Shown: piece by piece, positions 1 to 64,000 of the stretch
How the letters are laid out: the number at the start of each line of letters is the position of its first letter
How positions within the stretch are numbered: position 1 is the stretch's first letter
From: Candidatus Latescibacterota bacterium
GTDB taxonomy: Bacteria > Latescibacterota > UBA2968 > GCA-2709665
Length of the DNA stretch: 64,000 nt
Direction of reading: 5' to 3'
Assembly: GCA_965208835.1 (NCBI GenBank)
Contig: OZ242358.1
Span: 64,001 to 128,000, forward strand
The notes under the pieces: model-generated
Databases searched by the model: none
The model's input: the letters and a program-made list of their open reading frames with translations, nothing else
Told to the model about the DNA's origin: nothing
Made by a program: the position numbers and the translations under genes

Positions 1-139
1 GACCCTTCAGAGACACGGCGCGTTCGTGCGCAAACCCGCGGCGGCGCCTCTGGACAGGTTTTTCAGGGTGACCGTGGGGACACCGGAGGAGCGGCTGTTG
101 TTCGCCGGGATATTGAGGACGGTCCTGGCAACCCTCTGA
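1..139 (+). CDS. 3' end of a HisC-like PLP aminotransferase (partial)
   Basis: Frame 2 reads ...GAFVRKPAAAPLDRFFRVTVGTPEERLLF...L*, the typical class I/II aminotransferase C-terminal RxTVGTxEE motif. Confidence 0.6.
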   Translation, partial: TLQRHGAFVRKPAAAPLDRFFRVTVGTPEERLLFAGILRTVLATL

Positions 140-169
140 TAAAGCCCATCTGTTGCGGCGCATGAGTCG

Positions 170-196
170 GTACCGCGAACTGGCAGTTCGCGGTAC
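170..196. repeat. Palindrome GTACCGCGAACT-GGC-AGTTCGCGGTAC; partial second copy at 1121-1140
   Basis: 12-bp perfect stem; GGTACCGCGAACTGGCAGTT recurs exactly at 1121-1140. Confidence 0.7.
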
Positions 197-306
197 ATCG
201 CCGTCACAATTCGCTAGATACTATGCAGGTTCTTGATCCCGTAACGCGAATTGGTAATTCGCGGCATCAGCCAATTCGCGGCACCATGCAAACTGCGGAG
301 GCGAAT

Positions 307-1086
307 ATGGACGAACCGACAACGCTGGATCTGTTTCGACTGAACGGTCGTGTGGCGCTGATTACCGGAGGATCGAAGGGACTGGGAAAGGAAATGGCGC
401 TGGCGCTGGCCGAAGCGGGCGCCGTTACCGTGGTCTGTTCGAGAAACGGAGCGGACTGTGAAGCGGTTGCGGCGGAGATCGCGGCACATGCGGGTCAGGA
501 GAGCCTGGGCCTCGCCGCCGACGTGACCGTGGACGCGGAGGTGATCGGCCTGATGCAGGCGGTCACGGACCGGTTCGGGCGACTGGATGTTCTGGTCAAC
601 TGTGCGGGGATCAACATCCGGCATCCGCTGGATCGTTTTCCGGTCGATGAATTCCGGCAGGTCATAGAGACCAACCTGACCGGTTCCTGGCTCTGCTGCA
701 GGGCCGCGGGGCCGATCATGACGTCCCGGAAGAGTGGATCGGTGATCAACGTGGGGTCGACGCTGAGCGCCGTGGGTCTGGCGGAACGCTCGGCATATTG
801 TTCGTCCAAGGCCGGGGTCGCCGGCATGACCCGGGCGCTCGCGCTGGAGTGGGCGCCGTTCGGAGTCCGGTGCAACGCGCTTTGCCCGGGACCCTTTCTG
901 ACGGAGATCAACAGGCCGCTTCTGAAGACTCCCGACAAGGTGAAGAGTCTGCTCAGCCAGACGGCGTTCAATCGCTGGGGCGAGATGCGCGAGATCCGTG
1001 GCGCCGCGCTGTTTCTGGCCAGCGACGCGTCGACCTACGTGACGGGAACGTCGCTGTTCGTGGACGGAGGATGGACGGCTCGCTGA
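307..1086 (+). CDS. Short-chain dehydrogenase/reductase (gluconate 5-dehydrogenase/FabG-like)
   Basis: TGGSKGLG NAD-binding motif, NCAG, YCSSK catalytic YxxxK, C-terminal VDGG; GGAG RBS before ATG 307. Confidence 0.9.
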   Translation: MDEPTTLDLFRLNGRVALITGGSKGLGKEMALALAEAGAVTVVCSRNGADCEAVAAEIAAHAGQESLGLAADVTVDAEVIGLMQAVTDRFGRLDVLVNCAGINIRHPLDRFPVDEFRQVIETNLTGSWLCCRAAGPIMTSRKSGSVINVGSTLSAVGLAERSAYCSSKAGVAGMTRALALEWAPFGVRCNALCPGPFLTEINRPLLKTPDKVKSLLSQTAFNRWGEMREIRGAALFLASDASTYVTGTSLFVDGGWTAR

Positions 1087-1214
1087 TTCGCGCATGCGGC
1101 CGGCAACAGCGATACAGTGAGGTACCGCGAACTGGCAGTTTCCGGCGTTTGTTCAATCACCTTGCATTCAGTCCCCATAGGTTTCCCGGACAGTTCACCG
1201 AGACGGAATGTCCA

Positions 1215-2321
1215 ATGGAATGTTTCCCGACGAAGTTTTCACGATGGACGGTCAGCCTGGGCCTGGGGATCACGATGTTGATCGGGGTCCCCATTGCCGG
1301 GCAGGGGCCGCCGTTCTACGAGGATAAGATGGCGATGCTGGTCTACGTGGACGCAGGGGGCAGGGAACGGGCGATATCGAGTTCGAAGGACTGGGAAAAG
1401 CGGCGGGCCGACATTCTGGCGAATATGGAGAAAGTGATGGGACCCCTTCCCGACCGTTCCAGCCTGCCCGCGCTGGATATGGAGGTTGTGGGGACCGAGG
1501 ACCTGGGCGACGTGATCAGGAAGAAGGTCTCTTTCGTGTCGGAACCGGACGACCGCGTACCCGCGTACCTGCTTGTCCCGAAGGGCTTGAACGGCAAGGC
1601 ACCGGCGATGCTGTGCCTGCATCAGACAACGAAAATCGGGAAAGGCGAACCCGCGGGCGTGGGCGGCATCCCGGATCTTCACTATGCGCTGGAACTTGCG
1701 CGGAGGGGTTATGTGACGCTGGCGCCGGACTACGTGAATTTCGGAGACTACGAAATCGATCCATATCAAAATGGTTATGCCAGCGCCACGATGAAGGGGA
1801 TCTGGAACCATATGCGGGCCGTGGACCTGCTACAGTCGCTGCCGGAGGTGGATGCCGGGCGGATCGGATGTATCGGCCATTCCCTGGGCGGACACAATTC
1901 CATGTATCTGTCCGCGTTCGATCGGCGGCTGAAGGTCGTGGTGTCCAGTTGCGGGTTCAATTCGTTCTTCAAATATTATGGCGGCGACCTGACCGGCTGG
2001 AGCCATCGGGGGTATATGCCCCGCATTTCTGAGCGTTACGGCAAAGACCCGAATCGGATGCCGTTTGATTTCACGGAGGTCGTTGCCACCCTCGCGCCCC
2101 GGGGATTCTTCATAAACGCGCCGTTGCGTGATGCCAATTTTGAAGTGTCCGGCGTGAAGGACTGCGTCCGGGCGGCAGCGCCGGTTTACGCGTTACTTGG
2201 CGCCTCCGGCCGCCTGATGGCGGTACATCCCGATGCGGAACACGCGTTTCCGCCGGAAATTCGCGAGCAGGCTTATGCGTTTGTCGACGGCGCACTGAGG
2301 GCCGGCGGCCTGAAGGAGTGA
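1215..2321 (+). CDS. Alpha/beta hydrolase (dienelactone hydrolase/Abhydrolase_7-like), probable signal peptide
   Basis: GHSLGG nucleophile elbow, LARRGYVTLAPD, C-terminal His (EHAF); hydrophobic N-terminus. Confidence 0.8.
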   Translation: MECFPTKFSRWTVSLGLGITMLIGVPIAGQGPPFYEDKMAMLVYVDAGGRERAISSSKDWEKRRADILANMEKVMGPLPDRSSLPALDMEVVGTEDLGDVIRKKVSFVSEPDDRVPAYLLVPKGLNGKAPAMLCLHQTTKIGKGEPAGVGGIPDLHYALELARRGYVTLAPDYVNFGDYEIDPYQNGYASATMKGIWNHMRAVDLLQSLPEVDAGRIGCIGHSLGGHNSMYLSAFDRRLKVVVSSCGFNSFFKYYGGDLTGWSHRGYMPRISERYGKDPNRMPFDFTEVVATLAPRGFFINAPLRDANFEVSGVKDCVRAAAPVYALLGASGRLMAVHPDAEHAFPPEIREQAYAFVDGALRAGGLKE

Positions 2322-2361
2322 ACCCGATGCCACCTTTGGAATTTACGGCAGGGAGGTGAGA

Positions 2362-3696
2362 ATGGCCGACTTGAAACTGGAAAGGATCGAACGTTGGGCG
2401 CCGCATCCTTCTGCCGCGCCGCTGACTGAACAGGATGGAAATACGTTCGCTGCGGCGGCCAATGGAACACGGACGTGCGTGGGCGGCTGGCAGGCGATAT
2501 TCTCGGGGGTCGAACCGGGTCAGGCGCTCCGGGCGACCTGGGAGGCGGACTACAGATCTCTCGAACATCCCAGGGACACGCTGCGCTGCAAATCCTACTG
2601 GGGAGAGATGCCCCCCGACGACGCGACGGTGCCGATACATGAAATACAGGAATGGGACTATCTGCTGCCGGCGGCCGTCGGAACGCAAACGATCCGGTTC
2701 TCCCGTACGCTGACCGCGCCCGAAGGTACCAACCGTTTAACGCTGCGGTGTACGTTCCGGTGGGCAACCGCGGGCGAGTCCGAGTGGCATGTGCCCGAGG
2801 TTAAGGTTGTCGAGGCCCCGGAGACGCCCACCGCGATAAGGGTTGCGGTGGTAACGGGCAAGGCGGGATCACGGAAGGGACCCTATACCGCGGTTGCCGA
2901 AAATATCGACTATTATCTGCCCCTTTGCAAAGCCGCATGCAATTCGGGGCCGGATCTGATCGTCTTGCCGGAAATTGCCCTTCAGTGGGGGATTTCAGGG
3001 AGCCCCATCGACCTCGCGGTACCGCTTCCCGGCCCGGAAACGAAGCCGTTTGCGGACCTCGCCCGCCAACACGGGCTGTACCTGCTGCTGGGCCTGATTG
3101 AGCGGGACGGCGACGCGGTTCACAATACAGCGGCGCTGATCGGACCGGACGGAGCGGTGGACGGCAGGTATCGAAAGGTACATCTGGCCGTGGGCGGCGA
3201 GAGCGAATCCGGGATTCTTCCCGGCGACGGCTTTCCCATGTTCGATACGGTAATCGGGCGGATCGGATGCAATATCTGCATGGACAGCTCGGCAGCGGAA
3301 TCATCACGGATGGTGGGATTGAGCGGGGCGGATTTCCTCCTGCTGCCGATCATGGGCGATCACCGCGCCAGCAGGTGGAGTCAGGGAGCGCCCATCTTCA
3401 GTGAGGACCGCTGGAAGGCCATTATGCGGACCCGCGCGATGGACAACCAGGTCTGCATGGTGGTTGCCCGGAATACGACGCAGGGCAGCTGTATCGTGGA
3501 CAGAAAAGGCGACATCCTGGCTTGGAACGAGGGAGACGAGGATCACATTTTAGCAACGGTGGATCTGGCGGACGGATTTCGCACCTGGAACGGGGGTTGC
3601 TTCCGGGAGGTGAACTGGTTGCAGCGCCGTCCACATCTCTATGAAGCGTACAGTGACGAGTCGAACCAGGGGTCGCTGACAGGCGCGGTGTATTAG
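2362..3696 (+). CDS. Carbon-nitrogen hydrolase (nitrilase superfamily) with ~160 aa N-terminal extension
   Basis: Glu-Lys-Cys triad: LPEIA, YRKVHL, ICMD; RAMDNQ motif. Confidence 0.85.
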   Translation: MADLKLERIERWAPHPSAAPLTEQDGNTFAAAANGTRTCVGGWQAIFSGVEPGQALRATWEADYRSLEHPRDTLRCKSYWGEMPPDDATVPIHEIQEWDYLLPAAVGTQTIRFSRTLTAPEGTNRLTLRCTFRWATAGESEWHVPEVKVVEAPETPTAIRVAVVTGKAGSRKGPYTAVAENIDYYLPLCKAACNSGPDLIVLPEIALQWGISGSPIDLAVPLPGPETKPFADLARQHGLYLLLGLIERDGDAVHNTAALIGPDGAVDGRYRKVHLAVGGESESGILPGDGFPMFDTVIGRIGCNICMDSSAAESSRMVGLSGADFLLLPIMGDHRASRWSQGAPIFSEDRWKAIMRTRAMDNQVCMVVARNTTQGSCIVDRKGDILAWNEGDEDHILATVDLADGFRTWNGGCFREVNWLQRRPHLYEAYSDESNQGSLTGAVY

Positions 3697-3748
3697 AATC
3701 TGACCCCGATCGCCCGTATTCTCGACAAGAAACGGCGCATGAAGTCAT

Positions 3749-3778
3749 AAAGCCCGGCGGGAAATCCGCCGGGCTTTT
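3749..3778. terminator. Bidirectional intrinsic terminator
   Basis: AAAGCCCGGCGG-GAAAT-CCGCCGGGCTTTT between convergent genes. Confidence 0.8.
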
Positions 3779-3784
3779 CCTGTA

Positions 3785-4561
3785 TCAGGCCGGCTCCAGG
3801 TGTTTGAACAACAGAATGCCTGCGGCGACGGCCACATTGAGAGAATTTACACCTTCTGCCATGGGTATGGAGATGGCCTGGTGGACGTGTTGGCGAAGAT
3901 CGGCGTCGACACCGAAGGTCTCGTTGCCGAACAGAAATGCGATGCGGCCTTTCCGTTCCATCTCATAGAACGGCTTTCCCTGCAGTTCGGTGGACAGTAT
4001 ACGGACATCCCGCTGCCGCAGGTCTTCGATCAGCGCGTGAAGATCCTCGTTTCGAAAAGCGGGCAGGCGAAAGATGGAACCGCGGGAAGCGCGCACGACC
4101 TTGGAATTATAGAGCTCGACGGATCCGTGAGAGAGGAAAATGGCTGCCGCGCCGGCCGCCTCGGCGGTGCGGAAGACCAACCCCAGGTTGTTGGGGTCCC
4201 GCAACCGGTCGAAAAGCAGGAGAGGGCCTCCCGCATCCAGCGCCCGTTTCCGGTTCTGCGCTAGGTACCGTACCACGCCAATCACGCCCTCGGGATTCTG
4301 ATGTTCACCCATATTTCTGATCGCGCGGCGATCCGTCTGCTGGACGGTTATTTCCCGGCGCAGGGCCTCGCGGTGAAACTGCTGCAGGCGACTGTCGGCA
4401 TCGAGCATCTCCCGGTCGAAGATGAGCTGCACCACCGGCGCGTCTGAAAGGAGCGCCTCTTCCACGAGGCGAATGCCTTCGATAACGAACTGACGTTCGC
4501 GCTCTCGCGCCTTGCGATTCCTGATAAGCGCGAGGATCTTGCGGGCGTTTTTTACAGGCAT
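3785..4561 (-). CDS. TrmH/SpoU family RNA 2'-O-methyltransferase
   Basis: DPNNLGLVFRTA, FGNETFG and SLNVAVAAGI SPOUT motifs. Confidence 0.9.
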   Translation of the reverse strand: MPVKNARKILALIRNRKARERERQFVIEGIRLVEEALLSDAPVVQLIFDREMLDADSRLQQFHREALRREITVQQTDRRAIRNMGEHQNPEGVIGVVRYLAQNRKRALDAGGPLLLFDRLRDPNNLGLVFRTAEAAGAAAIFLSHGSVELYNSKVVRASRGSIFRLPAFRNEDLHALIEDLRQRDVRILSTELQGKPFYEMERKGRIAFLFGNETFGVDADLRQHVHQAISIPMAEGVNSLNVAVAAGILLFKHLEPA

Positions 4562-4572
4562 AGGAACTCTGA

Positions 4573-4757
4573 GAAGCTGTTTTAAAATTCCTGGTGAGTC
4601 TCGAGCGCGCGCGAAAATGTGTCGGTCAAGGCGGGCAAATTCGCCTATGAGAGGCGAGCTAGCGCAGCCTCGATCTCGTACGACGGGTGGATTTGACCAA
4701 CGCAGACCGACGCTTTTGCAGCCGCGCGAAGACCGCTGGGGGTTTTAAGACAGCTTC
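4573..4757 (+). mobile_element. MITE copy 1 (185 bp)
   Basis: TIRs GAAGCTGTTTTAAAA / TTTTAAGACAGCTTC; flanks TGA/CGA; homologous to three other copies. Confidence 0.85.
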
Positions 4758-4795
4758 CGAGACGCCGGACAACCGGCTTCCATTCTTCACGCCGT

Positions 4796-4966
4796 CTACT
4801 GGCGTTCGCCGGAATCGGCCTCGTGTTTTCGTTCGCGTATGGACTCACGCAGCCCCTGAAGTTCGGTCCATATCTCACGTTCGCGGCGTCCGAGTCCGAT
4901 AAAGTAAATGAGTATCACCGCCCATATAATCGCGTAGGCGGCAGCCATGTAACCGAGGTGTTGCAT
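4796..4966 (-). CDS. ccmD: CcmD-family heme exporter protein (56 aa, absent from ORF track)
   Basis: MQHLGYMAAAYAIIWAVILIYFIGLGRRERE...: one TM helix then charged tail; GGAGG RBS; directly after ccmC. Confidence 0.75.
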   Translation of the reverse strand: MQHLGYMAAAYAIIWAVILIYFIGLGRREREIWTELQGLRESIRERKHEADSGERQ

Positions 4967-5008
4967 AGGCATCCTCCGGAATCTCCCGACAGTTCGGGCC
5001 GAGGTCTG

Positions 5009-5707
5009 CTAAGCCCGTGTTTCCGTAACGCGGAAGCAGGCTTTCAAAGATTCAAGCTCTTCCCGGGCGAATTCGAGCGAGACGCGTCTGGCCAGAACAG
5101 CGGCCACGAGTACAAGAAACACCGCGGAGCAGAAGACGAACGCGACCAGCATGTCGGGCGGCAGTCCAATTTCCTCCGCCCGTACCACCTCGGGATGCTG
5201 GGTGCGCCACAGCCGCGTGGAGTAGTGGATGAGCGGCGCGTCGAGAAAGCCGATGATACCCAGAACCGCCCGGAATCTGGCGCTCTGCAGCGGGTCTTCA
5301 CTGTAACTCTTCAGCATCATGTAAGCGACGAAAATCAGCCAGAGGACCAGCGTGAGGGTCAACTGAGCGTCCCATACCCACCAGGCCCCCCAGACGGGTT
5401 TCGCCCAGATGGGACCGGTAAGGAGCACGAGCGTACAGAAGAGCAGCCCGACCTCCGCGGCGCAGGAAGCCCATATGTCCCACCGCTTTTCCGATCGAAC
5501 GAGGTACAGGATGCTGAAGACGAAGACAAGAAAAAAGGCGGCATACATCGCGAAAGCCGACGGCACGTGAAAGTAGAAGATTTTCTGGGCAAGACCCATC
5601 TGCCTTTCCACGCTCGCGTACACGAGCGCGAGCCAGGGCGCAACCAGCATACCGATCAGCGCCAACACACCCAGGATACGGGACCACAGATACAGTTGTT
5701 TCCCCAT
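5009..5707 (-). CDS. ccmC: Heme exporter/cytochrome c biogenesis protein CcmC
   Basis: IFYFHVP, WAKPVWGAWWVWD (WWD domain), WRTQHP. Confidence 0.92.
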   Translation of the reverse strand: MGKQLYLWSRILGVLALIGMLVAPWLALVYASVERQMGLAQKIFYFHVPSAFAMYAAFFLVFVFSILYLVRSEKRWDIWASCAAEVGLLFCTLVLLTGPIWAKPVWGAWWVWDAQLTLTLVLWLIFVAYMMLKSYSEDPLQSARFRAVLGIIGFLDAPLIHYSTRLWRTQHPEVVRAEEIGLPPDMLVAFVFCSAVFLVLVAAVLARRVSLEFAREELESLKACFRVTETRA

Positions 5708-5708
5708 G

Positions 5709-6449
5709 TCACTCCTCGATCACATAATCGAACAAGAGTACGCATGCGGCCACGAACAGAAGGGCGAATGCACCGCCGATATGTATCCAGGGGGAAATAT
5801 CGGATAGAGAATCGCCAGCCAGCACGGCCCGGAACGATTCGACGGCCGCGAGCAGGGCCGGGACCAGGACGGGAAGGGTGAGCATCGGCAGCAGGGCTTC
5901 CTGGAGGCGGGTCCTGATCGACATCGCTGCGAAAAGGGTGCCCACGGCCGCGAATCCGAGGGTCCCCAGCAACAGCCCGGGAAGCAGTCGGGGCAGGTGT
6001 TGCCAGACGGCGATATTCAGAAAAACAACCATAAGCGGAAGGATCAGGGCTTCCAGAAAGAGCATTGCGCACAGATTCGCCAGCATTTTGCCCAGGTAGA
6101 TCGCGCCGCGATCGGCGGGAGAAAGCAGAAGGCCCGTCAGGCAGTCGTTTTCACGTTCCGATACGAAGGAGCGCGTCAGGCCCATGAATCCGGCAAACGT
6201 TACGGCGATCCAGAAAATGCCGGGCGCGGCGCTTCCAATCGTCTCCGAGTCCGGCGTGAAGGCGAAATTAAAGACCAGAAGCACCAGAAACGCGAAAAAG
6301 CACATCGCGCTGAGACGCTCTTTCGTGCGAACCTCGGTCTTGAAGTCTTTCCAGAAAACTGCTGAAACCTGACGGAAGAAGAGGGCCAAAGGCGCTCCCG
6401 TTCCCGCGTTGCGCCGTGCATCGGAAATCGACGGATCCCTGTTACGCAC
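5709..6449 (-). CDS. ccmB: Heme exporter permease CcmB
   Basis: Six hydrophobic segments, SFVSERENDCL, LLPMLTLP; lies between ccmA and ccmC. Confidence 0.9.
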   Translation of the reverse strand: MRNRDPSISDARRNAGTGAPLALFFRQVSAVFWKDFKTEVRTKERLSAMCFFAFLVLLVFNFAFTPDSETIGSAAPGIFWIAVTFAGFMGLTRSFVSERENDCLTGLLLSPADRGAIYLGKMLANLCAMLFLEALILPLMVVFLNIAVWQHLPRLLPGLLLGTLGFAAVGTLFAAMSIRTRLQEALLPMLTLPVLVPALLAAVESFRAVLAGDSLSDISPWIHIGGAFALLFVAACVLLFDYVIEE

Positions 6450-7190
6450 TCATTCTGATGCCGGGATTGCGGAAGGATGTAGGGTCAGGGCTTTCTCGTA
6501 ACGATGTTCCAGGCTCTCGATCGACTGTCCGTCGGTTTCTCCCGCCGCGACAAAACGCCCACGGTTCAGGATCGTGAAACGATCCGCAAGATCCAGACAG
6601 CGTTGCAGATCGTGGGTCACCAGGATGACCGTACGGCCCTCCCGCCGAAGCTGGCGCAAACGCTCGCTCAACATGGCGCACGCGGCCGCGTCCAGCCCCG
6701 CGAACGGCTCGTCGAGAAGAAGAATCGCGGGCTGGTGCAGCGTGGCCCTGGCAACGGCGAGGCGCTGCTTCATGCCCCTCGAAAACCCGCGGACCCGGTC
6801 GTGTTCCCTGCCGGAAAGACCCACCTCCGCCAGCGCCTGACGCACGCGTTCTTTCAGGTCGTCCAGACCGTACAGACGGCCGTAGAAGCGCAGGTTCTCA
6901 CCTGCGGTCAGGTCTTCGTAGAGAAGGGTCTGGTGCGAGATGAGTCCGATGTCCGCCCGTACGCGCTCCGGCTCTTTGCGTGCGTCCACGCCCCGAATGA
7001 ATATCCGGCCGTGCGTGGGTCTGGTGAGGGTCGCAACAACCCGCAGGAGGGTCGACTTGCCTGCCCCGTTCGGGCCCAGAAGCGCAAGAGCGCCGCTCGG
7101 AATAACGAGGTCGATGCCGTCCAGGGCGGCGATGCGGCCGAACCGTTTTTGCACGTTTTCCAGAACGATGGCCGGAACGGACGAGGCCAC
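6450..7190 (-). CDS. ccmA: Heme exporter ABC ATPase CcmA
   Basis: GPNGAGKS, FSRGM signature, LLLDEP. Confidence 0.9.
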   Translation of the reverse strand: MASSVPAIVLENVQKRFGRIAALDGIDLVIPSGALALLGPNGAGKSTLLRVVATLTRPTHGRIFIRGVDARKEPERVRADIGLISHQTLLYEDLTAGENLRFYGRLYGLDDLKERVRQALAEVGLSGREHDRVRGFSRGMKQRLAVARATLHQPAILLLDEPFAGLDAAACAMLSERLRQLRREGRTVILVTHDLQRCLDLADRFTILNRGRFVAAGETDGQSIESLEHRYEKALTLHPSAIPASE

Positions 7191-7195
7191 AACGA

Positions 7196-8290
7196 CTAAC
7201 CTTCGCCGTCCAGGACGCGCGTCATTTCGACAAGTTCCGCTTTAAGGGCATTTCGCCGGGTCCGGTATTCTTCCTCCGGGAGGCGCCCCTTCTCGTACCG
7301 GTCATCCAAATCCGCGATCTGGTGCATCAGGGCGGTTCTGCGCGCCCGGAGGTCCGGCGCGCCATCGGCAGGCGCTCGCGCGGCGGAATCCGCTTTTCCG
7401 GCCGGGCGGAAGAAGATGGCAAGTAGCGCGCATGCGATCGCCAGCCCAATCAGCACCCACCTGATGCCGATATCACTCGACAATGCCGAAAAAGACCACG
7501 GCGACGTGTTTATTTCCAGGTCGATCCGGTCGCCCCGGTTGAAACCGGCCCCCGAGAACCTCCGAAAACTGTGTTGATCGACCGTGACTTCACCCCGGTC
7601 CTGGAGCGCGCCCGCGGTTACATCCACGTCCGCGGGACGCACAAAGACTTCCACGGACTTCGTGGGATAACTCACGGTCTGCGCCAGACGACCCGAGGCG
7701 GGCAGGTCAAAAACAAACGGCAAATGGCTGTGACCCGGGCGAACGGGGTCCGGATTCACGAGGATTTTGCCGTGGGTGTGAAGTCCCTGCGGACCGTCCC
7801 TCACTTCCGTCACGCCGTCAGGCAGGAGAACCTCCAGGCCGTGTCCGTGGCCCCCGCCGGTCCTGAACGTGCGGTTGCCACTGTTCTCTACAAACAGGAT
7901 CTGTTCAACCCGCTTTTCCGCCGCGTCGACGATGATGTGGTGAGAGACAACGGAGAGAGCGGTGTCCGAGCCGGTGGTTTCGTAGACGGCGATTTCATTG
8001 GGGCCGTCCGATAGACGCTGGTGGTAATTTACGCCCGCATAGGATGCCAAGAGAAACCAGAGCGCGCCATCGCCTCCAGCGTTCCGGAACGAGAATCGGC
8101 CGTGACTATCGGTGGTGTCCTGACCGACGATTTCAGGTTCGGCGGCCTGGCGAACCAGCAATACCACGCAGTCGTTCTGAGGGCTGGAAAGCGTCTCATT
8201 GATAACGCGGCCAACAACCAGGCCATTCGCAGGGATGGCGTGCGAAAGACCGATCAGCACAAAGGCGAAGCAGCGGAGACGTATGCTCAT
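7196..8290 (-). CDS. Membrane-anchored protein of ccm operon (signal peptide, beta-rich domain, TM, C-terminal LDD..GR.PEEEY...R helical motif)
   Basis: Operon position; C-terminal motif resembles the CcmI cytoplasmic segment. Confidence 0.6.
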   Translation of the reverse strand: MSIRLRCFAFVLIGLSHAIPANGLVVGRVINETLSSPQNDCVVLLVRQAAEPEIVGQDTTDSHGRFSFRNAGGDGALWFLLASYAGVNYHQRLSDGPNEIAVYETTGSDTALSVVSHHIIVDAAEKRVEQILFVENSGNRTFRTGGGHGHGLEVLLPDGVTEVRDGPQGLHTHGKILVNPDPVRPGHSHLPFVFDLPASGRLAQTVSYPTKSVEVFVRPADVDVTAGALQDRGEVTVDQHSFRRFSGAGFNRGDRIDLEINTSPWSFSALSSDIGIRWVLIGLAIACALLAIFFRPAGKADSAARAPADGAPDLRARRTALMHQIADLDDRYEKGRLPEEEYRTRRNALKAELVEMTRVLDGEG

Positions 8291-8375
8291 GGGTGTGATT
8301 CCGCGAGGGCCTTTCCGCATTGAGGACAGAAGCGAGCGCCCTCCGGCGTTGCGCGCCCGCACCGGGCGCAGTTGA

Positions 8376-8714
8376 TCATGTCTTTTTCCTGAGTGCGGCG
8401 ATTTGCTCTTCGATGCGGTCCTCGATTTTCTGCGTGGGACCGGCGGTTTCCTCGATAGCCCGCATCAGTTCCACGGCCCTGTTCTCGTAGCGTGAGCGGG
8501 TTGCGCGATAGTCGTCCTCTTCCACCTTCCCCATGCGATGGTCGAAATCCAGTTCGCGGATGGCGTCAAAGAGGGCTTCCCTTGCCTCAATGAGCTGGTT
8601 GCCACCACCGGATCCGGCATCCGTCTCTCCAATCCGGCCCCTCACGGTAAGGAACGGACGGAACAGGAAGATGCAGACAGCCGCGACAATGACGATGCAG
8701 ACCGCGACGCTCAC
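8376..8714 (-). CDS. Small CcmI-N-like membrane protein
   Basis: GTG start overlaps ccmH stop (GTGA); TM then AIRELDFDHRMGKVEEDDY motif. Confidence 0.65.
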   Translation of the reverse strand: MSVAVCIVIVAAVCIFLFRPFLTVRGRIGETDAGSGGGNQLIEAREALFDAIRELDFDHRMGKVEEDDYRATRSRYENRAVELMRAIEETAGPTQKIEDRIEEQIAALRKKT

Positions 8715-9175
8715 AGTTCCCGCTCCCTGAGTTCCTTCTCCAGCCTTTGTCTGTACGGATCGCCGGCCTCTGTCTCCGGGACCCTGCCGACCGCGGGAGC
8801 GGCCCGTTGACGCGACCAGTTGCGCAACACGGCCCCCAGTACAAAGGCGCCAAGCAGCAGAACCATGATGGGCATGATCCAGGCGGAAAGGTTGAAGCCC
8901 GAGGCGGGGGGCGTCACGTAGGCTTCCTGCCCGAATTCCGCAACAAAGCCCGCGATGATGGCTTCCCTGTCCTGACCCGCTTCCAGGGCTTCGGCAATGC
9001 GCGCTCTCTTTTGATCCGCCCAGCCGCATTCGCACTCGTCCAGCGGACGTCTGGGACACGTGCCGCAGAGACAGGCGAGGCCCTTTGCCACCTCTCTAAC
9101 CCGCTCCTGCGACACTTCGGCGGTTACCGAGCCCGCGATCGGGAGAAGCAGGAGCGCAGGGAGGATCAACCTCAT
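8711..9175 (-). CDS. ccmH: Cytochrome c biogenesis protein CcmH/CcmL
   Basis: Signal peptide, LACLCGTC motif, PP..GFNL.AWIMP then TM; follows ccmF. Confidence 0.8.
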   Translation of the reverse strand: MRLILPALLLLPIAGSVTAEVSQERVREVAKGLACLCGTCPRRPLDECECGWADQKRARIAEALEAGQDREAIIAGFVAEFGQEAYVTPPASGFNLSAWIMPIMVLLLGAFVLGAVLRNWSRQRAAPAVGRVPETEAGDPYRQRLEKELREREL

Positions 9176-9270
9176 CACATGAACGGAGAGCCGGGGAAAG
9201 ACCGCGCCGGCTGTCTCCCGCGTCCCATCTACAGTTGATTGTTTTATCTTTTTCAGGTTGAATCCCTTCA

Positions 9271-9456
9271 GGAGTTGGTTTAAAACTTCCAGTGCGTTCC
9301 CGAGCGCGTGCGAAAGGGTGTCGGGCAAGGCGGGCGAATTCGCGCAAGAGAGGCGAGCGAGCGCAGCCTCGACCTCTCGATACTGGTGAATTTGGCCAAC
9401 GCAGCCCGACGCGTTTGCAGCCGCGCGAAGACCGCTGGGAGTTTTCATCCAGCTCC
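9271..9456 (+). mobile_element. MITE copy 2 (186 bp, degenerate ends), inserted at the ccmF stop codon
   Basis: GGAGTTGGTTTAAAA...TTTTCATCCAGCTCC; flanks TCA/TTA; interior matches copy 1. Confidence 0.8.
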
Positions 9457-11439
9457 TTAGGATGCGGCAGGGAACCGGACGGTACGTCCGCGCCTGTGAC
9501 GTTCCCGCCGGTCGGGCAGGATGGCGATCACCGTCCCGAGCGTAAGAACCCATGCGCCTATCCACACCCACATTACGAGGGGATTGACGTAGATCCTGAA
9601 CATGGCGGCGCCGTCGAGGTCCGGGCCCTCATACAGGACATAGAGGTCTTCGCGCAGGCTGGAGCGCACGGCGACTTCGGTCGTTCGCTGCTGGTCCTTT
9701 CGTTTGTAGTAGACGTGCTGTTCCGGCCACATTGTACCCAGACGTTCGTCCCCCTGGTACACGCCCAGTTGGGTCTGTATTACGATGGTGAGCGGATTCC
9801 GGGTCTGGGACGAGCCTTCGTACACGAGTCGGTATTTGCCGAGGGTCGCGGATTCTCCATGCTTCAGTCCCGCTTCGATTTCCCGGTTGAAGGCGTTGCC
9901 GGTGAAGCCGAAGAAGAGGAGGACGACGCCGAAGTGGACGATGTATCCGCCGTAACGCCGGCGGTTTCGGACGGTGAGCGACCAGAGCGCTTTGAGATAC
10001 GGCTCCTTTGAACTGCTGCCCCGCGCCTTCGCGCCTCTGTGAAACTCGGATGCAATGGCGCCCGTCACGAAGCCGCAAAGCGTAAATGAGATCAGCGCGT
10101 ACAGTTCGCGCGCGCCAAGGGCGAATGCCGCGGCGCCGCAGACGAGACCGAAGATGCCCGGCCCGGCGAAGTGCTTTTTCAGGCTGCGCGCCGACGTCTT
10201 CCGCCAGGCCAGCAGCGGTCCGACGCCCGTCAACAGAAGAAGGAGCAGACCGATGGGCGTCATAACCGTGCTGAAAAAGGGAGGACCAACGGTGACTTTG
10301 GAGCCGGTGACGGCTTCGGATAGTACAGGGAACATCACGCCCCAGAACACCGCAAAAGCGGCGGTGAGGAAAAGCAGATTATTGAGGAGAAATCCGCCTT
10401 CCCGGGAGACCGGAGATTCGTATTCGTTTCTGCTCTCGAGCAACGCCCTCCTCCGCCACAGGATGCCCGCGGAGAAGACCACGATTACCGCCAGGAAATA
10501 GAGGAATACGTCGCCGATCGGCGACTGGGCGAATGCGTGCACGGAGGAAACCAGGCCGCTGCGGGTCAGGAAAGTGCCGTAGATGCACAGCGTAAAGGTG
10601 AGTATGATGAGCGCCATGTTCCAGACTTTGAGCATCCCTTTCTTTTCCTGGATCATGACCGAGTGCAGAAATGCGGTGCCCGTGAGCCAGGGAAGCAGAG
10701 CGGCGTTTTCAACCGGGTCCCAACCCCAGTACCCGCCCCATCCCAGGACCACGTAGGCCCAGTTCCCGCCCAGAAGCTGCCCGGTCCCCAGGAAAAACCA
10801 GGGCCAGATGGTCCAGCGCCGGGTGGTCCGGATCCACTCCTCGTCCACCTGCCTGCTCAGGAGCGCGGCCATTGCAAACGCATACGGCACGATGAATCCC
10901 ACGTAACCGAGATACAGCATGGGAGGGTGAATGGCCATGGCCGGATGGACGAGCAGCGGATTCATGCCCTGGCCGTCGGCCGCCGTAAAGCCGAGTTCGA
11001 GGAAAGGATTCTCGTAATACCCGATGAGGACGAGGAAGAAGACCTGGGTGAGCGACATCACGACGGTCGCGTAGGAGGCGAGCGGACCCCGGAAACCGCG
11101 GGTATTGCGCGTGGCGAAGAAGTTGAAACCGGCCAGAATAAAGGCCCAGAGCAGGAGCGAACCTTCCATGCCCGACCAGACCGCGGTGAACTTATAGGGC
11201 ATCGGCAGGTCGCGGCTGGAATGGCCGGCCACGTAGTGAAGGTCGAAGCGGTCGGTGAGAAAAAAGGACTCCAGCAGCCCGAAGGCCCCCAGAACCATCA
11301 GAAAAGTGGCGGCAACCGCGCGTTCCGTGCTGAGTGTGAGGTTCAGCCTGCCGGTCCGGCCGGCCAGAACGCCGGACACCGCCGCATAGAGGGACGTGAC
11401 AACCGAGAACCAGATGAGGAAGTTGCCGATTTCAGCCAT
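9457..11439 (-). CDS. ccmF: Heme lyase CcmF
   Basis: EGSLLLW, HPPMLYLGY, WGGYWGWDPVEN, SVHAFA. Confidence 0.95.
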   Translation of the reverse strand: MAEIGNFLIWFSVVTSLYAAVSGVLAGRTGRLNLTLSTERAVAATFLMVLGAFGLLESFFLTDRFDLHYVAGHSSRDLPMPYKFTAVWSGMEGSLLLWAFILAGFNFFATRNTRGFRGPLASYATVVMSLTQVFFLVLIGYYENPFLELGFTAADGQGMNPLLVHPAMAIHPPMLYLGYVGFIVPYAFAMAALLSRQVDEEWIRTTRRWTIWPWFFLGTGQLLGGNWAYVVLGWGGYWGWDPVENAALLPWLTGTAFLHSVMIQEKKGMLKVWNMALIILTFTLCIYGTFLTRSGLVSSVHAFAQSPIGDVFLYFLAVIVVFSAGILWRRRALLESRNEYESPVSREGGFLLNNLLFLTAAFAVFWGVMFPVLSEAVTGSKVTVGPPFFSTVMTPIGLLLLLLTGVGPLLAWRKTSARSLKKHFAGPGIFGLVCGAAAFALGARELYALISFTLCGFVTGAIASEFHRGAKARGSSSKEPYLKALWSLTVRNRRRYGGYIVHFGVVLLFFGFTGNAFNREIEAGLKHGESATLGKYRLVYEGSSQTRNPLTIVIQTQLGVYQGDERLGTMWPEQHVYYKRKDQQRTTEVAVRSSLREDLYVLYEGPDLDGAAMFRIYVNPLVMWVWIGAWVLTLGTVIAILPDRRERHRRGRTVRFPAAS

Positions 11440-11486
11440 TGTCGGAGCCGCGGGTCATCGGATAACCCGGCTTTCCTGGGTGGAGA

Positions 11487-11924
11487 TTACTTACTGTAGG
11501 ATTCCTTGATTTCTTCGTAGGACTGGCCCTCGTATTTCGAGGGGCACTTGGCCAACAGGGTTTCCGCGCGAAAGAGGCCGCTCGCGCCTACCTGGCCTTC
11601 CAGGACAACGTCGGCTTCATCCCTGAACGTGTCGGGCACAATGCCCGCATAGATCACGGGTCGCTTCGCCGAAAAGGCCTCGCCCTCAAGGGGCTCCCAG
11701 ATCTGGAACTCGACAATACGGTCCGGAAGTTTCCGTATCGTGCCGGGTGTGACCTTGCCCGCGAGCTTGATGCGTTTATTCACAAATTCGGTCTCTCGGG
11801 CTTGCAGTTCGGAAACGGTGAGGTAGTACATCGCCATTTTCTGCGAACTGGTAACGACCAGCAGAACAAGGCACGCGATAATGACCGCGAATCCCGAGAT
11901 GAACTTGACTTTTCGAACCGTCAT
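11487..11924 (-). CDS. ccmE: Heme chaperone CcmE, CxxxY variant
   Basis: N-terminal TM, YYLTVSE, VPDTF, LLAKCPSKY. Confidence 0.9.
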   Translation of the reverse strand: MTVRKVKFISGFAVIIACLVLLVVTSSQKMAMYYLTVSELQARETEFVNKRIKLAGKVTPGTIRKLPDRIVEFQIWEPLEGEAFSAKRPVIYAGIVPDTFRDEADVVLEGQVGASGLFRAETLLAKCPSKYEGQSYEEIKESYSK

Positions 11925-12235
11925 AATCGGAGTTCCAGGAAGGTAATTTGCTTCAGGAAACCCTCACGGCGCCGCACTTATATTGACGTCCGGTCCCGGG
12001 TTTTGCGCCGTTTCGGTACGCCGGCACAGTTTGTGGGAGCGAAGCGCGGCCGACAACGAAATATAAAGAAGAACGGCGCATTATCCACATGAAAAAGGCG
12101 TTTGCGCGGTTTATCGGCAACCGGGGCGATGGTCCGCGCGGTGACCGGCCGGTTCCACGCATTGGCATCCTGCGGTGAGACTTCGTCGAAAAGCGGGTAT
12201 GTGACAAGATCCAAACCAAGCTCGATGCGCCAACC

Positions 12236-12264
12236 GTAGGGGCAGGTTTGAAACCTGCCCCTAC
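12236..12264. repeat. GTAG-type REP palindrome (related copies at 16382-16406, 30508-30532, 60077-60100)
   Basis: GTAGGGGCAGGTTTGAAACCTGCCCCTAC; the others are GTAGGGGCG-initiated hairpins. Confidence 0.7.
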
Positions 12265-12460
12265 TCACCCATGGCCGCGACCGCCGTACGTTTCATCTCT
12301 TCATGTCCCGGTCAGTCCCCTTTTTGTGCGCCTTAATCGCAGTTAATCCTGCATATTGCTTATCAATCACGGTCCAAATGGCTTGACAGAAGCCGTTCTG
12401 GAACCATATTCGGGACCGTCCTGTACCGACGGGCATTTCCGGGAGCTTTTCATTCCTTTA

Positions 12461-12648
12461 GAAGCTGTTTTAAAATTCCCAGCGGTCTTCGCGCGGCTGC
12501 AAAAGCGCCGTTCAGCGTTGGTCAAACCCACCCAAGAGTGGCGAGGGGCGCGCAGCCACGATACATTGGATATGGGCGGGTTTTCCCGCCTTGACCGCCA
12601 CTTTTTCGCTCGCGCTCGGGAGCTCACCGGTAATTTTAAAACAGCTTC
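12461..12648 (-). mobile_element. MITE copy 3 (188 bp, reverse orientation)
   Basis: Perfect TIRs GAAGCTGTTTTAAAATT / AATTTTAAAACAGCTTC and perfect TTA target duplication. Confidence 0.9.
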
Positions 12649-12672
12649 TTAGATCGGATGAGGGAGGACGAC

Positions 12673-13503
12673 ATGGCTGTTCTGGACGCCGAGGCGCTGG
12701 ATTTCTGGGAGGAGAACGGATACGTTGTGGTGCCCGAGGCTGTGCCGCCGGAAAACTGCCGGGAGGCCGAGGCGGCCGTGTGGGCGTTTCTGGGTATGGA
12801 CGCCGAAGATGCTGAGACGTGGTACCCGGATCCGCCGAGGCCCGGAATTATGGTGGAGATGTACCAGAACCAGGCGCTGTGGAACAACCGCCAGCACCCC
12901 CGGGTGCACGGGGCATTTGCGGATGTCTGGGGGACCGAAAGGCTCTGGGTGAGTTTCGACAGGGCAAGTCTGAATCCCCCGGAGCGTCCTGGATTCAGTT
13001 TCAAGGGTCCCTATCTGCACTGGGATATTTCACTGGAGGACCCGTCGCGCTTCATGGTTCAGGGCGTGCTCTATCTGTCCGATACAGCTGCGAACCAGGG
13101 CGCGTTCACGTGCATCCCCGGCTTTCACAGGCGGATAGGGGCGTGGCTCGAGACGTTGTCCGACGATGACGACCCCAAACGACGGATGCAGGAGGAATTC
13201 GGTCATCAGGCGAAACCGATCGCCGGCAGGGAGGGCGATCTGGTCATCTGGCACAGCCTGTTGCCCCACGGAAGCAGTCCGAATTCGGCCGAACGGCCAC
13301 GGATCGTGCAATACATCACGATGAGTCCGGCGAAGGATGACGACGATTCGCTTCGGGAGAGCCGGATCGAGGGCTGGCGCGAACGCCTCACGGGATTGGG
13401 GAAGAACCAGAGGGAAAAGGAGCATTTGGAGGGTGGAACGGCGCGGTTGACTCCGCTCGGGCGAAAGCTGCTGGGCCTGGATCGCTGGCAGCACGGGCAA
13501 TGA
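12673..13503 (+). CDS. Phytanoyl-CoA dioxygenase (PhyH) family Fe/2OG dioxygenase
   Basis: FWEENGYVV, LHWD (HxD), VQG, GDLVIWHSLLPHG. Confidence 0.85.
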   Translation: MAVLDAEALDFWEENGYVVVPEAVPPENCREAEAAVWAFLGMDAEDAETWYPDPPRPGIMVEMYQNQALWNNRQHPRVHGAFADVWGTERLWVSFDRASLNPPERPGFSFKGPYLHWDISLEDPSRFMVQGVLYLSDTAANQGAFTCIPGFHRRIGAWLETLSDDDDPKRRMQEEFGHQAKPIAGREGDLVIWHSLLPHGSSPNSAERPRIVQYITMSPAKDDDDSLRESRIEGWRERLTGLGKNQREKEHLEGGTARLTPLGRKLLGLDRWQHGQ

Positions 13504-13568
13504 CCACCTAGCGAGACTGGACGAAACGGAGGACGAATAGTCACCAGTTTCCCGGATCGGAGCGATCC

Positions 13569-13769
13569 ATGTTTATTCGCCGCGACGACCGCGAATTCAG
13601 GCTGATTGCCAGGCATGACGGCGACTTCTGGCTTGTCGAGGTCTTTGAGATTGTGGACGGTGAGCAGCGCCTTCGTTTCGAGTACAAGCTGAACACGCCA
13701 CGGGATGAGACCACGGCGCGCGAACGCGCGTGGGAGCTCTTCTCTGCGCGGAATCTCGCGAAGGGCTGA
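13569..13769 (+). CDS. Small hypothetical protein (66 aa)
   Basis: GGAG RBS, protein-like composition, ends before shared terminator. Confidence 0.5.
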   Translation: MFIRRDDREFRLIARHDGDFWLVEVFEIVDGEQRLRFEYKLNTPRDETTARERAWELFSARNLAKG

Positions 13770-13807
13770 ACGATAACAAAAGCGCCATCGCAAAACCACG
13801 CACAAAC

Positions 13808-13848
13808 AAAAAAGCGGAGCCGATTCACATGTGAATCGGCTCCGCTTT
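13808..13848. terminator. Terminator downstream of dnaK
   Basis: 38-bp perfect palindrome AAAGCGGAGCCGATTCACATGTGAATCGGCTCCGCTTT with a U-tract on the minus strand. Confidence 0.8.
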
Positions 13849-13864
13849 GCTCTTTCGATTCTGA

Positions 13865-15787
13865 TCACTTCTTTTTGTCGTCATCCACCACTTCGTACTC
13901 CGCGTCCACCACGCCGTCATCCTGCTTCTGCTCGCCCGCGGCCTGCCCCGGCTCTCCCGGCGGAGCCCCGGGCTCCGGACCGGACTGCGAGGCCTGCGCA
14001 TACAGTTCGCTGGCCACCTGGTGCCACTGCTGGGTGAGCGCTTCGGTGGCGGATTTGATTTCGTCCGGGTTCTCGCCCTTGAGCGTTTCCTTTACCCGGT
14101 CCACCGCGGCCTGCACCTTGGCCTTGGCGTCTTCGCTGACTTTGTCGCCCATCTCTTCGAGCTGTTTTTCGGTCTGGTAGACCTGCTGGTCCGCCTGGTT
14201 GCGGGCTTCTATGCTCTCCCGCCGTTTCTTGTCGTCGGCGGCGTTTTCCTGGGCGTCGTTCACCATCCGGTCGATTTCCGCATCGGAAAGACCCGAGGAG
14301 GCCTCAATGCGAATGCTCTGTTCCTTGTTCGTGCCCATGTCTTTGGCGGACACGTTCATGATGCCGTTGGCGTCGATGTCGAAGCTGACCTCGATCTGAG
14401 GGGTGCCGCGGGGCGCGGGCGGGATGCCGTCCAGGTGGAACCGGCCGATCGTACGGTTGTCGACCGACATTTCCCGTTCGCCCTGGAGCACATGCACCTC
14501 AACCGATGGCTGGCTGTCGGCAGCGGTCGTGAATACCTGGGACTTCTTCGTGGGGATGGTTGTGTTGCGATCGATGAGCTTTGTCATCACGCCGCCCAGC
14601 GTCTCGATGCCGAGAGACAGCGGGGTCACATCCAGCAGCACCACGTCCTTGACGTCGCCGGACAGCACACCGGCCTGGATCGCGGCGCCTACCGCGACCA
14701 CTTCGTCCGGATTTACGCCCCGATTCGGGTCTTTGCCGAAGAGTTCCTTGACCGCCTCCTGGACCTTGGGAATGCGGGTGCTGCCGCCAACCAGAATGAC
14801 CTCGTTGATCTCCGATGGAGAAAGTCCCGCGTCCTTGATCGCCTGGATACACGGCCTCTTGGTGCGTTCGACCAGGTCTTCCACGAGTTGCTCGAACTTT
14901 GCCCTGGACAGGGTCAGGTTCATATGCTTGGGGCCGGACGCATCTGCCGTGACAAAGGGCAGGTTGACATCCGTCTGCAGGGAACTGGATAGCTCGCATT
15001 TGGCCTTTTCGGCCGCTTCCTTCAGCCGCTGAAGCGCCATCGGGTCGTTGCGCAGGTCGATGTTGTTCTCCCGCGCGAATTCATCCGCGAGCCAGTCGAT
15101 AATGCGCTGATCGAAGTCATCGCCGCCAAGGTGGGTGTCCCCATTGGTGGATTTGACCTCGAACACGCCATCGCCCAGTTCCAGGATGGAAATGTCGAAC
15201 GTTCCGCCGCCCAGGTCGTAGACGGCGATAATTTCGTCGGTTTTCTTGTCGAGGCCGTATGCCAGTGACGCGGCCGTGGGTTCGTTGACGATGCGCTTTA
15301 CTTCCAGGCCGGCGATCTTCCCCGCGTCCGTGGTGGCCTTCCGCTGTGCGTCGTTAAAATAGGCCGGAACCGTGATGACGGCATCCGTAACGGTCTCGCC
15401 GAGATACTCCTCGGCCGTCTGTTTCATTTTCTGAAGGACCATGGCCGAGATCTCGGGAGGCGTATACGTCTTGTCGCCCAGTCTTGCGGTTGCGAGCCCG
15501 TTACTCTCCCTCTGCACCTCGTACGGCACTTCTTCAATTTCACTGGGCACTTCCTCGTAACGCCTGCCCATAAAGCGCTTGATGGAGTAGACCGTATTCT
15601 GCGGGTTCGTCACGGCCTGTCTTTTTGCCACCTGACCGACGAGACGTTCGTCGTCCTTGGTGAAGGCGATAACCGACGGGGTGGTACGCCCGCCCTCGGT
15701 ATTGGGAATCACCACGGGATCGCCTCCTTCCATAACCGCCACGCAGGAGTTGGTCGTTCCCAGGTCGATTCCGATAACTTTGCCCAT
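13865..15787 (-). CDS. dnaK: Chaperone DnaK (Hsp70)
   Basis: [35 protein letters not shown]. Confidence 0.98.
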
Positions 15788-15822
15788 TGTCAGCGTTCCT
15801 TTCTATGTGATGCCGGCGTGAT

Positions 15823-16116
15823 TTATGCCGCTTTTTCCTTGCTTTTGGATTTGGCGCCGCTGCCGCTCTTGCCTTTCGAATCCTTTTTCTTGTCTTTAGG
15901 CGCGTCTTTTTTCGCTGCCTCCTTGTATCCTTCGCTCCTGTAGTCGGTAATGTAGAAGCCAGACCCCTTGAAGATCAGCCCCGCACCGGCGCCGATGAGC
16001 CGCTTCAGCTTGCGTTCGCCGCACTTCGGACACTTGCGAAGCGGCGGCGACGTAATGCTCTGAAAATGCTCGAATTCATGGCTGCACGCTTCGCAAGCGT
16101 AGTCATATGTTGGCAT
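15823..16116 (-). CDS. FmdB-family zinc ribbon protein
   Basis: MPTYDYAC..C...CPKCG, FKGSGFYITDY. Confidence 0.88.
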   Translation of the reverse strand: MPTYDYACEACSHEFEHFQSITSPPLRKCPKCGERKLKRLIGAGAGLIFKGSGFYITDYRSEGYKEAAKKDAPKDKKKDSKGKSGSGAKSKSKEKAA

Positions 16117-16174
16117 AAACCGCTTCCTTATTCTGAATACTTCGGAATGATGATGGGTCCGACGGTGCATTTAA

Positions 16175-16190
16175 AGCAACATGAGTACCA
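16175..16190 (-). promoter_or_regulatory. Putative sigma-54 promoter for fmdB-dnaK
   Basis: Minus strand TGGTAC-TCATG-TTGCT with exact GG-N10-GC spacing, ~60 bp upstream of the start. Confidence 0.55.
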
Positions 16191-16451
16191 AAGCGTTGAA
16201 AACATACTGAAATGTATGAAAAACAAGCAGATATCGAATCAGGCCTGTATCCTGGACCCACCCGCAATCTGTCTTTTCTGCATAAATCTGCCATTTTGGC
16301 ATACACAAGAAGGGATGGCTGCAAAGTATGCAGCCATCCTTGTGTCCGCCAAATCTATCAACGATGTCAGCGCCAATTCGTGGGCGACCACAAGGGTCGC
16401 CCCTACAAATCGAAATATGGCGCAGCAACCCGGCCACCCGGCCCCTCAGAA

Positions 16452-16647
16452 GCGGGTAGACGTAAGAGGTAAGAGGGGAGAGATTGCCTGCCTTGTGAGG
16501 TTTCTTCTCGTGCCGGAGGCAACGAGGAATAACATACCCGGCGATGATCTCATCTACCGTCTTGCGTCTACCGTCTACCCGCCTCTCTTCTACCGTCTAC
16601 CCTCTCACCTCTACCCGCCTCTCTTCTACCGTCTTACCTCTTCCCTC
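16452..16647 (-). repeat. Structured intergenic repeat family B, copy 1 (reverse)
   Basis: Core TTGCCT(T/C)CGGCACGAGAAGAA...ACAAGGCAGG flanked by heptamer runs (ACCGTCT-like). Confidence 0.8.
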
Positions 16648-17817
16648 TCATGCCTCTTCGGCGTGTACCGCCGCCACAACCGCTTCCGCCGCTTCTTTCA
16701 GCTCGCGGGCCACTGTAAATTTCAGATCCGAGTTCTCCAGAATCCGCGCGCCCTCCTCGGCGTTGGTCCCCTGCAGACGCACCACGATTGGCAGGTCTAC
16801 CGAGAAACTCTCCAGCGCCTGGACCACACCCTCGGCGACCCGGTCGCAACGCACGATTCCGCCGAAAATGTTGATGAGCACGGCCTTGACGCCGGCGTCC
16901 GAAAGGAGGATACGGAAGGCGTTTTCGACCCGTTCCACGTTGGCCCCGCCGCCCACGTCCAGAAAATTGGCGGGTGACGATCCCGCATATTTCACAATGT
17001 CCATGGTGGCCATGGCCAGACCGGCGCCGTTGACCATGCAGCCGACCTCGCCGTCGAGCTTGATGTAGTTGAGATCGAATCTGGAGGCATCCACTTCCAG
17101 AGGGTCTTCCTCGTCGGTGTCGCGGAGTTCCCGAATGTCTCCGTGGCGGAAAAGCGCGTTGTCGTCGAAGTTCATCTTGGCGTCCAGGGCCACCAGGTTG
17201 CCGTCCGCGGTGACAACCAGGGGGTTGATCTCTGCCAGGGAACAGTCGGTGCCGACGTAGGCGGCAAAGAGCCGTTCGATGAACCGCACACCCTGCTTGA
17301 ACGCATCGGATTCCAGGCCGAGGCCGAATGCCAGCCGGCGGGCCTGAAAGGGTTGAAGCCCGACCGCCGGGTCGACGGTTTCCCTCAGGATTTTATCAGG
17401 CGTCGCGGCAGCCACTTCCTCGATGTCCATGCCACCCTCACTGGAAGCCATGATGACCAGCCTGGACTGATCCCGGTCCAGCACCACGCCCAGGTAGAGT
17501 TCACGGGCGATATCGGTGGCGCTTTCTATCCACACCTGTTTGACGTTCTGCCCTTCAGGGCCTGTCTGAGGCGTGACCAGTTTCCTTCCGATCATGTCCC
17601 TGGCGTATCCATGCGCTTCGTCGGGGTTCTGAGCGATCTTGATTCCACCGCCCTTGCCCCGTCCGCCGGCGTGGATCTGTGCCTTGACGACAACGGCGCC
17701 GCCGAGTTCGGCTGCCGCGCTTCGGGCCTCGTCGGCCGTTGTGGCCAGACGTCCGTCGGGGACGGGTACGTCATACGACTTGAGGATTTCCTTGGCCTGA
17801 TATTCATGGATTTTCAT
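16648..17817 (-). CDS. sucC: Succinyl-CoA synthetase beta subunit
   Basis: [38 protein letters not shown]. Confidence 0.96.
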
Positions 17818-17861
17818 GGTGTCTCCTCTTGACGCTTCGCGTCGTGAACGCGGAGCGGGCT

Positions 17862-19436
17862 TTACTGTATCTCTCTCAGGTCCTCTCCCGTCATGGCTTC
17901 CGGTTTGCGAAGCCCCAGCACTCCCAGAAAGGTGGGCGCCACGTCGCAGAGCCGGCCGCTCTTCCGGAGCCTTCCGCGGAATGCCGGATCCACAAGAATC
18001 AACGGCACGGGATTGGCCGTATGGGCGGTGTGGGGTTCACGGGTCCTCTGGTGAATCATCTGTTCGGCGTTGCCGTGGTCCGCGGTGACAATGGCGGCGC
18101 CGCCGACTTCGGCGGTGGCTGTCAAAATCCGCCCCAGATACCGGTCTACGGTCTCCACGGCATTGACAGCCGCTTCCAGAACACCGGTGTGGCCGACCAT
18201 ATCGGGGTTTGCGAAATTACAGATCGCGGCGTCAAAGCGCCGTGACCGGATCGCGTCGACGAATTTTCGAGTGACGTCCCGCGCGCTCATTTCGGGCTTG
18301 TGGTCGTACGTCGGCACGTCCCTGGGAGAAGGGACGAGGATGCGGGTTTCGCCTTCGAAGGGTTCCTCCCGCTGGCCATTGAAGAAATAGGTGACGTGCG
18401 CGTATTTCTCGGTTTCCGCGATGCGCAACTGCCGGAGCCCGGCATCGCTCAACGTCTTCCCGCACACGTCCGGCATATCCTGGGCCAGGTCTTCGGGCGA
18501 AAACGCGATTCCGTCCACGGGCAGGCCGGCTTCGTAACGCGTGAGGCAGGTATAGTGTACGCCGGGATCGGCGGTCCGTTTGAACCCGTCGAAATCCGGC
18601 TGCACGAAGGCGCGTGTGATCTGACGTCCCCGGTCGCCACGGAAATTGAAGCAGATCACGGAGTCGCCGTCTCCGACTGTCGCCGGAGGTCCCTCGCTGG
18701 TGCCGGCGATGACGATCGGCTTGACGAACTCGTCGGTCTCGTTTCGATTGTACGCGTCCTGAAGCGCCTGGAGCGGGTCACCCGCGTGCATCCCCCGGCC
18801 GAGCGTCATGGCATCGAAAGCCACGTGGACGCGGCCCCAGCGCCGGTCCCGGTCCATGGCGAAGTAGCGGCCGCAAACCGTGGCGATTCTGCCCACACCG
18901 GCCGCCTCGCACATTTCCCGGAAGGCGGCCAGAAGACGGAGACCGCTTGTGGGCGGCGTGTCACGCCCGTCGAGCCACGCGTGTACGCAGACCTGGTCGG
19001 GATTCAACCGGCGGCCGGCGGCCATTTTCAGCAGCGCGTTGTAGTGGTTGGGCCAGGAATGCACCCCGCCGTCGGACACCAGTCCGATCAGATGGAGGCG
19101 GTGATCGGTGCCGGCAACCCGGTCCATCGACGCGAGCAACGCTTCGTTTCGCGAAAAGCCGCCGTCCTTCACCCTGTCGTCGATACGGGTGACGGCCTGC
19201 ATTACGATACGTCCCGCGCCCAGGTTGAGATGCCCGACTTCGGAATTGCCGATCAATCCATCGGGCAGGCCGACGCTTCGTCCGCAGGTCCGGAGCGTCG
19301 TGGACGGGTGCGCCGCGCCAATACGGTCCATCGTGGGCGTATCCGCCAGCGCGACCGCGTTGTGGTCCACGCTTGGAGAAAGGCCCCATCCGTCGAGGAT
19401 GATCAGGGCGGTAAAACGTCGTTCTGGAGTGGACAT
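17862..19436 (-). CDS. gpmI: 2,3-bisphosphoglycerate-independent phosphoglycerate mutase
   Basis: [37 protein letters not shown]. Confidence 0.96.
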
Positions 19437-19503
19437 TACGGAGTCGGAAAATACGTTTTTGGCCTGTGAAAGGCAAGCCGAAACGGGAATGAAACGGGCC
19501 CGT

Positions 19504-20382
19504 TCAGGAAAGGTTCGGGGGAATGGTTTTCCTGAGAATGCGGTGGAAGGACCTTACGATAGGACGGGCGAAGGTCGTGCTGCGGCCTACGAGCGCGATC
19601 GGCCGGGAAAGCCCGGGTTCGGGGAAACGAATCAGACCCGGGTCGGGAATGCCCAGCGCCCTGGCGATGCCCAGCGGCACCAGCCCGTGGCCGAAGCCGC
19701 ACCGGGCCATCTGCGCGATGCCCGCAAACGATTGCAGGGTCTGTTCGGTCTCGATGCGGATGTTCCATTTGACCGAGAGCGCCCTGATGCGCGGTTCCAG
19801 GTGAACCCAGGTCGCGGCATGGGGTTCGATGGTGATTACGGGAAGCGTTGTATCGCGGCGAAGTTTAAAAGGCTCCAGTCCCGAGGGAACCAGGACCATG
19901 GGCTCGTCCACGAGAGGCTCCGACTTGACATCCGCGCTGTATTCCCCCCGGTCGGCGCACAGCGCGAGCATGTATTCCCCCGAGCGAACGTGGTCGATGG
20001 CAACGGGGCTTCTGTGGGCGTTGATGACGAGTTCCAGCTGCGGGACGGCCTGCGCGACGCCGGCCAGAACGCGTGAACCCCAGGAGGAGAGTATGGACTC
20101 GGAGATGCCGATCACAAGGCGGCTGGCCTGAACGGGGGACTCGTCCGCAACTGCTTCCTTCAGGGCGGCCATGAACGGCGCCGTCTTTTCCAGCAACTGG
20201 ATGCCCGCGGCCGTGAGCCGGACGCGCCTGCCAACGGGTTCGATGAGTTTCCGCCCGAGCGCGCTTTCGAGTGCGTCGATGCGTTTGCTGACGGCCGACT
20301 GCGAGATGCGCAGCCGGGTGCCCGCCTTTGTCATGGTGCCGGCTTCGGAAAGCGCGGCCAGGGTTTCGATGTTCTCGATCAT
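19504..20382 (-). CDS. LysR family transcriptional regulator, divergent from acnA
   Basis: N-terminal HTH with ISQSAVSKRI..LE..LG; ~290 aa. Confidence 0.88.
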   Translation of the reverse strand: MIENIETLAALSEAGTMTKAGTRLRISQSAVSKRIDALESALGRKLIEPVGRRVRLTAAGIQLLEKTAPFMAALKEAVADESPVQASRLVIGISESILSSWGSRVLAGVAQAVPQLELVINAHRSPVAIDHVRSGEYMLALCADRGEYSADVKSEPLVDEPMVLVPSGLEPFKLRRDTTLPVITIEPHAATWVHLEPRIRALSVKWNIRIETEQTLQSFAGIAQMARCGFGHGLVPLGIARALGIPDPGLIRFPEPGLSRPIALVGRSTTFARPIVRSFHRILRKTIPPNLS

Positions 20383-20464
20383 ATGTCAACGTCCACGGTA
20401 TGGGGTTCCTGTCATTCGCCCGCCCCGCCAGGCAGCACACCCGCTTTCTATCCAGCTCCAACCT

Positions 20465-20481
20465 ATTCCTTTTGGGAATAT
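20465..20481. promoter_or_regulatory. Candidate LysR binding palindrome
   Basis: TATTCC-TTTTG-GGAATA containing T-N11-A in the AT-rich divergent intergenic region. Confidence 0.4.
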
Positions 20482-20709
20482 AATCTATAACAATGATTCG
20501 CTTTTGTATGGTATTGAATTTAGCTAAATTCGATACGCATGTAAAGTGGGAACCCGTTAATTTCAGAAGCCGATGATTCCTTCCGCCGACAACTCCGACA
20601 GCCTCATCCACCGGTTCAATTCCCACTTGCGGACTTAAGGACATATAATATATTATTTAAGTATCCCTTTGACTCTGGGAGATGGGATACGGGAGAAGGC
20701 AGAAGAAAT

Positions 20710-21135
20710 GCGGGGAGCCGGGAGACGGTAGATGAGATCATTGCCGGGTAGGTTATTCCTCGTTGCCTCCGGCACGAGAAGAAATCTGACAAGGCAGGAT
20801 GTCTCTCCCGTCTAACGTCTCCCCTCTCACCAGGTGGTGGGGCGGGGTGTGGTCCTCTCCCCTCTCCCGGCTTGCGTCTACCCGCTTCTGGGGGCCGGGG
20901 GGAGAGGTCGGAAAAAGGCGGTTAGACGGTAGAGGTGAGCCGGTAGAAGAGATCCTTGCCCGATACTTTATTCCTTCTTGCCTTCGGCACGAGAAGAAGC
21001 CTCACAAGGCAGGCAATCTCTCCCGTCTACCGTCTTGCGTCTCACCAGGTGGTGGGGCGGGGTGTGGTCCTCTACCCTCTCCCGTCTTCCGTCTCCCCGC
21101 TTTTAAGGAACACGCCGTAGGCAGGGAATTCGGGG
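20710..21135 (+). repeat. Repeat family B, two tandem copies (~20710-20900 and ~20918-21135)
   Basis: Two copies of the core plus shared CACCAGGTGGTGGGGCGGGGTGTGGTCCTCT; tail shared with the copy at 60105. Confidence 0.8.
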
Positions 21136-21223
21136 AGATGTGGACGTTGACTTTGCGTCTCGTTTTTGATTTTAGCTGATTGCTGACGGCTGATCGCTGA
21201 CAGCTTCTATAAGGGTTTTTATA

Positions 21224-23923
21224 ATGAGCAACGCCAAGGATCCCTTCGGGCTGCGCGACCGGTTGCCCACGGCCGGCGGCGACTTGTGGATCTATCGTCT
21301 GGATCGCCTGGAAGCGGACGGCGTCGGCGCGGTTTCGCGATTGCCCTTCACCATAAAGGTGCTGCTGGAGGCCGCGTTGCGGAATCTGGACGGATATCTC
21401 GTGTCCGAAGACGATGCGGCGGGGTTGGCCGGATGGAATGCGGCGGCGCCCACACAGGCTGAGGTCCCTTTTATGCCGGCGCGGGTGGTATTGCAGGACT
21501 TTACCGGCGTGCCCTCCCTGGTCGATCTGGCCGCGCTGCGTTCCGCCATGGCGCGGATGGGAAAGGACCCGAGGCGGATCGAGCCGCGGATTCCGGCCGA
21601 CCTGGTGATCGACCATTCCGTCCAGGTCGACCGTTTCGCCCGCCACGACGCGCTGCGCATCAACGCGGAAATCGAATTCGATCGGAACCGGGAACGGTAT
21701 GAATTCCTGCGGTGGGGGGCCAATGCATTCGAGAAGTTCAAGGTCGTGCCGCCCGCCACGGGAATCGTACACCAGGTGAACCTGGAATACCTGGCGAAGG
21801 GGGTTGTGCGCCAGCGAGGCGTCGCGTTTCCGGACAGCCTGGTGGGAACGGACTCGCATACGACAATGATCAACGGCCTGGGCGTACTGGGTTGGGGCGT
21901 TGGCGGGATCGAGGCTGAGGCGGTCATGTTGGGGCAGCCCATCTACATGGCCACGCCCGAGGTGGTTGGCTTCAAGCTGTACGGCAGCCTGCCCGACGGC
22001 GCGACCGCGACGGACCTCGCGTTGACGGTCACCCAGATGCTGCGCGCAAAAGGCGTGGTGGGCAAATTCGTCGAGTTCTACGGAACGGGCCTGTCCGGCA
22101 TCAGCCTCGCCGACCGCGCAACCATCGCCAATATGGCGCCGGAATACGGCGCGACCGTGGGTTTCTTTCCTGTAGACGCGGAAACGCTGCGGTACCTGGA
22201 ACGAACCGCGAGGTCGACGGAGGAGGTGGACCTTGTGGCGCGGTATACCCGGGCGCAGGGTCTGTTCCGCACGGACGAAACGCCGGAACCGGCCTTCACG
22301 GAAACGCTTGAGATGGACCTGGGCGCCGTGGAGCCGAGTCTGGCCGGGCCGAAGAGGCCGCAGGACCGCGTGCCGCTGGACACCATGAAACAGGGTTTCG
22401 AGAACGCGTTGGTGTCACCCGTCGGCCACAACGGTTTCGGTGTGGACGAGGCGGGTCGAGACAGGAAACTGACCGTGGCGGCGAACGGTCGGGCCGAGAT
22501 CGGACACGGCGCGGTGGTGATCGCGGCCATTACCAGTTGCACGAACACGAGCAACCCCTCGGTGATGGTTGGCGCGGGGCTTCTCGCCAGGAAGGCCGTG
22601 GAACGAGGCCTGACGGTGCCTTCTTACGTAAAGACGAGCCTGGCGCCGGGGTCGCGCGTGGTCACGGAATATCTGAATGCGGCCGGGCTGACGCCCTACC
22701 TGGAACAACTCGGATTCCACACGGTTGGATACGGGTGCACCACCTGCATCGGCAACAGCGGTCCGCTGCCGGGTCCCGTGGTGGCTGCTATTGACGAAGG
22801 CGACCTGGTGGCCGCGTCGGTCCTCTCGGGCAACCGGAACTTCGAGGGCCGCGTGAACCCCCACGTAAAGGCCAACTATCTCGCGTCTCCGCCCCTGGTG
22901 GTGGCCTACGCCCTCGCCGGCCGGGTCGACGTGGACCTGGCCACCGAACCCCTGGGAGAGGATGCCGATGGAAATCCGGTTACGCTGAGGGACATCTGGC
23001 CCACACAGGATGAAATCTCGGACACCATCGCGCACGCGCTGAAGCCGGAGATGTTCGAAACGCAGTACAGCAACGTATTCGACGGCAACGAGACCTGGAA
23101 CGCCATCGCGGGGCAGGAAGCGGCGCTGTATTCATGGAATGCGGACAGCACCTACGTGCAGGAGCCGCCGTTCTTCACGGATCTGACCGAAGAACCGGCG
23201 CCCGTGCGGGAGATTCGCGGCGCGCGGGTGCTGGTGATGCTGGGAGATTCGGTAACGACCGACCACATTTCACCCGCGGGCAGTATTGCGGTGGACAGTC
23301 CGGCGGGAAGGTACCTCATCGAAAGCGGCGTGGCGCCGAAGGACTTCAACTCGTACGGGTCCCGGCGGGGCAATCACGAAGTGATGGTGCGCGGTACGTT
23401 CGCGAATATACGCATCCGTAATCACCTGGCGCCGGGGACCGAGGGCGGTGTCACCGTCCAACTGCCCGGCGGCGAGCAGATGCCGATCTACGACGCGGCG
23501 GTGAGATACGCGCAGGAGGGCGTGTCGCTGGTCGTCCTGGCCGGCAAGGAGTACGGCGCGGGGTCGTCGCGGGACTGGGCGGCCAAAGGGCCGGCGCTTC
23601 AGGGGGTGCGGGCCGCGATCGCGGAAAGTTACGAACGGATTCATCGCAGCAATCTGGTGGGCATGGGGGTACTGCCGCTGGAATACAAGCCCGGAGAAAG
23701 CGCGGATTCGCTGGGACTCACCGGCAGAGAGGTATTCGATATCGAGGGAATCGGCGACGACCTGCGCCCGCTGCAGGACGCAACCGTGACGGCGACGGCG
23801 GAAGACGGCGCCGTCACGACATTTACCGCCACGGTGCGCATCGACACCCCCGTGGAAATCGACTACTATCGGAACGGAGGCATTCTCCACACCGTTCTCA
23901 GGAATTTCCTGAAGGAGTCCTGA
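21224..23923 (+). CDS. acnA: Aconitate hydratase A
   Basis: [46 protein letters not shown]. Confidence 0.97.
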
Positions 23924-24043
23924 TCCGCGGGCTCGGACCGGAGAAAGACAGGCTCCCAATCCGGCGGATCAAAAAAAGAAACCGGGTCCTTAAGGTCCCC
24001 GGCCGTAGTTGAATCCTGATGATCGGTACAACAAAGGTTGACT

Positions 24044-24967
24044 TCAATAATCGAGTTTCCGGACGCTGGACCGAACGGCCTCCGCGGATGAATGGAACGC
24101 ATTCTGTTCGTCCGGCGTGAGGCCGATTTCGATGATTTCCTCCACGCCGGAAGCGCCCAGCTTGACCGGGACGCCCATATAAAGATCGCGGACGCCGTAC
24201 TGGCCGGTTAGCCAGGCGGCGCAGGGAAGGATGCGTTTCTTGTCCCGTACAATGGCCGCGACCATTTCGGCAATGGCGGAAGCGGGCGCGTAGAAGGCGC
24301 TGCCCGTTTTAAGGTGTGCGACAATCTCGGCGCCGCCGTTCCGGGTGCGTTCCACCAGCCGTTCGATTACGGATTCGTCGAGCAGTTCGGAAAGCGGAAT
24401 GCCGGCCACGGACGAGTAGCGGGGCAGTGGCACCATGGAATCGCCGTGGCCCCCCAGCACGAAGGCGGTCACGTCTTCCACGGAAACGTCCAGTTCATCC
24501 GCGATAAAATAACGAAAACGCGCAGAATCAAGAATGCCCGCCATGCCAACGACACGAGCGGGCGAGAACTCCGTAACTTTCAGCGCCACGTAAGCCATTG
24601 CGTCGAGGGGATTCGTCACCACGATGACAATGGCGTCGGGCGCTGTTTCTTTGACGCGTTCGCAGACCGAACCGACGATATCGGCGTTTGTCGTCAGCAG
24701 GTCGTCGCGGGTCATGCCCGGCTTGCGCGCCAACCCTGCGGTAACAACGACGATGTCGGATCCGGACAGGCTTCCGGAATCGCTTGTACCTGCAACCCGG
24801 GTATCGAAGCGGTCCACCGGCGCCGCCTCGGCCAGGTCCAGGGCTTTACCCTCTGGAATGCCCTCGGCGACGTCGAGCAGAATCAGTTCGCGGGCGAGCT
24901 CCCGTTCGGCGATATGCTGAGCGGCAGTCGCTCCCACGTTGCCGGCGCCAACTACTGAGATCTTCAA
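24044..24967 (-). CDS. mdh: Malate dehydrogenase (LDH-like)
   Basis: [28 protein letters not shown]. Confidence 0.95.
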
Positions 24968-24974
24968 TACCGGG

Positions 24975-25235
24975 CTACTCCGCCCTCGCGTAGACGCTGA
25001 CCTTCTTTCGACGCTTGTTCATGTTCTGGAAGGTCACGATGCCGTCGACCAGGGCAAAAAGCGAATCGTCTTTGGCTCGCTTTACCATGTCTCCCGGATG
25101 GATCCGCGTGCCGCGCTGCCGGACGATGATGCTGCCGGCGGTGACATACTGACCGCCGAAGACTTTGACGCCCAGACGCTGTCCGCGGCTGTCGCGGCCG
25201 TTCCGGGAACTTCCGACCCCTTTTTTATGGGCCAT
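24975..25235 (-). CDS. rpmA: 50S ribosomal protein L27
   Basis: [16 protein letters not shown]. Confidence 0.98.
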
Positions 25236-25301
25236 GCGGATACCCTCCTCTCCTGCCCCGTGCGGGTCGGCGAGAATCCCGACGCCGCGGCAGAAGTGCG
25301 A

Positions 25302-25613
25302 TTATGCTGAAATGCCGTCGATCCGGAGTTCCGTAAAGGGCTGACGATGGCCGTTTTTCCGCCGGTAGCCCTTTCGGCGTTTCATTTTGAAGATCGTGAT
25401 TTTATCGTGCTTACCGTGTCCCAGGACGCTGGCCTCGACGGCGGCCCCGTCCACCTGCGGCCTGCCGATGCTGGTTTCGCCGTCTTTGGATACCAGCAGC
25501 ACGCGATCCAGGGTGAGTGACGCTCCGGCTTCGGCCTTCAGGCGGGAGACACGAATGCGGTCTCCTTCCTGAACCTTGACCTGTTGACCGGCTATTTCCA
25601 CAACGGCGTACAT
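25302..25613 (-). CDS. rplU: 50S ribosomal protein L21
   Basis: MYAVVEIAGQQ...KRRKGYRRKNGHRQ. Confidence 0.97.
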   Translation of the reverse strand: MYAVVEIAGQQVKVQEGDRIRVSRLKAEAGASLTLDRVLLVSKDGETSIGRPQVDGAAVEASVLGHGKHDKITIFKMKRRKGYRRKNGHRQPFTELRIDGISA

Positions 25614-25656
25614 GAAAAAACCTCCGCAATTCGAATTGGCGCATCCGGCCGTTTCA

Positions 25657-25818
25657 GAAGTTGTTTTAAAATTACCGGTGAGTTCCCGAGCGCGAGCGAA
25701 AAAGCGGCGGGCAAGGCGGGAAAACCCGCCCATATTTGTCTATACGGGTGGGTTTGACCAACGCCGACCGGCGCTTTTGCAGCCGCGCGAAGACCGCTGG
25801 GAATTTTAAGACAGCTTC
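25657..25818 (+). mobile_element. MITE copy 4 (162 bp)
   Basis: TIRs GAAGTTGTTTTAAAATT / AATTTTAAGACAGCTTC, perfect TCA target duplication. Confidence 0.9.
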
Positions 25819-25865
25819 TCAAGCGTGAAACGGGCCGGAAACGGTAACAAAGACGGCAGGTTTTG

Positions 25866-27407
25866 TCAAGTTTTAAATTTGTCCGTAATGTCCAGGTTTC
25901 GCTTCCGGGAATACATCCGGTACGCGTCAACGGACAGGTCCGGGTCGTGCTCCACGTTCAGCCAGACCCGGGTGGACCTTCGGATCCTCTTGAGACGTTC
26001 GCGGCGGTTTTCGAGGATGAAATCTCCCACCGTGGGGTTGACGTGCACGGTAAGTCTTCGTTCCACCGATGCGGCCCTGGACCGCTTGAGCCAACGCTCG
26101 ATGCGGGCGAGCGTAGACTCCCGGCTGGGCACGCGTCCGCTGCCGTGGCATTCGGGACAGGTCTCGCTGAAGGTGAACATAAGACTCGGGCGTACCCTCT
26201 GCCGCGTCATTTCCATGAGGCCGAACTCGCTGATCTCCGAGAAACGGGGCCGGGACCGGTCTCTCCTGACGGCCTGCCTGAATTCGTTTTCGACCTTCTT
26301 GCGGTTCTGGGCGATGGCCATGTCGATGAAGTCGATCACGATGATGCCCCCGATATCGCGCAGGCGAAGCTGGCGCGCGATCTCCCTTGCGGCCTCGAGA
26401 TTGATCTTCAACACGTTTTCTTCCTGGTTCGACCGGCCCACGAATCGGCCGCTGTTCACGTCGATTGCAAACAGCGCCTCGGTATGGTCCAGAACCAGGT
26501 ATCCGCCGCCCTTCAGCCAGACCTTGCGGTCCGAACACTTCTCGATTTCGCTTTCGACACCGAAGGCGTCGAAGATGGGTGCGCTGTCCCTGTGGTATTC
26601 CACGCGTTCACGGAGATGTGGCGAAGTGGATTTGAGGTACGCCAGAATCTTCTTGTATTCCTGCTTGGCGTCCACCACCAGGCGGTCCACCTCGTCGGTA
26701 AACAGGTCGCGTATGATACTCGACGTCATGCCCATTTCTTTGTGCAGAATGCTGGCGGGGTCGGCGTTTCCGTACTGTTTCTGGATGCGCGACCATACAT
26801 TCATCAATTGCTTGAGGTCCCGCATCATCTCCCTGTCGCCCTTGCCGGATGCTTCGGTCCGCACGATGATGCCGTAGCCGTCGGGTCGAATGTCGCGGCC
26901 AAGGTCCTTCAGCCTTCGTTTCTCGGGAATGTTCGTGATCTTCCGGGAAACGCCCACCTTCTCCCCGTTGGGCACCAGCACCATGAACCGGCCGGGCAGG
27001 GAGGGCACCGCCGTGACCCTGGGGCCCTTGGTGCCAATGGGTTCTTTCTTGACCTGAACAAGGACCTCCTGGCCTTTCTGGATAAGATCCTGTATGGGAA
27101 TGACCGATTTGCCGTTTACATGGGTTCGCGCGTCGATTTCCTCAAGTGTTTCTTCATTCAGGCCCACCATTGAGCCGGGAGAACCGGGCATGTCGGAGGC
27201 GTGGAGAAAAGCGCTTTTTTCAAGGCCGATATCCACAAAGGCGGCCTGCATTCCAGGAAGCACCGCGGAAACGGTTCCCTTGTAGATATCGCCCACCATG
27301 CGTTCGTTCTCGGCGCATTCGACGAGAATTTCCACCAGCTTTCCATCTTCCAGAACTGCAATTCTAGATTCGTGCGACCCTACGTTGATTACGATTTCGT
27401 TCTTCAC
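25866..27407 (-). CDS. rng: Ribonuclease E/G family endoribonuclease
   Basis: S1 domain GMQAAFVDIG, IDVNSG, GGIIVIDFIDM, CPECHGSG Zn-link. Confidence 0.93.
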   Translation of the reverse strand: MKNEIVINVGSHESRIAVLEDGKLVEILVECAENERMVGDIYKGTVSAVLPGMQAAFVDIGLEKSAFLHASDMPGSPGSMVGLNEETLEEIDARTHVNGKSVIPIQDLIQKGQEVLVQVKKEPIGTKGPRVTAVPSLPGRFMVLVPNGEKVGVSRKITNIPEKRRLKDLGRDIRPDGYGIIVRTEASGKGDREMMRDLKQLMNVWSRIQKQYGNADPASILHKEMGMTSSIIRDLFTDEVDRLVVDAKQEYKKILAYLKSTSPHLRERVEYHRDSAPIFDAFGVESEIEKCSDRKVWLKGGGYLVLDHTEALFAIDVNSGRFVGRSNQEENVLKINLEAAREIARQLRLRDIGGIIVIDFIDMAIAQNRKKVENEFRQAVRRDRSRPRFSEISEFGLMEMTRQRVRPSLMFTFSETCPECHGSGRVPSRESTLARIERWLKRSRAASVERRLTVHVNPTVGDFILENRRERLKRIRRSTRVWLNVEHDPDLSVDAYRMYSRKRNLDITDKFKT

Positions 27408-27556
27408 TCGTACCTGACCCTTCGTTATTTATAAACATCTTATATTTTAATATGTTACAAAAACGTAACAGAAACGCGTACCCTGGGCAAGGAGATTGTC
27501 CCCTGAGCAGCGGCATGCGGGTGCAGTGGGGGCATTCAGCGTGCCGACGGGGAACC

Positions 27557-28294
27557 CTACTTTTCAACGACCTGTCTCGGGAAGATCGTGATCTCCTCCG
27601 CGATCGCGCGGCCGGGAAGCTGGGCGACCATCAGCGCTGCGGCGGCGATGTCTTCGGGCGGGAGCGCGGCCGCCCGTTTCTCGTCGGAGACCGGGTTGGG
27701 GCGAAGATCCAGGATGGGCGTGTCGACCTCTCCGGGAAAGATGCAACACGCCCGGATGCCGGTCTCTCGGAACTCCGCGTTGATGGACTGGTTCAGGGCG
27801 GCCATGCCGAACTTGGATGCGCAATAGGCAACGCCCGCAATTTTGCCGGACCGCTTGCCGGCCATGGAAGAGATGTTGATGACCAGCCCGTCGCCCTGTT
27901 TCTCCATGTGCGGCATGACGGCCCGGAATGCGTTGAAGGCGCCCGTGAGATTGATGTCGACAACGCGGTCCCAGTCCTCGTCGGATATGTCTCTGAGGCC
28001 ACGCTGCAGGGTGTTGATGCCGGCGTTGTTTACCAGGATATCGATGCGCCCGAACCGCTCGACGGTCTGGTCCGATAGGGCTTTGACAGAGTCCCTGCAG
28101 GTGACGTCGGCCGGCACGCAGAGCGTCTCTGCCGCGGCATTGCGCGCTGACCCGGCGGTTTCTTCCAGCACGTCGGCGCGTCGACCGGCGAGGACGCAAT
28201 TCATGCCTGCATTGCAGAACGCCACGGCGATGGCGCGGCCGATGCCCGTGCCCGCGCCAGTGATAACGGCGGTTTTGACGTGAGTATCCGTCAT
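27557..28294 (-). CDS. Short-chain dehydrogenase/reductase
   Basis: TGAGTGIG, NNAG, YCASK; real start MTDTHVK within the 716 aa track ORF. Confidence 0.88.
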   Translation of the reverse strand: MTDTHVKTAVITGAGTGIGRAIAVAFCNAGMNCVLAGRRADVLEETAGSARNAAAETLCVPADVTCRDSVKALSDQTVERFGRIDILVNNAGINTLQRGLRDISDEDWDRVVDINLTGAFNAFRAVMPHMEKQGDGLVINISSMAGKRSGKIAGVAYCASKFGMAALNQSINAEFRETGIRACCIFPGEVDTPILDLRPNPVSDEKRAAALPPEDIAAAALMVAQLPGRAIAEEITIFPRQVVEK

Positions 28295-28597
28295 TGGATG
28301 TTTATCTCCGAACGCGATAGAAGATGAAGCCACTGCAGCAGAAACGGGGTCGGAATCGGCTGCGTGTTCCATTGACCGGAGCGAATGCGTGGCGGTTGGT
28401 CGGCAACCCGGTATTCTGCGCTTCCCGCCGACAATAATGTAGGCATTCCATGTGGTAATGTCAAATGAGGGCTCCTGAAGAACGGCATTGGCGTTGAACA
28501 GGTTGGCGAATTCCATTTGGAAGTGACAATTGTTCCTGGTTTGTATATATTTATTGCCTGACGTCTGGCGCGATTCGCGCATTGCGGGGGACCACCG

Positions 28598-29824
28598 ATG
28601 GAAATGATCACGATGGACGAGGCGATTGACCTCGTCCTGCAACATACGTCGCCGATCGACGAAACAAACGCCGGCCTGATGGACGCACTGGGGTGTACTC
28701 TTGCGGCCGACGTGCGATCGGATATCGACATGCCGCCGTTCGACAAAGCGACAATGGACGGGTACGCGGTGGTCGGGGAAGACGTCGCGAACGCACAACG
28801 GCAACGTCCGGCCGTTCTCGACGTGATCGAAGAGATTCCCGCCGGGTCCGTTCCTCAAAAGAAGGTGGCACCCGGCCAGGCCGCCCGGATTATGACGGGT
28901 GCGCCGATGCCCGATGGCGCGGATACGGTCGTGATGGTGGAAGATACCGTCCCGGAGCGGGACGGGGAATGCGTGCGGGTGCTGGCGCCAACGGAGCCGG
29001 GTCGCAATGTCGCGCCGCTGGGTGAAGACGTGAGACGCAATCAGGTCGTCCTGGAAGCCGGTACGTGGATCCGCCCACCGGAAATCGGAATCCTGGCGGC
29101 GGTGGGCGTGGTGAGCGTGCCGGTGTATCGCCGTCCCGTGGTGGGTGTGGTCGCCACCGGCAGCGAAATCGTGGAGCCCGGAAGCAACCCGGGGGCGGGG
29201 CAGATCAGGAACAGCAACGGATATTCGATGATGGCGCAAGCGCTCCGGTCCGGCGCGCAGACGCGGTATCTGGGCATCGTGGAAGATGACGAGGACGCCC
29301 TGAAGGCCGTGATTTCCCGCGGCCTGGACGAATGCGACGTGGTCCTTCTTTCCGGGGGGGTTTCGGCCGGAATATACGACCTGGTGCAGGGCGCGATGCG
29401 GGATTGCGGCGTGGAGATCCACTTCGATCGAATCCGGATGAAGCCGGGCAAACCCCTTACCTTTGGTGCGCGCGGCAACAAACTCGTGTTCGGGCTGCCT
29501 GGGAATCCGGTCTCGGCGGTGGTGGGCCTGGAACTGCTGGTCCGCCCGGCCGTTCGAAAGATGCAGAGGATGTCGGAGATCCACCGGCCGATGGTACGGG
29601 GCAGGCTGGCGCAGGAGTTCCGGCAGTCGCCCGGGCGCAAGCAGTTCGTGCCGGCCCGGTCCGGGGAAGTCAACGGATGTTGGGAGAGCAACTGGGTGGG
29701 CCACCATGGATCGGCGGACCTGTTTTCGCTATCGCGGGCGAACAGCCTCTTTGTGGTTGAGGCCGAAGTGGACACGCTCGACGCCGGCGCGGAAGTGGAC
29801 ATCGTGCTGCTGGAAGAGTGGTAG
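28598..29824 (+). CDS. moeA: Molybdopterin molybdenumtransferase MoeA
   Basis: PPFDKATMDGYAV, IMTGAPMP, SGGVS, KPGKP, LPGNP. Confidence 0.95.
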   Translation: MEMITMDEAIDLVLQHTSPIDETNAGLMDALGCTLAADVRSDIDMPPFDKATMDGYAVVGEDVANAQRQRPAVLDVIEEIPAGSVPQKKVAPGQAARIMTGAPMPDGADTVVMVEDTVPERDGECVRVLAPTEPGRNVAPLGEDVRRNQVVLEAGTWIRPPEIGILAAVGVVSVPVYRRPVVGVVATGSEIVEPGSNPGAGQIRNSNGYSMMAQALRSGAQTRYLGIVEDDEDALKAVISRGLDECDVVLLSGGVSAGIYDLVQGAMRDCGVEIHFDRIRMKPGKPLTFGARGNKLVFGLPGNPVSAVVGLELLVRPAVRKMQRMSEIHRPMVRGRLAQEFRQSPGRKQFVPARSGEVNGCWESNWVGHHGSADLFSLSRANSLFVVEAEVDTLDAGAEVDIVLLEEW

Positions 29825-29898
29825 CGCGAAGACCGACCTTACTCAATAGGCGATCTGACCGAATTAACTATGGCTAAGGGATCTTTCGGACAATTGGC

Positions 29899-30369
29899 AT
29901 GGCGAGTCTGACCCACATCGCCGACGATGGGACCGTAAGGATGGTGGACGTCACCGGGAAAGCCGTGACCGACCGCGTGGCGGTTGCGGGCGGTGAAATC
30001 GTCATGGCGCCGGAGACGGCGCGCCTGGTTTCCGGTGGCGCGATGCCCAAGGGAAACGTGCTGGAAACCGCCAGGATCGCCGGGATCATGGCGGCGAAAC
30101 GGACGTGGGAACTGATACCACTCTGCCATCCGGTCGATCCCACGGGCATCGAACTCATCTTTGAGGTGGGGCAGGATCGAATCGAGGCGGAAGCCAGCGT
30201 GCGCGTGACGGGCAAGACCGGCGTGGAAATGGAAGCGCTGACGGCCGTGAGCGCGGCGCTGCTGACCGTCTACGACATGTGCAAGGCCGTGGACAAGGAC
30301 ATGGCGATCCGGAACATCCGCCTCCTGAGAAAAACCGGCGGCCGCAGCGGGGATTACGTTCGAACGTAG
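29899..30369 (+). CDS. moaC: Cyclic pyranopterin monophosphate synthase MoaC
   Basis: MVDV, LIPLCHP, TGVEMEALT, YDMCKAVD. Confidence 0.96.
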   Translation: MASLTHIADDGTVRMVDVTGKAVTDRVAVAGGEIVMAPETARLVSGGAMPKGNVLETARIAGIMAAKRTWELIPLCHPVDPTGIELIFEVGQDRIEAEASVRVTGKTGVEMEALTAVSAALLTVYDMCKAVDKDMAIRNIRLLRKTGGRSGDYVRT

Positions 30370-30561
30370 GCATTGACCCGGAAATTGCAACCAATCAACC
30401 GCCGAGTCGTCCCGTGTCGCCGCGTGGTCATTGAGCTTGTCGAAATGCCCGCGATACGCTATCCTTTCAATGCAATCGACAGTCCTCCGTCGCCAACCCA
30501 TCGCCTTGTAGGGGCGTCCCCTGTGGGCGCCCGCCTCTGGCGACGGTCCGGACACGACAAT

Positions 30562-30637
30562 GCGCCCATAGCTCAATAGGCAGAGCAGCTGACTCTTAAT
30601 CAGAAGGTTCGGGGTTCGATTCCCTGTGGGCGCACCA
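30562..30637 (+). tRNA. tRNA-Lys(CTT)
   Basis: 76-nt cloverleaf GCGCCCA...TGGGCGC-ACCA, anticodon loop CT-CTT-AA, T-loop GTTCGATTC. Confidence 0.95.
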
Positions 30638-30673
30638 ATATTCGACCGTCTCATTCGACGGTCCGACGAAGAA

Positions 30674-30712
30674 GACAAGACCCCGTCGGGAAAATTCCGC
30701 CGGGGTCTTGTC
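30674..30712. terminator. Hairpin after the tRNA
   Basis: GACAAGACCCCG...CGGGGTCTTGTC. Confidence 0.65.
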
Positions 30713-30729
30713 GAATCCGCCGGCTCGTG

Positions 30730-30822
30730 TTCGACCAGCGACACCACACCGCTGCCAACCGCATTCACAAGGCCCTGCGTTCCCTCGGCCGGGAACTGGT
30801 TGTGGAGTTCCGCGCGGCGTAA
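30730..30822 (+). pseudogene. C-terminal remnant of a HicB-type antitoxin
   Basis: FDQRHHTAANRIHKALRSLGRELVVEFRAA* resembles HicB HTH C-termini; N-terminal domain absent. Confidence 0.5.
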
Positions 30823-30831
30823 TCGTCTCCA

Positions 30832-30874
30832 GGTCCCGTTGATGTTGAGATCGTCGACTATTACTCCCCACTAA
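30832..30874 (+). pseudogene. C-terminal remnant of HigB toxin
   Basis: GPVDVEIVDY...CAC TAA matches the VEIVDYH* end of HigB; directly upstream of higA. Confidence 0.55.
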
Positions 30875-30889
30875 CCAAGGGTGTGGATT

Positions 30890-31201
30890 ATGGTGCTTAT
30901 TCCAACCAATCGTGTCCCGACTCATCCGGGTGAGATGTTACTGGAGGAATTTCTGAATCCAATGCGTTTGACACAGCGCGAATTGGCTACCGCCATTCAT
31001 GTTCCCTATCAACGGGTCAACGAACTGGTGAATGGCAGACGCGGTATCACACCCAGCACAGCCCTGCGCCTGGGTAGATATTTCAACGTGTCAGCAGCAT
31101 TTTGGCTGAATCTCCAGCTACGCTGGGATCTGTATCACGCGACACGGTCCGAGGCAGAGAAACTGAAGGCTATTTCACCACGTGTGTTAGACCTTATGTA
31201 G
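30890..31201 (+). CDS. higA: HigA family antitoxin (XRE HTH)
   Basis: PTHPGEMLLEEFL, ITPSTALRL, FWLNLQ. Confidence 0.9.
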   Translation: MVLIPTNRVPTHPGEMLLEEFLNPMRLTQRELATAIHVPYQRVNELVNGRRGITPSTALRLGRYFNVSAAFWLNLQLRWDLYHATRSEAEKLKAISPRVLDLM

Positions 31202-31362
31202 AACCGGCCGGATGACGACAAATGTCGGCTAATAATTCTAACTGCCGACATTTTATATCGACTTACGGCGGAGCTGCCTGGAGGCACTTCTGGTATGACA
31301 CGCGAAAGGCCGCGCGCCGTCGAACCCGGGTTGATTCGATCCGATAGCATTTCACGATGAAC

Positions 31363-31391
31363 TTGACAGGACTAGTCTGACTAGTTATATT
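31363..31391 (+). promoter_or_regulatory. Sigma-70 promoter with operator in the spacer (vapBC-type TA)
   Basis: TTGACA-17 bp-TATATT; spacer holds palindrome ACTAGT-CTG-ACTAGT; ATG 6 nt after the -10 box (probably leaderless). Confidence 0.75.
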
Positions 31392-31397
31392 CGTGCT

Positions 31398-31676
31398 ATG
31401 GCACTGATCTACTCAACCTACGAAGCAAAAGCGCGGTTTTCGGAAGTCATCCGGCACGTGCGCGAAGGCAGGACCGTCACGGTTTCCTATCGAGGAGAGC
31501 CTGTGGCCGAGATCCGCGGGATCCGGCGTCACAAACAGCAGACGATCGAAGAGCGGCTGGACGATCTTCGACGGCGCGGGATCCTTGTGCGATCGGGCGT
31601 GTCAAAGCAGGCGCTCCAGCCGGTCGCACGTCGGCCGGGCGCCCTGGCGCGGTTCCTGGCTGAGCGTGACGAATGA
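31398..31676 (+). CDS. Phd/YefM family antitoxin
   Basis: STYEAKARFSEVI...V..G..V.V..RGEPVA. Confidence 0.88.
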   Translation: MALIYSTYEAKARFSEVIRHVREGRTVTVSYRGEPVAEIRGIRRHKQQTIEERLDDLRRRGILVRSGVSKQALQPVARRPGALARFLAERDE

Positions 31677-32074
31677 GCGCTGCTTACGTCGATACCTCGG
31701 TGTTAGCTGCCATCGCCTTCGACGAACCGGGCGCCGTTTCGTTAACCGGACAACTGGCGGGGTCTGATAGCCTGTTGTCGTCCAATCTGCTCGAGGCAGA
31801 ACTCCGCGCCGTGTTCGCTCGCGAGGGTGTCGAATTTCAGAAACTCATGGTTGCCGGCATCGAGTGGGTCTTGCCTCAAAGATCGCTTGCTCCCGAGTTC
31901 TCAAGGATACTTGAGATCGGGTACCTGAGAGGCGCCGATCTATGGCACGTCGCTACCGCGCTCTACTCCGCCCCGGACCCCGGCGAACTCCTGTTCCTCA
32001 CCCTCGACGACCGACAGGGCGCTGTGGCCGCGGCCCTCGGCTTCGGCACCCCTGACGGACTGTATTCGCAATGA
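31673..32074 (+). CDS. PIN-domain (VapC) toxin
   Basis: YVDTS, LRGADLWHVATAL, FLTLD; ATGA overlap with the antitoxin. Confidence 0.88.
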   Translation: MSAAYVDTSVLAAIAFDEPGAVSLTGQLAGSDSLLSSNLLEAELRAVFAREGVEFQKLMVAGIEWVLPQRSLAPEFSRILEIGYLRGADLWHVATALYSAPDPGELLFLTLDDRQGAVAAALGFGTPDGLYSQ

Positions 32075-32119
32075 TACTTGTGGCTTAAGAAAGCAACTTC
32101 CAGCGACGCTAATTTACCT

Positions 32120-32155
32120 GAACTGGCTTGCAAGAGACAAGCCAGTTCTTTTCTT
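32120..32155 (+). terminator. Intrinsic terminator after the TA operon
   Basis: GAACTGGCTTG-CAAGAGA-CAAGCCAGTTC followed by TTTTCTT. Confidence 0.7.
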
Positions 32156-32247
32156 GCTCGTGTTTTTGTCCTATATTATTTTCGAATTGAAGCGTTAACG
32201 CTAATAACAGTCGGGCTTGTTTTCGCAATCGCAATTAAGGCGACGAA

Positions 32248-33414
32248 ATGAAATCCGGGATTTCAGGAACGCGTGAGCCTCACGGGCACACAGTACGATG
32301 TCCTGGAGGGTACAGCGCTTTCGTGCCGGCGCCGCTTCCACCGGCAATCACGTGGGGCGGCGATCTGGTCAGTGCGCTCTCCCGCGCCGACCGGGCGATA
32401 GGCCGGCTGGCGGGCGAGGGTCGGCAGATACCGAATCCTCATCTGTTCATCAGGTCGTTTCTCCAACGTGAAGCCGTGCTTTCCAGTCGCATCGAAGGCA
32501 CCCGGACCACCCTGGGCGAACTGCTTGCCGCACAGGCCGGGGCACAGGTAGAGCAAAGTGCTGCGGACCTGAGTGAGGTCGTCAACTACGTCGCCGCGTT
32601 GGAATACGGGATCCAGCGCCTTGAATCGCTCCCGCTTTCATTGCGCCTCGTTCGCGAACTGCACGAACGCCTGATGCGCGGAGTGCGTGGCGGCGTGGCT
32701 GTGCCTGGCGAGTTTCGACGGAGCCAGAACTGGATCGGCCCGCCCGGATGTACACTTAACGACGCGACGTTCGTACCGCCGCCACCCGATGAGCTGATGG
32801 GCTGTCTGGGCGCATGGGAGCGATTCCTCCACGACGAGACGTTTCCGCCTTTGATTCACGCCGCCCTCACCCACTCCCAGTTCGAATCGATCCATCCCTT
32901 CGTGGACGGAAACGGACGCGTCGGTCGGTTGATAATCTCGCTGTTGTTCGTCGCCCGTGGCGTTCTCCCGGCGCCGTTATTGTATTTGAGCGCATACTTT
33001 GAAGCCACTCGCCCTGAGTACTATGCACACCTGCTTGCCGTGACGCAGGACGGCGCGTGGGAGTCGTGGCTGAACTATTTTCTGGGCGGTGTTGCCGAGC
33101 AGGCCGAAGACGCCATCAACAGAATCCGTCAAATCGACGAATTGTTCCACGTCTGGTCCGAACAGCTCGGTAGTACCGGATCGGCGAATCTGGAAAAGGT
33201 TCTGGAGCTATTCGTCGAATTCCCGTTCTGGAACGTGCCGATGCTCTCATCACAGCTGGGGGTCGCCTATACCACGGCTCGACGCGCCGTTGACCGGTTG
33301 GTATCTGCAGGTATTGTCAGCCCGGTTGGCGATGCAAGGCGAAATCGTGTATATTGTGCGGAAGCTGTGCTCGAAGTGCTTGACGCTGAGGTGTCGTCAA
33401 CTCCTGGAACGTGA
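32248..33414 (+). CDS. Fic family protein (Fic_N + Fic + HTH)
   Basis: EAVLSSRIEG inhibitory helix, HPFVDGNGRVGR active-site motif. Confidence 0.92.
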   Translation: MKSGISGTREPHGHTVRCPGGYSAFVPAPLPPAITWGGDLVSALSRADRAIGRLAGEGRQIPNPHLFIRSFLQREAVLSSRIEGTRTTLGELLAAQAGAQVEQSAADLSEVVNYVAALEYGIQRLESLPLSLRLVRELHERLMRGVRGGVAVPGEFRRSQNWIGPPGCTLNDATFVPPPPDELMGCLGAWERFLHDETFPPLIHAALTHSQFESIHPFVDGNGRVGRLIISLLFVARGVLPAPLLYLSAYFEATRPEYYAHLLAVTQDGAWESWLNYFLGGVAEQAEDAINRIRQIDELFHVWSEQLGSTGSANLEKVLELFVEFPFWNVPMLSSQLGVAYTTARRAVDRLVSAGIVSPVGDARRNRVYCAEAVLEVLDAEVSSTPGT

Positions 33415-33677
33415 GCAACGGAATTCCAGTATTTCCGCCGTTCTCGACATTAAGCGCGAATGAAGATTGAATTGTCCTTCATCGTGCATTGGCCTCATAT
33501 TATTAGCGAATCGAGATATTTTCGATAATAAGATGGTTTCTTATTTTCACCTTCGCAAATAACGCGCGGTTATGGCGAGTGGTTTCGATGAGAGTGCATG
33601 CCGATGCGCGCACGGCGTAAAGCTGCGGGCGACCGCAGGCAATCTGCACTCTGTCACGGCACAATTGATGAATATCC

Positions 33678-33826
33678 GGAGCGAGGGCATCCTGCCCTCG
33701 AACATCGTGTGACCCATCAATGCCCGAATCAATGGCTAAATGTCTCATTTGGATCCGATTTCATATTGAAGATGAAGGCGCCAGAGCCTCGCGGATTAGT
33801 CGTCGAGGGCAGGATGCCCTCGCTCC
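33678..33826. repeat. Inverted pair of 23-bp REP-like units (REPIN-like)
   Basis: GGAGCGAGGGCATCCTGCCCTCG at 33678 and its exact reverse complement at 33804. Confidence 0.8.
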
Positions 33827-33913
33827 CGGGAACGCCAACCCGACCGGTCCCAGGTCGGTTTCAGTCTTGGACAGCAGCGATTTCATACTCAACCTGAATT
33901 TGCAAGGGCAGCG

Positions 33914-35278
33914 ATGGCAAATCTAAAGCGAATCGAATCGTGTTCTCTCGACCGTATCAAGACAATGAGAGACGTGGTCGCGAGGGAAATCGAGAGCGTT
34001 AACGAGAAATTGGCTGCGGAAGAAGAGAAGATCAGCCGCCTGGCCGAGAGTGCGGACACGGTTGCCTTGAAGAAGAAGCACGGACGTTACGAGCTGGACC
34101 TGGACGCGGCCGATTCGCGAATCTCGACGTTGAACGAGGAAAAACAGACACTGGAGGACAAAGCCAGGGTCATCGACCAGGCCTTCCAGAAGAAACATCT
34201 GATGGACAGGCAGGCCGACACGCTGGGCGGCGTCCGGAACGTCCATCTGAAGGACATCATCATCTTCTTCCTCATCCTGTTTCTGATCTCGATCCTTGTC
34301 GTGGACCTGCTCGGCATCGGCGCGAACGGCGGCGGCGCGGCTGCAACGGCGGAAGTCAAAGAGGGGAAGATCAGCAAAATCGTCATACAGAAACAGGGCG
34401 CCGGGTACGAGCGCGTGAATATTCACATCGCGGACAACGCCGGATCCGGCGCGCTCGTTTCCGGGCACGTGACCGGAGGAAAACTGACTGGTGTGGACAT
34501 TGTAGACAGTGGGCAGAAATACAAGAACCCCGTTGTGGAAGTACACCCGCATTTCTCGGTGGGTACGCTCTGGATCTTCTGGATCATCGACGTGGTATGC
34601 TGCGCTATTTTCATGGCCAACTTTATCTTCGAACACAGGCTTGCCGCTTCCAAAAGATGGTACTGGAAGAACAACTGGATCGACTTCATCACGTCCATTC
34701 CGCTTCCTCCGGTGCAGGTTATCGCGGCCTCCGGCGACCTCGGCGTTGTGCGCCTGGGCCGTCTGCTGCGGGCCGTGCGGATCTTGCGGGCGCTGCGGCT
34801 GATGCGTATCGGCCTGTTCTTCTGGCGAGGCATGGACCACCTCAGCACCACGCTGGACGTACGTCTGCTCAAAAGGTCCCTGCTTTACGGCCTCCTGTCC
34901 CTCGTGTTCGGCGCCGTCGTTTTCATGTTTCTGGAGCACATGGAGTCGGGCTCAGGATTCTGGCAGAGCCTCTGGTGGAGTTTTACCACGCTCGTCACCG
35001 GCGGGTACGCCGACATCCACAACCCCGAAACCGCTTCCGGCAGAATCCTCACGGTTTTTCTGGTGATCACCGGAATGGTTCTGGTGGGCGTCTTTACCGC
35101 GACGTTGACGAGCATACTGGTCAAGGAAGAGGAATCCATACAAGCCGAGGAACTCGACGAGCAGACCGCGATCGTCACGAAGATCCGGAAAGATGTCGAG
35201 GCGACGAACCAACGCCTGGACCGGCTGGAAGGAAGCGTTCGGGAGATCCGGGACGCCGTCACGGGACGGGAGGAATAG
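33914..35278 (+). CDS. 6TM voltage-gated-type cation (K+-like) channel with Gly-rich extracytoplasmic insertion
   Basis: NWIDFITSIP (S3), RLGRLLRAVRILRALRLMR (S4), WWSFTTLVTGGYAD pore, coiled coils at both ends. Confidence 0.8.
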   Translation: MANLKRIESCSLDRIKTMRDVVAREIESVNEKLAAEEEKISRLAESADTVALKKKHGRYELDLDAADSRISTLNEEKQTLEDKARVIDQAFQKKHLMDRQADTLGGVRNVHLKDIIIFFLILFLISILVVDLLGIGANGGGAAATAEVKEGKISKIVIQKQGAGYERVNIHIADNAGSGALVSGHVTGGKLTGVDIVDSGQKYKNPVVEVHPHFSVGTLWIFWIIDVVCCAIFMANFIFEHRLAASKRWYWKNNWIDFITSIPLPPVQVIAASGDLGVVRLGRLLRAVRILRALRLMRIGLFFWRGMDHLSTTLDVRLLKRSLLYGLLSLVFGAVVFMFLEHMESGSGFWQSLWWSFTTLVTGGYADIHNPETASGRILTVFLVITGMVLVGVFTATLTSILVKEEESIQAEELDEQTAIVTKIRKDVEATNQRLDRLEGSVREIRDAVTGREE

Positions 35279-35281
35279 CCG

Positions 35282-36547
35282 ATCCCCGCATCCGGGAAGC
35301 ACGATCCCTACGCGGCATTCCGCATCGCGAACTACCGGCGATACATCCTGGGCTGGTTCTTCGCCATCGTGGGAAACCAGATCCAGAGCATCGCGATCGG
35401 ATGGGAGATATACCAGCGGACCGGCCAGGCGCTCTCCCTTGGGCTGGTCGGTCTCGCGCAAGCCGTGCCGACGATCGTCCTCGCCCTGCCTGCAGGCTTC
35501 CTCGCGGACAGGTTCGACCGTCGCAGGGTTGTTGTCCTCAGCATGCTGGGCACGACCCTGACGTCGCTCGGACTCCTTGCGCTCTCGCTCGGCGAGGGGC
35601 CGATCCTCCTGATGTATGCTCTCCTGGCGCTGGATGCCACCGCCACGTGCCTGGGGCGCCCGGCCAGAACCGCCCTGGTGCCCCTGCTCGTCCCGCGTGA
35701 CGTCTTCCCGATCGCAGTGACCTGGAACACCAGCCTGATGCAGATGGCGTGGGTGATCGGCCCGGCCCTGGGCGGCTTCGTCGTCATGTACAGCGTTCCC
35801 GCCGCCTATGGGCTCAGTGCGGCGAGCACCCTGGTTTTCGTGGTTCTGCTTACGCGGGTGGATTTCCGTTCGGAGCCCGAAAAGCCTGAACCCGCTTCGC
35901 TCACCACCCTGCTGGCGGGCATTCGCTACGTCTGGCGCACCCGCCTCATCCTCTCCCTGATGGCCCTGGACATGTTCGCCGTACTGCTGGGCGGCGCCGT
36001 CTACCTGCTTCCCATCTATGCGGAGGAGATTCTTCGCGTTGGCCCTCAGGGCTTCGGATGGCTCCGGGCCGCCCCGGGCGTCGGCGCCTTCTGCATGGCG
36101 ATCCTACTGGTCTACCTGCCGCCAATGCGGCGCGCGGGACGAAATCTCCTGTTTGCGGTGGCCGGATTCGGCGCGGCCACCATCGTCTTCGGCTTCTCTC
36201 AATCCTTCTGGCTCTCCCTGGCCATGCTGTTCCTCACCGGCGCGTTCGACAACGTCAGCATGGTCGTCCGTCACACGCTCGTCCAGCTGCTCACCACCAA
36301 CCGGATGCGCGGCCGCGTACTGGCCGTGAACTACGTCTTCATCGGCGCTTCCAATGAACTGGGCGGTATGGAATCCGGCCTTGTCGCCCACTGGTTCGGA
36401 CCGGTCGTCTCGGTGGTCAGCGGCGGAATCGGCACCCTCCTCGTGGTTATCGGAACTGCAACCGGTGTTCCCGGCCTTCGCCGCTTCGGCGCGCTCCACG
36501 AAGCCAGGCCTGAGGAAGAGGATGCCCGGGAGAAGGGGGAAAACTGA
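35282..36547 (+). CDS. MFS transporter (MFS_3-like); start uncertain
   Basis: G.LADRFDRR motif A, ~12 TM, LDMFAVLLGG, GASNELG; family-like N-terminus begins upstream of the GTG at 35369. Confidence 0.85.
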   Translation: MPASGKHDPYAAFRIANYRRYILGWFFAIVGNQIQSIAIGWEIYQRTGQALSLGLVGLAQAVPTIVLALPAGFLADRFDRRRVVVLSMLGTTLTSLGLLALSLGEGPILLMYALLALDATATCLGRPARTALVPLLVPRDVFPIAVTWNTSLMQMAWVIGPALGGFVVMYSVPAAYGLSAASTLVFVVLLTRVDFRSEPEKPEPASLTTLLAGIRYVWRTRLILSLMALDMFAVLLGGAVYLLPIYAEEILRVGPQGFGWLRAAPGVGAFCMAILLVYLPPMRRAGRNLLFAVAGFGAATIVFGFSQSFWLSLAMLFLTGAFDNVSMVVRHTLVQLLTTNRMRGRVLAVNYVFIGASNELGGMESGLVAHWFGPVVSVVSGGIGTLLVVIGTATGVPGLRRFGALHEARPEEEDAREKGEN

Positions 36548-36594
36548 ACAACCGGTTCGCATTCTACTCTTCGAGCGCGCGGTTACATCGCATA

Positions 36595-36662
36595 TCACTC
36601 CCCCCTTGAGGGGGAGTCGGCAAGCCAAGGGCGCCAGCCCGCAGGCGCGCCGGTGGGGGGTA
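36595..36662. repeat. GC-rich REP-like palindromic element
   Basis: ACTCCCCCCTTGAGGGGGAGT hairpin plus closing GGGGGG. Confidence 0.55.
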
Positions 36663-36768
36663 ATCGAGCCAATGAACAGGTTTCGCCTTGTCCGGGAACT
36701 GTCATTCTGCCACTGAGCAAATCAAACCCGTGACGTGATGCCGTATATGCAACCGCAGATGGATCGCT

Positions 36769-39732
36769 ATGACGAGAATTTCAATTCCAGGGATCGTGGT
36801 ACCGGCGCTGCTTGCGCTCGTCACATTCTGCGCATCGCCCTCGCAGGCACAACAGATCCCGCCGGACGAATCGTGGCGCACGCTCGAGACGGAACACTTC
36901 CGCGTTACCTACCCTGAGCGACTCGAAGACCTGGCGCGCCGGGCAGCCGATCGCGCGGAGTGGGCCCACCCCCGGCTTTCCGAAAGGTTCATACGCGGAC
37001 CGAGCGGAATGATCGATATCGTCGTCACCGATCATATCGATGCCGCCAACGGTTACGCGACCCCATTTCCCTCGAACCGCATCGTCCTATACGCACGGCC
37101 GCCTGTCGACAGCTTCCTGCTCGGCCACTTCGACGATTGGTTGGAACTTCTGATCGTTCACGAGCTGACGCATATCTTTCACCTCGACCGTCGCGGGCGG
37201 TACAGCGTTCGGGGGTTGTTTGGACGGATCCCGGTCCCCGTTTTCGGCTTCCCGGCCATTGCAACGCCGCTGTGGGTCATCGAAGGCATCGCCACCTGGT
37301 ACGAGTCCGCGCTGACCGGCGAGGGCCGCGTCCTGGGAACCTACCACAAGATGGTGCTTCGAACGGCAGCGCTGGAGGGCCGCTTCGAGTCCATCGGACA
37401 GGCGGGGGGATGGTCGCCGCAATGGCCTGGCGGGCTCCGCGCATACGTTTACGGATCTATGTTCTTCGAGCACCTCATGCGCAAATACGGCCGGGACCGC
37501 ATGTCCGCGTTCGTCGAAGCAGTCGAGGGGCAGTGGATACCCTATCGGCTCGACGCCGCGGGAAGGAGCGCATTCGGCGCGAGCCTGTCGAGCGAGTGGA
37601 CCGAATGGTCGAAGGCGTGGCGTGATTCGGTTGCGGGGCTCGACGCCCGCCTCTCCAGGTTTGGCGCGATTTCCAAACCCGAAAGGCTGACTAGCGGCGC
37701 CCGCTACGCGCTCTACCCGCGGGTGTCTCCCGATGGGTCGACGCTGGTCTACCGTCGATCGGATGGCCGTTCGGATCCCGTACTGGTTTCGACCGGGCTG
37801 GACGGCGGCGGCGAAACGACTGTCACGCGGATCCGTGGGGGCAGGTTCGCGTTCACGCCCGGCGGCGACGTCCTCACCGGGCAGTTGGAATTCTCAGGGC
37901 GATACCGGCTGTTCAGCGATATCTATCGGGTGTCCCGGGACGGCGCGATGGACCGGTTGACACATGGCGCGCGACTGACTGCGCCGTCGGCCGGACCCGG
38001 CGATCGGGCCGTCGCGGTATTGGAAGGAAACGGCGCGACGGGATTGGCTCGAGTCGATACCCGCACGGGGGCCGTCGAGCCGCTGTTGCACCCTGAAGCC
38101 GGCGTCCAGTGGGCGTTCCCGGCGGTGTCCCCCAACGGAAAATGGATCGCGGCGACACGTTGGGTTGGCGGGAATCATGACGTCGTCATCCTCGACGCTG
38201 AAGGTGGCCTCGTCAGCCATGTCACCGATGACCGTGCGATGGACTTCGCCCCCGCATGGAGCCCCGACGGACGGTGGCTGGTATGGTCGTCCGACCGGAC
38301 CGGCATCCTCAATGTCTTCGCGGCACGGGTCGACAGTGGGCGGGCCGCGCCTCCGGTTATGCTTACGAACGTTAGAACCGGCGCGGCGTGGCCCAGTGTG
38401 GATCCGTCGGGGAAATGGCTCTATTTTTCGGGGTATCACGTGGACGGCTGGGAGATCGAACGCATGCCGTTCAATCCGAATGCCGCGCCGCCCGCGCCAC
38501 GATATACCGCCGATTCAACGCGCACCGCGGCGGGGATGGCGGCCGCATCGATCGCATCCGAGGCGGATGAGCGGGGCGCACGTGCCGGCGGGCAGGCGCG
38601 CGACTATTCGCCGTCGTCCACGCTCCGGCCCCGATACTGGGTGCCGTACGCGACGCTGACCCTCTCCGGCGCCGGAAATGGCACGACGCTCCGGACGAAG
38701 GCGCTTGGCACATCCGTCGGGGCGTTTACGTCTGGCGTGGACCTCGTGGGCCGGCACGCCTACAGCGTCGGAACCAGAATCTTTCTGCCGGCAGGAGGAT
38801 ATTCGGGAGGAAGGGGCGCGGGTGTTCTGTCGTATCGGTACGCCGGACTCGGCAACCCCGCGCTGGGCTTATTGATGTCGCAGAACTGGGACGAGGAGCG
38901 CGTCAGGGCCGATTCCACGTTCATTCTGGAACGAACCCGCCGCGCAGTCGTGTCGATGAACCTTGCGCGCCCCAGGATATGGAATACGGTTTCATTCACG
39001 CTTTCAGGCGGACTGTTGCGGGAGGACCGGGAGGCGCTGGATTCTGAGCTTCAGCCGGCGGACCTGTCGAAATACGACAGTCCCCACAGCACCCTGGGTG
39101 AAGTCGCGGCGGATTTCTCAGCCACCACCGCCAGGTCGCACGCGTTTCAGATGGGCAGGGCCGCCGGTGCGACATTCTTCGTTCGCGCGACGCGGCGATT
39201 CGACTTGGCCGGTGACTCATTGGACGACCGCTCCGTCGACGCCGTCTCCGGCGCCTTCAGGACCTACGCGAAGCTGCCGGGAGGCGGATTCGCGGCGCCC
39301 GTCCTGGCGCTCAGGGCGAGCGCGGGCGCTGCGGGGGGGCCGGACAGCGGGCGGGGGTACTACAAGGTCGGCGGCGTGTCGCGACGCCTGTTTCCCGTGC
39401 GTGGCTACGAGAGCACGCAAAGGTCCGGACGGCGCGCCTGGTCGGCGTCGCTGGAGTTACGCCTGCCGGCCGCGCTGGTCAACCGCGCCATCCGAACGCC
39501 GCTGCTGCACTTCGACCGCGCCTTTCTCACGCTCTTCGCCGACGCGGGCAACGCCTGGGGGCGGGATTACTCATCGCAGAACACACCCGAGCCGCTCCTG
39601 TCCGCCGGCGCCGAGTTCGTCTACGACTTCGGCATCCTCTACGTCCCATTCCGCTTCCGCGCCGGCGCGGGTTACGGGTTCACCAACCCAAAGGGCGCCG
39701 TGCCTTACCTCCAGCTCGGTACGTCGTTTTGA
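36769..39732 (+). CDS. Outer membrane protein: metallopeptidase-like domain + TolB/PD40 beta-propeller + Omp85-type barrel
   Basis: Signal peptide, HELTH...EGIA, SPDG/SPNG repeats, VRGY motif, terminal Phe. Confidence 0.75.
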   Translation: MTRISIPGIVVPALLALVTFCASPSQAQQIPPDESWRTLETEHFRVTYPERLEDLARRAADRAEWAHPRLSERFIRGPSGMIDIVVTDHIDAANGYATPFPSNRIVLYARPPVDSFLLGHFDDWLELLIVHELTHIFHLDRRGRYSVRGLFGRIPVPVFGFPAIATPLWVIEGIATWYESALTGEGRVLGTYHKMVLRTAALEGRFESIGQAGGWSPQWPGGLRAYVYGSMFFEHLMRKYGRDRMSAFVEAVEGQWIPYRLDAAGRSAFGASLSSEWTEWSKAWRDSVAGLDARLSRFGAISKPERLTSGARYALYPRVSPDGSTLVYRRSDGRSDPVLVSTGLDGGGETTVTRIRGGRFAFTPGGDVLTGQLEFSGRYRLFSDIYRVSRDGAMDRLTHGARLTAPSAGPGDRAVAVLEGNGATGLARVDTRTGAVEPLLHPEAGVQWAFPAVSPNGKWIAATRWVGGNHDVVILDAEGGLVSHVTDDRAMDFAPAWSPDGRWLVWSSDRTGILNVFAARVDSGRAAPPVMLTNVRTGAAWPSVDPSGKWLYFSGYHVDGWEIERMPFNPNAAPPAPRYTADSTRTAAGMAAASIASEADERGARAGGQARDYSPSSTLRPRYWVPYATLTLSGAGNGTTLRTKALGTSVGAFTSGVDLVGRHAYSVGTRIFLPAGGYSGGRGAGVLSYRYAGLGNPALGLLMSQNWDEERVRADSTFILERTRRAVVSMNLARPRIWNTVSFTLSGGLLREDREALDSELQPADLSKYDSPHSTLGEVAADFSATTARSHAFQMGRAAGATFFVRATRRFDLAGDSLDDRSVDAVSGAFRTYAKLPGGGFAAPVLALRASAGAAGGPDSGRGYYKVGGVSRRLFPVRGYESTQRSGRRAWSASLELRLPAALVNRAIRTPLLHFDRAFLTLFADAGNAWGRDYSSQNTPEPLLSAGAEFVYDFGILYVPFRFRAGAGYGFTNPKGAVPYLQLGTSF

Positions 39733-40027
39733 GCCGATTGTAGCAAATCAGCGGGCGGTCGCATCGAAGACTGCGCACAAAAAAAGCCCCGGAGATTCAT
39801 TTCTCGGGGTGTTGTAATTTCGACTTGAGATTGTCAAACACTTGCAGCGTGTCTCAATTGCTGTTCAAGTTCATTCGACGTTAGGCGAACAACCGATCGA
39901 TCACGTTCACCCCCGCGCTGATGAACCTAGGCTTGGCCATAGAAATCTGTGGATTTTCGAGTCAAATTTCAATCTACCTGCCTCTGCCTTTCAACTAAAC
40001 ACTTGATCGCGCGCGCAAGACGGGTTC

Positions 40028-40792
40028 TTATTCACCAGTATCTTCTAGCCTTTTGTCAAAATGACATCTTAGACCAATAAGGCTGGCAATTGACGCCACC
40101 GATTCTTCATTTGTAACAAACCATTCCCTACGTTTGTTTCTCCCGTTCCGATGGCCGATAGTACGTAGATGTTCCTGAATCTTCCCTTCGATTTCCTTCA
40201 AATCATCATTGGATTCCGTTACCCAAACCTGCAGAATCATTACAGGTTCAGGCATGCCGGTACTTTGTTTAACTGCGCGCTTAAAGGCATCCCTTGTTGA
40301 CATCCCGACTTTCAAATAGGTCCTCGCATCGCAATCTTCGTTCTGTTCAATTACAGGATGGTGCAGATAATGCGGATACGTATACACGTAAATTCCCGGA
40401 ACTAGCATTTTCGAAATATCCGTCGCCTGCTTTTCAACTTCCTCAACTTCCTCATCTATCGCCTGTACATTGGTCGCCCGAGTTTCACACTGCCCTGCCC
40501 TATATTCTAGAACCCTTTGGACTTCCAGAGAAAAATCGTGGCGCTTGACGAAACTTTTCAACGCCCCTGAAGTCTGTTTGGCGAGTGTAGGACTATTGGG
40601 CAGTACTCCTTGTTCTATCGCTCGAATGTAAGTCCTGTAAGTTGATACGAATCCAGATGAAGAGACCCCCAAGGATTCTGCGATTTCTTCAGCAGTCTTG
40701 CCTTGGTCCGTTAATCGCCACACATCGCCGAGCCGTCTGTTATCGTTAGTTAAGGCATTTCTGATTTCGTTCAAGAACGAATTTTCATCCAT
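40028..40792 (-). CDS. HTH + T5orf172/GIY-YIG-type nuclease-domain protein
   Basis: N-terminal GKTAEEIAESLGV; C-terminal PGIYVY...YLKVGMSTRD...R...STGMPE...REWF. Confidence 0.7.
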   Translation of the reverse strand: MDENSFLNEIRNALTNDNRRLGDVWRLTDQGKTAEEIAESLGVSSSGFVSTYRTYIRAIEQGVLPNSPTLAKQTSGALKSFVKRHDFSLEVQRVLEYRAGQCETRATNVQAIDEEVEEVEKQATDISKMLVPGIYVYTYPHYLHHPVIEQNEDCDARTYLKVGMSTRDAFKRAVKQSTGMPEPVMILQVWVTESNDDLKEIEGKIQEHLRTIGHRNGRNKRREWFVTNEESVASIASLIGLRCHFDKRLEDTGE

Positions 40793-41071
40793 CGTATCTT
40801 CCTTGAATATCTGTAAAATCTCCGTGACTTTCTCCAAGAGAGCGACACTTTGGCAGTAACCCCACCATCAGTTGTCGGAAGATCGGCGGTTAGCCAAGAT
40901 GTGACGTCTGTATGGCGAACGTCCTTACTTCTGAACGAGAAGACGTGTGCCCTCCCTTTGATGTCGGGTCTTGTATTGACCTGTACGAGTGGGTCTATGT
41001 GTCGATACCACGTTTACGGAAATTTGCGGCGCTCGACCTCTTCCATTCTTCCATTGTCGATTCACCCTATG

Positions 41072-43507
41072 TTAAGTCTCCAGCGCCGCAATTAGCTCCT
41101 GTGTGTCGAAGTTCAAGAGAAACTGCGCGTAAAATGTCTGGAAAAGGTCGCCGATGTAATCAGTTATTTCAACATGATGTTGATCTTCCCCATTAGCTTG
41201 CGTTACACCATACTTCCTATTCTTTGTGATCGTGTATAGGAACAGTGTGTGAAAGTACACAGCGGATACGTAACGTTTCTCGGCCACTTCGATAGTTTCC
41301 TCATTTTGCAATTTCGATCTATGCGAAAGCCAAACGCTACTATCCATGTTGATATACAAATCGCTTAGAGATTCCTCCGTGACTAGCGGATAGACAACTA
41401 CGTTGTGATCCATCGAAATCCCATTCTCTTCGAGCTGCTCCCACGTAATGCCATTGTTATGGCTTTCCTTGTAGATCATGTGCAGTTTGGGTAATCCAAG
41501 CCGATTATCCGGCTGTTCTCCCTTGTTTTGTTCTTTTGGCGTTTTAGTCGGCTCTGAAATCTTCACCATAAAAATCTGATCCAATGGACCACCGGGACTA
41601 GAGAGAGATGCGTGAAGCTTCACGGCATCGCCAACCTTAACTTCCATTGTAGGTTTAATGTTCACCTTGATGGTACCATTGTGCGGACTCGACTTTGTGA
41701 CGTTCAGGACTGTATCCACTGCCCCAGGCAGGCCGGGTCTATCGCCTCCCTCCTCGTCGTTGGGCGCTAAACCTAGCAGTCCTATGTGTAGTTCGCCGGG
41801 GTCGTCTACGCGATCAAAGTACTGGTCCTCAACATCGGTCGAAAAGCTTACCGTTCGTGAGCCACCCATTGGCAAACTGACCATTGGAATCTCTTCTAGG
41901 TTACGGGAGTTGACATCAAGACTGAACACGCTTGGATATCTCTGAGGAGAGAATGCGGGGGATTCGTTCGGTTTCTTTTGCCGCATCTTGCGTGCTTTTT
42001 CGTTTCTGCGTCCACTACGTTTGTCATGAAGCTTAAAGGATTGGCCAAGTAGCTCCGCTAACTCATTGCGAATAGGGAGATTTCGAGTAATGTTGCGTAC
42101 TAGATCTTCCGCATCCTTACTCTCGACAGTTATCGACGCTTTACGCCTTTTATGGATATCCTTCAACCGGCCATCCGCCAATAGTTGGGAAAGTCGCTGT
42201 CGGAGCTTTCTCGACTCATCTCCATCCTTCAAACGGTCTCGAGATGCCATGAATAGTTCATTTCGGCATTCTGTGCGGACCTCGGTGCAATCTACGTGAA
42301 CGAGTAGGTAGTCCTTCAGAAGAGGTAATTTGAGTGATCGTGTGATAAATTCCGAGGTATAATGCCCGTGAACCTGTCCGTGCACGGAGAAGAGAATCGA
42401 CATATTGTTCTTGAAAAACTCTCGCCGAATGGTCTCTCTAGTCTCCTTTACTGGCCGGTCGCCAACGCGCGCTTTAAAGACGTAGCATTTTACCCTAATG
42501 CGTCCAATATCCGCGTCCTCTATCTCTTCGGAAAAGCTCTGGTCAACGTATCGACTGTCGTCCTCCTCAAGGCGTCGCTTTAGCCCATAGAGGTGGCGCT
42601 GGAGATTACGGTCTTTGGGATAGCGCTCGGGCTTATCGATTGTAAACACCGGCAGCGCTGGATCGAATAGATACTCATTGATGCTCTGGTTCAGATCACG
42701 TGAAATAACCGAACGCGACCTACCGGGCAGATCGTACGAGTAGAGCTTGATAACAGTGCCCGTGATAAATCGCCGATCATAAAGCCCGAGGTCGAGGCTC
42801 TCGCACGTGAACGAAGGTATCTGATGGTCGACGATGAGGTACTCGTACCAAGTCGCCTTCTTTCTCTTTTCCTCTTCGGCGGTGAGAGGATGTCTACGAA
42901 CCAACGTGAAGCCAAGTGCTCCACGGCATGCGTCGAAACGCTTGGAGGCGATCAGCTGATAGCGTCGCCGACCGCAAAAAGCGACGGCACCGGCGCCGCC
43001 CATATTGTATTTGCCTTGGACAAAGTGAATATCATTCTTGTTGCCGCGCAATAGCGACAGAAACGTGTCCTCGAAATTCTCGGGTGCTTGGCCTTCGCCG
43101 TCATCGTAGATGATCAGCGAAGTTTCTCCCCGAGGTCCATCTGCCAGTATTTGCAATTTCTTCGCTTGCTCACGGCGCGCTTTGGCCAAGTCCCAGTTCT
43201 TGTGATTGGGAAAGAGCTGCCTTAGAGCATCGTCAATCGACCTTGGTGCCCTGTCTGACCGCGGATCGATACCGTGCTCATGGCATGCACGCATTAGGAT
43301 AGCGTCGATACCGTTGGTGATCTTTTCTATCAATGCAGGAATCGGCGAAGCTTGCTGATTTTCCACGACGCCAAAGTTGCTTTCGTTTTGGCCATATGGA
43401 CGCCAATTTACCGGACTATCAAGAAGCGAGTAGCCGTCGAGTGCTTTTTCGACGTCGTTCTCCACCTGTGCCTTGTAGAGTTTCCAAAAAAGGCCTTCAA
43501 GGTCCAT
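41072..43507 (-). CDS. GHKL (HATPase/MORC-like) ATPase, 811 aa
   Basis: Bergerat-fold motifs EKITNGIDA, YDDGEG, GKYNMGG, distal GT. Confidence 0.7.
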   Translation of the reverse strand: MDLEGLFWKLYKAQVENDVEKALDGYSLLDSPVNWRPYGQNESNFGVVENQQASPIPALIEKITNGIDAILMRACHEHGIDPRSDRAPRSIDDALRQLFPNHKNWDLAKARREQAKKLQILADGPRGETSLIIYDDGEGQAPENFEDTFLSLLRGNKNDIHFVQGKYNMGGAGAVAFCGRRRYQLIASKRFDACRGALGFTLVRRHPLTAEEEKRKKATWYEYLIVDHQIPSFTCESLDLGLYDRRFITGTVIKLYSYDLPGRSRSVISRDLNQSINEYLFDPALPVFTIDKPERYPKDRNLQRHLYGLKRRLEEDDSRYVDQSFSEEIEDADIGRIRVKCYVFKARVGDRPVKETRETIRREFFKNNMSILFSVHGQVHGHYTSEFITRSLKLPLLKDYLLVHVDCTEVRTECRNELFMASRDRLKDGDESRKLRQRLSQLLADGRLKDIHKRRKASITVESKDAEDLVRNITRNLPIRNELAELLGQSFKLHDKRSGRRNEKARKMRQKKPNESPAFSPQRYPSVFSLDVNSRNLEEIPMVSLPMGGSRTVSFSTDVEDQYFDRVDDPGELHIGLLGLAPNDEEGGDRPGLPGAVDTVLNVTKSSPHNGTIKVNIKPTMEVKVGDAVKLHASLSSPGGPLDQIFMVKISEPTKTPKEQNKGEQPDNRLGLPKLHMIYKESHNNGITWEQLEENGISMDHNVVVYPLVTEESLSDLYINMDSSVWLSHRSKLQNEETIEVAEKRYVSAVYFHTLFLYTITKNRKYGVTQANGEDQHHVEITDYIGDLFQTFYAQFLLNFDTQELIAALET

Positions 43508-43685
43508 AAAAGTACCTGATTTCGTAGGTGGACAATCTGCTCGTCTGGAATTACAGATCAGAAAAACTCGAGCCGGTAATCTCTAACCGTACCGTCCGGT
43601 GTGAATCAGCGACAGTACGTCGAACCCTTCTCTATCCTGAAACTCTCTTGCAGAACTTGGGCCTCACACCCGTTCGTTTCTCTGT

Positions 43686-44942
43686 TCATACCACCATCTC
43701 AGGCAGTATTAACGACTGATTACCGGTATCTTTGCGATACCGTTCCAAAAGTTCATTTTCGGTGAATTTCGACCTGCCAATCATATTTAGTAGAATTTCC
43801 CTCAATGTGACTTTATTGGAATTCAGGATCGCCCTTCTGCTTGGATCCCACATAAGACCTTTGTAGGGAGCCATGTTCAGGTTCCTTGGTAACTTGGCGG
43901 CCTGACGCACTGCCGCCGCGAAGGCCATGTCGCTTGTTAAGTTCGCTATGATCCTTAGGAAGATTTCCAATCCAATGGGTCGGAATAAAGCGTTGCCGCC
44001 ATGGCTTCCGCGATGTGCGCTCACCACCGATTCCGTATTCTTTGCAGCGAAGAACCCATTCAATTCGTCGAATTCTGTCCTTAGCCGAATAAACAGCTCG
44101 TTCGCATACTCGAAATACTCGTCCAATTTCGTGCGATCAGGACGTTTATTCTGCAGTTTGGACTTCGTGGTTTTCAGGGTCGTTTTAGTATCGGTAAACA
44201 AGATGGTCAAAAGGTCGTACAAGTTGCCGACGGTTGTCAGGCTAGTGGTATTTGAAACTGGCATATTGTTACTTGCCACAAATGCTAACCGGTCTCCACG
44301 AAACAAATCGGTCTCTTCAATCAGCCGACGAACACAGATAGCCATCACATCATCCTCGTCCAACGCAATGATGTCGCCTTTAGATACAGGTTTAGCAGTC
44401 TTGTTTAGGGTCGTAAAGAGCCTTCTTGTCCGCTCGAGGCCATTCTCCACGTTGTGAGCCACGATGATAACAGAAACTACATCGTAAGAGTCGTGCGCCA
44501 GTCCATCTTCGAGGGCTTTCTTGATACCTGCCAGCCGGTGTTGCCCGTCTAGCGCGAAAAGCTTCTCGTCTCCCGTTAGACTCAGAAATCCGACCGAAGC
44601 AACAGTTTCGTCAGCCAAGCCTTGGAGCTGATCGCTTTGCGTCATATTCCGAACATACGATAGTGCGTACCAGTTTGGCTGTCCACCGTATGTCGCAATG
44701 ACAAGAGAATTGAAAAACCGCTCAGGCTGCGTCTTGAGATACTCCGCAATCTGTACACTTCGGCCCCTTTTAAGTTGTCGTTGAATCATCTCGGAAAGCT
44801 TCTTACTCATATGTATGTCTTCTGCATAACGGACTCTTGAACTCAATTCTCTTATGTCCATGAGACAGGAGTAGTATACCCAATCACCCATCACACCTCG
44901 AAGGGCCGGTAGTACAAGCTCCCGCACTTGTCTCGTTGTCAC
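43686..44942 (-). CDS. DGQHR-domain (DndB-like) protein
   Basis: MIQRQL, FFNSLV, ALDGQHRL, F..LNKTAKPV. Confidence 0.85.
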   Translation of the reverse strand: MTTRQVRELVLPALRGVMGDWVYYSCLMDIRELSSRVRYAEDIHMSKKLSEMIQRQLKRGRSVQIAEYLKTQPERFFNSLVIATYGGQPNWYALSYVRNMTQSDQLQGLADETVASVGFLSLTGDEKLFALDGQHRLAGIKKALEDGLAHDSYDVVSVIIVAHNVENGLERTRRLFTTLNKTAKPVSKGDIIALDEDDVMAICVRRLIEETDLFRGDRLAFVASNNMPVSNTTSLTTVGNLYDLLTILFTDTKTTLKTTKSKLQNKRPDRTKLDEYFEYANELFIRLRTEFDELNGFFAAKNTESVVSAHRGSHGGNALFRPIGLEIFLRIIANLTSDMAFAAAVRQAAKLPRNLNMAPYKGLMWDPSRRAILNSNKVTLREILLNMIGRSKFTENELLERYRKDTGNQSLILPEMVV

Positions 44943-45460
44943 GGAAATGCCCTCTTCATGAACCTCACGTCTGCCGCAAGATCACCTACGGAAAACGGCG
45001 GCATCAGTGAATTAATGAGTTGCTTTTCAATCGTTAATAACTGATCTGAGGAAACGCCTTCATCCACGGGAGCGAAGAAAAACCGCAAGACTTCGCTCCA
45101 TGTGCCGATCATAGCGGAAATTCCAGGGCGTCGTCTAATTCTGCTTGGATAGAGGTAGTCCTTGTAACGTTCTCTAAGAGGACGCTGCGAATTCCGCCCT
45201 GCCACTCCTATGTAGAGGATGTACCCGTGCGGCGGCAGCACTCCGCTTAGTTGACAGACTGCAAAGGCATAAACACCTCGTTTGTCGTTAGGGACTTTCT
45301 CTATCTCTGTCGAACCGTAACTGATTGAGTCCCACACTAGGGAACGAGTACCTCGCCCGCTCGCCTTCATTTTCTCAGGAGACAACGTAAACTCAATCTC
45401 GTACTTGCGTAATTCTTGAGTCACCTTGTCGGCGAAATCTTTCAAGGGATCGAGTTTCAA
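44939..45460 (-). CDS. Small GIY-YIG-like nuclease
   Basis: RGVYAF...LYIG...LRERY...EKQLI; GTGA overlap with the DGQHR gene. Confidence 0.65.
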   Translation of the reverse strand: MKLDPLKDFADKVTQELRKYEIEFTLSPEKMKASGRGTRSLVWDSISYGSTEIEKVPNDKRGVYAFAVCQLSGVLPPHGYILYIGVAGRNSQRPLRERYKDYLYPSRIRRRPGISAMIGTWSEVLRFFFAPVDEGVSSDQLLTIEKQLINSLMPPFSVGDLAADVRFMKRAFP

Positions 45461-45479
45461 TCGTTTGTACCCTTGGGAT

Positions 45480-46322
45480 TTACTTGTGACATGCTAGACA
45501 GACCTTCGCTTTGCCGTACAGGTCATCAATATCGATTGGTTCAACATCTGGCCGAAGCGGATTCACCTGACGCTTGTTACGCATTTTTTCGAGACGTCTA
45601 GAATGTTCGGCCTCGATTTGCGCAATGCGCTCGGGTTTCGCGAGATCGTTGAGCGATTCACCCTGGCTCCACGTGAAGGGCGATCCGTGATCGATGGCGT
45701 TCTTTTCGTAGCGCTTGGCTTCCTCAAAGTACTCGGGGTGACGATCCATCAACCGTACCCATTCGATTTTCTGCTGAAAGAAACAGAAGGTGCATCCACT
45801 GCGCGTCCGCCACTCGTAATATCTCGGCAGCCCCAGTCCCGCCCCCTCCAAAATCTCTAACACACCGGATTTGTCAATCCCGTCATCCTTTAGCGGGAGC
45901 TTCACTACAAGATTGTCGCGTTTTGAGGTGTAGCCTTCCCGGTACTCCTCGTCCGCGCGGATGGCCACGTAGCTATATACCGTAACGCCACTATCTAGGA
46001 TTGGACGTATCCACCGCTCGAAAGGCCGCAGCTTGAGTTGCCGCGTGCACCAGCGGCTTTGCGCCGACGGTAGAAAATTGTTGTATTGCTTTAGCCAGAA
46101 GTCGAAATCGCGATCCGGATTCAGCCGCTCGATCGGCTTACCCAAGAATCCTTCTAGTTTTACCAGAAACTCATAAACTTCCGGTAATTCCTTGCCAGTA
46201 TCGGTAAAGAAGTAGCCGATGTCAAGTTCGGGATAGTTTTGACGCATGTATACGGCAAGCGCGGCGCTGTCTCGACCACCCGAGAGCCCCAAAACGTGTT
46301 TTTCGTTTCCGTTGTTATTCAC
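45480..46322 (-). CDS. sspD: SspD-like PAPS reductase-family / PP-loop protein
   Basis: SGGRDS PP-loop, DTGKE, RWCT, RSGCTFCF, terminal CLACHK. Confidence 0.85.
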   Translation of the reverse strand: MNNNGNEKHVLGLSGGRDSAALAVYMRQNYPELDIGYFFTDTGKELPEVYEFLVKLEGFLGKPIERLNPDRDFDFWLKQYNNFLPSAQSRWCTRQLKLRPFERWIRPILDSGVTVYSYVAIRADEEYREGYTSKRDNLVVKLPLKDDGIDKSGVLEILEGAGLGLPRYYEWRTRSGCTFCFFQQKIEWVRLMDRHPEYFEEAKRYEKNAIDHGSPFTWSQGESLNDLAKPERIAQIEAEHSRRLEKMRNKRQVNPLRPDVEPIDIDDLYGKAKVCLACHK

Positions 46323-49300
46323 GTGTTGGATCTCCTCTGACTCGACTGCGGCGAATTTCCGGAATCCAGATATCGAGCACTTAACTCGGCTAGGGCGGCG
46401 AGAATTACGTTGTGTCTTTCATGGCCGTTGCCTCTCAATGTTCCGTCTAATCGTTCAATCAACTCTTTTACTGCGGATTGATCCCCGTCGGTAATCTCGA
46501 ACTCGTTATGGACCAGATTTGGCTGCCCTTCCATACCGACAACGACTGCCATTGCGTGCCTCTTGTCCTTCCGGCCCTTGACGCGAGCGAACGCTTCTGC
46601 GCGTATGAACCGCTGGGCTAGAGCGGCAAGCTCGACCGACGCCCGATCGATGTCCGCATCAACCCAATCTCGAGGTGGTTTGTTGACGGCCATGCCTGCC
46701 AAACCCTCCACGTCCTCTTCTGTGCCTTCAAACTGCGCTACGCGAACGACAAAGGCCTCAAGGCGATGATCCCCGCCGAGGTCGCGGATGTTCGCCGAAC
46801 GGTCACGCAACTCTGCCAGCATCGAAGTCGAGTCGTTGGGAACTTGCAACTCCGCAAGCAACATCTCGCGAATCCGATTCAGCATTGTGGGAAATGCTTG
46901 GCATAACTCAGTCAAGCCTATTCGAATTCGGTCAGCAATCTTGTCTGTGGCTATCTCTGTTGGTATAACTGAAGAATCATCTAACACCTGCGGTAAATCG
47001 TCAAAGATCAGTCGATTCGGGTCGTTGGCCTGCTTCAGAAGCTGTCGTATACGCTTGGCGTTAGACGACAGACGCTGCGTCCGACCGACCCAGGGCGGCA
47101 GCTGGTCATAGATCGCCACGAGCCCTCTTGCGACGTCAATCGGTTCCAGGTTCGGCAAGGTGTTCGCTGCATCCAGATCGCGTACGATATCTGCCATATC
47201 TGCAAGCAGCCGACGCGAAACCGCTGACAGATCCATCCATCTCACCTGGATGTCAGCCGGGTTTTTAGCTAATACCTCCGCGTCCAGATCTGTAAAATAG
47301 GCTTGGAATATCCCCTGTCTGTAGAACGCGAGGACGTCGCGTTTTGAAAGTGCGAATGCCAGGGTTAAAATTGGCAGCAATCCGTCCTTTATGCCGAACG
47401 GAGCTTGTCGCCAAAGATCGTAGATCTCCGCAATCGATACTGATCTGTGGGATTCGGCTTCCAGGAACTCTGTCGCAGCCTCCCAAGCAGGGACGAGGTT
47501 GCATGGATCATCGCCATGGTCAGGCGGTGTAAAACGCAACCCATCTGGCGTACTCTGGTACAGTCCGCTTGCATTAAGTAGAGAGGCGAACAAGCCGCCT
47601 TCTGCGGGAAAATCCTCGATACCCAACCGCGGCCTGCCTTCGTATAGCGCCATCCGACGAAGCAAGGAATTTTGCGCAGCGATTGCGTTACTGGAGGGTC
47701 TGATTCGGTTTAATAACTCATTGTTGAGTTTTGGTGCCTTTTTGAATCTTTCGTCTGCGAAATCTGAAACGAGACTGTTTATTTCAGCATGGTCGAGCCG
47801 CTTTGACCGAAGTTCCTTTCCCTGCCATAGGGCATTCTCGAAAGCTCGGTCCAGTTCAACTTCGATTTTGCTTTGCAGGTCCGCGATGCTATCCTCAACT
47901 TCGCGCCGCCCAACACGGTCCCCCCGAAGCTCGGGCGTATTATCCCGGACATGCTCTAGGGCAAGCAACTCTCGCGCAAGAGTCGTAATTGTCCACGTCG
48001 ATCGCCGGGGGACGCCCACGATGACATCGCCGTCCTCTCCTCCCTTAACCGTACGTTCCGCAATTCGTTCGACAGTTTCGGGAGATTCGCCCGGTGTGGG
48101 TAGCGCGAGAAAGAATGATCCCATTGCGCCGTTACTAATATCACGCGTTTCCGCAACGTCCTCTAGGTCACGCAACGGAACGACAGTTGTGTCGAACCAT
48201 CGTATCGCACCGGTTTCGTGGTAATGTCGCTTGGCAATCACGGGCTGAAGCCCGGCGAGATCCGAAAGGCGGATGTGGTCAATCCGGTCTATCTCTCCAA
48301 ACGCATTATCTACGGCCCGCCTGATATCAAAGTCGCTTCCCTCGAAGATGCTGTATCCATTGCTGAATTTTCTGTGGATCACCAGCGAGGAGTCCTTCAG
48401 TTTACTCAGCGCCATCTGAATGGCTGTAGTACGTTGGTCACGAAGGGCTAGAACCAAGAGTTCCAGACTCGGCACGAGACCCGATCGTTCTCGGAACAGA
48501 TCGACCAGGCCGATCGTCTTGAGCAAACGTAACTCAAGTTCATCACCGCCTGACCCGTGACTTCGTTCCAGGGCGTCAATTGCCATCGCCCAGCGGTGAC
48601 CGTCCGAAGAAGCCATAATGGAAGGTTCCAGGTTCGCCCGAAGGTAGTCCCAAAGCAGCTCCGGCATATACAAATCATGCTCAGTGGCGGTTATCAGGAA
48701 GTCCTGAAATCCGAACGGCTCTGTGGAGTTTAAAAAGCCAAAGATGCTACGCTGATTCTGGCCGAAACTCCGCCGTGAGATGGGTCCGAGCAAGCAAGCT
48801 ACGATTGGGTGCAACGGCCAACATCTTTGCAACACTTCAGACGTTTGCGTGTGATGGCCGAGTGCGGCGGCCTTCTTGAACAGTGGCGTATTCTTTTGAG
48901 GCACTTGATCGCTCTCTATCGCCCGTCCCAAGAGCTCTAATTGCTCGTCAGGTCCAACATTAATCGGCAGGTCTATGAATCGACCTTGAACCTTTGCCCA
49001 CTCGTCCCGCACCTCACGTGAGAGCCGGTTTGCATACTCTTCAAACGCCTGGTGCAGAATCCCCACGACAATCAGCCGATTGTTGCTTCGCGAGGCAATT
49101 TCCGCCAATTGTTGGAAAAAGTAGATGTCCGTGTCCTCGTACGCGGCGCCTTCCAGCAACTTCCCCATTTCGTCCAAGAAGACAACAAGCCCGCCAGACG
49201 TGCGGGGATTCCGTCGGGCGACCCTTAACAGGACGTCATAGACGGCCTCGTCGCTCCAGGGGCCAGCTGCGCCATTTCGTATAAAGCGGGCACGCTCAAT

Positions 49301-49693
49301 CGCCTCACCGACCACTTGGGCGGGTCTATCACGCCTCCCCACGACGGGCAGGATCCGCCAACCTTTGGCTTGGGGAGGCAAAGCAGTCCAGATCGCCTCG
49401 GCTGTTTGAAAACCGAGCATCCGGGCAGTCGAGTTTCTGAGCTCGGCGTCACCATTCAGCACCGCGCTCAGTGCAACCACGAGGCTCGACTTCCCAGAAC
49501 CATAGGGTCCCGTCCACGTAAATGCGGCCTGTTCGGTTTTCCGGACGTGCTGTGCCATCGTCTCAAGTACGAGAGCGGAGGACTGGGGACAGATGAAACC
49601 CGTGAGAGCCGCAGGATCGGAAAGGTCAGTGTCGATTCGGATTGACCTTCGGAAGCGGCGGCTAATCTGGACACGATCAGCCAATACTGTCAC
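46319..49693 (-). CDS. sspC: SspC-like P-loop ATPase (1124 aa)
   Basis: RSIRI.TD, GPYGSGKS, VFLDEMGK, WAKVQGRF, WPLHP, GQNQRSIFGFL. Confidence 0.85.
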   Translation of the reverse strand: MTVLADRVQISRRFRRSIRIDTDLSDPAALTGFICPQSSALVLETMAQHVRKTEQAAFTWTGPYGSGKSSLVVALSAVLNGDAELRNSTARMLGFQTAEAIWTALPPQAKGWRILPVVGRRDRPAQVVGEAIERARFIRNGAAGPWSDEAVYDVLLRVARRNPRTSGGLVVFLDEMGKLLEGAAYEDTDIYFFQQLAEIASRSNNRLIVVGILHQAFEEYANRLSREVRDEWAKVQGRFIDLPINVGPDEQLELLGRAIESDQVPQKNTPLFKKAAALGHHTQTSEVLQRCWPLHPIVACLLGPISRRSFGQNQRSIFGFLNSTEPFGFQDFLITATEHDLYMPELLWDYLRANLEPSIMASSDGHRWAMAIDALERSHGSGGDELELRLLKTIGLVDLFRERSGLVPSLELLVLALRDQRTTAIQMALSKLKDSSLVIHRKFSNGYSIFEGSDFDIRRAVDNAFGEIDRIDHIRLSDLAGLQPVIAKRHYHETGAIRWFDTTVVPLRDLEDVAETRDISNGAMGSFFLALPTPGESPETVERIAERTVKGGEDGDVIVGVPRRSTWTITTLARELLALEHVRDNTPELRGDRVGRREVEDSIADLQSKIEVELDRAFENALWQGKELRSKRLDHAEINSLVSDFADERFKKAPKLNNELLNRIRPSSNAIAAQNSLLRRMALYEGRPRLGIEDFPAEGGLFASLLNASGLYQSTPDGLRFTPPDHGDDPCNLVPAWEAATEFLEAESHRSVSIAEIYDLWRQAPFGIKDGLLPILTLAFALSKRDVLAFYRQGIFQAYFTDLDAEVLAKNPADIQVRWMDLSAVSRRLLADMADIVRDLDAANTLPNLEPIDVARGLVAIYDQLPPWVGRTQRLSSNAKRIRQLLKQANDPNRLIFDDLPQVLDDSSVIPTEIATDKIADRIRIGLTELCQAFPTMLNRIREMLLAELQVPNDSTSMLAELRDRSANIRDLGGDHRLEAFVVRVAQFEGTEEDVEGLAGMAVNKPPRDWVDADIDRASVELAALAQRFIRAEAFARVKGRKDKRHAMAVVVGMEGQPNLVHNEFEITDGDQSAVKELIERLDGTLRGNGHERHNVILAALAELSARYLDSGNSPQSSQRRSNT

Positions 49694-50655
49694 GCAACGT
49701 CCTCCTCGCGACCTGAACCATTATAATTCACCTTCAAGAGATTCAATTTTTCCTCGGTCGTAAGCTCGCGTTCCCTGATGAGCTGCTTCAACCCGGCAGT
49801 CTCTGACCACTGATAGATACCCTCAGTAACGGTCTCGAGCCGTCCTAAGAGGTCGACAAGATCATTTTCAGCCAGAAGAAAGACCCTGCCCGGCGACCCG
49901 GGTTCGTGCGACAGAGCTTCGAAGGACAGGGTGTTAGCGGTCTTTGAAATACCAGACCAAAAGTCGGTCACGGCATAGGCGAATACACCTGCACCAAGCG
50001 ACGGCTTTGGGCCACGCACGAATCTGAAGCCGTCACGTCGGCCAACCTGCTTGATCAGACCAAGTTCCGTAAGGGGCGATTCAAGGGCGTCTTCGTAGCT
50101 CGCCCGCCGCGACACTGGTTGTGCGACGTATGTGCGCACAAAGCAAGACACGTCGCGTCTGATTGTAGCCAGGGACGACCGTGCCCACCCTATTTCCTCG
50201 GTCAGATTTGCTACTCCGCGGGTTAGCTCATCGCGTTCGAACAAGAGGGCTGGGAAGTGATTAAATGCCCAGAACCACGTCGTTTTATCTTTCCGACCAC
50301 AAAGGCGCCAATGGATGAACCACGATGTCGCGGGGTTTTCCATATATTTGTCGAGACTTCTCTCACCGAATATCAAGTCGCCGATTTCTGTACATCGGAT
50401 ACGTCGTTCGCCAGTAACCTCTTCGATGACTCCGGAAGCAATGGCCCAATGGCGCATTGAAGCAACCATGTTCTTGCCGACCCCGAATCGCGCGATTGCA
50501 TCGTCTGCCGTGAATACCGACAGATTGTTCTCGTCTCCTTCGGTCTCCCGAACGGCATCACATGCCTTCTTGAGCCAACCATAACGGAGCGGAAACGTCT
50601 CGTGCCCAGACAGTTGCGGTTGGTAGCCTTCTTCGTATAGAGGACCTCGGCCCAT
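49690..50655 (-). CDS. sspB: SspB-like DUF4007 protein
   Basis: SGHETFPLRYGWLKK, FGVGKNMV.SMRHW, LESPLTELGL, ETAGL. Confidence 0.88.
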   Translation of the reverse strand: MGRGPLYEEGYQPQLSGHETFPLRYGWLKKACDAVRETEGDENNLSVFTADDAIARFGVGKNMVASMRHWAIASGVIEEVTGERRIRCTEIGDLIFGERSLDKYMENPATSWFIHWRLCGRKDKTTWFWAFNHFPALLFERDELTRGVANLTEEIGWARSSLATIRRDVSCFVRTYVAQPVSRRASYEDALESPLTELGLIKQVGRRDGFRFVRGPKPSLGAGVFAYAVTDFWSGISKTANTLSFEALSHEPGSPGRVFLLAENDLVDLLGRLETVTEGIYQWSETAGLKQLIRERELTTEEKLNLLKVNYNGSGREEDVA

Positions 50656-50683
50656 CGTCTCTCCTACTGGATGGAACGTCCAG

Positions 50684-50717
50684 CTTGACAATAGTCACAA
50701 AACTGAGTATTGTCAAG
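50684..50717. promoter_or_regulatory. Inverted repeat containing opposed TTGACA boxes between divergent sspB and sspA
   Basis: CTTGACAATAGTCA-CAAAAC-TGAGTATTGTCAAG (13 of 14 paired). Confidence 0.6.
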
Positions 50718-50843
50718 GTTGAACTGGCGGCAGGCTCCAGGAGCAACACGAAACAGAAAACAAATTCGGCAGAAATCGGAATAAGCATTTGTTTTTATTT
50801 GGGAAGACATCTCGATCGGAAAATCCTTTTCGCCGAACTTAAC

Positions 50844-52022
50844 ATGGTCAGACAAGAAACGATCTACGCAGATTATCAAGCCACAACGCCGGTCGATCCC
50901 CGGGTGCTGGAGAAAATGGACCCTCATTGGCGCGAATCGTTCGGCAATCCCCACTCTAGCGACCATGTCGTGGGCTGGAGAGCCAACGAAGCCGTACACG
51001 AGGCGGGCGAGTCGATCGCGGGGCTGATTGGCGCTGACGTCGATGAAGTGGTTTTCACGTCAGGGGCTACAGAGGCGAACAACCTCGCCCTTCAGGGTCT
51101 GGCCCGGCGGGCGCCGGACGGTCGTGATCGCATTCTGGTCAGCGCAATCGAGCACAAGTGTGTTTTGGCGGCGACGAGGGCGTTAGCTCAGAATCAGGGT
51201 ATCGCTGTCGAGGCGATTCCAGTGGACCACGACGGGTTCGTGGATTTCGATGCATTGCAGAAGCTTGTCGACGAACGCGTCCTTATGGCCTCAGTGATGG
51301 CTGTCAACAATGAAGTGGGAACTATTCAGGATATTCCGCAGATTGCCGAAATGCTCGCTTCATACGGGATCCTGTTTCATTGTGACGCGGCTCAGGCGCC
51401 GTGCGCGATGGACGTGAGTGAGCTTGCCGCGCACGCCGACCTGATCAGTCTATCGGCACATAAATTTCACGGCCCACAGGGTATAGGAGCATTGTATATC
51501 CGGCGCGATCTCAAGGACTCTGTCGAGCCGATGATATATGGGGGCGGACAGCAGGAGGGCCTTCGTTCAGGTACGGTCCCAATGCCGCTTTGCGTTGGGA
51601 TGGGAGTCGCTGCGGAGATTGTTGCCAGCGACGAATCGAAGGAGGAGCGCACGAGGGTCGCCGACTTGCGGGATTCATTCATTGGCCTGCTCGAAAAAGG
51701 GGACTTCACCATCACCGTCAACGGACCAGTCGGACAGAGCCGCCATCCTGGCAACGCCAACATCTGTTTTGAAGGTTGCGATGCGCAAGATATCCTTGGC
51801 GTCCTTCAGCCACGACTCGCGGCATCTACCGGCGCGGCATGTACGACTGGCATTCCGGAACCGTCCCACGTGCTCCGCGCGCTCGGGTTGTCGGACGCAC
51901 AGAGCGAGGCCTCGGTCCGCTTCAGCTTTGGCCGATTCACGACTTACGAAGAAATCGAAACCGCGGCTCGGCTGGTAAGCGAGGCTGTTGCGACCGTTTC
52001 CGTCGAAACTACTATATCATAA
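50844..52022 (+). CDS. sspA: Cysteine desulfurase (SspA/DndA/IscS-like)
   Basis: DYQATTP, FTSGATEANN, SAHK (PLP lysine), STGAACT (catalytic Cys). Confidence 0.88.
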   Translation: MVRQETIYADYQATTPVDPRVLEKMDPHWRESFGNPHSSDHVVGWRANEAVHEAGESIAGLIGADVDEVVFTSGATEANNLALQGLARRAPDGRDRILVSAIEHKCVLAATRALAQNQGIAVEAIPVDHDGFVDFDALQKLVDERVLMASVMAVNNEVGTIQDIPQIAEMLASYGILFHCDAAQAPCAMDVSELAAHADLISLSAHKFHGPQGIGALYIRRDLKDSVEPMIYGGGQQEGLRSGTVPMPLCVGMGVAAEIVASDESKEERTRVADLRDSFIGLLEKGDFTITVNGPVGQSRHPGNANICFEGCDAQDILGVLQPRLAASTGAACTTGIPEPSHVLRALGLSDAQSEASVRFSFGRFTTYEEIETAARLVSEAVATVSVETTIS

Positions 52023-52091
52023 ATAGTATTTATCCACGTTATTTTACTCCGATGCGTAGATCCTGGAACGCCTTGCAGTTTTAGGACTCAC

Positions 52092-52134
52092 GACAAAGAA
52101 CCCCCGGAGATTCTTCTCTCGGGGGTTCTTTGTC
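52092..52134. terminator. Hairpin between convergent sspA and relB
   Basis: GACAAAGAACCCCC...GGGGGTTCTTTGTC. Confidence 0.75.
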
Positions 52135-52187
52135 TGGCTCCGACTTTATGTAAAAACCACTCGCTACTTGGTGCGCTGAACCTCAGA

Positions 52188-52445
52188 TCAACTGTGCCGC
52201 TCCTTTAGCGCGTCCAGGTCGTCGTATTCGTTTAGGCCCTCACCTGTCTCTGCTTGCCTCATTGCCTCTATGGTCTCCTTTTTGGGAATCCTCACCGGGA
52301 AGGGCAAGCCTCCGTGCAGGATGACCTGGACATAGAACAGCGTGATCGCATCGGTTGGGGACAATCCGAGCTTCGAAAATATCGCTTCGGCATGGGTTTT
52401 CAATTCAGGTTCAACTCTGGCCCGGATGAATTCCGTCTTGGCCAT
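52188..52445 (-). CDS. RelB/DinJ family antitoxin (no intact toxin adjacent)
   Basis: IRARVEPELK..AE.IF..LGL..TDAI.LF...GLPF. Confidence 0.85.
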   Translation of the reverse strand: MAKTEFIRARVEPELKTHAEAIFSKLGLSPTDAITLFYVQVILHGGLPFPVRIPKKETIEAMRQAETGEGLNEYDDLDALKERHS

Positions 52446-52581
52446 GGACACCTCCTTCCTTGTCCAAATGTATCACAACCGGGATACAAATTCAACCGGT
52501 TCCCGTCGGCTGTCCACTAGACCTATTCTATCCACCGCAGTCCCGCACTCAACCGCAGGAGTCTAACTGTAAAGGGAGACT

Positions 52582-53187
52582 ATGGAAGCCTGGGAGAACC
52601 TTCGAAGTGAAGGCAAGTCGTATATTTGGACGGCGTTAAAATTACAAGATTACATGTTTGGGGTGGATCATATCCCACGAGAGGCAATGTTTGGTTTATT
52701 CTCCAAACTAGACAAGAACTTCCCAGAAAAAAAACAATGGTGTTTCTATCGAGGACCACTTGAGTTCCAGCATCTGTGGGAAAACCTTTTCCATGATCAC
52801 ATGGAGACAGGATGTAGTCCTTCAGATATTGTTCTCTTGTCTCTTGGGATTGAGATGTGCCTGAAGAGCATTTTCTTGATGGAAGAGAAGTCCAAGCCTA
52901 AGCCTGATCATGACCTTTACGGGCACTTTGATGTATTGAAAGAAGAAACCAAGGACGTTCTTAGAGAAAAGTACAAGTTTCTTTTCCTAAAATTAAACAA
53001 AGATCTCCGGGAAAATTGGCATCTAGCCGAATCTGACAAGGTAGATGTTATACTCAAAGAACATCGTAATGCCTTCAAAGAATTAAGATATCGCTTTGAG
53101 TGGCCACGAGGGACCGGATACAGCATGAATCCAGTATGCATCAGAATGGCGGCTCTTGCCATCGTAGATTACATAACTAATCCATAA
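52582..53187 (+). CDS. AT-rich HEPN-like domain protein
   Basis: IEMCLKS...HDL...F...LRY pattern typical of HEPN folds. Confidence 0.5.
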   Translation: MEAWENLRSEGKSYIWTALKLQDYMFGVDHIPREAMFGLFSKLDKNFPEKKQWCFYRGPLEFQHLWENLFHDHMETGCSPSDIVLLSLGIEMCLKSIFLMEEKSKPKPDHDLYGHFDVLKEETKDVLREKYKFLFLKLNKDLRENWHLAESDKVDVILKEHRNAFKELRYRFEWPRGTGYSMNPVCIRMAALAIVDYITNP

Positions 53188-53394
53188 ACTTGGATTTTTC
53201 GTAGAACAGATGATCGTTTTTTGGCACTATACCGTGTAAGCCCCTTTTATTTTAACGCGATGTCTTTTATGAATTTAATGTATCATGTGATGCAACCTGC
53301 GTCGCGTCAGGAGTTGCGACGACGGTCTGCCTGTGCCATCCTTTCATTCTGAGCGAATTCGAAGAATCTCCCGTCCGTTCCGCGCAGGAAGTGT

Positions 53395-54128
53395 ACGTGC
53401 TGCCTCGCAGGAAACGCCACGTGCAAATCGCTTGCGGTTGATCCCATGCTGCAGTAGATCCTTCGTCGGCCTTGGGGGCACCCTTCGACAGGCTCAGGGC
53501 AAGTCCTCTGGATGACAGTTTTGGCGCACGGGGACGGCAACGTGGGCAGACAGGAATGTCCGCCCCACCTTCACACCGGCTTTCTCAGAGTGTGAGCCCG
53601 CGAGTGCCGACACCTTTTTTTTACAGACCTGACTGGCAACACAGCCGCTCCCCTCCCCGTGCCGGGGAGGGGCCGGGGGAGGGGTCTGCGATACAGAGTT
53701 AGCCTGTATCCGCAGTGCATCCCACAACCAGGAGTTATGACCCAGTTACATCCCGCTCGCCACTTGTCCGGGATTCTTTTTTGTTCCGGGCGGAAGATTA
53801 CGGTATATTTATCGTTCTCTGATTCGTCAGCCTGACGGCTTCCTCAGCATGGCTGTGTGAGCGCCCGAGTGGCTGACGCGTTTCCGGGATAACTCTGCGG
53901 TGGAGGCGGACGTGCTGCCTCTCAGGTTACGCCACGTGCAAGTCACACTGGGTCTATCCGATGTTGCAGTAGATCCTTCGTCGGCCTGGGGGCCTCCTCT
54001 GGATGACAGTCTGGGCGTAGGTCGGGGCTCAGTGTTTCGACGATGTTTGTCGCAAAACATGCCATTCTTAACGACGTGGGCAGACAGGAATGTCCGCCCC
54101 ACCTTCACACCGGCTTCCTCAGAGTGTG
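53395..54128 (+). repeat. Two copies of a ~200-bp composite REP-like repeat (53395-53594 and 53910-54128)
   Basis: Shared blocks ACGCCACGTGCAA, GCAGTAGATCCTTCGTCGGCCT, CCTCTGGATGACAGT and GTGGGCAGACAGGAATGTCCGCCCCACCTTCACACCGGCTT. Confidence 0.8.
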
Positions 54129-54200
54129 GGCGCGCGTGTGACCGATGCGGGGCTGATTGATGACCCTGGAACCCTGGCTATTGGGAGGATTGATTCGAAA

Positions 54201-55460
54201 ATGTCCGATTTGATACCGCTACATGGCGGATTGTCCTCGCCGGTGTGCCGGATGGTTCCGGACGACGAGCGGGACGCTTTTCGCGAGAGTGCATCGAAGC
54301 TGATCCGCGTTCCCGTGAGCGACGCCGATCTGTCCACGGTTTACCGTTTCGGAGACGGCGGGTTGAGTCCGCTCACCGGGCCGATGGACTCGGAGACGTA
54401 TCACAGAGTTCTGGAAGCGTGTGTCATCGACTGCAACGGGAAGCCGTATGCCTGGACCATTCCGCTGGCGCTTCCGGTATCGAGCGACCTGGCAAGTCAA
54501 CTTGAGGTCGGTCAAACCGTTGCCCTGGTGGATCAGGCCGGACAAATCGTGGGCGCCCTGGACATCAGCGACGTCTACCCCTGGGACAAACTGGCGTATC
54601 TCAAGAGCGTCTACCTGACGGAACGGATCGACCATCCCGGCGCGGACATGGTGCTGGAAGGAGATGCCGGCAAGACCCACCTCCTTGGTGGTGAGATCAG
54701 GGTACTGCCGCAACCGAAGCATCCCGCGTTCGGTCGCTACATGCACACACCCGCGGAGGTCCGTCGTCTGCTTTCGGAAACCGGCTGGCGGCGCGTGGTG
54801 GCGTTTCAGACCCGCAATCCGCTGCACCGGGCTCACGAATACGCCCTGGTCCACGGGCTGGAAACGCTGATCCGGCAGGGGATTGACGCGGGCGCCTGTC
54901 TGAACCCTCTGGTGGGAGAGACCAAATCGGACGACGTCAACGCGGAGATCCGCATGCGCACATACGAGGCGCTGATCGAGTCCCGGGGGCTGGGTGACGG
55001 AGACAGCGATGCGGAATTGTGGGAACCCAGAGGGGAGGCCGTGCCGGATCGGGTGACTCTCATCGGCCTGGATATCAAGATGTTCTACGCCGGCCCCAAA
55101 GAGGCCGTCATGCACGCGATATACCGCCAGAACTTCGGCTTTACCGATATTGTCATCGGGCGCAAGCACGCGGATGCGCCCTACCACGACGGCAGCCCGA
55201 TCTGGGGAGATTTCGACGCACAGGAGGTGTTCAACCAGCTCAATGGGAACCTCGAGATCCGGCCCCTTAACGTGGGTTTCGCAGCGTTCTACGAGTCCCT
55301 CGGGCGGGTGGACCTGATGGAGAACCATCCGGACGAGCAGCCCGTTTTCATCTCCGGTAAACAGGTGCGTGAGATGCTGCTGAAGGGGGAGGCGGTGGAT
55401 CCGCGGATCATGCGGCCCGGAACCTCACGGATTCTGAGTGAAGCGATGGCGGGACGGTAA
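54201..55460 (+). CDS. sat: Sulfate adenylyltransferase (ATP sulfurylase)
   Basis: [38 protein letters not shown]. Confidence 0.9.
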
Positions 55461-55613
55461 GCGTCCGCATCCTCGCTCTCGGTTCGTGGCGGCGTTGTTT
55501 CTCAGGGAATGCCCTTGACAACGATGGGCGTATAGGATAAATTGACCCGGCTTTTGGAAGCAGGCAAACCGGTCGTATTTTCAGGCGTTTATTCGTGGGA
55601 AGAAGGGGATGCG

Positions 55614-56234
55614 ATGTACGAGTTCCTGTTGAACGAAGATCCGGCGGAGGAAGAAGAGGAGGAAGAGCAGCGTGGGGGTCAGGGCGGCGAATACATAGTC
55701 AGAAGCCTGATCAGGGCTCGCACCATCCTGATCTCCGATCCGATCGACCACAAGCTTACAACGCGGGTGATCGCCCAGCTGTTGCTGATGGACAGCGACG
55801 ATCCCGATAAACCGATCACGATCCTGATCAACTCGCCGGGGGGCAGCGCCGACGATGGCTTCGCCATTTACGATATGATTCGCTTCATCCGGCCGCCGGT
55901 GAGAATCGTCAGTGTCGGGTTGTCCGCCAGCGCGGCGACGGTGATTATGCTGGCCGCGGAAAAGGACAGCCGGTTCGCGCTTCCGAACGCACGTATCATG
56001 ATCCATCAGCCGTCAATGCGGTACATGGGTGTCGCTGAAGACGTAAAGCGTACGGCGGAACAGATTCTCAAGCTCCGGGAGCGCATCAACGAACTGTATG
56101 CCCGGGAGACCGGACAACCACTGGACAAAGTGGTTGAAGACACGGACCGGGACTACTGGATGTCCGCCGAGGAGGCGGTGGAATACGGGCTGATCGGCAA
56201 GGTTGTCACGCACTTCAATGAACTCGACGCGTAG
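55614..56234 (+). CDS. clpP: ATP-dependent Clp protease proteolytic subunit
   Basis: INSPGG, SASAA, MIHQP, DTDRDYW. Confidence 0.92.
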   Translation: MYEFLLNEDPAEEEEEEEQRGGQGGEYIVRSLIRARTILISDPIDHKLTTRVIAQLLLMDSDDPDKPITILINSPGGSADDGFAIYDMIRFIRPPVRIVSVGLSASAATVIMLAAEKDSRFALPNARIMIHQPSMRYMGVAEDVKRTAEQILKLRERINELYARETGQPLDKVVEDTDRDYWMSAEEAVEYGLIGKVVTHFNELDA

Positions 56235-56303
56235 TGACGCGATCGTTTCGCGATTCGGCAGGGGCACAGAACGTCGTGCCCCTGCTTTGTTTTGAGAACC
56301 CCA

Positions 56304-57335
56304 ATGTCCCGAGCCGACCGCTTTTTGAAGGCATGCCGCCGCGAGACGGTTGACGCCACACCGGTGTGGCTGATGCGTCAGGCGGGCAGGTACATGCCCG
56401 AATACCGGAGGTTGAAGGAAAAATACGCCTTTCTGGAAATGGTGAAGACGCCGGACATCGCCACCGAAATCACGTTGCAGCCGGTCGATGCGTTTGACGT
56501 GGACGCGGCCATTGTCTTTCAGGATATCCTGCCGATTCTGGAGCCGATGGGTCTGAAACTGGAGTACGTCGGGGGTGCGGGCCCCGTGATTCACAACCCC
56601 GTTCGAACGGCGGCGGACGTGGAATCCCTCGCCATTCGTCCCGCGGCCGAAGCCATGGATTTCGCCGCGGCGGCCATCCGGCAGGTCCGGCGCGTGCTGG
56701 ACGGGAAAGTCCCGCTGATAGGGTTCTCCGGGGCGCCGTTTACGCTCGTCTGTTACGCGGTGGAGGGCGGTGGTTCACGCGACTACCGCCATGCCAAGGC
56801 ACTGATGTACGAACAGCCGGAGACCTGGCGGCGGCTGATGGAGAAAATGTCGGTGGCGGTGGGGGACTATCTCCAGGTCCAGGCGGCGGCCGGCGCACAG
56901 GCGCTGCAGTTGTTCGACAGTTGGGCGGGCGCGTTGAGCCCCGCGGACTATGAGGAATACGTACTTCCGCACACACGGCGGTCGATACGGATGGTTTCGG
57001 AAACGTGCGACGTACCGGTGATCCATTTCGGTACGGGTACATCCGGTCTGCTGCCGCTGATGAAGCGCGCGGGCGGCGACGTGATCGGAGTGGACTGGCG
57101 GATAGATCTCGACGAGGCCTGGAACCGGCTGGGCGTGGACGTGGCAGTGCAGGGGAACCTGGATCCGACGGTGTTGTTTGCGCCCGTGCCGGTGATCGAA
57201 AGTCAGACCGCCCGGATCCTGGACAGCGTCCGCGGGCGGCCGGGACACGTCTTCAACCTCGGCCACGGCATCCTGCAGCACACGCCGGTTGAACACGTGT
57301 CCGCGCTCGTCGAATTCGTGCACGCTTACGGATAG
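56304..57335 (+). CDS. hemE: Uroporphyrinogen decarboxylase
   Basis: PVWLMRQAGRYMPEY, IGFSGAPFTL, QGNLDP, FNLGHG. Confidence 0.96.
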   Translation: MSRADRFLKACRRETVDATPVWLMRQAGRYMPEYRRLKEKYAFLEMVKTPDIATEITLQPVDAFDVDAAIVFQDILPILEPMGLKLEYVGGAGPVIHNPVRTAADVESLAIRPAAEAMDFAAAAIRQVRRVLDGKVPLIGFSGAPFTLVCYAVEGGGSRDYRHAKALMYEQPETWRRLMEKMSVAVGDYLQVQAAAGAQALQLFDSWAGALSPADYEEYVLPHTRRSIRMVSETCDVPVIHFGTGTSGLLPLMKRAGGDVIGVDWRIDLDEAWNRLGVDVAVQGNLDPTVLFAPVPVIESQTARILDSVRGRPGHVFNLGHGILQHTPVEHVSALVEFVHAYG

Positions 57336-58259
57336 GTGACCATGGTGAAAAAGGCCGTGTTGATGCTCGCCTACGGCAGTCCGGATTCCCTGGACGACAT
57401 GGAAGCGTACCTGAACGATATCCGGGGCGGGCGACCGATGTCCCGGGATTTCGTGGAGGAATTCAGGCGCCGGTACGCGCAGATAGGCGGCAGGTCTCCG
57501 CTCAACGAGAACACCTTTGAACAGGCGGAATGTGCGGAGCGAGGATTGAGGGCTCGCGGGCATGACGTGCGCGTTTACGTGGGCATGCGGCACTGGTCTC
57601 CCCGGATTGCGGACACGGTCCGTCGGATGGCCGGGGACGGCGTTGAGGAGGCGGTTGCCATCGTCATGGCCCCACACTACTCCCGTATGAGCATCGGAAG
57701 GTACCGGGAGGAGGTCGATGAATCCGTCAAAGCAGCCGGAAGCCGGATTCAGTTCTCGTTCGTTGACTCCTGGTGGCGGCAACCCGCGTTGCTCGATGCG
57801 CAGGAAGCGCACGTTCGCGCCGGGCTGGCGCCGTTCGCCAGGGACGATCGGAACAGGGCAAAGATTGTCTTTACGGCGCACAGCCTCCCGGAACGCCTCC
57901 TGAAGATGGGCGATCCCTACGACGACGAGCTGAAGGGCAACGCGAATGCAATAGCGGAACGCATGGGAAACGTGGACTGGATGTTCTCCTATCAGAGCGC
58001 CGCTCACACGGGCGAGCCGTGGCTGGGTCCGCAGATCGAAGACGTAATCCCGGACCTGGCCGACAAGGGATATCGGCACGTGCTTGTGGCGCCCATCGGG
58101 TTCGTATGCGACCACGTTGAGATCCTGTACGATATCGATATCGGCGTTCAGGAAATCGCGAGGTCGCGGGGGATGAACGTCAGGCGAATCGCGTCCATGA
58201 ACAGCGACGCCACGTTCATCACAGCGGTGGTGGATGCGGTCGAAGACAAGCTGAATTAA
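57336..58259 (+). CDS. hemH: Ferrochelatase
   Basis: AYGSP, IGGRSPL, FTAHSLP, WLGP, GFVCDHVE.LYD.D. Confidence 0.93.
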   Translation: MTMVKKAVLMLAYGSPDSLDDMEAYLNDIRGGRPMSRDFVEEFRRRYAQIGGRSPLNENTFEQAECAERGLRARGHDVRVYVGMRHWSPRIADTVRRMAGDGVEEAVAIVMAPHYSRMSIGRYREEVDESVKAAGSRIQFSFVDSWWRQPALLDAQEAHVRAGLAPFARDDRNRAKIVFTAHSLPERLLKMGDPYDDELKGNANAIAERMGNVDWMFSYQSAAHTGEPWLGPQIEDVIPDLADKGYRHVLVAPIGFVCDHVEILYDIDIGVQEIARSRGMNVRRIASMNSDATFITAVVDAVEDKLN

Positions 58260-58360
58260 AAACTGCGAAAGACGCGAAGAAACGAAACTACGAGAATACG
58301 AAGAACGCGAAAGACGCGAAAAATCCGTGGCTGAAATCAATTGCCTCAAGAGGCCTGAAT

Positions 58361-58510
58361 GCGGGTAGAGGGTAGACGGTAGAAGAAATCCTTGCCCGGT
58401 ATGTCTTTCCTCATTGCCTTCGGCACGAGAAGAATCGTCACAAGGCAGGTAATCTCTCCCGTCTCCCGGCTTACGTCTACCCGATTCTAAGGGGCAGGGC
58501 GGCCGGGGGG
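58361..58510 (+). repeat. Repeat family B, copy 4
   Basis: GGTAGACGGTAGAAGAAATCCTTGCCCGG...TTGCCTTCGGCACGAGAAGAA...ACAAGGCAGG..ATCTCTCCCGTCT. Confidence 0.8.
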
Positions 58511-58637
58511 AGACGTTCCGAATACGTCCAACGACCTGGTGTATCCTGGTAATCCGCAGTTTAATCGCCTTTTTCAACTTGCAGATATTCGACTTAACGT
58601 CTACGAAGACATACGAATCCTGGTAAAAGGTGCCGAT

Positions 58638-60032
58638 ATGCACGTGACCATCGCTGGCGGGGGGATTGCCGGACTGGCAACGGCCTTCTATCTGCAGGAG
58701 AAGGCGGAAGTGCACGGCATCGAGGTTGCGTATACGCTGGCGGAGGCCACCGGGCGATGGGGCGGGGAGATTCTTACCGAGCGGATCGACGGGTTCACCA
58801 TCGAAGGTGGGCCCGATTTGCTTTTGACGCGAAAACCGTCGGGTGTCGGGCTCTGCCGGGACCTGGGCCTTGAGGACCGCCTGATTGCGCCGAACGAGAA
58901 ACGGCGGAAGACCTTCCTGGCGCAGGGGCGAAACCTGGTCCCGTTTCCGGAAGACTTCACGCTGGTGCCGGCAAAATTCATGCCGGTCGCGCGCTCCCCG
59001 CTTTTTTCCATTCGCGGCAAGCTGCGGATGGGGATGGAACGGTTCGTCCCGCCGCGCAACACAACGGTCGACGAGAGCCTGGCGTCATTCGTCCGCCGGC
59101 GCATGGGTCAGGAGGCCCTGGACAAGATCGGAGGGCCGATGCTGGCGGGCATCCACGGGGCGGACCCGGAGCGGCTGAGCCTGCTGGCCACGTTTCCGCA
59201 GTTTGCGGAAATGGAGCGCAAGTACGGCAGCCTGATCAAAGCGGTGCGGGCAAGCCGGAATCAACGCAGGTCCACTGGTGATGCCGGGCAGGCGCCGCCG
59301 ATGTTCCAGACCCTGATCGGAGGTCTCGGAGAACTCGTTGAAGCGATCGTGGACCGGCTGAAGGGCGATCTGCGCACGAATTGCCCGGTAACGGGTCTGG
59401 CGAAGGTCGATCGCGGTTTCGAGGTCACGTTGGGTGGGGACGCACTGAAAACCGACGCCGTCGTGCTGGCCGCGCCCGCGTTCGCGTCGGCCGATCTGCT
59501 GGACGGTATCGCGCCGCAACTGTCGGGCCGGCTCCGCCAGATCCGTTACGTGTCGTCGGGAACGGTGTCGCTGGCCTATCGAAGAGCGGGTGTCCTGGCC
59601 CAGCACGACCTGGACGGGTTCGGTTTCCTGGTTCCCCGATCGGAGGGCCGCAGGATTACGGGATGCACGTGGGTGTCGTCCAAGCTCGACCACCGGGCGC
59701 CGGATGACGGCGTGCTGATCAGGGGATTCGTGGGCAGAGACGAACAGGAAGACGTGGTCGAGATGCCCGACGAGACGCTCGTATGTGCCGTGCAGGAGGA
59801 TCTTGAACACGTGATGGGGCTGACCGCCGAACCGCTGTTCTCCCGGGTTCATCGCTGGCGGAAGGGCAGGCCGCAGTTCGACGTGGGGCACATGGGCCGT
59901 GTTGACGGGCTGGAATCGCTCGCCGAAGAACATCCGGGCCTTTACCTGACCGGCAGCGCCTACCGCGGATCCTCCGTACCCGACTGCGTCAGACAGGCGA
60001 TTCAAACCGCGGACCGGATTCTGGGGCTATAA
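58638..60032 (+). CDS. hemY: Proto/coproporphyrinogen oxidase (HemY/HemG flavoprotein)
   Basis: GGGIAGL FAD motif, [12 protein letters not shown], follows hemE-hemH. Confidence 0.88.
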
Positions 60033-60104
60033 AACGCGGCGGGTATCGGAACCGCGGTCCGGAATGCCTCGCGGCAGTAGGGGCGACCCTTGTGGTCGCC
60101 TAAA

Positions 60105-60271
60105 GGCGGTAAGACGGTAGACGTAAGACGTTAGAAGAAGACCTTGCCGGGTATGCTATTCCTCCTCGCCTTCGGCACGAAAAGAAACCTCACAAGGCAG
60201 GCAATCTCTCCCCTCTCCCGTCTTCCGTCTCCCCGCTTTTAAGGAACACGCCGTAGGCAGGGAATTTGGGG
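60105..60271 (+). repeat. Repeat family B, copy 5
   Basis: Heptamer run AGACGGT/AGACGTA/AGACGTT, core GCCTTCGGCACGA, tail nearly identical to 21085-21135. Confidence 0.8.
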
Positions 60272-60343
60272 AAAAGGGGTTTTGATTTTCGCTTTTGATC
60301 TTTGCTTCTTGCTGATAGCTGATGGTTGACGTTATTGCAAGAG

Positions 60344-60375
60344 AAAGGGGGGCGAGAAATTCTCGCCCCCCTTTT
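60344..60375. terminator. Bidirectional terminator between hemY and serS
   Basis: AAAGGGGGGCGAGA-AAT-TCTCGCCCCCCTTTT. Confidence 0.8.
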
Positions 60376-60395
60376 GTATTCGGATTTTCAACGGT

Positions 60396-61682
60396 TCACG
60401 CAACCGGCTCCAGGATTTCCTGGCCGCCCATATACGGGCGGAGCACTTCAGGAATCACCGCCGTGCCATCCGGTCGCTGTGTCTGCTCCACAATGGCCGG
60501 AATCAGTCGGCTTGTCGCCAGGCCCGACGCGTTGAGTGTGTGCACGAACTCATTCCGGCCGGTCTCGGCGCGTTTGAACCGGATGCGGCCGCGCCGGGCC
60601 TGGTAGTCGTGTGCGCTGGAAGCCGAGCTGACTTCCTTGTATTCCGCCATGCTCGGTATCCAGATCTCGATGTCGTACGTTTTTGCCATAGCCGCGCTGG
60701 CGTCCTGGGCCGCCAGTTTGGAAACCCGGTGGTGCAGTTCCAGGCCCTGAACCAGGCCTTCGGCCTTTGCGATCAGTTCCTCCAGGGCCCGCTCGGAGTC
60801 TTCGGGACGCGTGAACTGGAAGATCTCGACCTTGTTGAACTGGTGCCCCCGGATCATGCCGCGTTCCTGGGCGCGATAACTGCCGGCCTCCCGCCGGTAG
60901 CAGGGGGTATACGAAAAGTACTTCCGCGGCAGATCGGTCTCGGGAAGGATTTCGTCCCGATGAAAATTGATCAATGCGGTCTCCGACGTGGGCAACAGAA
61001 ACCGCGACTCCTTCTCGCTCTCCCACTTGAGATGAAACACGTCGTCAGCGAATTTTGGAAACTGGCCTGCCGTGTAGCCGCACTCATAGGTGAGCAGGTG
61101 CGGCGGGAGTACGAATTCATATCCGTCGGCGAGGTGCGCCTCGACAAAATAGTTCAGGAGCGCCCATTCCAGGCGGGCGCCCGCGCCCCGGTAGAGCCAG
61201 AAGCCGGCGCCGCCCATCTTCACGCCGCGCTCGTAGTCGATCAGCCCCAGCGAGGTGACAAGGTCGACGTGGTCTTTGGCTCCTTCGGCTAATTCCGGCC
61301 TTCCGCCCCATGCCCGGACGACCTCGTTGGCTTCCTTGCCTCCCGCGGGTACGTCGTCCGCGGGGATATTGGGCAATTCCTCGACAAAGCCCCGGATATT
61401 GCGTTCAATTTCCGAGAGTTGCGTTTCCAGCGTCCTGATGTTGCCCGAAACCGTCTTCATTTCATTCTGGATATCGGCCGTGTCGTGGCCCGCCTTTTTC
61501 ATCTGTGGAATCTGCGCGGAGACCTTGTTTCGTCGTTCGCGCAGGCCCCCGATTCTGGCGATGAGGGCCCGGCGTTCCCGGTCCCACTGGAGCAATTCCG
61601 TAAAATCCACCGCATCCATGCGCTTCAGCAGCGCCTGCCTGACGCCGTGGGGATCTTCCCGAATCCGGTTCAGATCCAGCAT
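60396..61682 (-). CDS. serS: Serine--tRNA ligase
   Basis: N-terminal coiled coil, LLPTSE, CYRREAG, HQFNKVE, HTLNASGLA. Confidence 0.96.
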   Translation of the reverse strand: MLDLNRIREDPHGVRQALLKRMDAVDFTELLQWDRERRALIARIGGLRERRNKVSAQIPQMKKAGHDTADIQNEMKTVSGNIRTLETQLSEIERNIRGFVEELPNIPADDVPAGGKEANEVVRAWGGRPELAEGAKDHVDLVTSLGLIDYERGVKMGGAGFWLYRGAGARLEWALLNYFVEAHLADGYEFVLPPHLLTYECGYTAGQFPKFADDVFHLKWESEKESRFLLPTSETALINFHRDEILPETDLPRKYFSYTPCYRREAGSYRAQERGMIRGHQFNKVEIFQFTRPEDSERALEELIAKAEGLVQGLELHHRVSKLAAQDASAAMAKTYDIEIWIPSMAEYKEVSSASSAHDYQARRGRIRFKRAETGRNEFVHTLNASGLATSRLIPAIVEQTQRPDGTAVIPEVLRPYMGGQEILEPVA

Positions 61683-62103
61683 ATGGATACCACCTCCATA
61701 GGTTGATTGTGCGGAGTTTGTCGAAGTGGCCTGCCGAGGCAAGCCTGCCGAAGGGTCGTCGAAGGGTGTCGAAATGTCCAGGCGCCGGCGTTTCCGCTCC
61801 GGCGGGTTGGAACTTTCGCCACCCCGAAACGTCCCCTATTCACTTGCCATTATGGCTTCGCAGATAATGGCGCTGACAACCGTGAATTAAAATCGCCAAG
61901 CCCAGCCGTTAACCCGGTTTAGCTGACGGCTGATGGCTGATAGCTGTTTTCAGGACTCTGGCGAATTTCACCTGAATTTTCACACTGTGTGGTGTAATTG
62001 AACACATTCTTCTGCTTTGGAACGGGTCCCGCTATCCGGCAGTGCCCGGAAAACGCCCTTAAATGCCTAAAAAATGGAAATTGTGACGTCCATTCTGAAT
62101 TTC

Positions 62104-62119
62104 TGGCACGATATTCGCT
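62104..62119 (+). promoter_or_regulatory. Putative sigma-54 promoter
   Basis: TGGCACG-ATAT-TCGCT with GG-N10-GC spacing. Confidence 0.55.
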
Positions 62120-62184
62120 ATATATTTGACACGACTGCAGTGACCGATATCTCTCTGTCACCCCTTTACGTACGAGGCCCTGAA

Positions 62185-62355
62185 ATGGCACTCAAAACAG
62201 CACTGAATCCACGCGACCGCCTGGCGTTTTTGGCGCTCTACTATGCGATCAAGGGAAACGAGAAGCGCTCGGAACAGCTGCGGCGCGTGGTACGCCGGCA
62301 CGATCAGGCCGTGTTGGGCCGCCCGCAGATCGATGGGATGCCCATGGCCTTTTGA
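62185..62355 (+). CDS. Small hypothetical protein (56 aa)
   Basis: GAGG RBS; sits downstream of the sigma-54-like promoter. Confidence 0.45.
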   Translation: MALKTALNPRDRLAFLALYYAIKGNEKRSEQLRRVVRRHDQAVLGRPQIDGMPMAF

Positions 62356-62460
62356 GCTGCTGGATTGCGGCTTCATCTGCGCCGGTAATATCGAAAGCGA
62401 CAGACCATGCGTCACGGTCTGTCGTTTTCTTGTCTCCGGGAACCAGCCTCGTCTATCCGG

Positions 62461-63447
62461 TTACGCGAGGACTCTTCGTATGTTGTATTTTTCGTTTGGA
62501 AGGGTCTGCCGCGTGATCATGTCCGCCAGGAGGCCGGTGCACAGGAACTGAACTCCCAGCACGGACAGAAGAATTCCCAGAAAGAGAAGCGGATGTCGGT
62601 GCTGAATCGTCCCTGTACGGAACCACAATGCGGCGATATAGCCGTTTATCGCAACCCCGAGCGCGCTCAGGACGATACCGATTGTGCCGAACAGGTGCAA
62701 CGGGCGCCCGATGTACCGCCCGAGGTACATGACGGTAAGCAGGTCGAGGAAGCCCTTGAGCAGACGCGTCCACCCGTACTTCGTCACGCCGAAGCGGCGT
62801 GGGCGGTGCTGAACGACGATTTCCTCGACACGGTAGCCTTCCATGTGGGCAAGAACGGGGATGTACCGATGGAGTTCCCCGTAAACCTTGATGTCTCGCA
62901 CCACCTCGCCGCGGAACGCCTTGAGGCCGCAGTTGAAATCGTGGATCGGAATGCCCGAAATCCGGCCGGTGACCCAATTGAAGAACCTGGAAGGGATGGT
63001 CTTGCTGAGGGGATCGAAGCGCTTCTTCTTCCATCCTGAAACCAGGTCGACGCCACCCTCGATTTTTTCGATCAGGCGGGGGATTTCCGCCGGATCGTCC
63101 TGAAGGTCGGCATCCATGGTGACAATCGTCCGGCCCGCCGCCATGTCGAATCCCGCGACGTACGCCGCGGCTTTGCCGAAGTTGCGGCGGAACTGAATGA
63201 CCTTGACTTCGTCGTGGACGTCATGGAGTTCCTCCAGAATCCGGATGGAGCCGTCGGAACTGCCGTCGTCAATGAATATCGTCTCGAAACGGCGCCCGGT
63301 TGCCGCCATGGTCTCCCGGACCTGTTCCATCAGCGGCCGGAGGCTCTCCTCTTCGTTCAGAAGCGGTATGACGATAGAGACGTCAACGGCGTCCGCGGTC
63401 GGGGTCGGGGTCGGGGATTCAGATGGCGGTTCGGTATGCGTATCCAT
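62461..63447 (-). CDS. GT2 polyprenyl-phosphate glycosyltransferase (ArnC/GtrB-like)
   Basis: DDGSSD, RNFGKAAA, DADLQD, DFNCGLK, two C-terminal TM helices. Confidence 0.9.
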   Translation of the reverse strand: MDTHTEPPSESPTPTPTADAVDVSIVIPLLNEEESLRPLMEQVRETMAATGRRFETIFIDDGSSDGSIRILEELHDVHDEVKVIQFRRNFGKAAAYVAGFDMAAGRTIVTMDADLQDDPAEIPRLIEKIEGGVDLVSGWKKKRFDPLSKTIPSRFFNWVTGRISGIPIHDFNCGLKAFRGEVVRDIKVYGELHRYIPVLAHMEGYRVEEIVVQHRPRRFGVTKYGWTRLLKGFLDLLTVMYLGRYIGRPLHLFGTIGIVLSALGVAINGYIAALWFRTGTIQHRHPLLFLGILLSVLGVQFLCTGLLADMITRQTLPNEKYNIRRVLA

Positions 63448-63671
63448 ATTCTCTGGTGTTCTGTCCCGCAATTGGATTGCCGAAACTCAGCTATCCCTTC
63501 TCATCTTTAACGTCTCGCCGCTTTCCAAGATAGCAAAGCTGGACCGGGTTTTCAAGTCCCGTGTCGCGACACTGCGGATTGGCAGCCATTAAAAAACCGA
63601 TCCGGACTGCGGCCGGACTGCTGAGCGACTCTATCAACGGACTGTCAGGGGGAAGCGGGATTCCCTGAAAT

Positions 63672-64000
63672 TCACATGTGTTTCAGATCGACGAAGAAGC
63701 GTCTTTTGTCCCTGTTGCCGGTCTCGTCCACGACGTTCAGTGTGTGCCATCCCCTTGAGAGTTCCACGGCCTTGACGTGCCGGCCGAGGCTGCTGCCCAG
63801 GTAACGGTCATCCAGGTACCAATACAGGACGCGGTTTTTCTCCCTGTGAGCAACCCGCATCGCGATCTTTTGCCGGGCCCCCCCGAAGTCTCTCGGCAAC
63901 CAGAGCCTGGCGTTCTGTTGCGGGTAGATGATCTTCAGCGGATCGGACCCGGCGCCTGCAGGGCAATCCCGCCTGTGCGGCGGAGCCATACCGGGAACCT
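63672..64000 (-). CDS. pbpC: C-terminal domain of penicillin-binding protein 1C (partial)
   Basis: L.IIYP, LYWYLD, GWHTL.VVDE.G Ig-like PBP1C C-terminus. Confidence 0.7.
   Translation of the reverse strand, partial: VPGMAPPHRRDCPAGAGSDPLKIIYPQQNARLWLPRDFGGARQKIAMRVAHREKNRVLYWYLDDRYLGSSLGRHVKAVELSRGWHTLNVVDETGNRDKRRFFVDLKHM

Follow-up and report, generated by a model that had tools for sequence, protein, structure and literature searches.

In the SspABCD-SspE system, SspE combines an NTPase of ParB-like type (DUF262) with a nuclease, in a defence that senses phosphorothioate (PT), according to the available parts of two reports (PMC8092258, PMC9646914). The locus described here has the sspABCD writer in common with this system, and two of its genes, encoding a DGQHR protein (p6) and a GIY-YIG nuclease candidate (p5), would repeat its sensor and nuclease logic; however, a DUF262-DUF1524 protein is lacking, the putative sensor and nuclease are separate genes, the nuclease fold is another one, and an extra GHKL ATPase (P7) is present. 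With the SspABCD-SspFGH system, as far as the accessible part of PMC8092258 describes it, the locus shares the position of an arm cassette directly downstream of sspD, but none of its four downstream genes (p5 to p8) matches SspF, SspG or SspH. The DndCDEA-PbeABCD system is similar in being an alternative arm of a PT system, although the locus has no homologue of PbeA or PbeC. In the preliminary description of this DNA, PbeA was counted among the DGQHR proteins, and this is contradicted by the portion of the original report that was available, where PbeA is a helicase-motif protein (Xiong et al. 2019, PMC6459918). In the case of BREX type 4 (BrxP/BrxC/PglZ/BrxL; PMC12914056, available in part), SspC and SspD are similar to BrxC (374 bits) and BrxP (37 bits), respectively, but the island contains no PglZ. 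DndB and other PT-associated DGQHR proteins (PF14072, TIGR03187, TIGR03233, TIGR04172) share with p6 the DGQHR domain and the setting in a PT locus, whereas p6 is paired with a nuclease gene, falls far below the cut-offs of the DndB equivalog and of TIGR04172 and co-exists with a true DndB in another locus (L130).

In prokaryotic MORC and paraMORC proteins, an N-terminal GHKL domain with intact ATP motifs precedes an S5/transducer domain, and the C-terminal extension is specific to each family; their genes, which are widely but patchily distributed, adjoin genes for DNA modification, helicases and nucleases (Iyer, Abhiman & Aravind 2008, PMC2292703, in the part accessible). The P7 superfamily shares this architecture and these neighbourhood habits, but P7 is partnered with the PT machinery and not with a methyltransferase, and the accessible text of PMC2292703 does not contain the terms Dnd, phosphorothio or PAPS. 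Our literature searches found no publication naming P7. Among the matches listed, nothing relevant was found for sspBCD with GHKL, for phosphorothioate with MORC, or for phosphorothioation with GHKL, HATPase or Hsp90-like proteins, and no title from the SspABCD/SspBCD literature of 2021 onwards, again among the matches listed, names a GHKL partner. Further, the available parts of PMC10853773, PMC2292703, PMC8011034, PMC12914056 and the Tiamat preprint contain no link between Ssp or PT and GHKL proteins, their supplementary tables being outside this search. In a 2021 survey of 2678 sspBCD clusters, SspFGH was reported for 7.3% and SspE for 7.4% of the clusters, with a known partner in about 15% (PMC8092258, accessible part). 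P7 is a conserved, phylum-spanning candidate partner for sspBCD clusters without a known arm, and it belongs to a GHKL/MORC-like class whose immune role in prokaryotes is largely inferred from gene context.

The island and its SspABCD module

The stretch of DNA analysed, referred to below as the window, is 64,000 nt long (OZ242358.1, positions 64,001-128,000 of the forward strand; GCA_965208835.1) and covers 64-128 kb of a closed genome of 5.18 Mb; all coordinates are positions in this window. The eight-gene arrangement initially proposed for 40028-52022 was reproduced at every coordinate by an ORF check, and its placement in lower-GC DNA agrees with a GC content of 0.47-0.57 across 40-53 kb versus 0.63-0.66 in the left flank and 0.59-0.62 in the right flank. 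The island is about 12.3 kb in size (12 kb in round figures), and a repeat search found two copies of a 30-nt direct repeat (family D3), of which the left copy (39780..39809) is 87% identical to the right copy (52095..52124). The homology between the window and an empty site in a related genome (G054) ends at 39805, and the left copy of the repeat marks the left border of the island. The chromosomal site is a hotspot with swappable content, which is occupied in 4 of 15 genomes of the genus.

The gene for the cysteine desulfurase SspA (50841..52022, plus strand) is transcribed divergently from sspB, sspC and sspD, and its product matches the PADLOC SspA profile over positions 1-372 of 374 (431 bits) and Pfam Aminotran_5 with 261 bits. 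A longer ORF extends from a TTG at 50685, but the true start is probably the ATG at 50841, since, in the TTG-started ORF, the PADLOC match does not set in until residue 61, and the relatives are 392-408 aa in length. On the minus strand, sspB (DUF4007; 49690..50691; PADLOC SspB 344 bits, Pfam DUF4007 290 bits), sspC (a 1124-aa P-loop ATPase; 46319..49693; PADLOC SspC 1246 bits) and sspD (a PAPS-reductase-type ATP pyrophosphatase; 45480..46322; PADLOC SspD 451 bits, Pfam PAPS_reduct 28.6 bits) constitute one operon, with full-length matches and 4-nt overlaps at both junctions. The identification of SspABCD is confirmed by these complete and strong matches of all four proteins, and from it one may infer that the module installs PT marks on host DNA. 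A check of the junctions also confirmed the minus-strand run coupled by GTGA and the 19-nt spacing between sspD and p5: GTGA stop/start overlaps are present at SspB/SspC, SspC/SspD and p5/p6, and the wider gaps are those between p6 and P7 (178 nt) and between P7 and p8 (234 nt).

Searches for known restriction arms

In the PADLOC run that identified SspA to SspD, no SspE, SspF, SspG, SspH or Pbe model matched any of p5 to p8, in keeping with the earlier statement that no SspE-like protein is recognisable in the island. With the same library, a positive control locus (L090) gave matches of 713 bits for SspF, 627 bits for SspG and 2084 bits for SspH, and the Pbe models gave 497-791 bits in two further loci (L089 and L130; PbeA of L089, 497 bits). 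A search of the island genes p5 to p8 for the helicase-type PbeA and the ABC/SMC-type PbeC yielded no match. If the partner of SspABCD were encoded elsewhere, then it should be found in the rest of the genome. However, three SspE models searched genome-wide gave 38 bits or no match, and SspF was not found genome-wide. Two genomic DUF262 proteins match SspE models with 34-65 bits over partial stretches and HEC-06 with 162 bits; they were rejected as SspE, being generic and better matched by HEC-06/Orf5. Similarly, in the genome-wide SspH search an 815-aa FtsK-like frame matched only profile positions 1447-1750 and was rejected as SspH, as the SspH model also matches in 8 of 14 control genomes. 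On the evidence of these profiles, with SspG outside the genome-wide searches, the rest of the genome is without a true sspE or sspFGH, and no alternative partner of this kind was found. The absence of pglZ from the island, which had also been noted before, holds as well: Pfam places PglZ nowhere but at 2.91 Mb and 1.94 Mb of the genome, and just one PglZ-domain frame, 2.8 Mb distant from the island, exceeds the curated cut-off. By these profile searches, with positive controls for the SspFGH and Pbe models, SspE, SspFGH, Pbe and, judged by PglZ alone, BREX type 4 are ruled out as the arm of the island.

The genes behind sspD

The region behind sspD differs among sister loci. One example is provided by a genome (G052) whose DNA is 89.9% identical to the window along a stretch reaching from sspA to the final bases of sspD; there, sspD is followed by a helicase, an MzaB-like GHKL and a PLD gene. 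In another genome (G048), a segment with 83% DNA identity to the window from 43659 to 41078 is located directly behind sspD, without p5/p6. Other sister loci contain in the same slot SspFGH, Pbe-like genes or a double-HATPase pair; a locus from the same class (L090) has genuine SspFGH there, behind SspBCD that are 74-86% identical to those of the window, and Pbe-like genes follow sspBCD in L089. Based on these comparisons, the position behind sspD is interpreted as a swap site for arms. That one chromosomal site combines near-identical sspABCD with arms differing between sister genomes amounts to a natural experiment, and therefore the reading of PT by a GHKL clamp, or by a split ParB-nuclease pair, is directly testable.

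The preliminary description proposed an Ssp-type system in which at least some of the four genes downstream, and perhaps all of them, make up a restriction or sensing arm, and suggested a survey of their co-occurrence with the ssp genes. A survey of P7 loci and of genomes from the phylum supports P7 and p5/p6, which recur beside ssp genes, as parts of such an arm, although by comparative genomics only, and it does not support the T5orf172 gene. The latter, p8 (40028..40837, minus strand), encodes a 269-aa HTH + T5orf172 protein (Pfam T5orf172 PF10544, 31.7 bits, cut-off 20). It is present in 0 of the 80 P7 loci surveyed and has no homologue in the sister island of G050. Its homologues in 25 of the 168 genomes of the phylum never adjoin sspD, and in the 10 genomes of the phylum having both a p8-type gene and sspD the two are adjacent in none. 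As a member of the system p8 is ruled out by these results, and it is, to judge from its distribution, an island passenger unlinked to Ssp.

The p5 gene (44939..45460, minus strand) encodes the 173-aa GIY-YIG nuclease candidate. The window's own p5 has no match in Pfam, but within its family G62, Y64, Y83, G85, R98 and Y102 are invariant and E145 is nearly so; PF20815 is matched by 9 of 17 family members (best E 6.8e-5) and PF01541 by 3 of 17 (best E 5.9e-6), and the family profile matches the GIY-YIG domain of UvrC (1yd6, E 9e-4). The family thus has both the GIY-YIG motif set and a profile match, and the label "GIY-YIG-like" is justified for the family by motif and profile, not for the window protein alone. 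The adjoining p6 gene (43686..44942, minus strand) encodes a 418-aa DGQHR (ParB/Srx-like) protein, which matches the NCBIfam DGQHR domain TIGR03187 with 113 bits (cut-off 58.85) and Pfam DndB with 90.3 bits. However, it scores only 57.2 bits against the DndB equivalog TIGR03233 (cut-off 328) and 30.7 bits against TIGR04172 (cut-off 450). In view of the score far under the equivalog cut-off, p6 was rejected as DndB, and it is assigned by sequence similarity as a paralogue of DndB; in L130, a true DndB (519 bits) is found alongside a p6-like protein (73 bits).

The p5 and p6 genes are neighbours in 18 loci of the P7 set of 80, and in 4 further loci of this set it is another small gene of GIY type (c22) that accompanies a DGQHR gene. 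The homologous pairs mostly overlap by 4 nt, and p5 is predicted to be translationally coupled to p6. In the phylum, p6-type genes adjoin sspD in 12 of 22 matches and lie away from Ssp in 9 of 22, some of these DGQHR loci being without recognised PT genes; a p5/p6 pair is located between pbeACD and dndBCD in L130, and HNH or SAVED-HNH genes precede p6-like genes in L126 and L127. On the basis of these neighbourhoods, p5/p6 is considered a facultative module that accompanies Ssp as well as Dnd systems. When fused forms of p5 were sought, a single natural p5-p6 fusion of 598 aa came to light. Its similarity to p5 stops about 25 residues short of the p6 part; a frameshift artefact is possible, and the fusion is weak evidence. 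A complex prediction for p6 with p5 from paired 17-row alignments (score 0.03, mark 0.32) counts neither for nor against binding.

P7 (41072..43507, minus strand) is an 811-aa protein, identified as a GHKL ATPase with a transducer domain from its AlphaFold model, Foldseek matches and Bergerat motifs. In order along the chain, the GHKL domain is followed by an S5-like transducer, a linker of helices, a beta-sandwich of Ig-like type and, at the C-terminus, a domain without any match. Searched with Foldseek, the N-terminal half of the model (pLDDT 74.9) matches GyrB 43K, Hsp90 N+M, Topo VI-B and the MutL NTD with E values of 1.6e-8 to 5e-7 and a probability of 1.00. Residues E61, N65, D68, D135, G137, G139, G165, N168, G170 and G173 are invariant across 39 sequences, with the ExxxNxxD, DxGxG and glycine-rich motifs unchanged in all 39; these residues we take to be Bergerat motifs I-III of the GHKL fold. 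The label "GHKL" given to this protein is therefore sustained at the level of structure, whereas the window protein itself is sub-threshold against Pfam HATPase_c_3 (17.9 bits, cut-off 25). No PADLOC match was obtained for P7 at E<=0.01, and its profile had no match among PDB sequences at E<=1. For a separate model of residues 515-811, the Foldseek matches were confined to Ig-like beta-sandwiches of a generic kind, the last helical/hairpin domain having none, and in the ESM Atlas the C-terminal part matched unnamed clusters only. No nuclease fold was recognised in P7 by the PDB profile search or by Foldseek of the whole and C-terminal models.

Linkage of P7 to the ssp genes

A scan of one genome per species identified 329 relatives of P7, of which 80 loci were kept; these were chosen by the presence of P7, and kin genomes among them are not independent. 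By tblastn, SspD is present in 68, SspC in 66 and SspB in 62 of the 80 loci. Among the 53 public P7 loci having >=9 kb (i.e. at least 9 kb) on either side, sspC/D are found in 52, and the sole exception with full flanks (L015) has sspD elsewhere in its genome. The genome also contains sspD in 3 of 4 checked exceptions with incomplete flanks, or 4 of 5 when L015 is counted. The co-location of P7 with sspC/D reaches more than 10 phyla, as read from the titles of the records. Strong P7 matches are seen in 0 of 124 and 0 of 384 SspD-free genomes in two phylum samples. In the phylum of the window, full-length P7 is present in 5 of 168 genomes, each time 0.2-2.5 kb from sspD, while SspD is present in 44 of the 168 genomes and 39 of these 44 are without P7. 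In a sample of 401 Bacteroidota genomes, P7 occurs in 4, all within the 17 bearing SspD; for the two samples combined, P7 is found in 9 of 61 SspD-bearing genomes. Judged by these distributions, the Ssp-specific element is the GHKL protein P7 and not the DGQHR protein p6.

P7 is the lone gene beside sspBCD in several loci, e.g. L010 and L014. Because several loci contain only sspBCD and P7, P7 cannot always depend on p5. Further, the identities of P7 and SspBCD are incongruent: in L008, P7 is 89% identical but SspC only 60%, and in L076, SspD is 93% identical but P7 only 53%. The modules therefore recombine without restraint, and direct contact between them is not a requirement. More widely, the P7 superfamily has 2269 representatives at E<=1e-3. 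A DNA methyltransferase gene adjoins the distant P7 paralogues in 5 of 7 loci examined, overlapping the P7-like gene by 4 nt in one of these cases (L122), and a DndB gene is situated directly upstream of a P7-like gene in another locus (L106). Operons of P7 paralogues are R-M-like and include a MutH-like nuclease, PIN and further GHKL genes. From these neighbourhoods the superfamily is considered to be tied to DNA modification.

Proposed mechanism and competing explanations

The explanation that we favour, and regard as probable while well short of secure, is that the locus is a horizontally acquired PT defence island at a chromosomal hotspot, consisting of an SspABCD writer, P7 as a conserved, Ssp-linked partner, which is a near-obligate neighbour of sspBCD, p5/p6 as a second arm, and p8 as a passenger. 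The present analysis shows what the genes are, their folds and conserved motifs, the statistics of their linkage and the swapping of cassettes; modification by PT, activity as ATPase or nuclease, protection from phage and the direction of PT action (whether it activates or blocks the arm) are inferred at most for the island genes, for which there are no experimental data. According to this explanation, SspABCD would put PT marks on host DNA, and its cognate partner would be P7, an 811-aa GHKL + transducer ATPase of a large unnamed family, acting like the ATP-gated DNA clamps of the MORC, paraMORC and MutL class in restriction-modification operons. Binding of ATP would dimerise the N-terminal gate of P7 on DNA, detection of the host mark would fall to the Ig-like and C-terminal domains, and unmarked DNA would be damaged by P7 itself or by an associated nuclease. 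The p5/p6 pair would form a facultative second arm, composed of a GIY-YIG nuclease and a DGQHR ParB-like NTPase, in which the SspE logic of a sensor NTPase and a nuclease is split over two genes, and the T5orf172 gene would be an unrelated passenger. However, were P7 an effector, its catalytic site would be unrecognised, and this counts against the favoured explanation, as do the incongruent identities of P7 and SspBCD, the p6-type genes away from Ssp, the weakness of the single fusion as evidence and the choice of the 80 loci by P7. A bolder and rather doubtful form of it holds that P7 is an ATP-gated GHKL clamp and itself a nuclease, whose active site, so far unrecognised, lies in the conserved C-terminal half, and that the clades are wired to different host marks, the distant paralogues to base methylation and the P7 clade to backbone phosphorothioate. 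The candidate site, whose activity is inferred, would be an invariant charged cluster near H404, D406, E417, R423, D424 and K427, or alternatively an acidic motif at residues 558-566. If P7 is such a nuclease, then it founds an undescribed class of modification-reading restriction enzymes and ranks with the most frequent partners of SspBCD (9 of 61 SspD genomes over the two samples).

The lack of any nuclease domain found in P7 could also mean that P7 is no effector but a regulator or cofactor of modification, influencing PT density or target choice, in which case any restriction would come from p5/p6 only. DndB sets PT density or target choice in Dnd, GHKL proteins often are conformational switches, and paralogues beside methyltransferases fit a modification helper as well as a restriction subunit. 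However, nearly identical sspABCD exist without P7 (G052, 89.9%), as do 39 of the 44 SspD genomes of the phylum, and hence SspBCD does not require P7; further, P7 fills the slot occupied in sister loci by SspFGH or Pbe-like restriction genes, and the loci with sspBCD and P7 only (L010, L014) would be left without a restriction arm. A role of P7 in regulation is considered unlikely. It is similarly improbable, in our judgement, that the downstream genes are independent defence genes which merely share a hotspot with sspABCD and act without regard to PT. It is true that the content of the site is swappable (in 4 of 15 genomes of the genus), that the T5orf172 gene stands on its own, that p6-type DGQHR genes occur also in non-PT contexts and that the phylogenies of the modules are mosaic. 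But mere co-residence leaves unexplained the presence of P7 with sspC/D in 52 of 53 loci from more than 10 phyla, the sspD in the genomes of 4 of 5 checked exceptions, and the absence of strong P7 from all SspD-free genomes (0/124, 0/384).

Least credible, and in our view very unlikely, is an epigenetic or redox PT system without a restriction arm, where P7, p5 and p6 would serve the repair or maintenance of PT-DNA by a MutL-like handling of nicks. The fold of P7 does resemble MutL, the p5 profile matches the nuclease domain of UvrC, and most of the surveyed sspBCD loci are without a known arm (PMC8092258, in its accessible part). However, the island has a low GC content, is mobile and occurs patchily (in 4 of 15 genomes of the genus), its slot is shared with proven restriction modules, and the P7 paralogues are found in R-M-like operons with the MutH-like nuclease, PIN and GHKL genes.

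Other features of the island

A palindromic pair of promoter-like sites is present in the gap between sspB and sspA (50685..50716, both strands), each strand matching 10 of 12 consensus positions. As the whole region shows no excess of such sites (13 found versus 10.5 +/- 3.2 in shuffles), this pair is a lead only. Upstream of P7, the DNA identity with G048 reveals a conserved region (43508..43659, minus strand), which is possibly the cassette's own promoter. The left copy of the direct repeat doubles as a terminator-like hairpin after the 987-aa flanking gene.

Gene content of the island and absence of the known arms

The island comprises eight genes, all of them found at the positions given in the preliminary description, and its identification of sspABCD is confirmed by full-length PADLOC matches for SspA (50841-52022, plus strand; 431 bits) and, on the minus strand, SspB (49690-50691; 344 bits), SspC (46319-49693; 1246 bits) and SspD (45480-46322; 451 bits). 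The genes downstream of sspD on the minus strand, referred to here as the arm, code for a 173-aa GIY-YIG candidate (p5; 44939-45460), a 418-aa DGQHR protein (p6; 43686-44942), an 811-aa GHKL ATPase (P7; 41072-43507) and a 269-aa HTH-T5orf172 protein (p8; 40028-40837). Pfam and NCBIfam concur with PADLOC (Aminotran_5, DUF4007, PAPS_reduct, DndB/DGQHR and T5orf172). The minus-strand run is coupled, as had been noted, with GTGA overlaps at SspB/SspC, SspC/SspD and p5/p6 and 19 nt between sspD and p5; P7 follows p6 after 178 nt, and p8 follows P7 after 234 nt. The low GC content also holds (0.47-0.57 across 40-53 kb vs 0.63-0.66 in the left flank). The SspA start is most likely the ATG at 50841. 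In the divergent region between sspA and sspB, promoter-like sites on both strands overlap in a palindromic stretch (50685-50716), which could be an operator, e.g. for the DGQHR protein.

The earlier statement that no SspE-like protein is present stands, as p5-p8 show no match at E<=0.01 to the SspE, SspF, SspG, SspH or Pbe models of PADLOC. Because the same library scores genuine SspFGH (SspF 713, SspG 627 and SspH 2084 bits for L090) and Pbe proteins (PbeA 497 and PbeC 160 bits for L089), each from a sister genome, strongly, this is a real negative. The citing of PbeA as a DGQHR protein was incorrect, as it is a helicase-motif protein in its defining paper (PMC6459918). The window's genome is a single 5.18-Mb contig, 97.8% complete. 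Candidates for known effectors elsewhere in it were rejected: the SspE models match only two generic DUF262 proteins, which are far better fits to the HEC-06/Orf5 families, and for SspH only an FtsK-like C-terminus was matched, the same match being seen in 8 of 14 control genomes. The SspF model has no match anywhere in this genome, PglZ occurs only megabases from the island, and p6 is the sole DndB-family gene.

Linkage of P7 to Ssp

Close homologues of P7 run into the thousands (of the scored candidates, 2588 at E<=1e-3) and, where a source name exists, they are called 'hypothetical protein'. Scanning a single genome from each species gave 329 P7 relatives, of which 80 loci with flanks of up to 10 kb were retained and their content scored by tblastn with the window's proteins. 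SspD was detected in 68 of these loci, SspC in 66, SspB in 62 and SspA in 24; the corresponding numbers for p6, p5 and p8 were 25, 14 and 0. Where P7 is flanked on both sides by 9 kb or more, SspC/D are present in 52 of 53 loci. In the genome of L015, the sole exception with full flanks, sspD lies 2 Mb away. The remaining loci without SspC/D are truncated by contig ends; in three of the four that were checked sspD is located on another contig or at a contig edge, and in the fourth it is absent. Further, in the window's phylum SspD is present in 44 of 168 genomes and full-length P7 in 5, each time 0.2-2.5 kb from sspD, and in a sample of 401 Bacteroidota genomes all four with P7 fall within the 17 that have SspD, three at 1.6-4.8 kb from sspD and the fourth with the two genes on different contigs and each truncated by a contig end. 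Taken together, these samples place P7 in 9 of 61 SspD genomes, a frequency at least equal to that of SspE (7.4%) or SspFGH (7.3%) in a 2021 survey (PMC8092258). Based on these genomic distributions, P7 is the predicted Ssp-specific partner among the downstream genes. One P7 homologue (L029:10001-12427; 55% identity) contains an in-frame stop codon and may be a pseudogene or reflect a sequencing error.

Structure and distant relatives of P7

The AlphaFold model of P7 (pLDDT 74.9) matches GyrB 43K, Hsp90 N+M, Topo VI-B and the MutL N-terminal domain with E values of about 1e-8, and its N-terminal part is, according to this model, a GHKL domain followed by a transducer domain. Together with ATP-binding motifs that are invariant across 39 sequences of 51-89% identity, these matches bear out the earlier labelling of P7 as a GHKL ATPase. 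In the model, the transducer is followed by a helical linker, partly of low confidence, an Ig-like beta-sandwich and a C-terminal helix/hairpin domain, the last of which has no specific structural match. P7 has no sequence match in the PDB.

At E<=1e-3 the superfamily includes 2269 representatives, of which 802 also pass E<=1e-30, and many of its proteins, of 750-800 aa, align only to positions 1-575 of the P7 profile. The regions fetched around seven distant paralogues (24-37% identity) contain no ssp genes, and in five of them a DNA methyltransferase lies beside the P7-like gene. This is an N6/N4 methyltransferase with a 4-nt overlap in L122, an N6/N4 enzyme accompanied by another GHKL gene in L123, an adjacent methyltransferase in L107, and a C5 methyltransferase with a MutH-like nuclease, a metallophosphoesterase and a second GHKL gene in L119; in L106 a full-length DndB gene lies immediately upstream and the methyltransferase at 1 kb. 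L120 has no recognisable neighbour, and in L121 the P7-like gene lies beside a PIN gene and a PP-loop ATPase cluster. The latter cluster (L121:11920-12807 and downstream), with a NAD_synthase/Asn_synthase-like PP-loop ATPase and several unannotated genes, could be another, non-methyl DNA modification module. This gene context is the pattern reported by Iyer et al. 2008 for MORC/paraMORC GHKL+S5 proteins in R-M operons (PMC2292703). In the P7 clade, phosphorothioation replaces methylation.

The GIY-YIG/DGQHR pair

The window's own p5 has no Pfam GIY_YIG_2 or GIY-YIG match. Its description as GIY-YIG-like is nonetheless upheld at the family level, where the GIY, YIG, Arg and Glu positions are conserved in the alignment, 9 of 17 members match GIY_YIG_2 and 3 match GIY-YIG, and a PDB search with the family profile hits the GIY-YIG domain of UvrC (E 9e-4); the Atlas also groups p5 with a cluster named 'putative GIY-YIG'. 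The DGQHR domain is present in p6, with a score far under the DndB equivalog cut-off. Of the 80 P7 loci, 18 have p5 and p6 next to each other, most often overlapping by 4 nt, and the pair can stand on either side of P7; in four further loci a second GIY-type small gene (c22) precedes a DGQHR gene. The closest relative lacks the pair; in G048, P7 with 150 nt of its upstream region directly follows sspD. Among 22 p6-side matches in the phylum, 12 adjoin sspD, 1 is ambiguous and 9 lie elsewhere. At least three of seven fetched non-Ssp loci are Dnd loci, one of which (L130) has the order PbeA, PbeC, PbeD, GIY-YIG, p6-like, true DndB, DndC and DndD; in two others an HNH or SAVED-HNH gene precedes the p6-like gene. 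These Ssp, Dnd and HNH contexts point to a module that pairs a ParB-like NTPase with an interchangeable nuclease and is attached mainly to phosphorothioate (PT) systems of both kinds, Ssp and Dnd. The logic is that of SspE, split over two genes. One natural p5-p6 fusion of 598 aa is seen, which may be a frameshift.

Exchange of arms at a hotspot

The island is flanked by a gene for a 987-aa PD40/Omp85-like protein and an ATP sulfurylase gene, and a 30-nt direct repeat flanks 39810-52094. The site (window 39806-53763) was compared with L104 (from G054), L101, L103 and L088. The flanking genes are 14.3 kb apart here, 1.7-3.3 kb in nine genomes of the genus, 5.6 kb in one, and 14-18 kb in three, all with Ssp islands at this site. 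In all, 4 of 15 genus genomes carry Ssp islands here, with a different arm in each, and the site is an integration hotspot. Besides that of the window, the arms consist of GIY-YIG, DGQHR and P7 without the T5orf172 gene (G050), P7 with a double-HATPase/HEF_HK-like pair (G048), and a helicase, an MzaB-like GHKL protein and a PLD nuclease (G052). The G052 island is 89.9% identical in DNA to the window from sspA to the final bases of sspD, where homology ends; therefore, the arm has been exchanged behind an unchanged modification module.

Two further observations concern the right border. A 201-aa ORF without a Pfam match (52582-53187, plus strand) lies in low-GC DNA between the island repeat and the native flank, in a stretch missing from the empty site in G054. 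The ATP sulfurylase gene is preceded by two copies of a segment of about 230 nt (53379-54140; repeat families D1, D2 and D4), at a spacing of about 515-534 nt. The 50-nt core of this segment contains a hairpin and is found again at many sites across the genus genomes (short 26-50-nt matches, 76-100% identity), and this looks like a REP-like dispersed element.

Interpretation of the downstream genes

We favour, with moderate confidence, a PT-based R-M-like system in which SspABCD would write the PT marks and P7 would be its cognate reader, sensing PT state as an ATP-gated clamp and either acting as the effector or recruiting one, with activation versus protection by PT undecided; p5/p6 would form a facultative, SspE-like nicking arm. 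All these activities are inferred. On this reading p8 is a passenger: its homologues occur in 25 of 168 phylum genomes and adjoin sspD in none of the 10 having both. The original inference of an arm built from some or all of the four genes is thus retained for P7 (52/53 loci) and, as a facultative part, for p5/p6 (18/80), and not for p8 (0/80).

Three alternatives are less likely. P7 could be a regulator of modification, in favour of which structure searches recognised no nuclease fold in it; against this, the G052 arm exchange argues that SspBCD works without needing P7. The downstream genes could be independent neighbours within the island, for which the variable arms of the hotspot and the independence of p8 speak, and against which stands the near-constant company of P7 and sspC/D. 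A repair function is the least likely; MutL is among the structural matches of P7, while the R-M-like surroundings of its distant paralogues count against it. What this window contributes is the cassette swap at a single hotspot, the association of the pair with Ssp as well as Dnd systems, and the methyltransferases near the distant paralogues. PADLOC 2.0.0 has no model for P7, and no GHKL partner of Ssp is named in the literature searched, in which supplementary tables were outside the scope.

Other cassettes beside sspBCD

Several other gene sets were observed next to sspBCD. A pair of about 790 aa (HATPase_c_3, HEF_HK, HATPase_c) and about 640 aa (no family match) occurs with or without P7 (L008, L009, L021, L022, L033, L080, L081, L086, L093, L095, L100). 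Between sspD and P7, a DUF262-only protein (NsnA-like, 95 bits) and a Ser/Thr kinase (mad6-like) are found in L030, L037, L040, L043, L048, L066, L070, L077 and L079, and this is another ParB-like plus effector cassette. The methyltransferase adjoining P7 in L017 matches the mad2 model. In five phylum loci without P7 (L088, L091, L094, L096, L099), sspD is followed by an SF2 helicase (ResIII), an MzaB-like HATPase_c_3 protein and a PLD nuclease, with the GIY-YIG/DGQHR pair present or absent. Lastly, L092 (G037:C2:3540000-3559999) has two sspD copies in opposite orientation about 5 kb apart that enclose shortened frames for SspC and SspB, which suggests a double Ssp cluster that has decayed or been rearranged.
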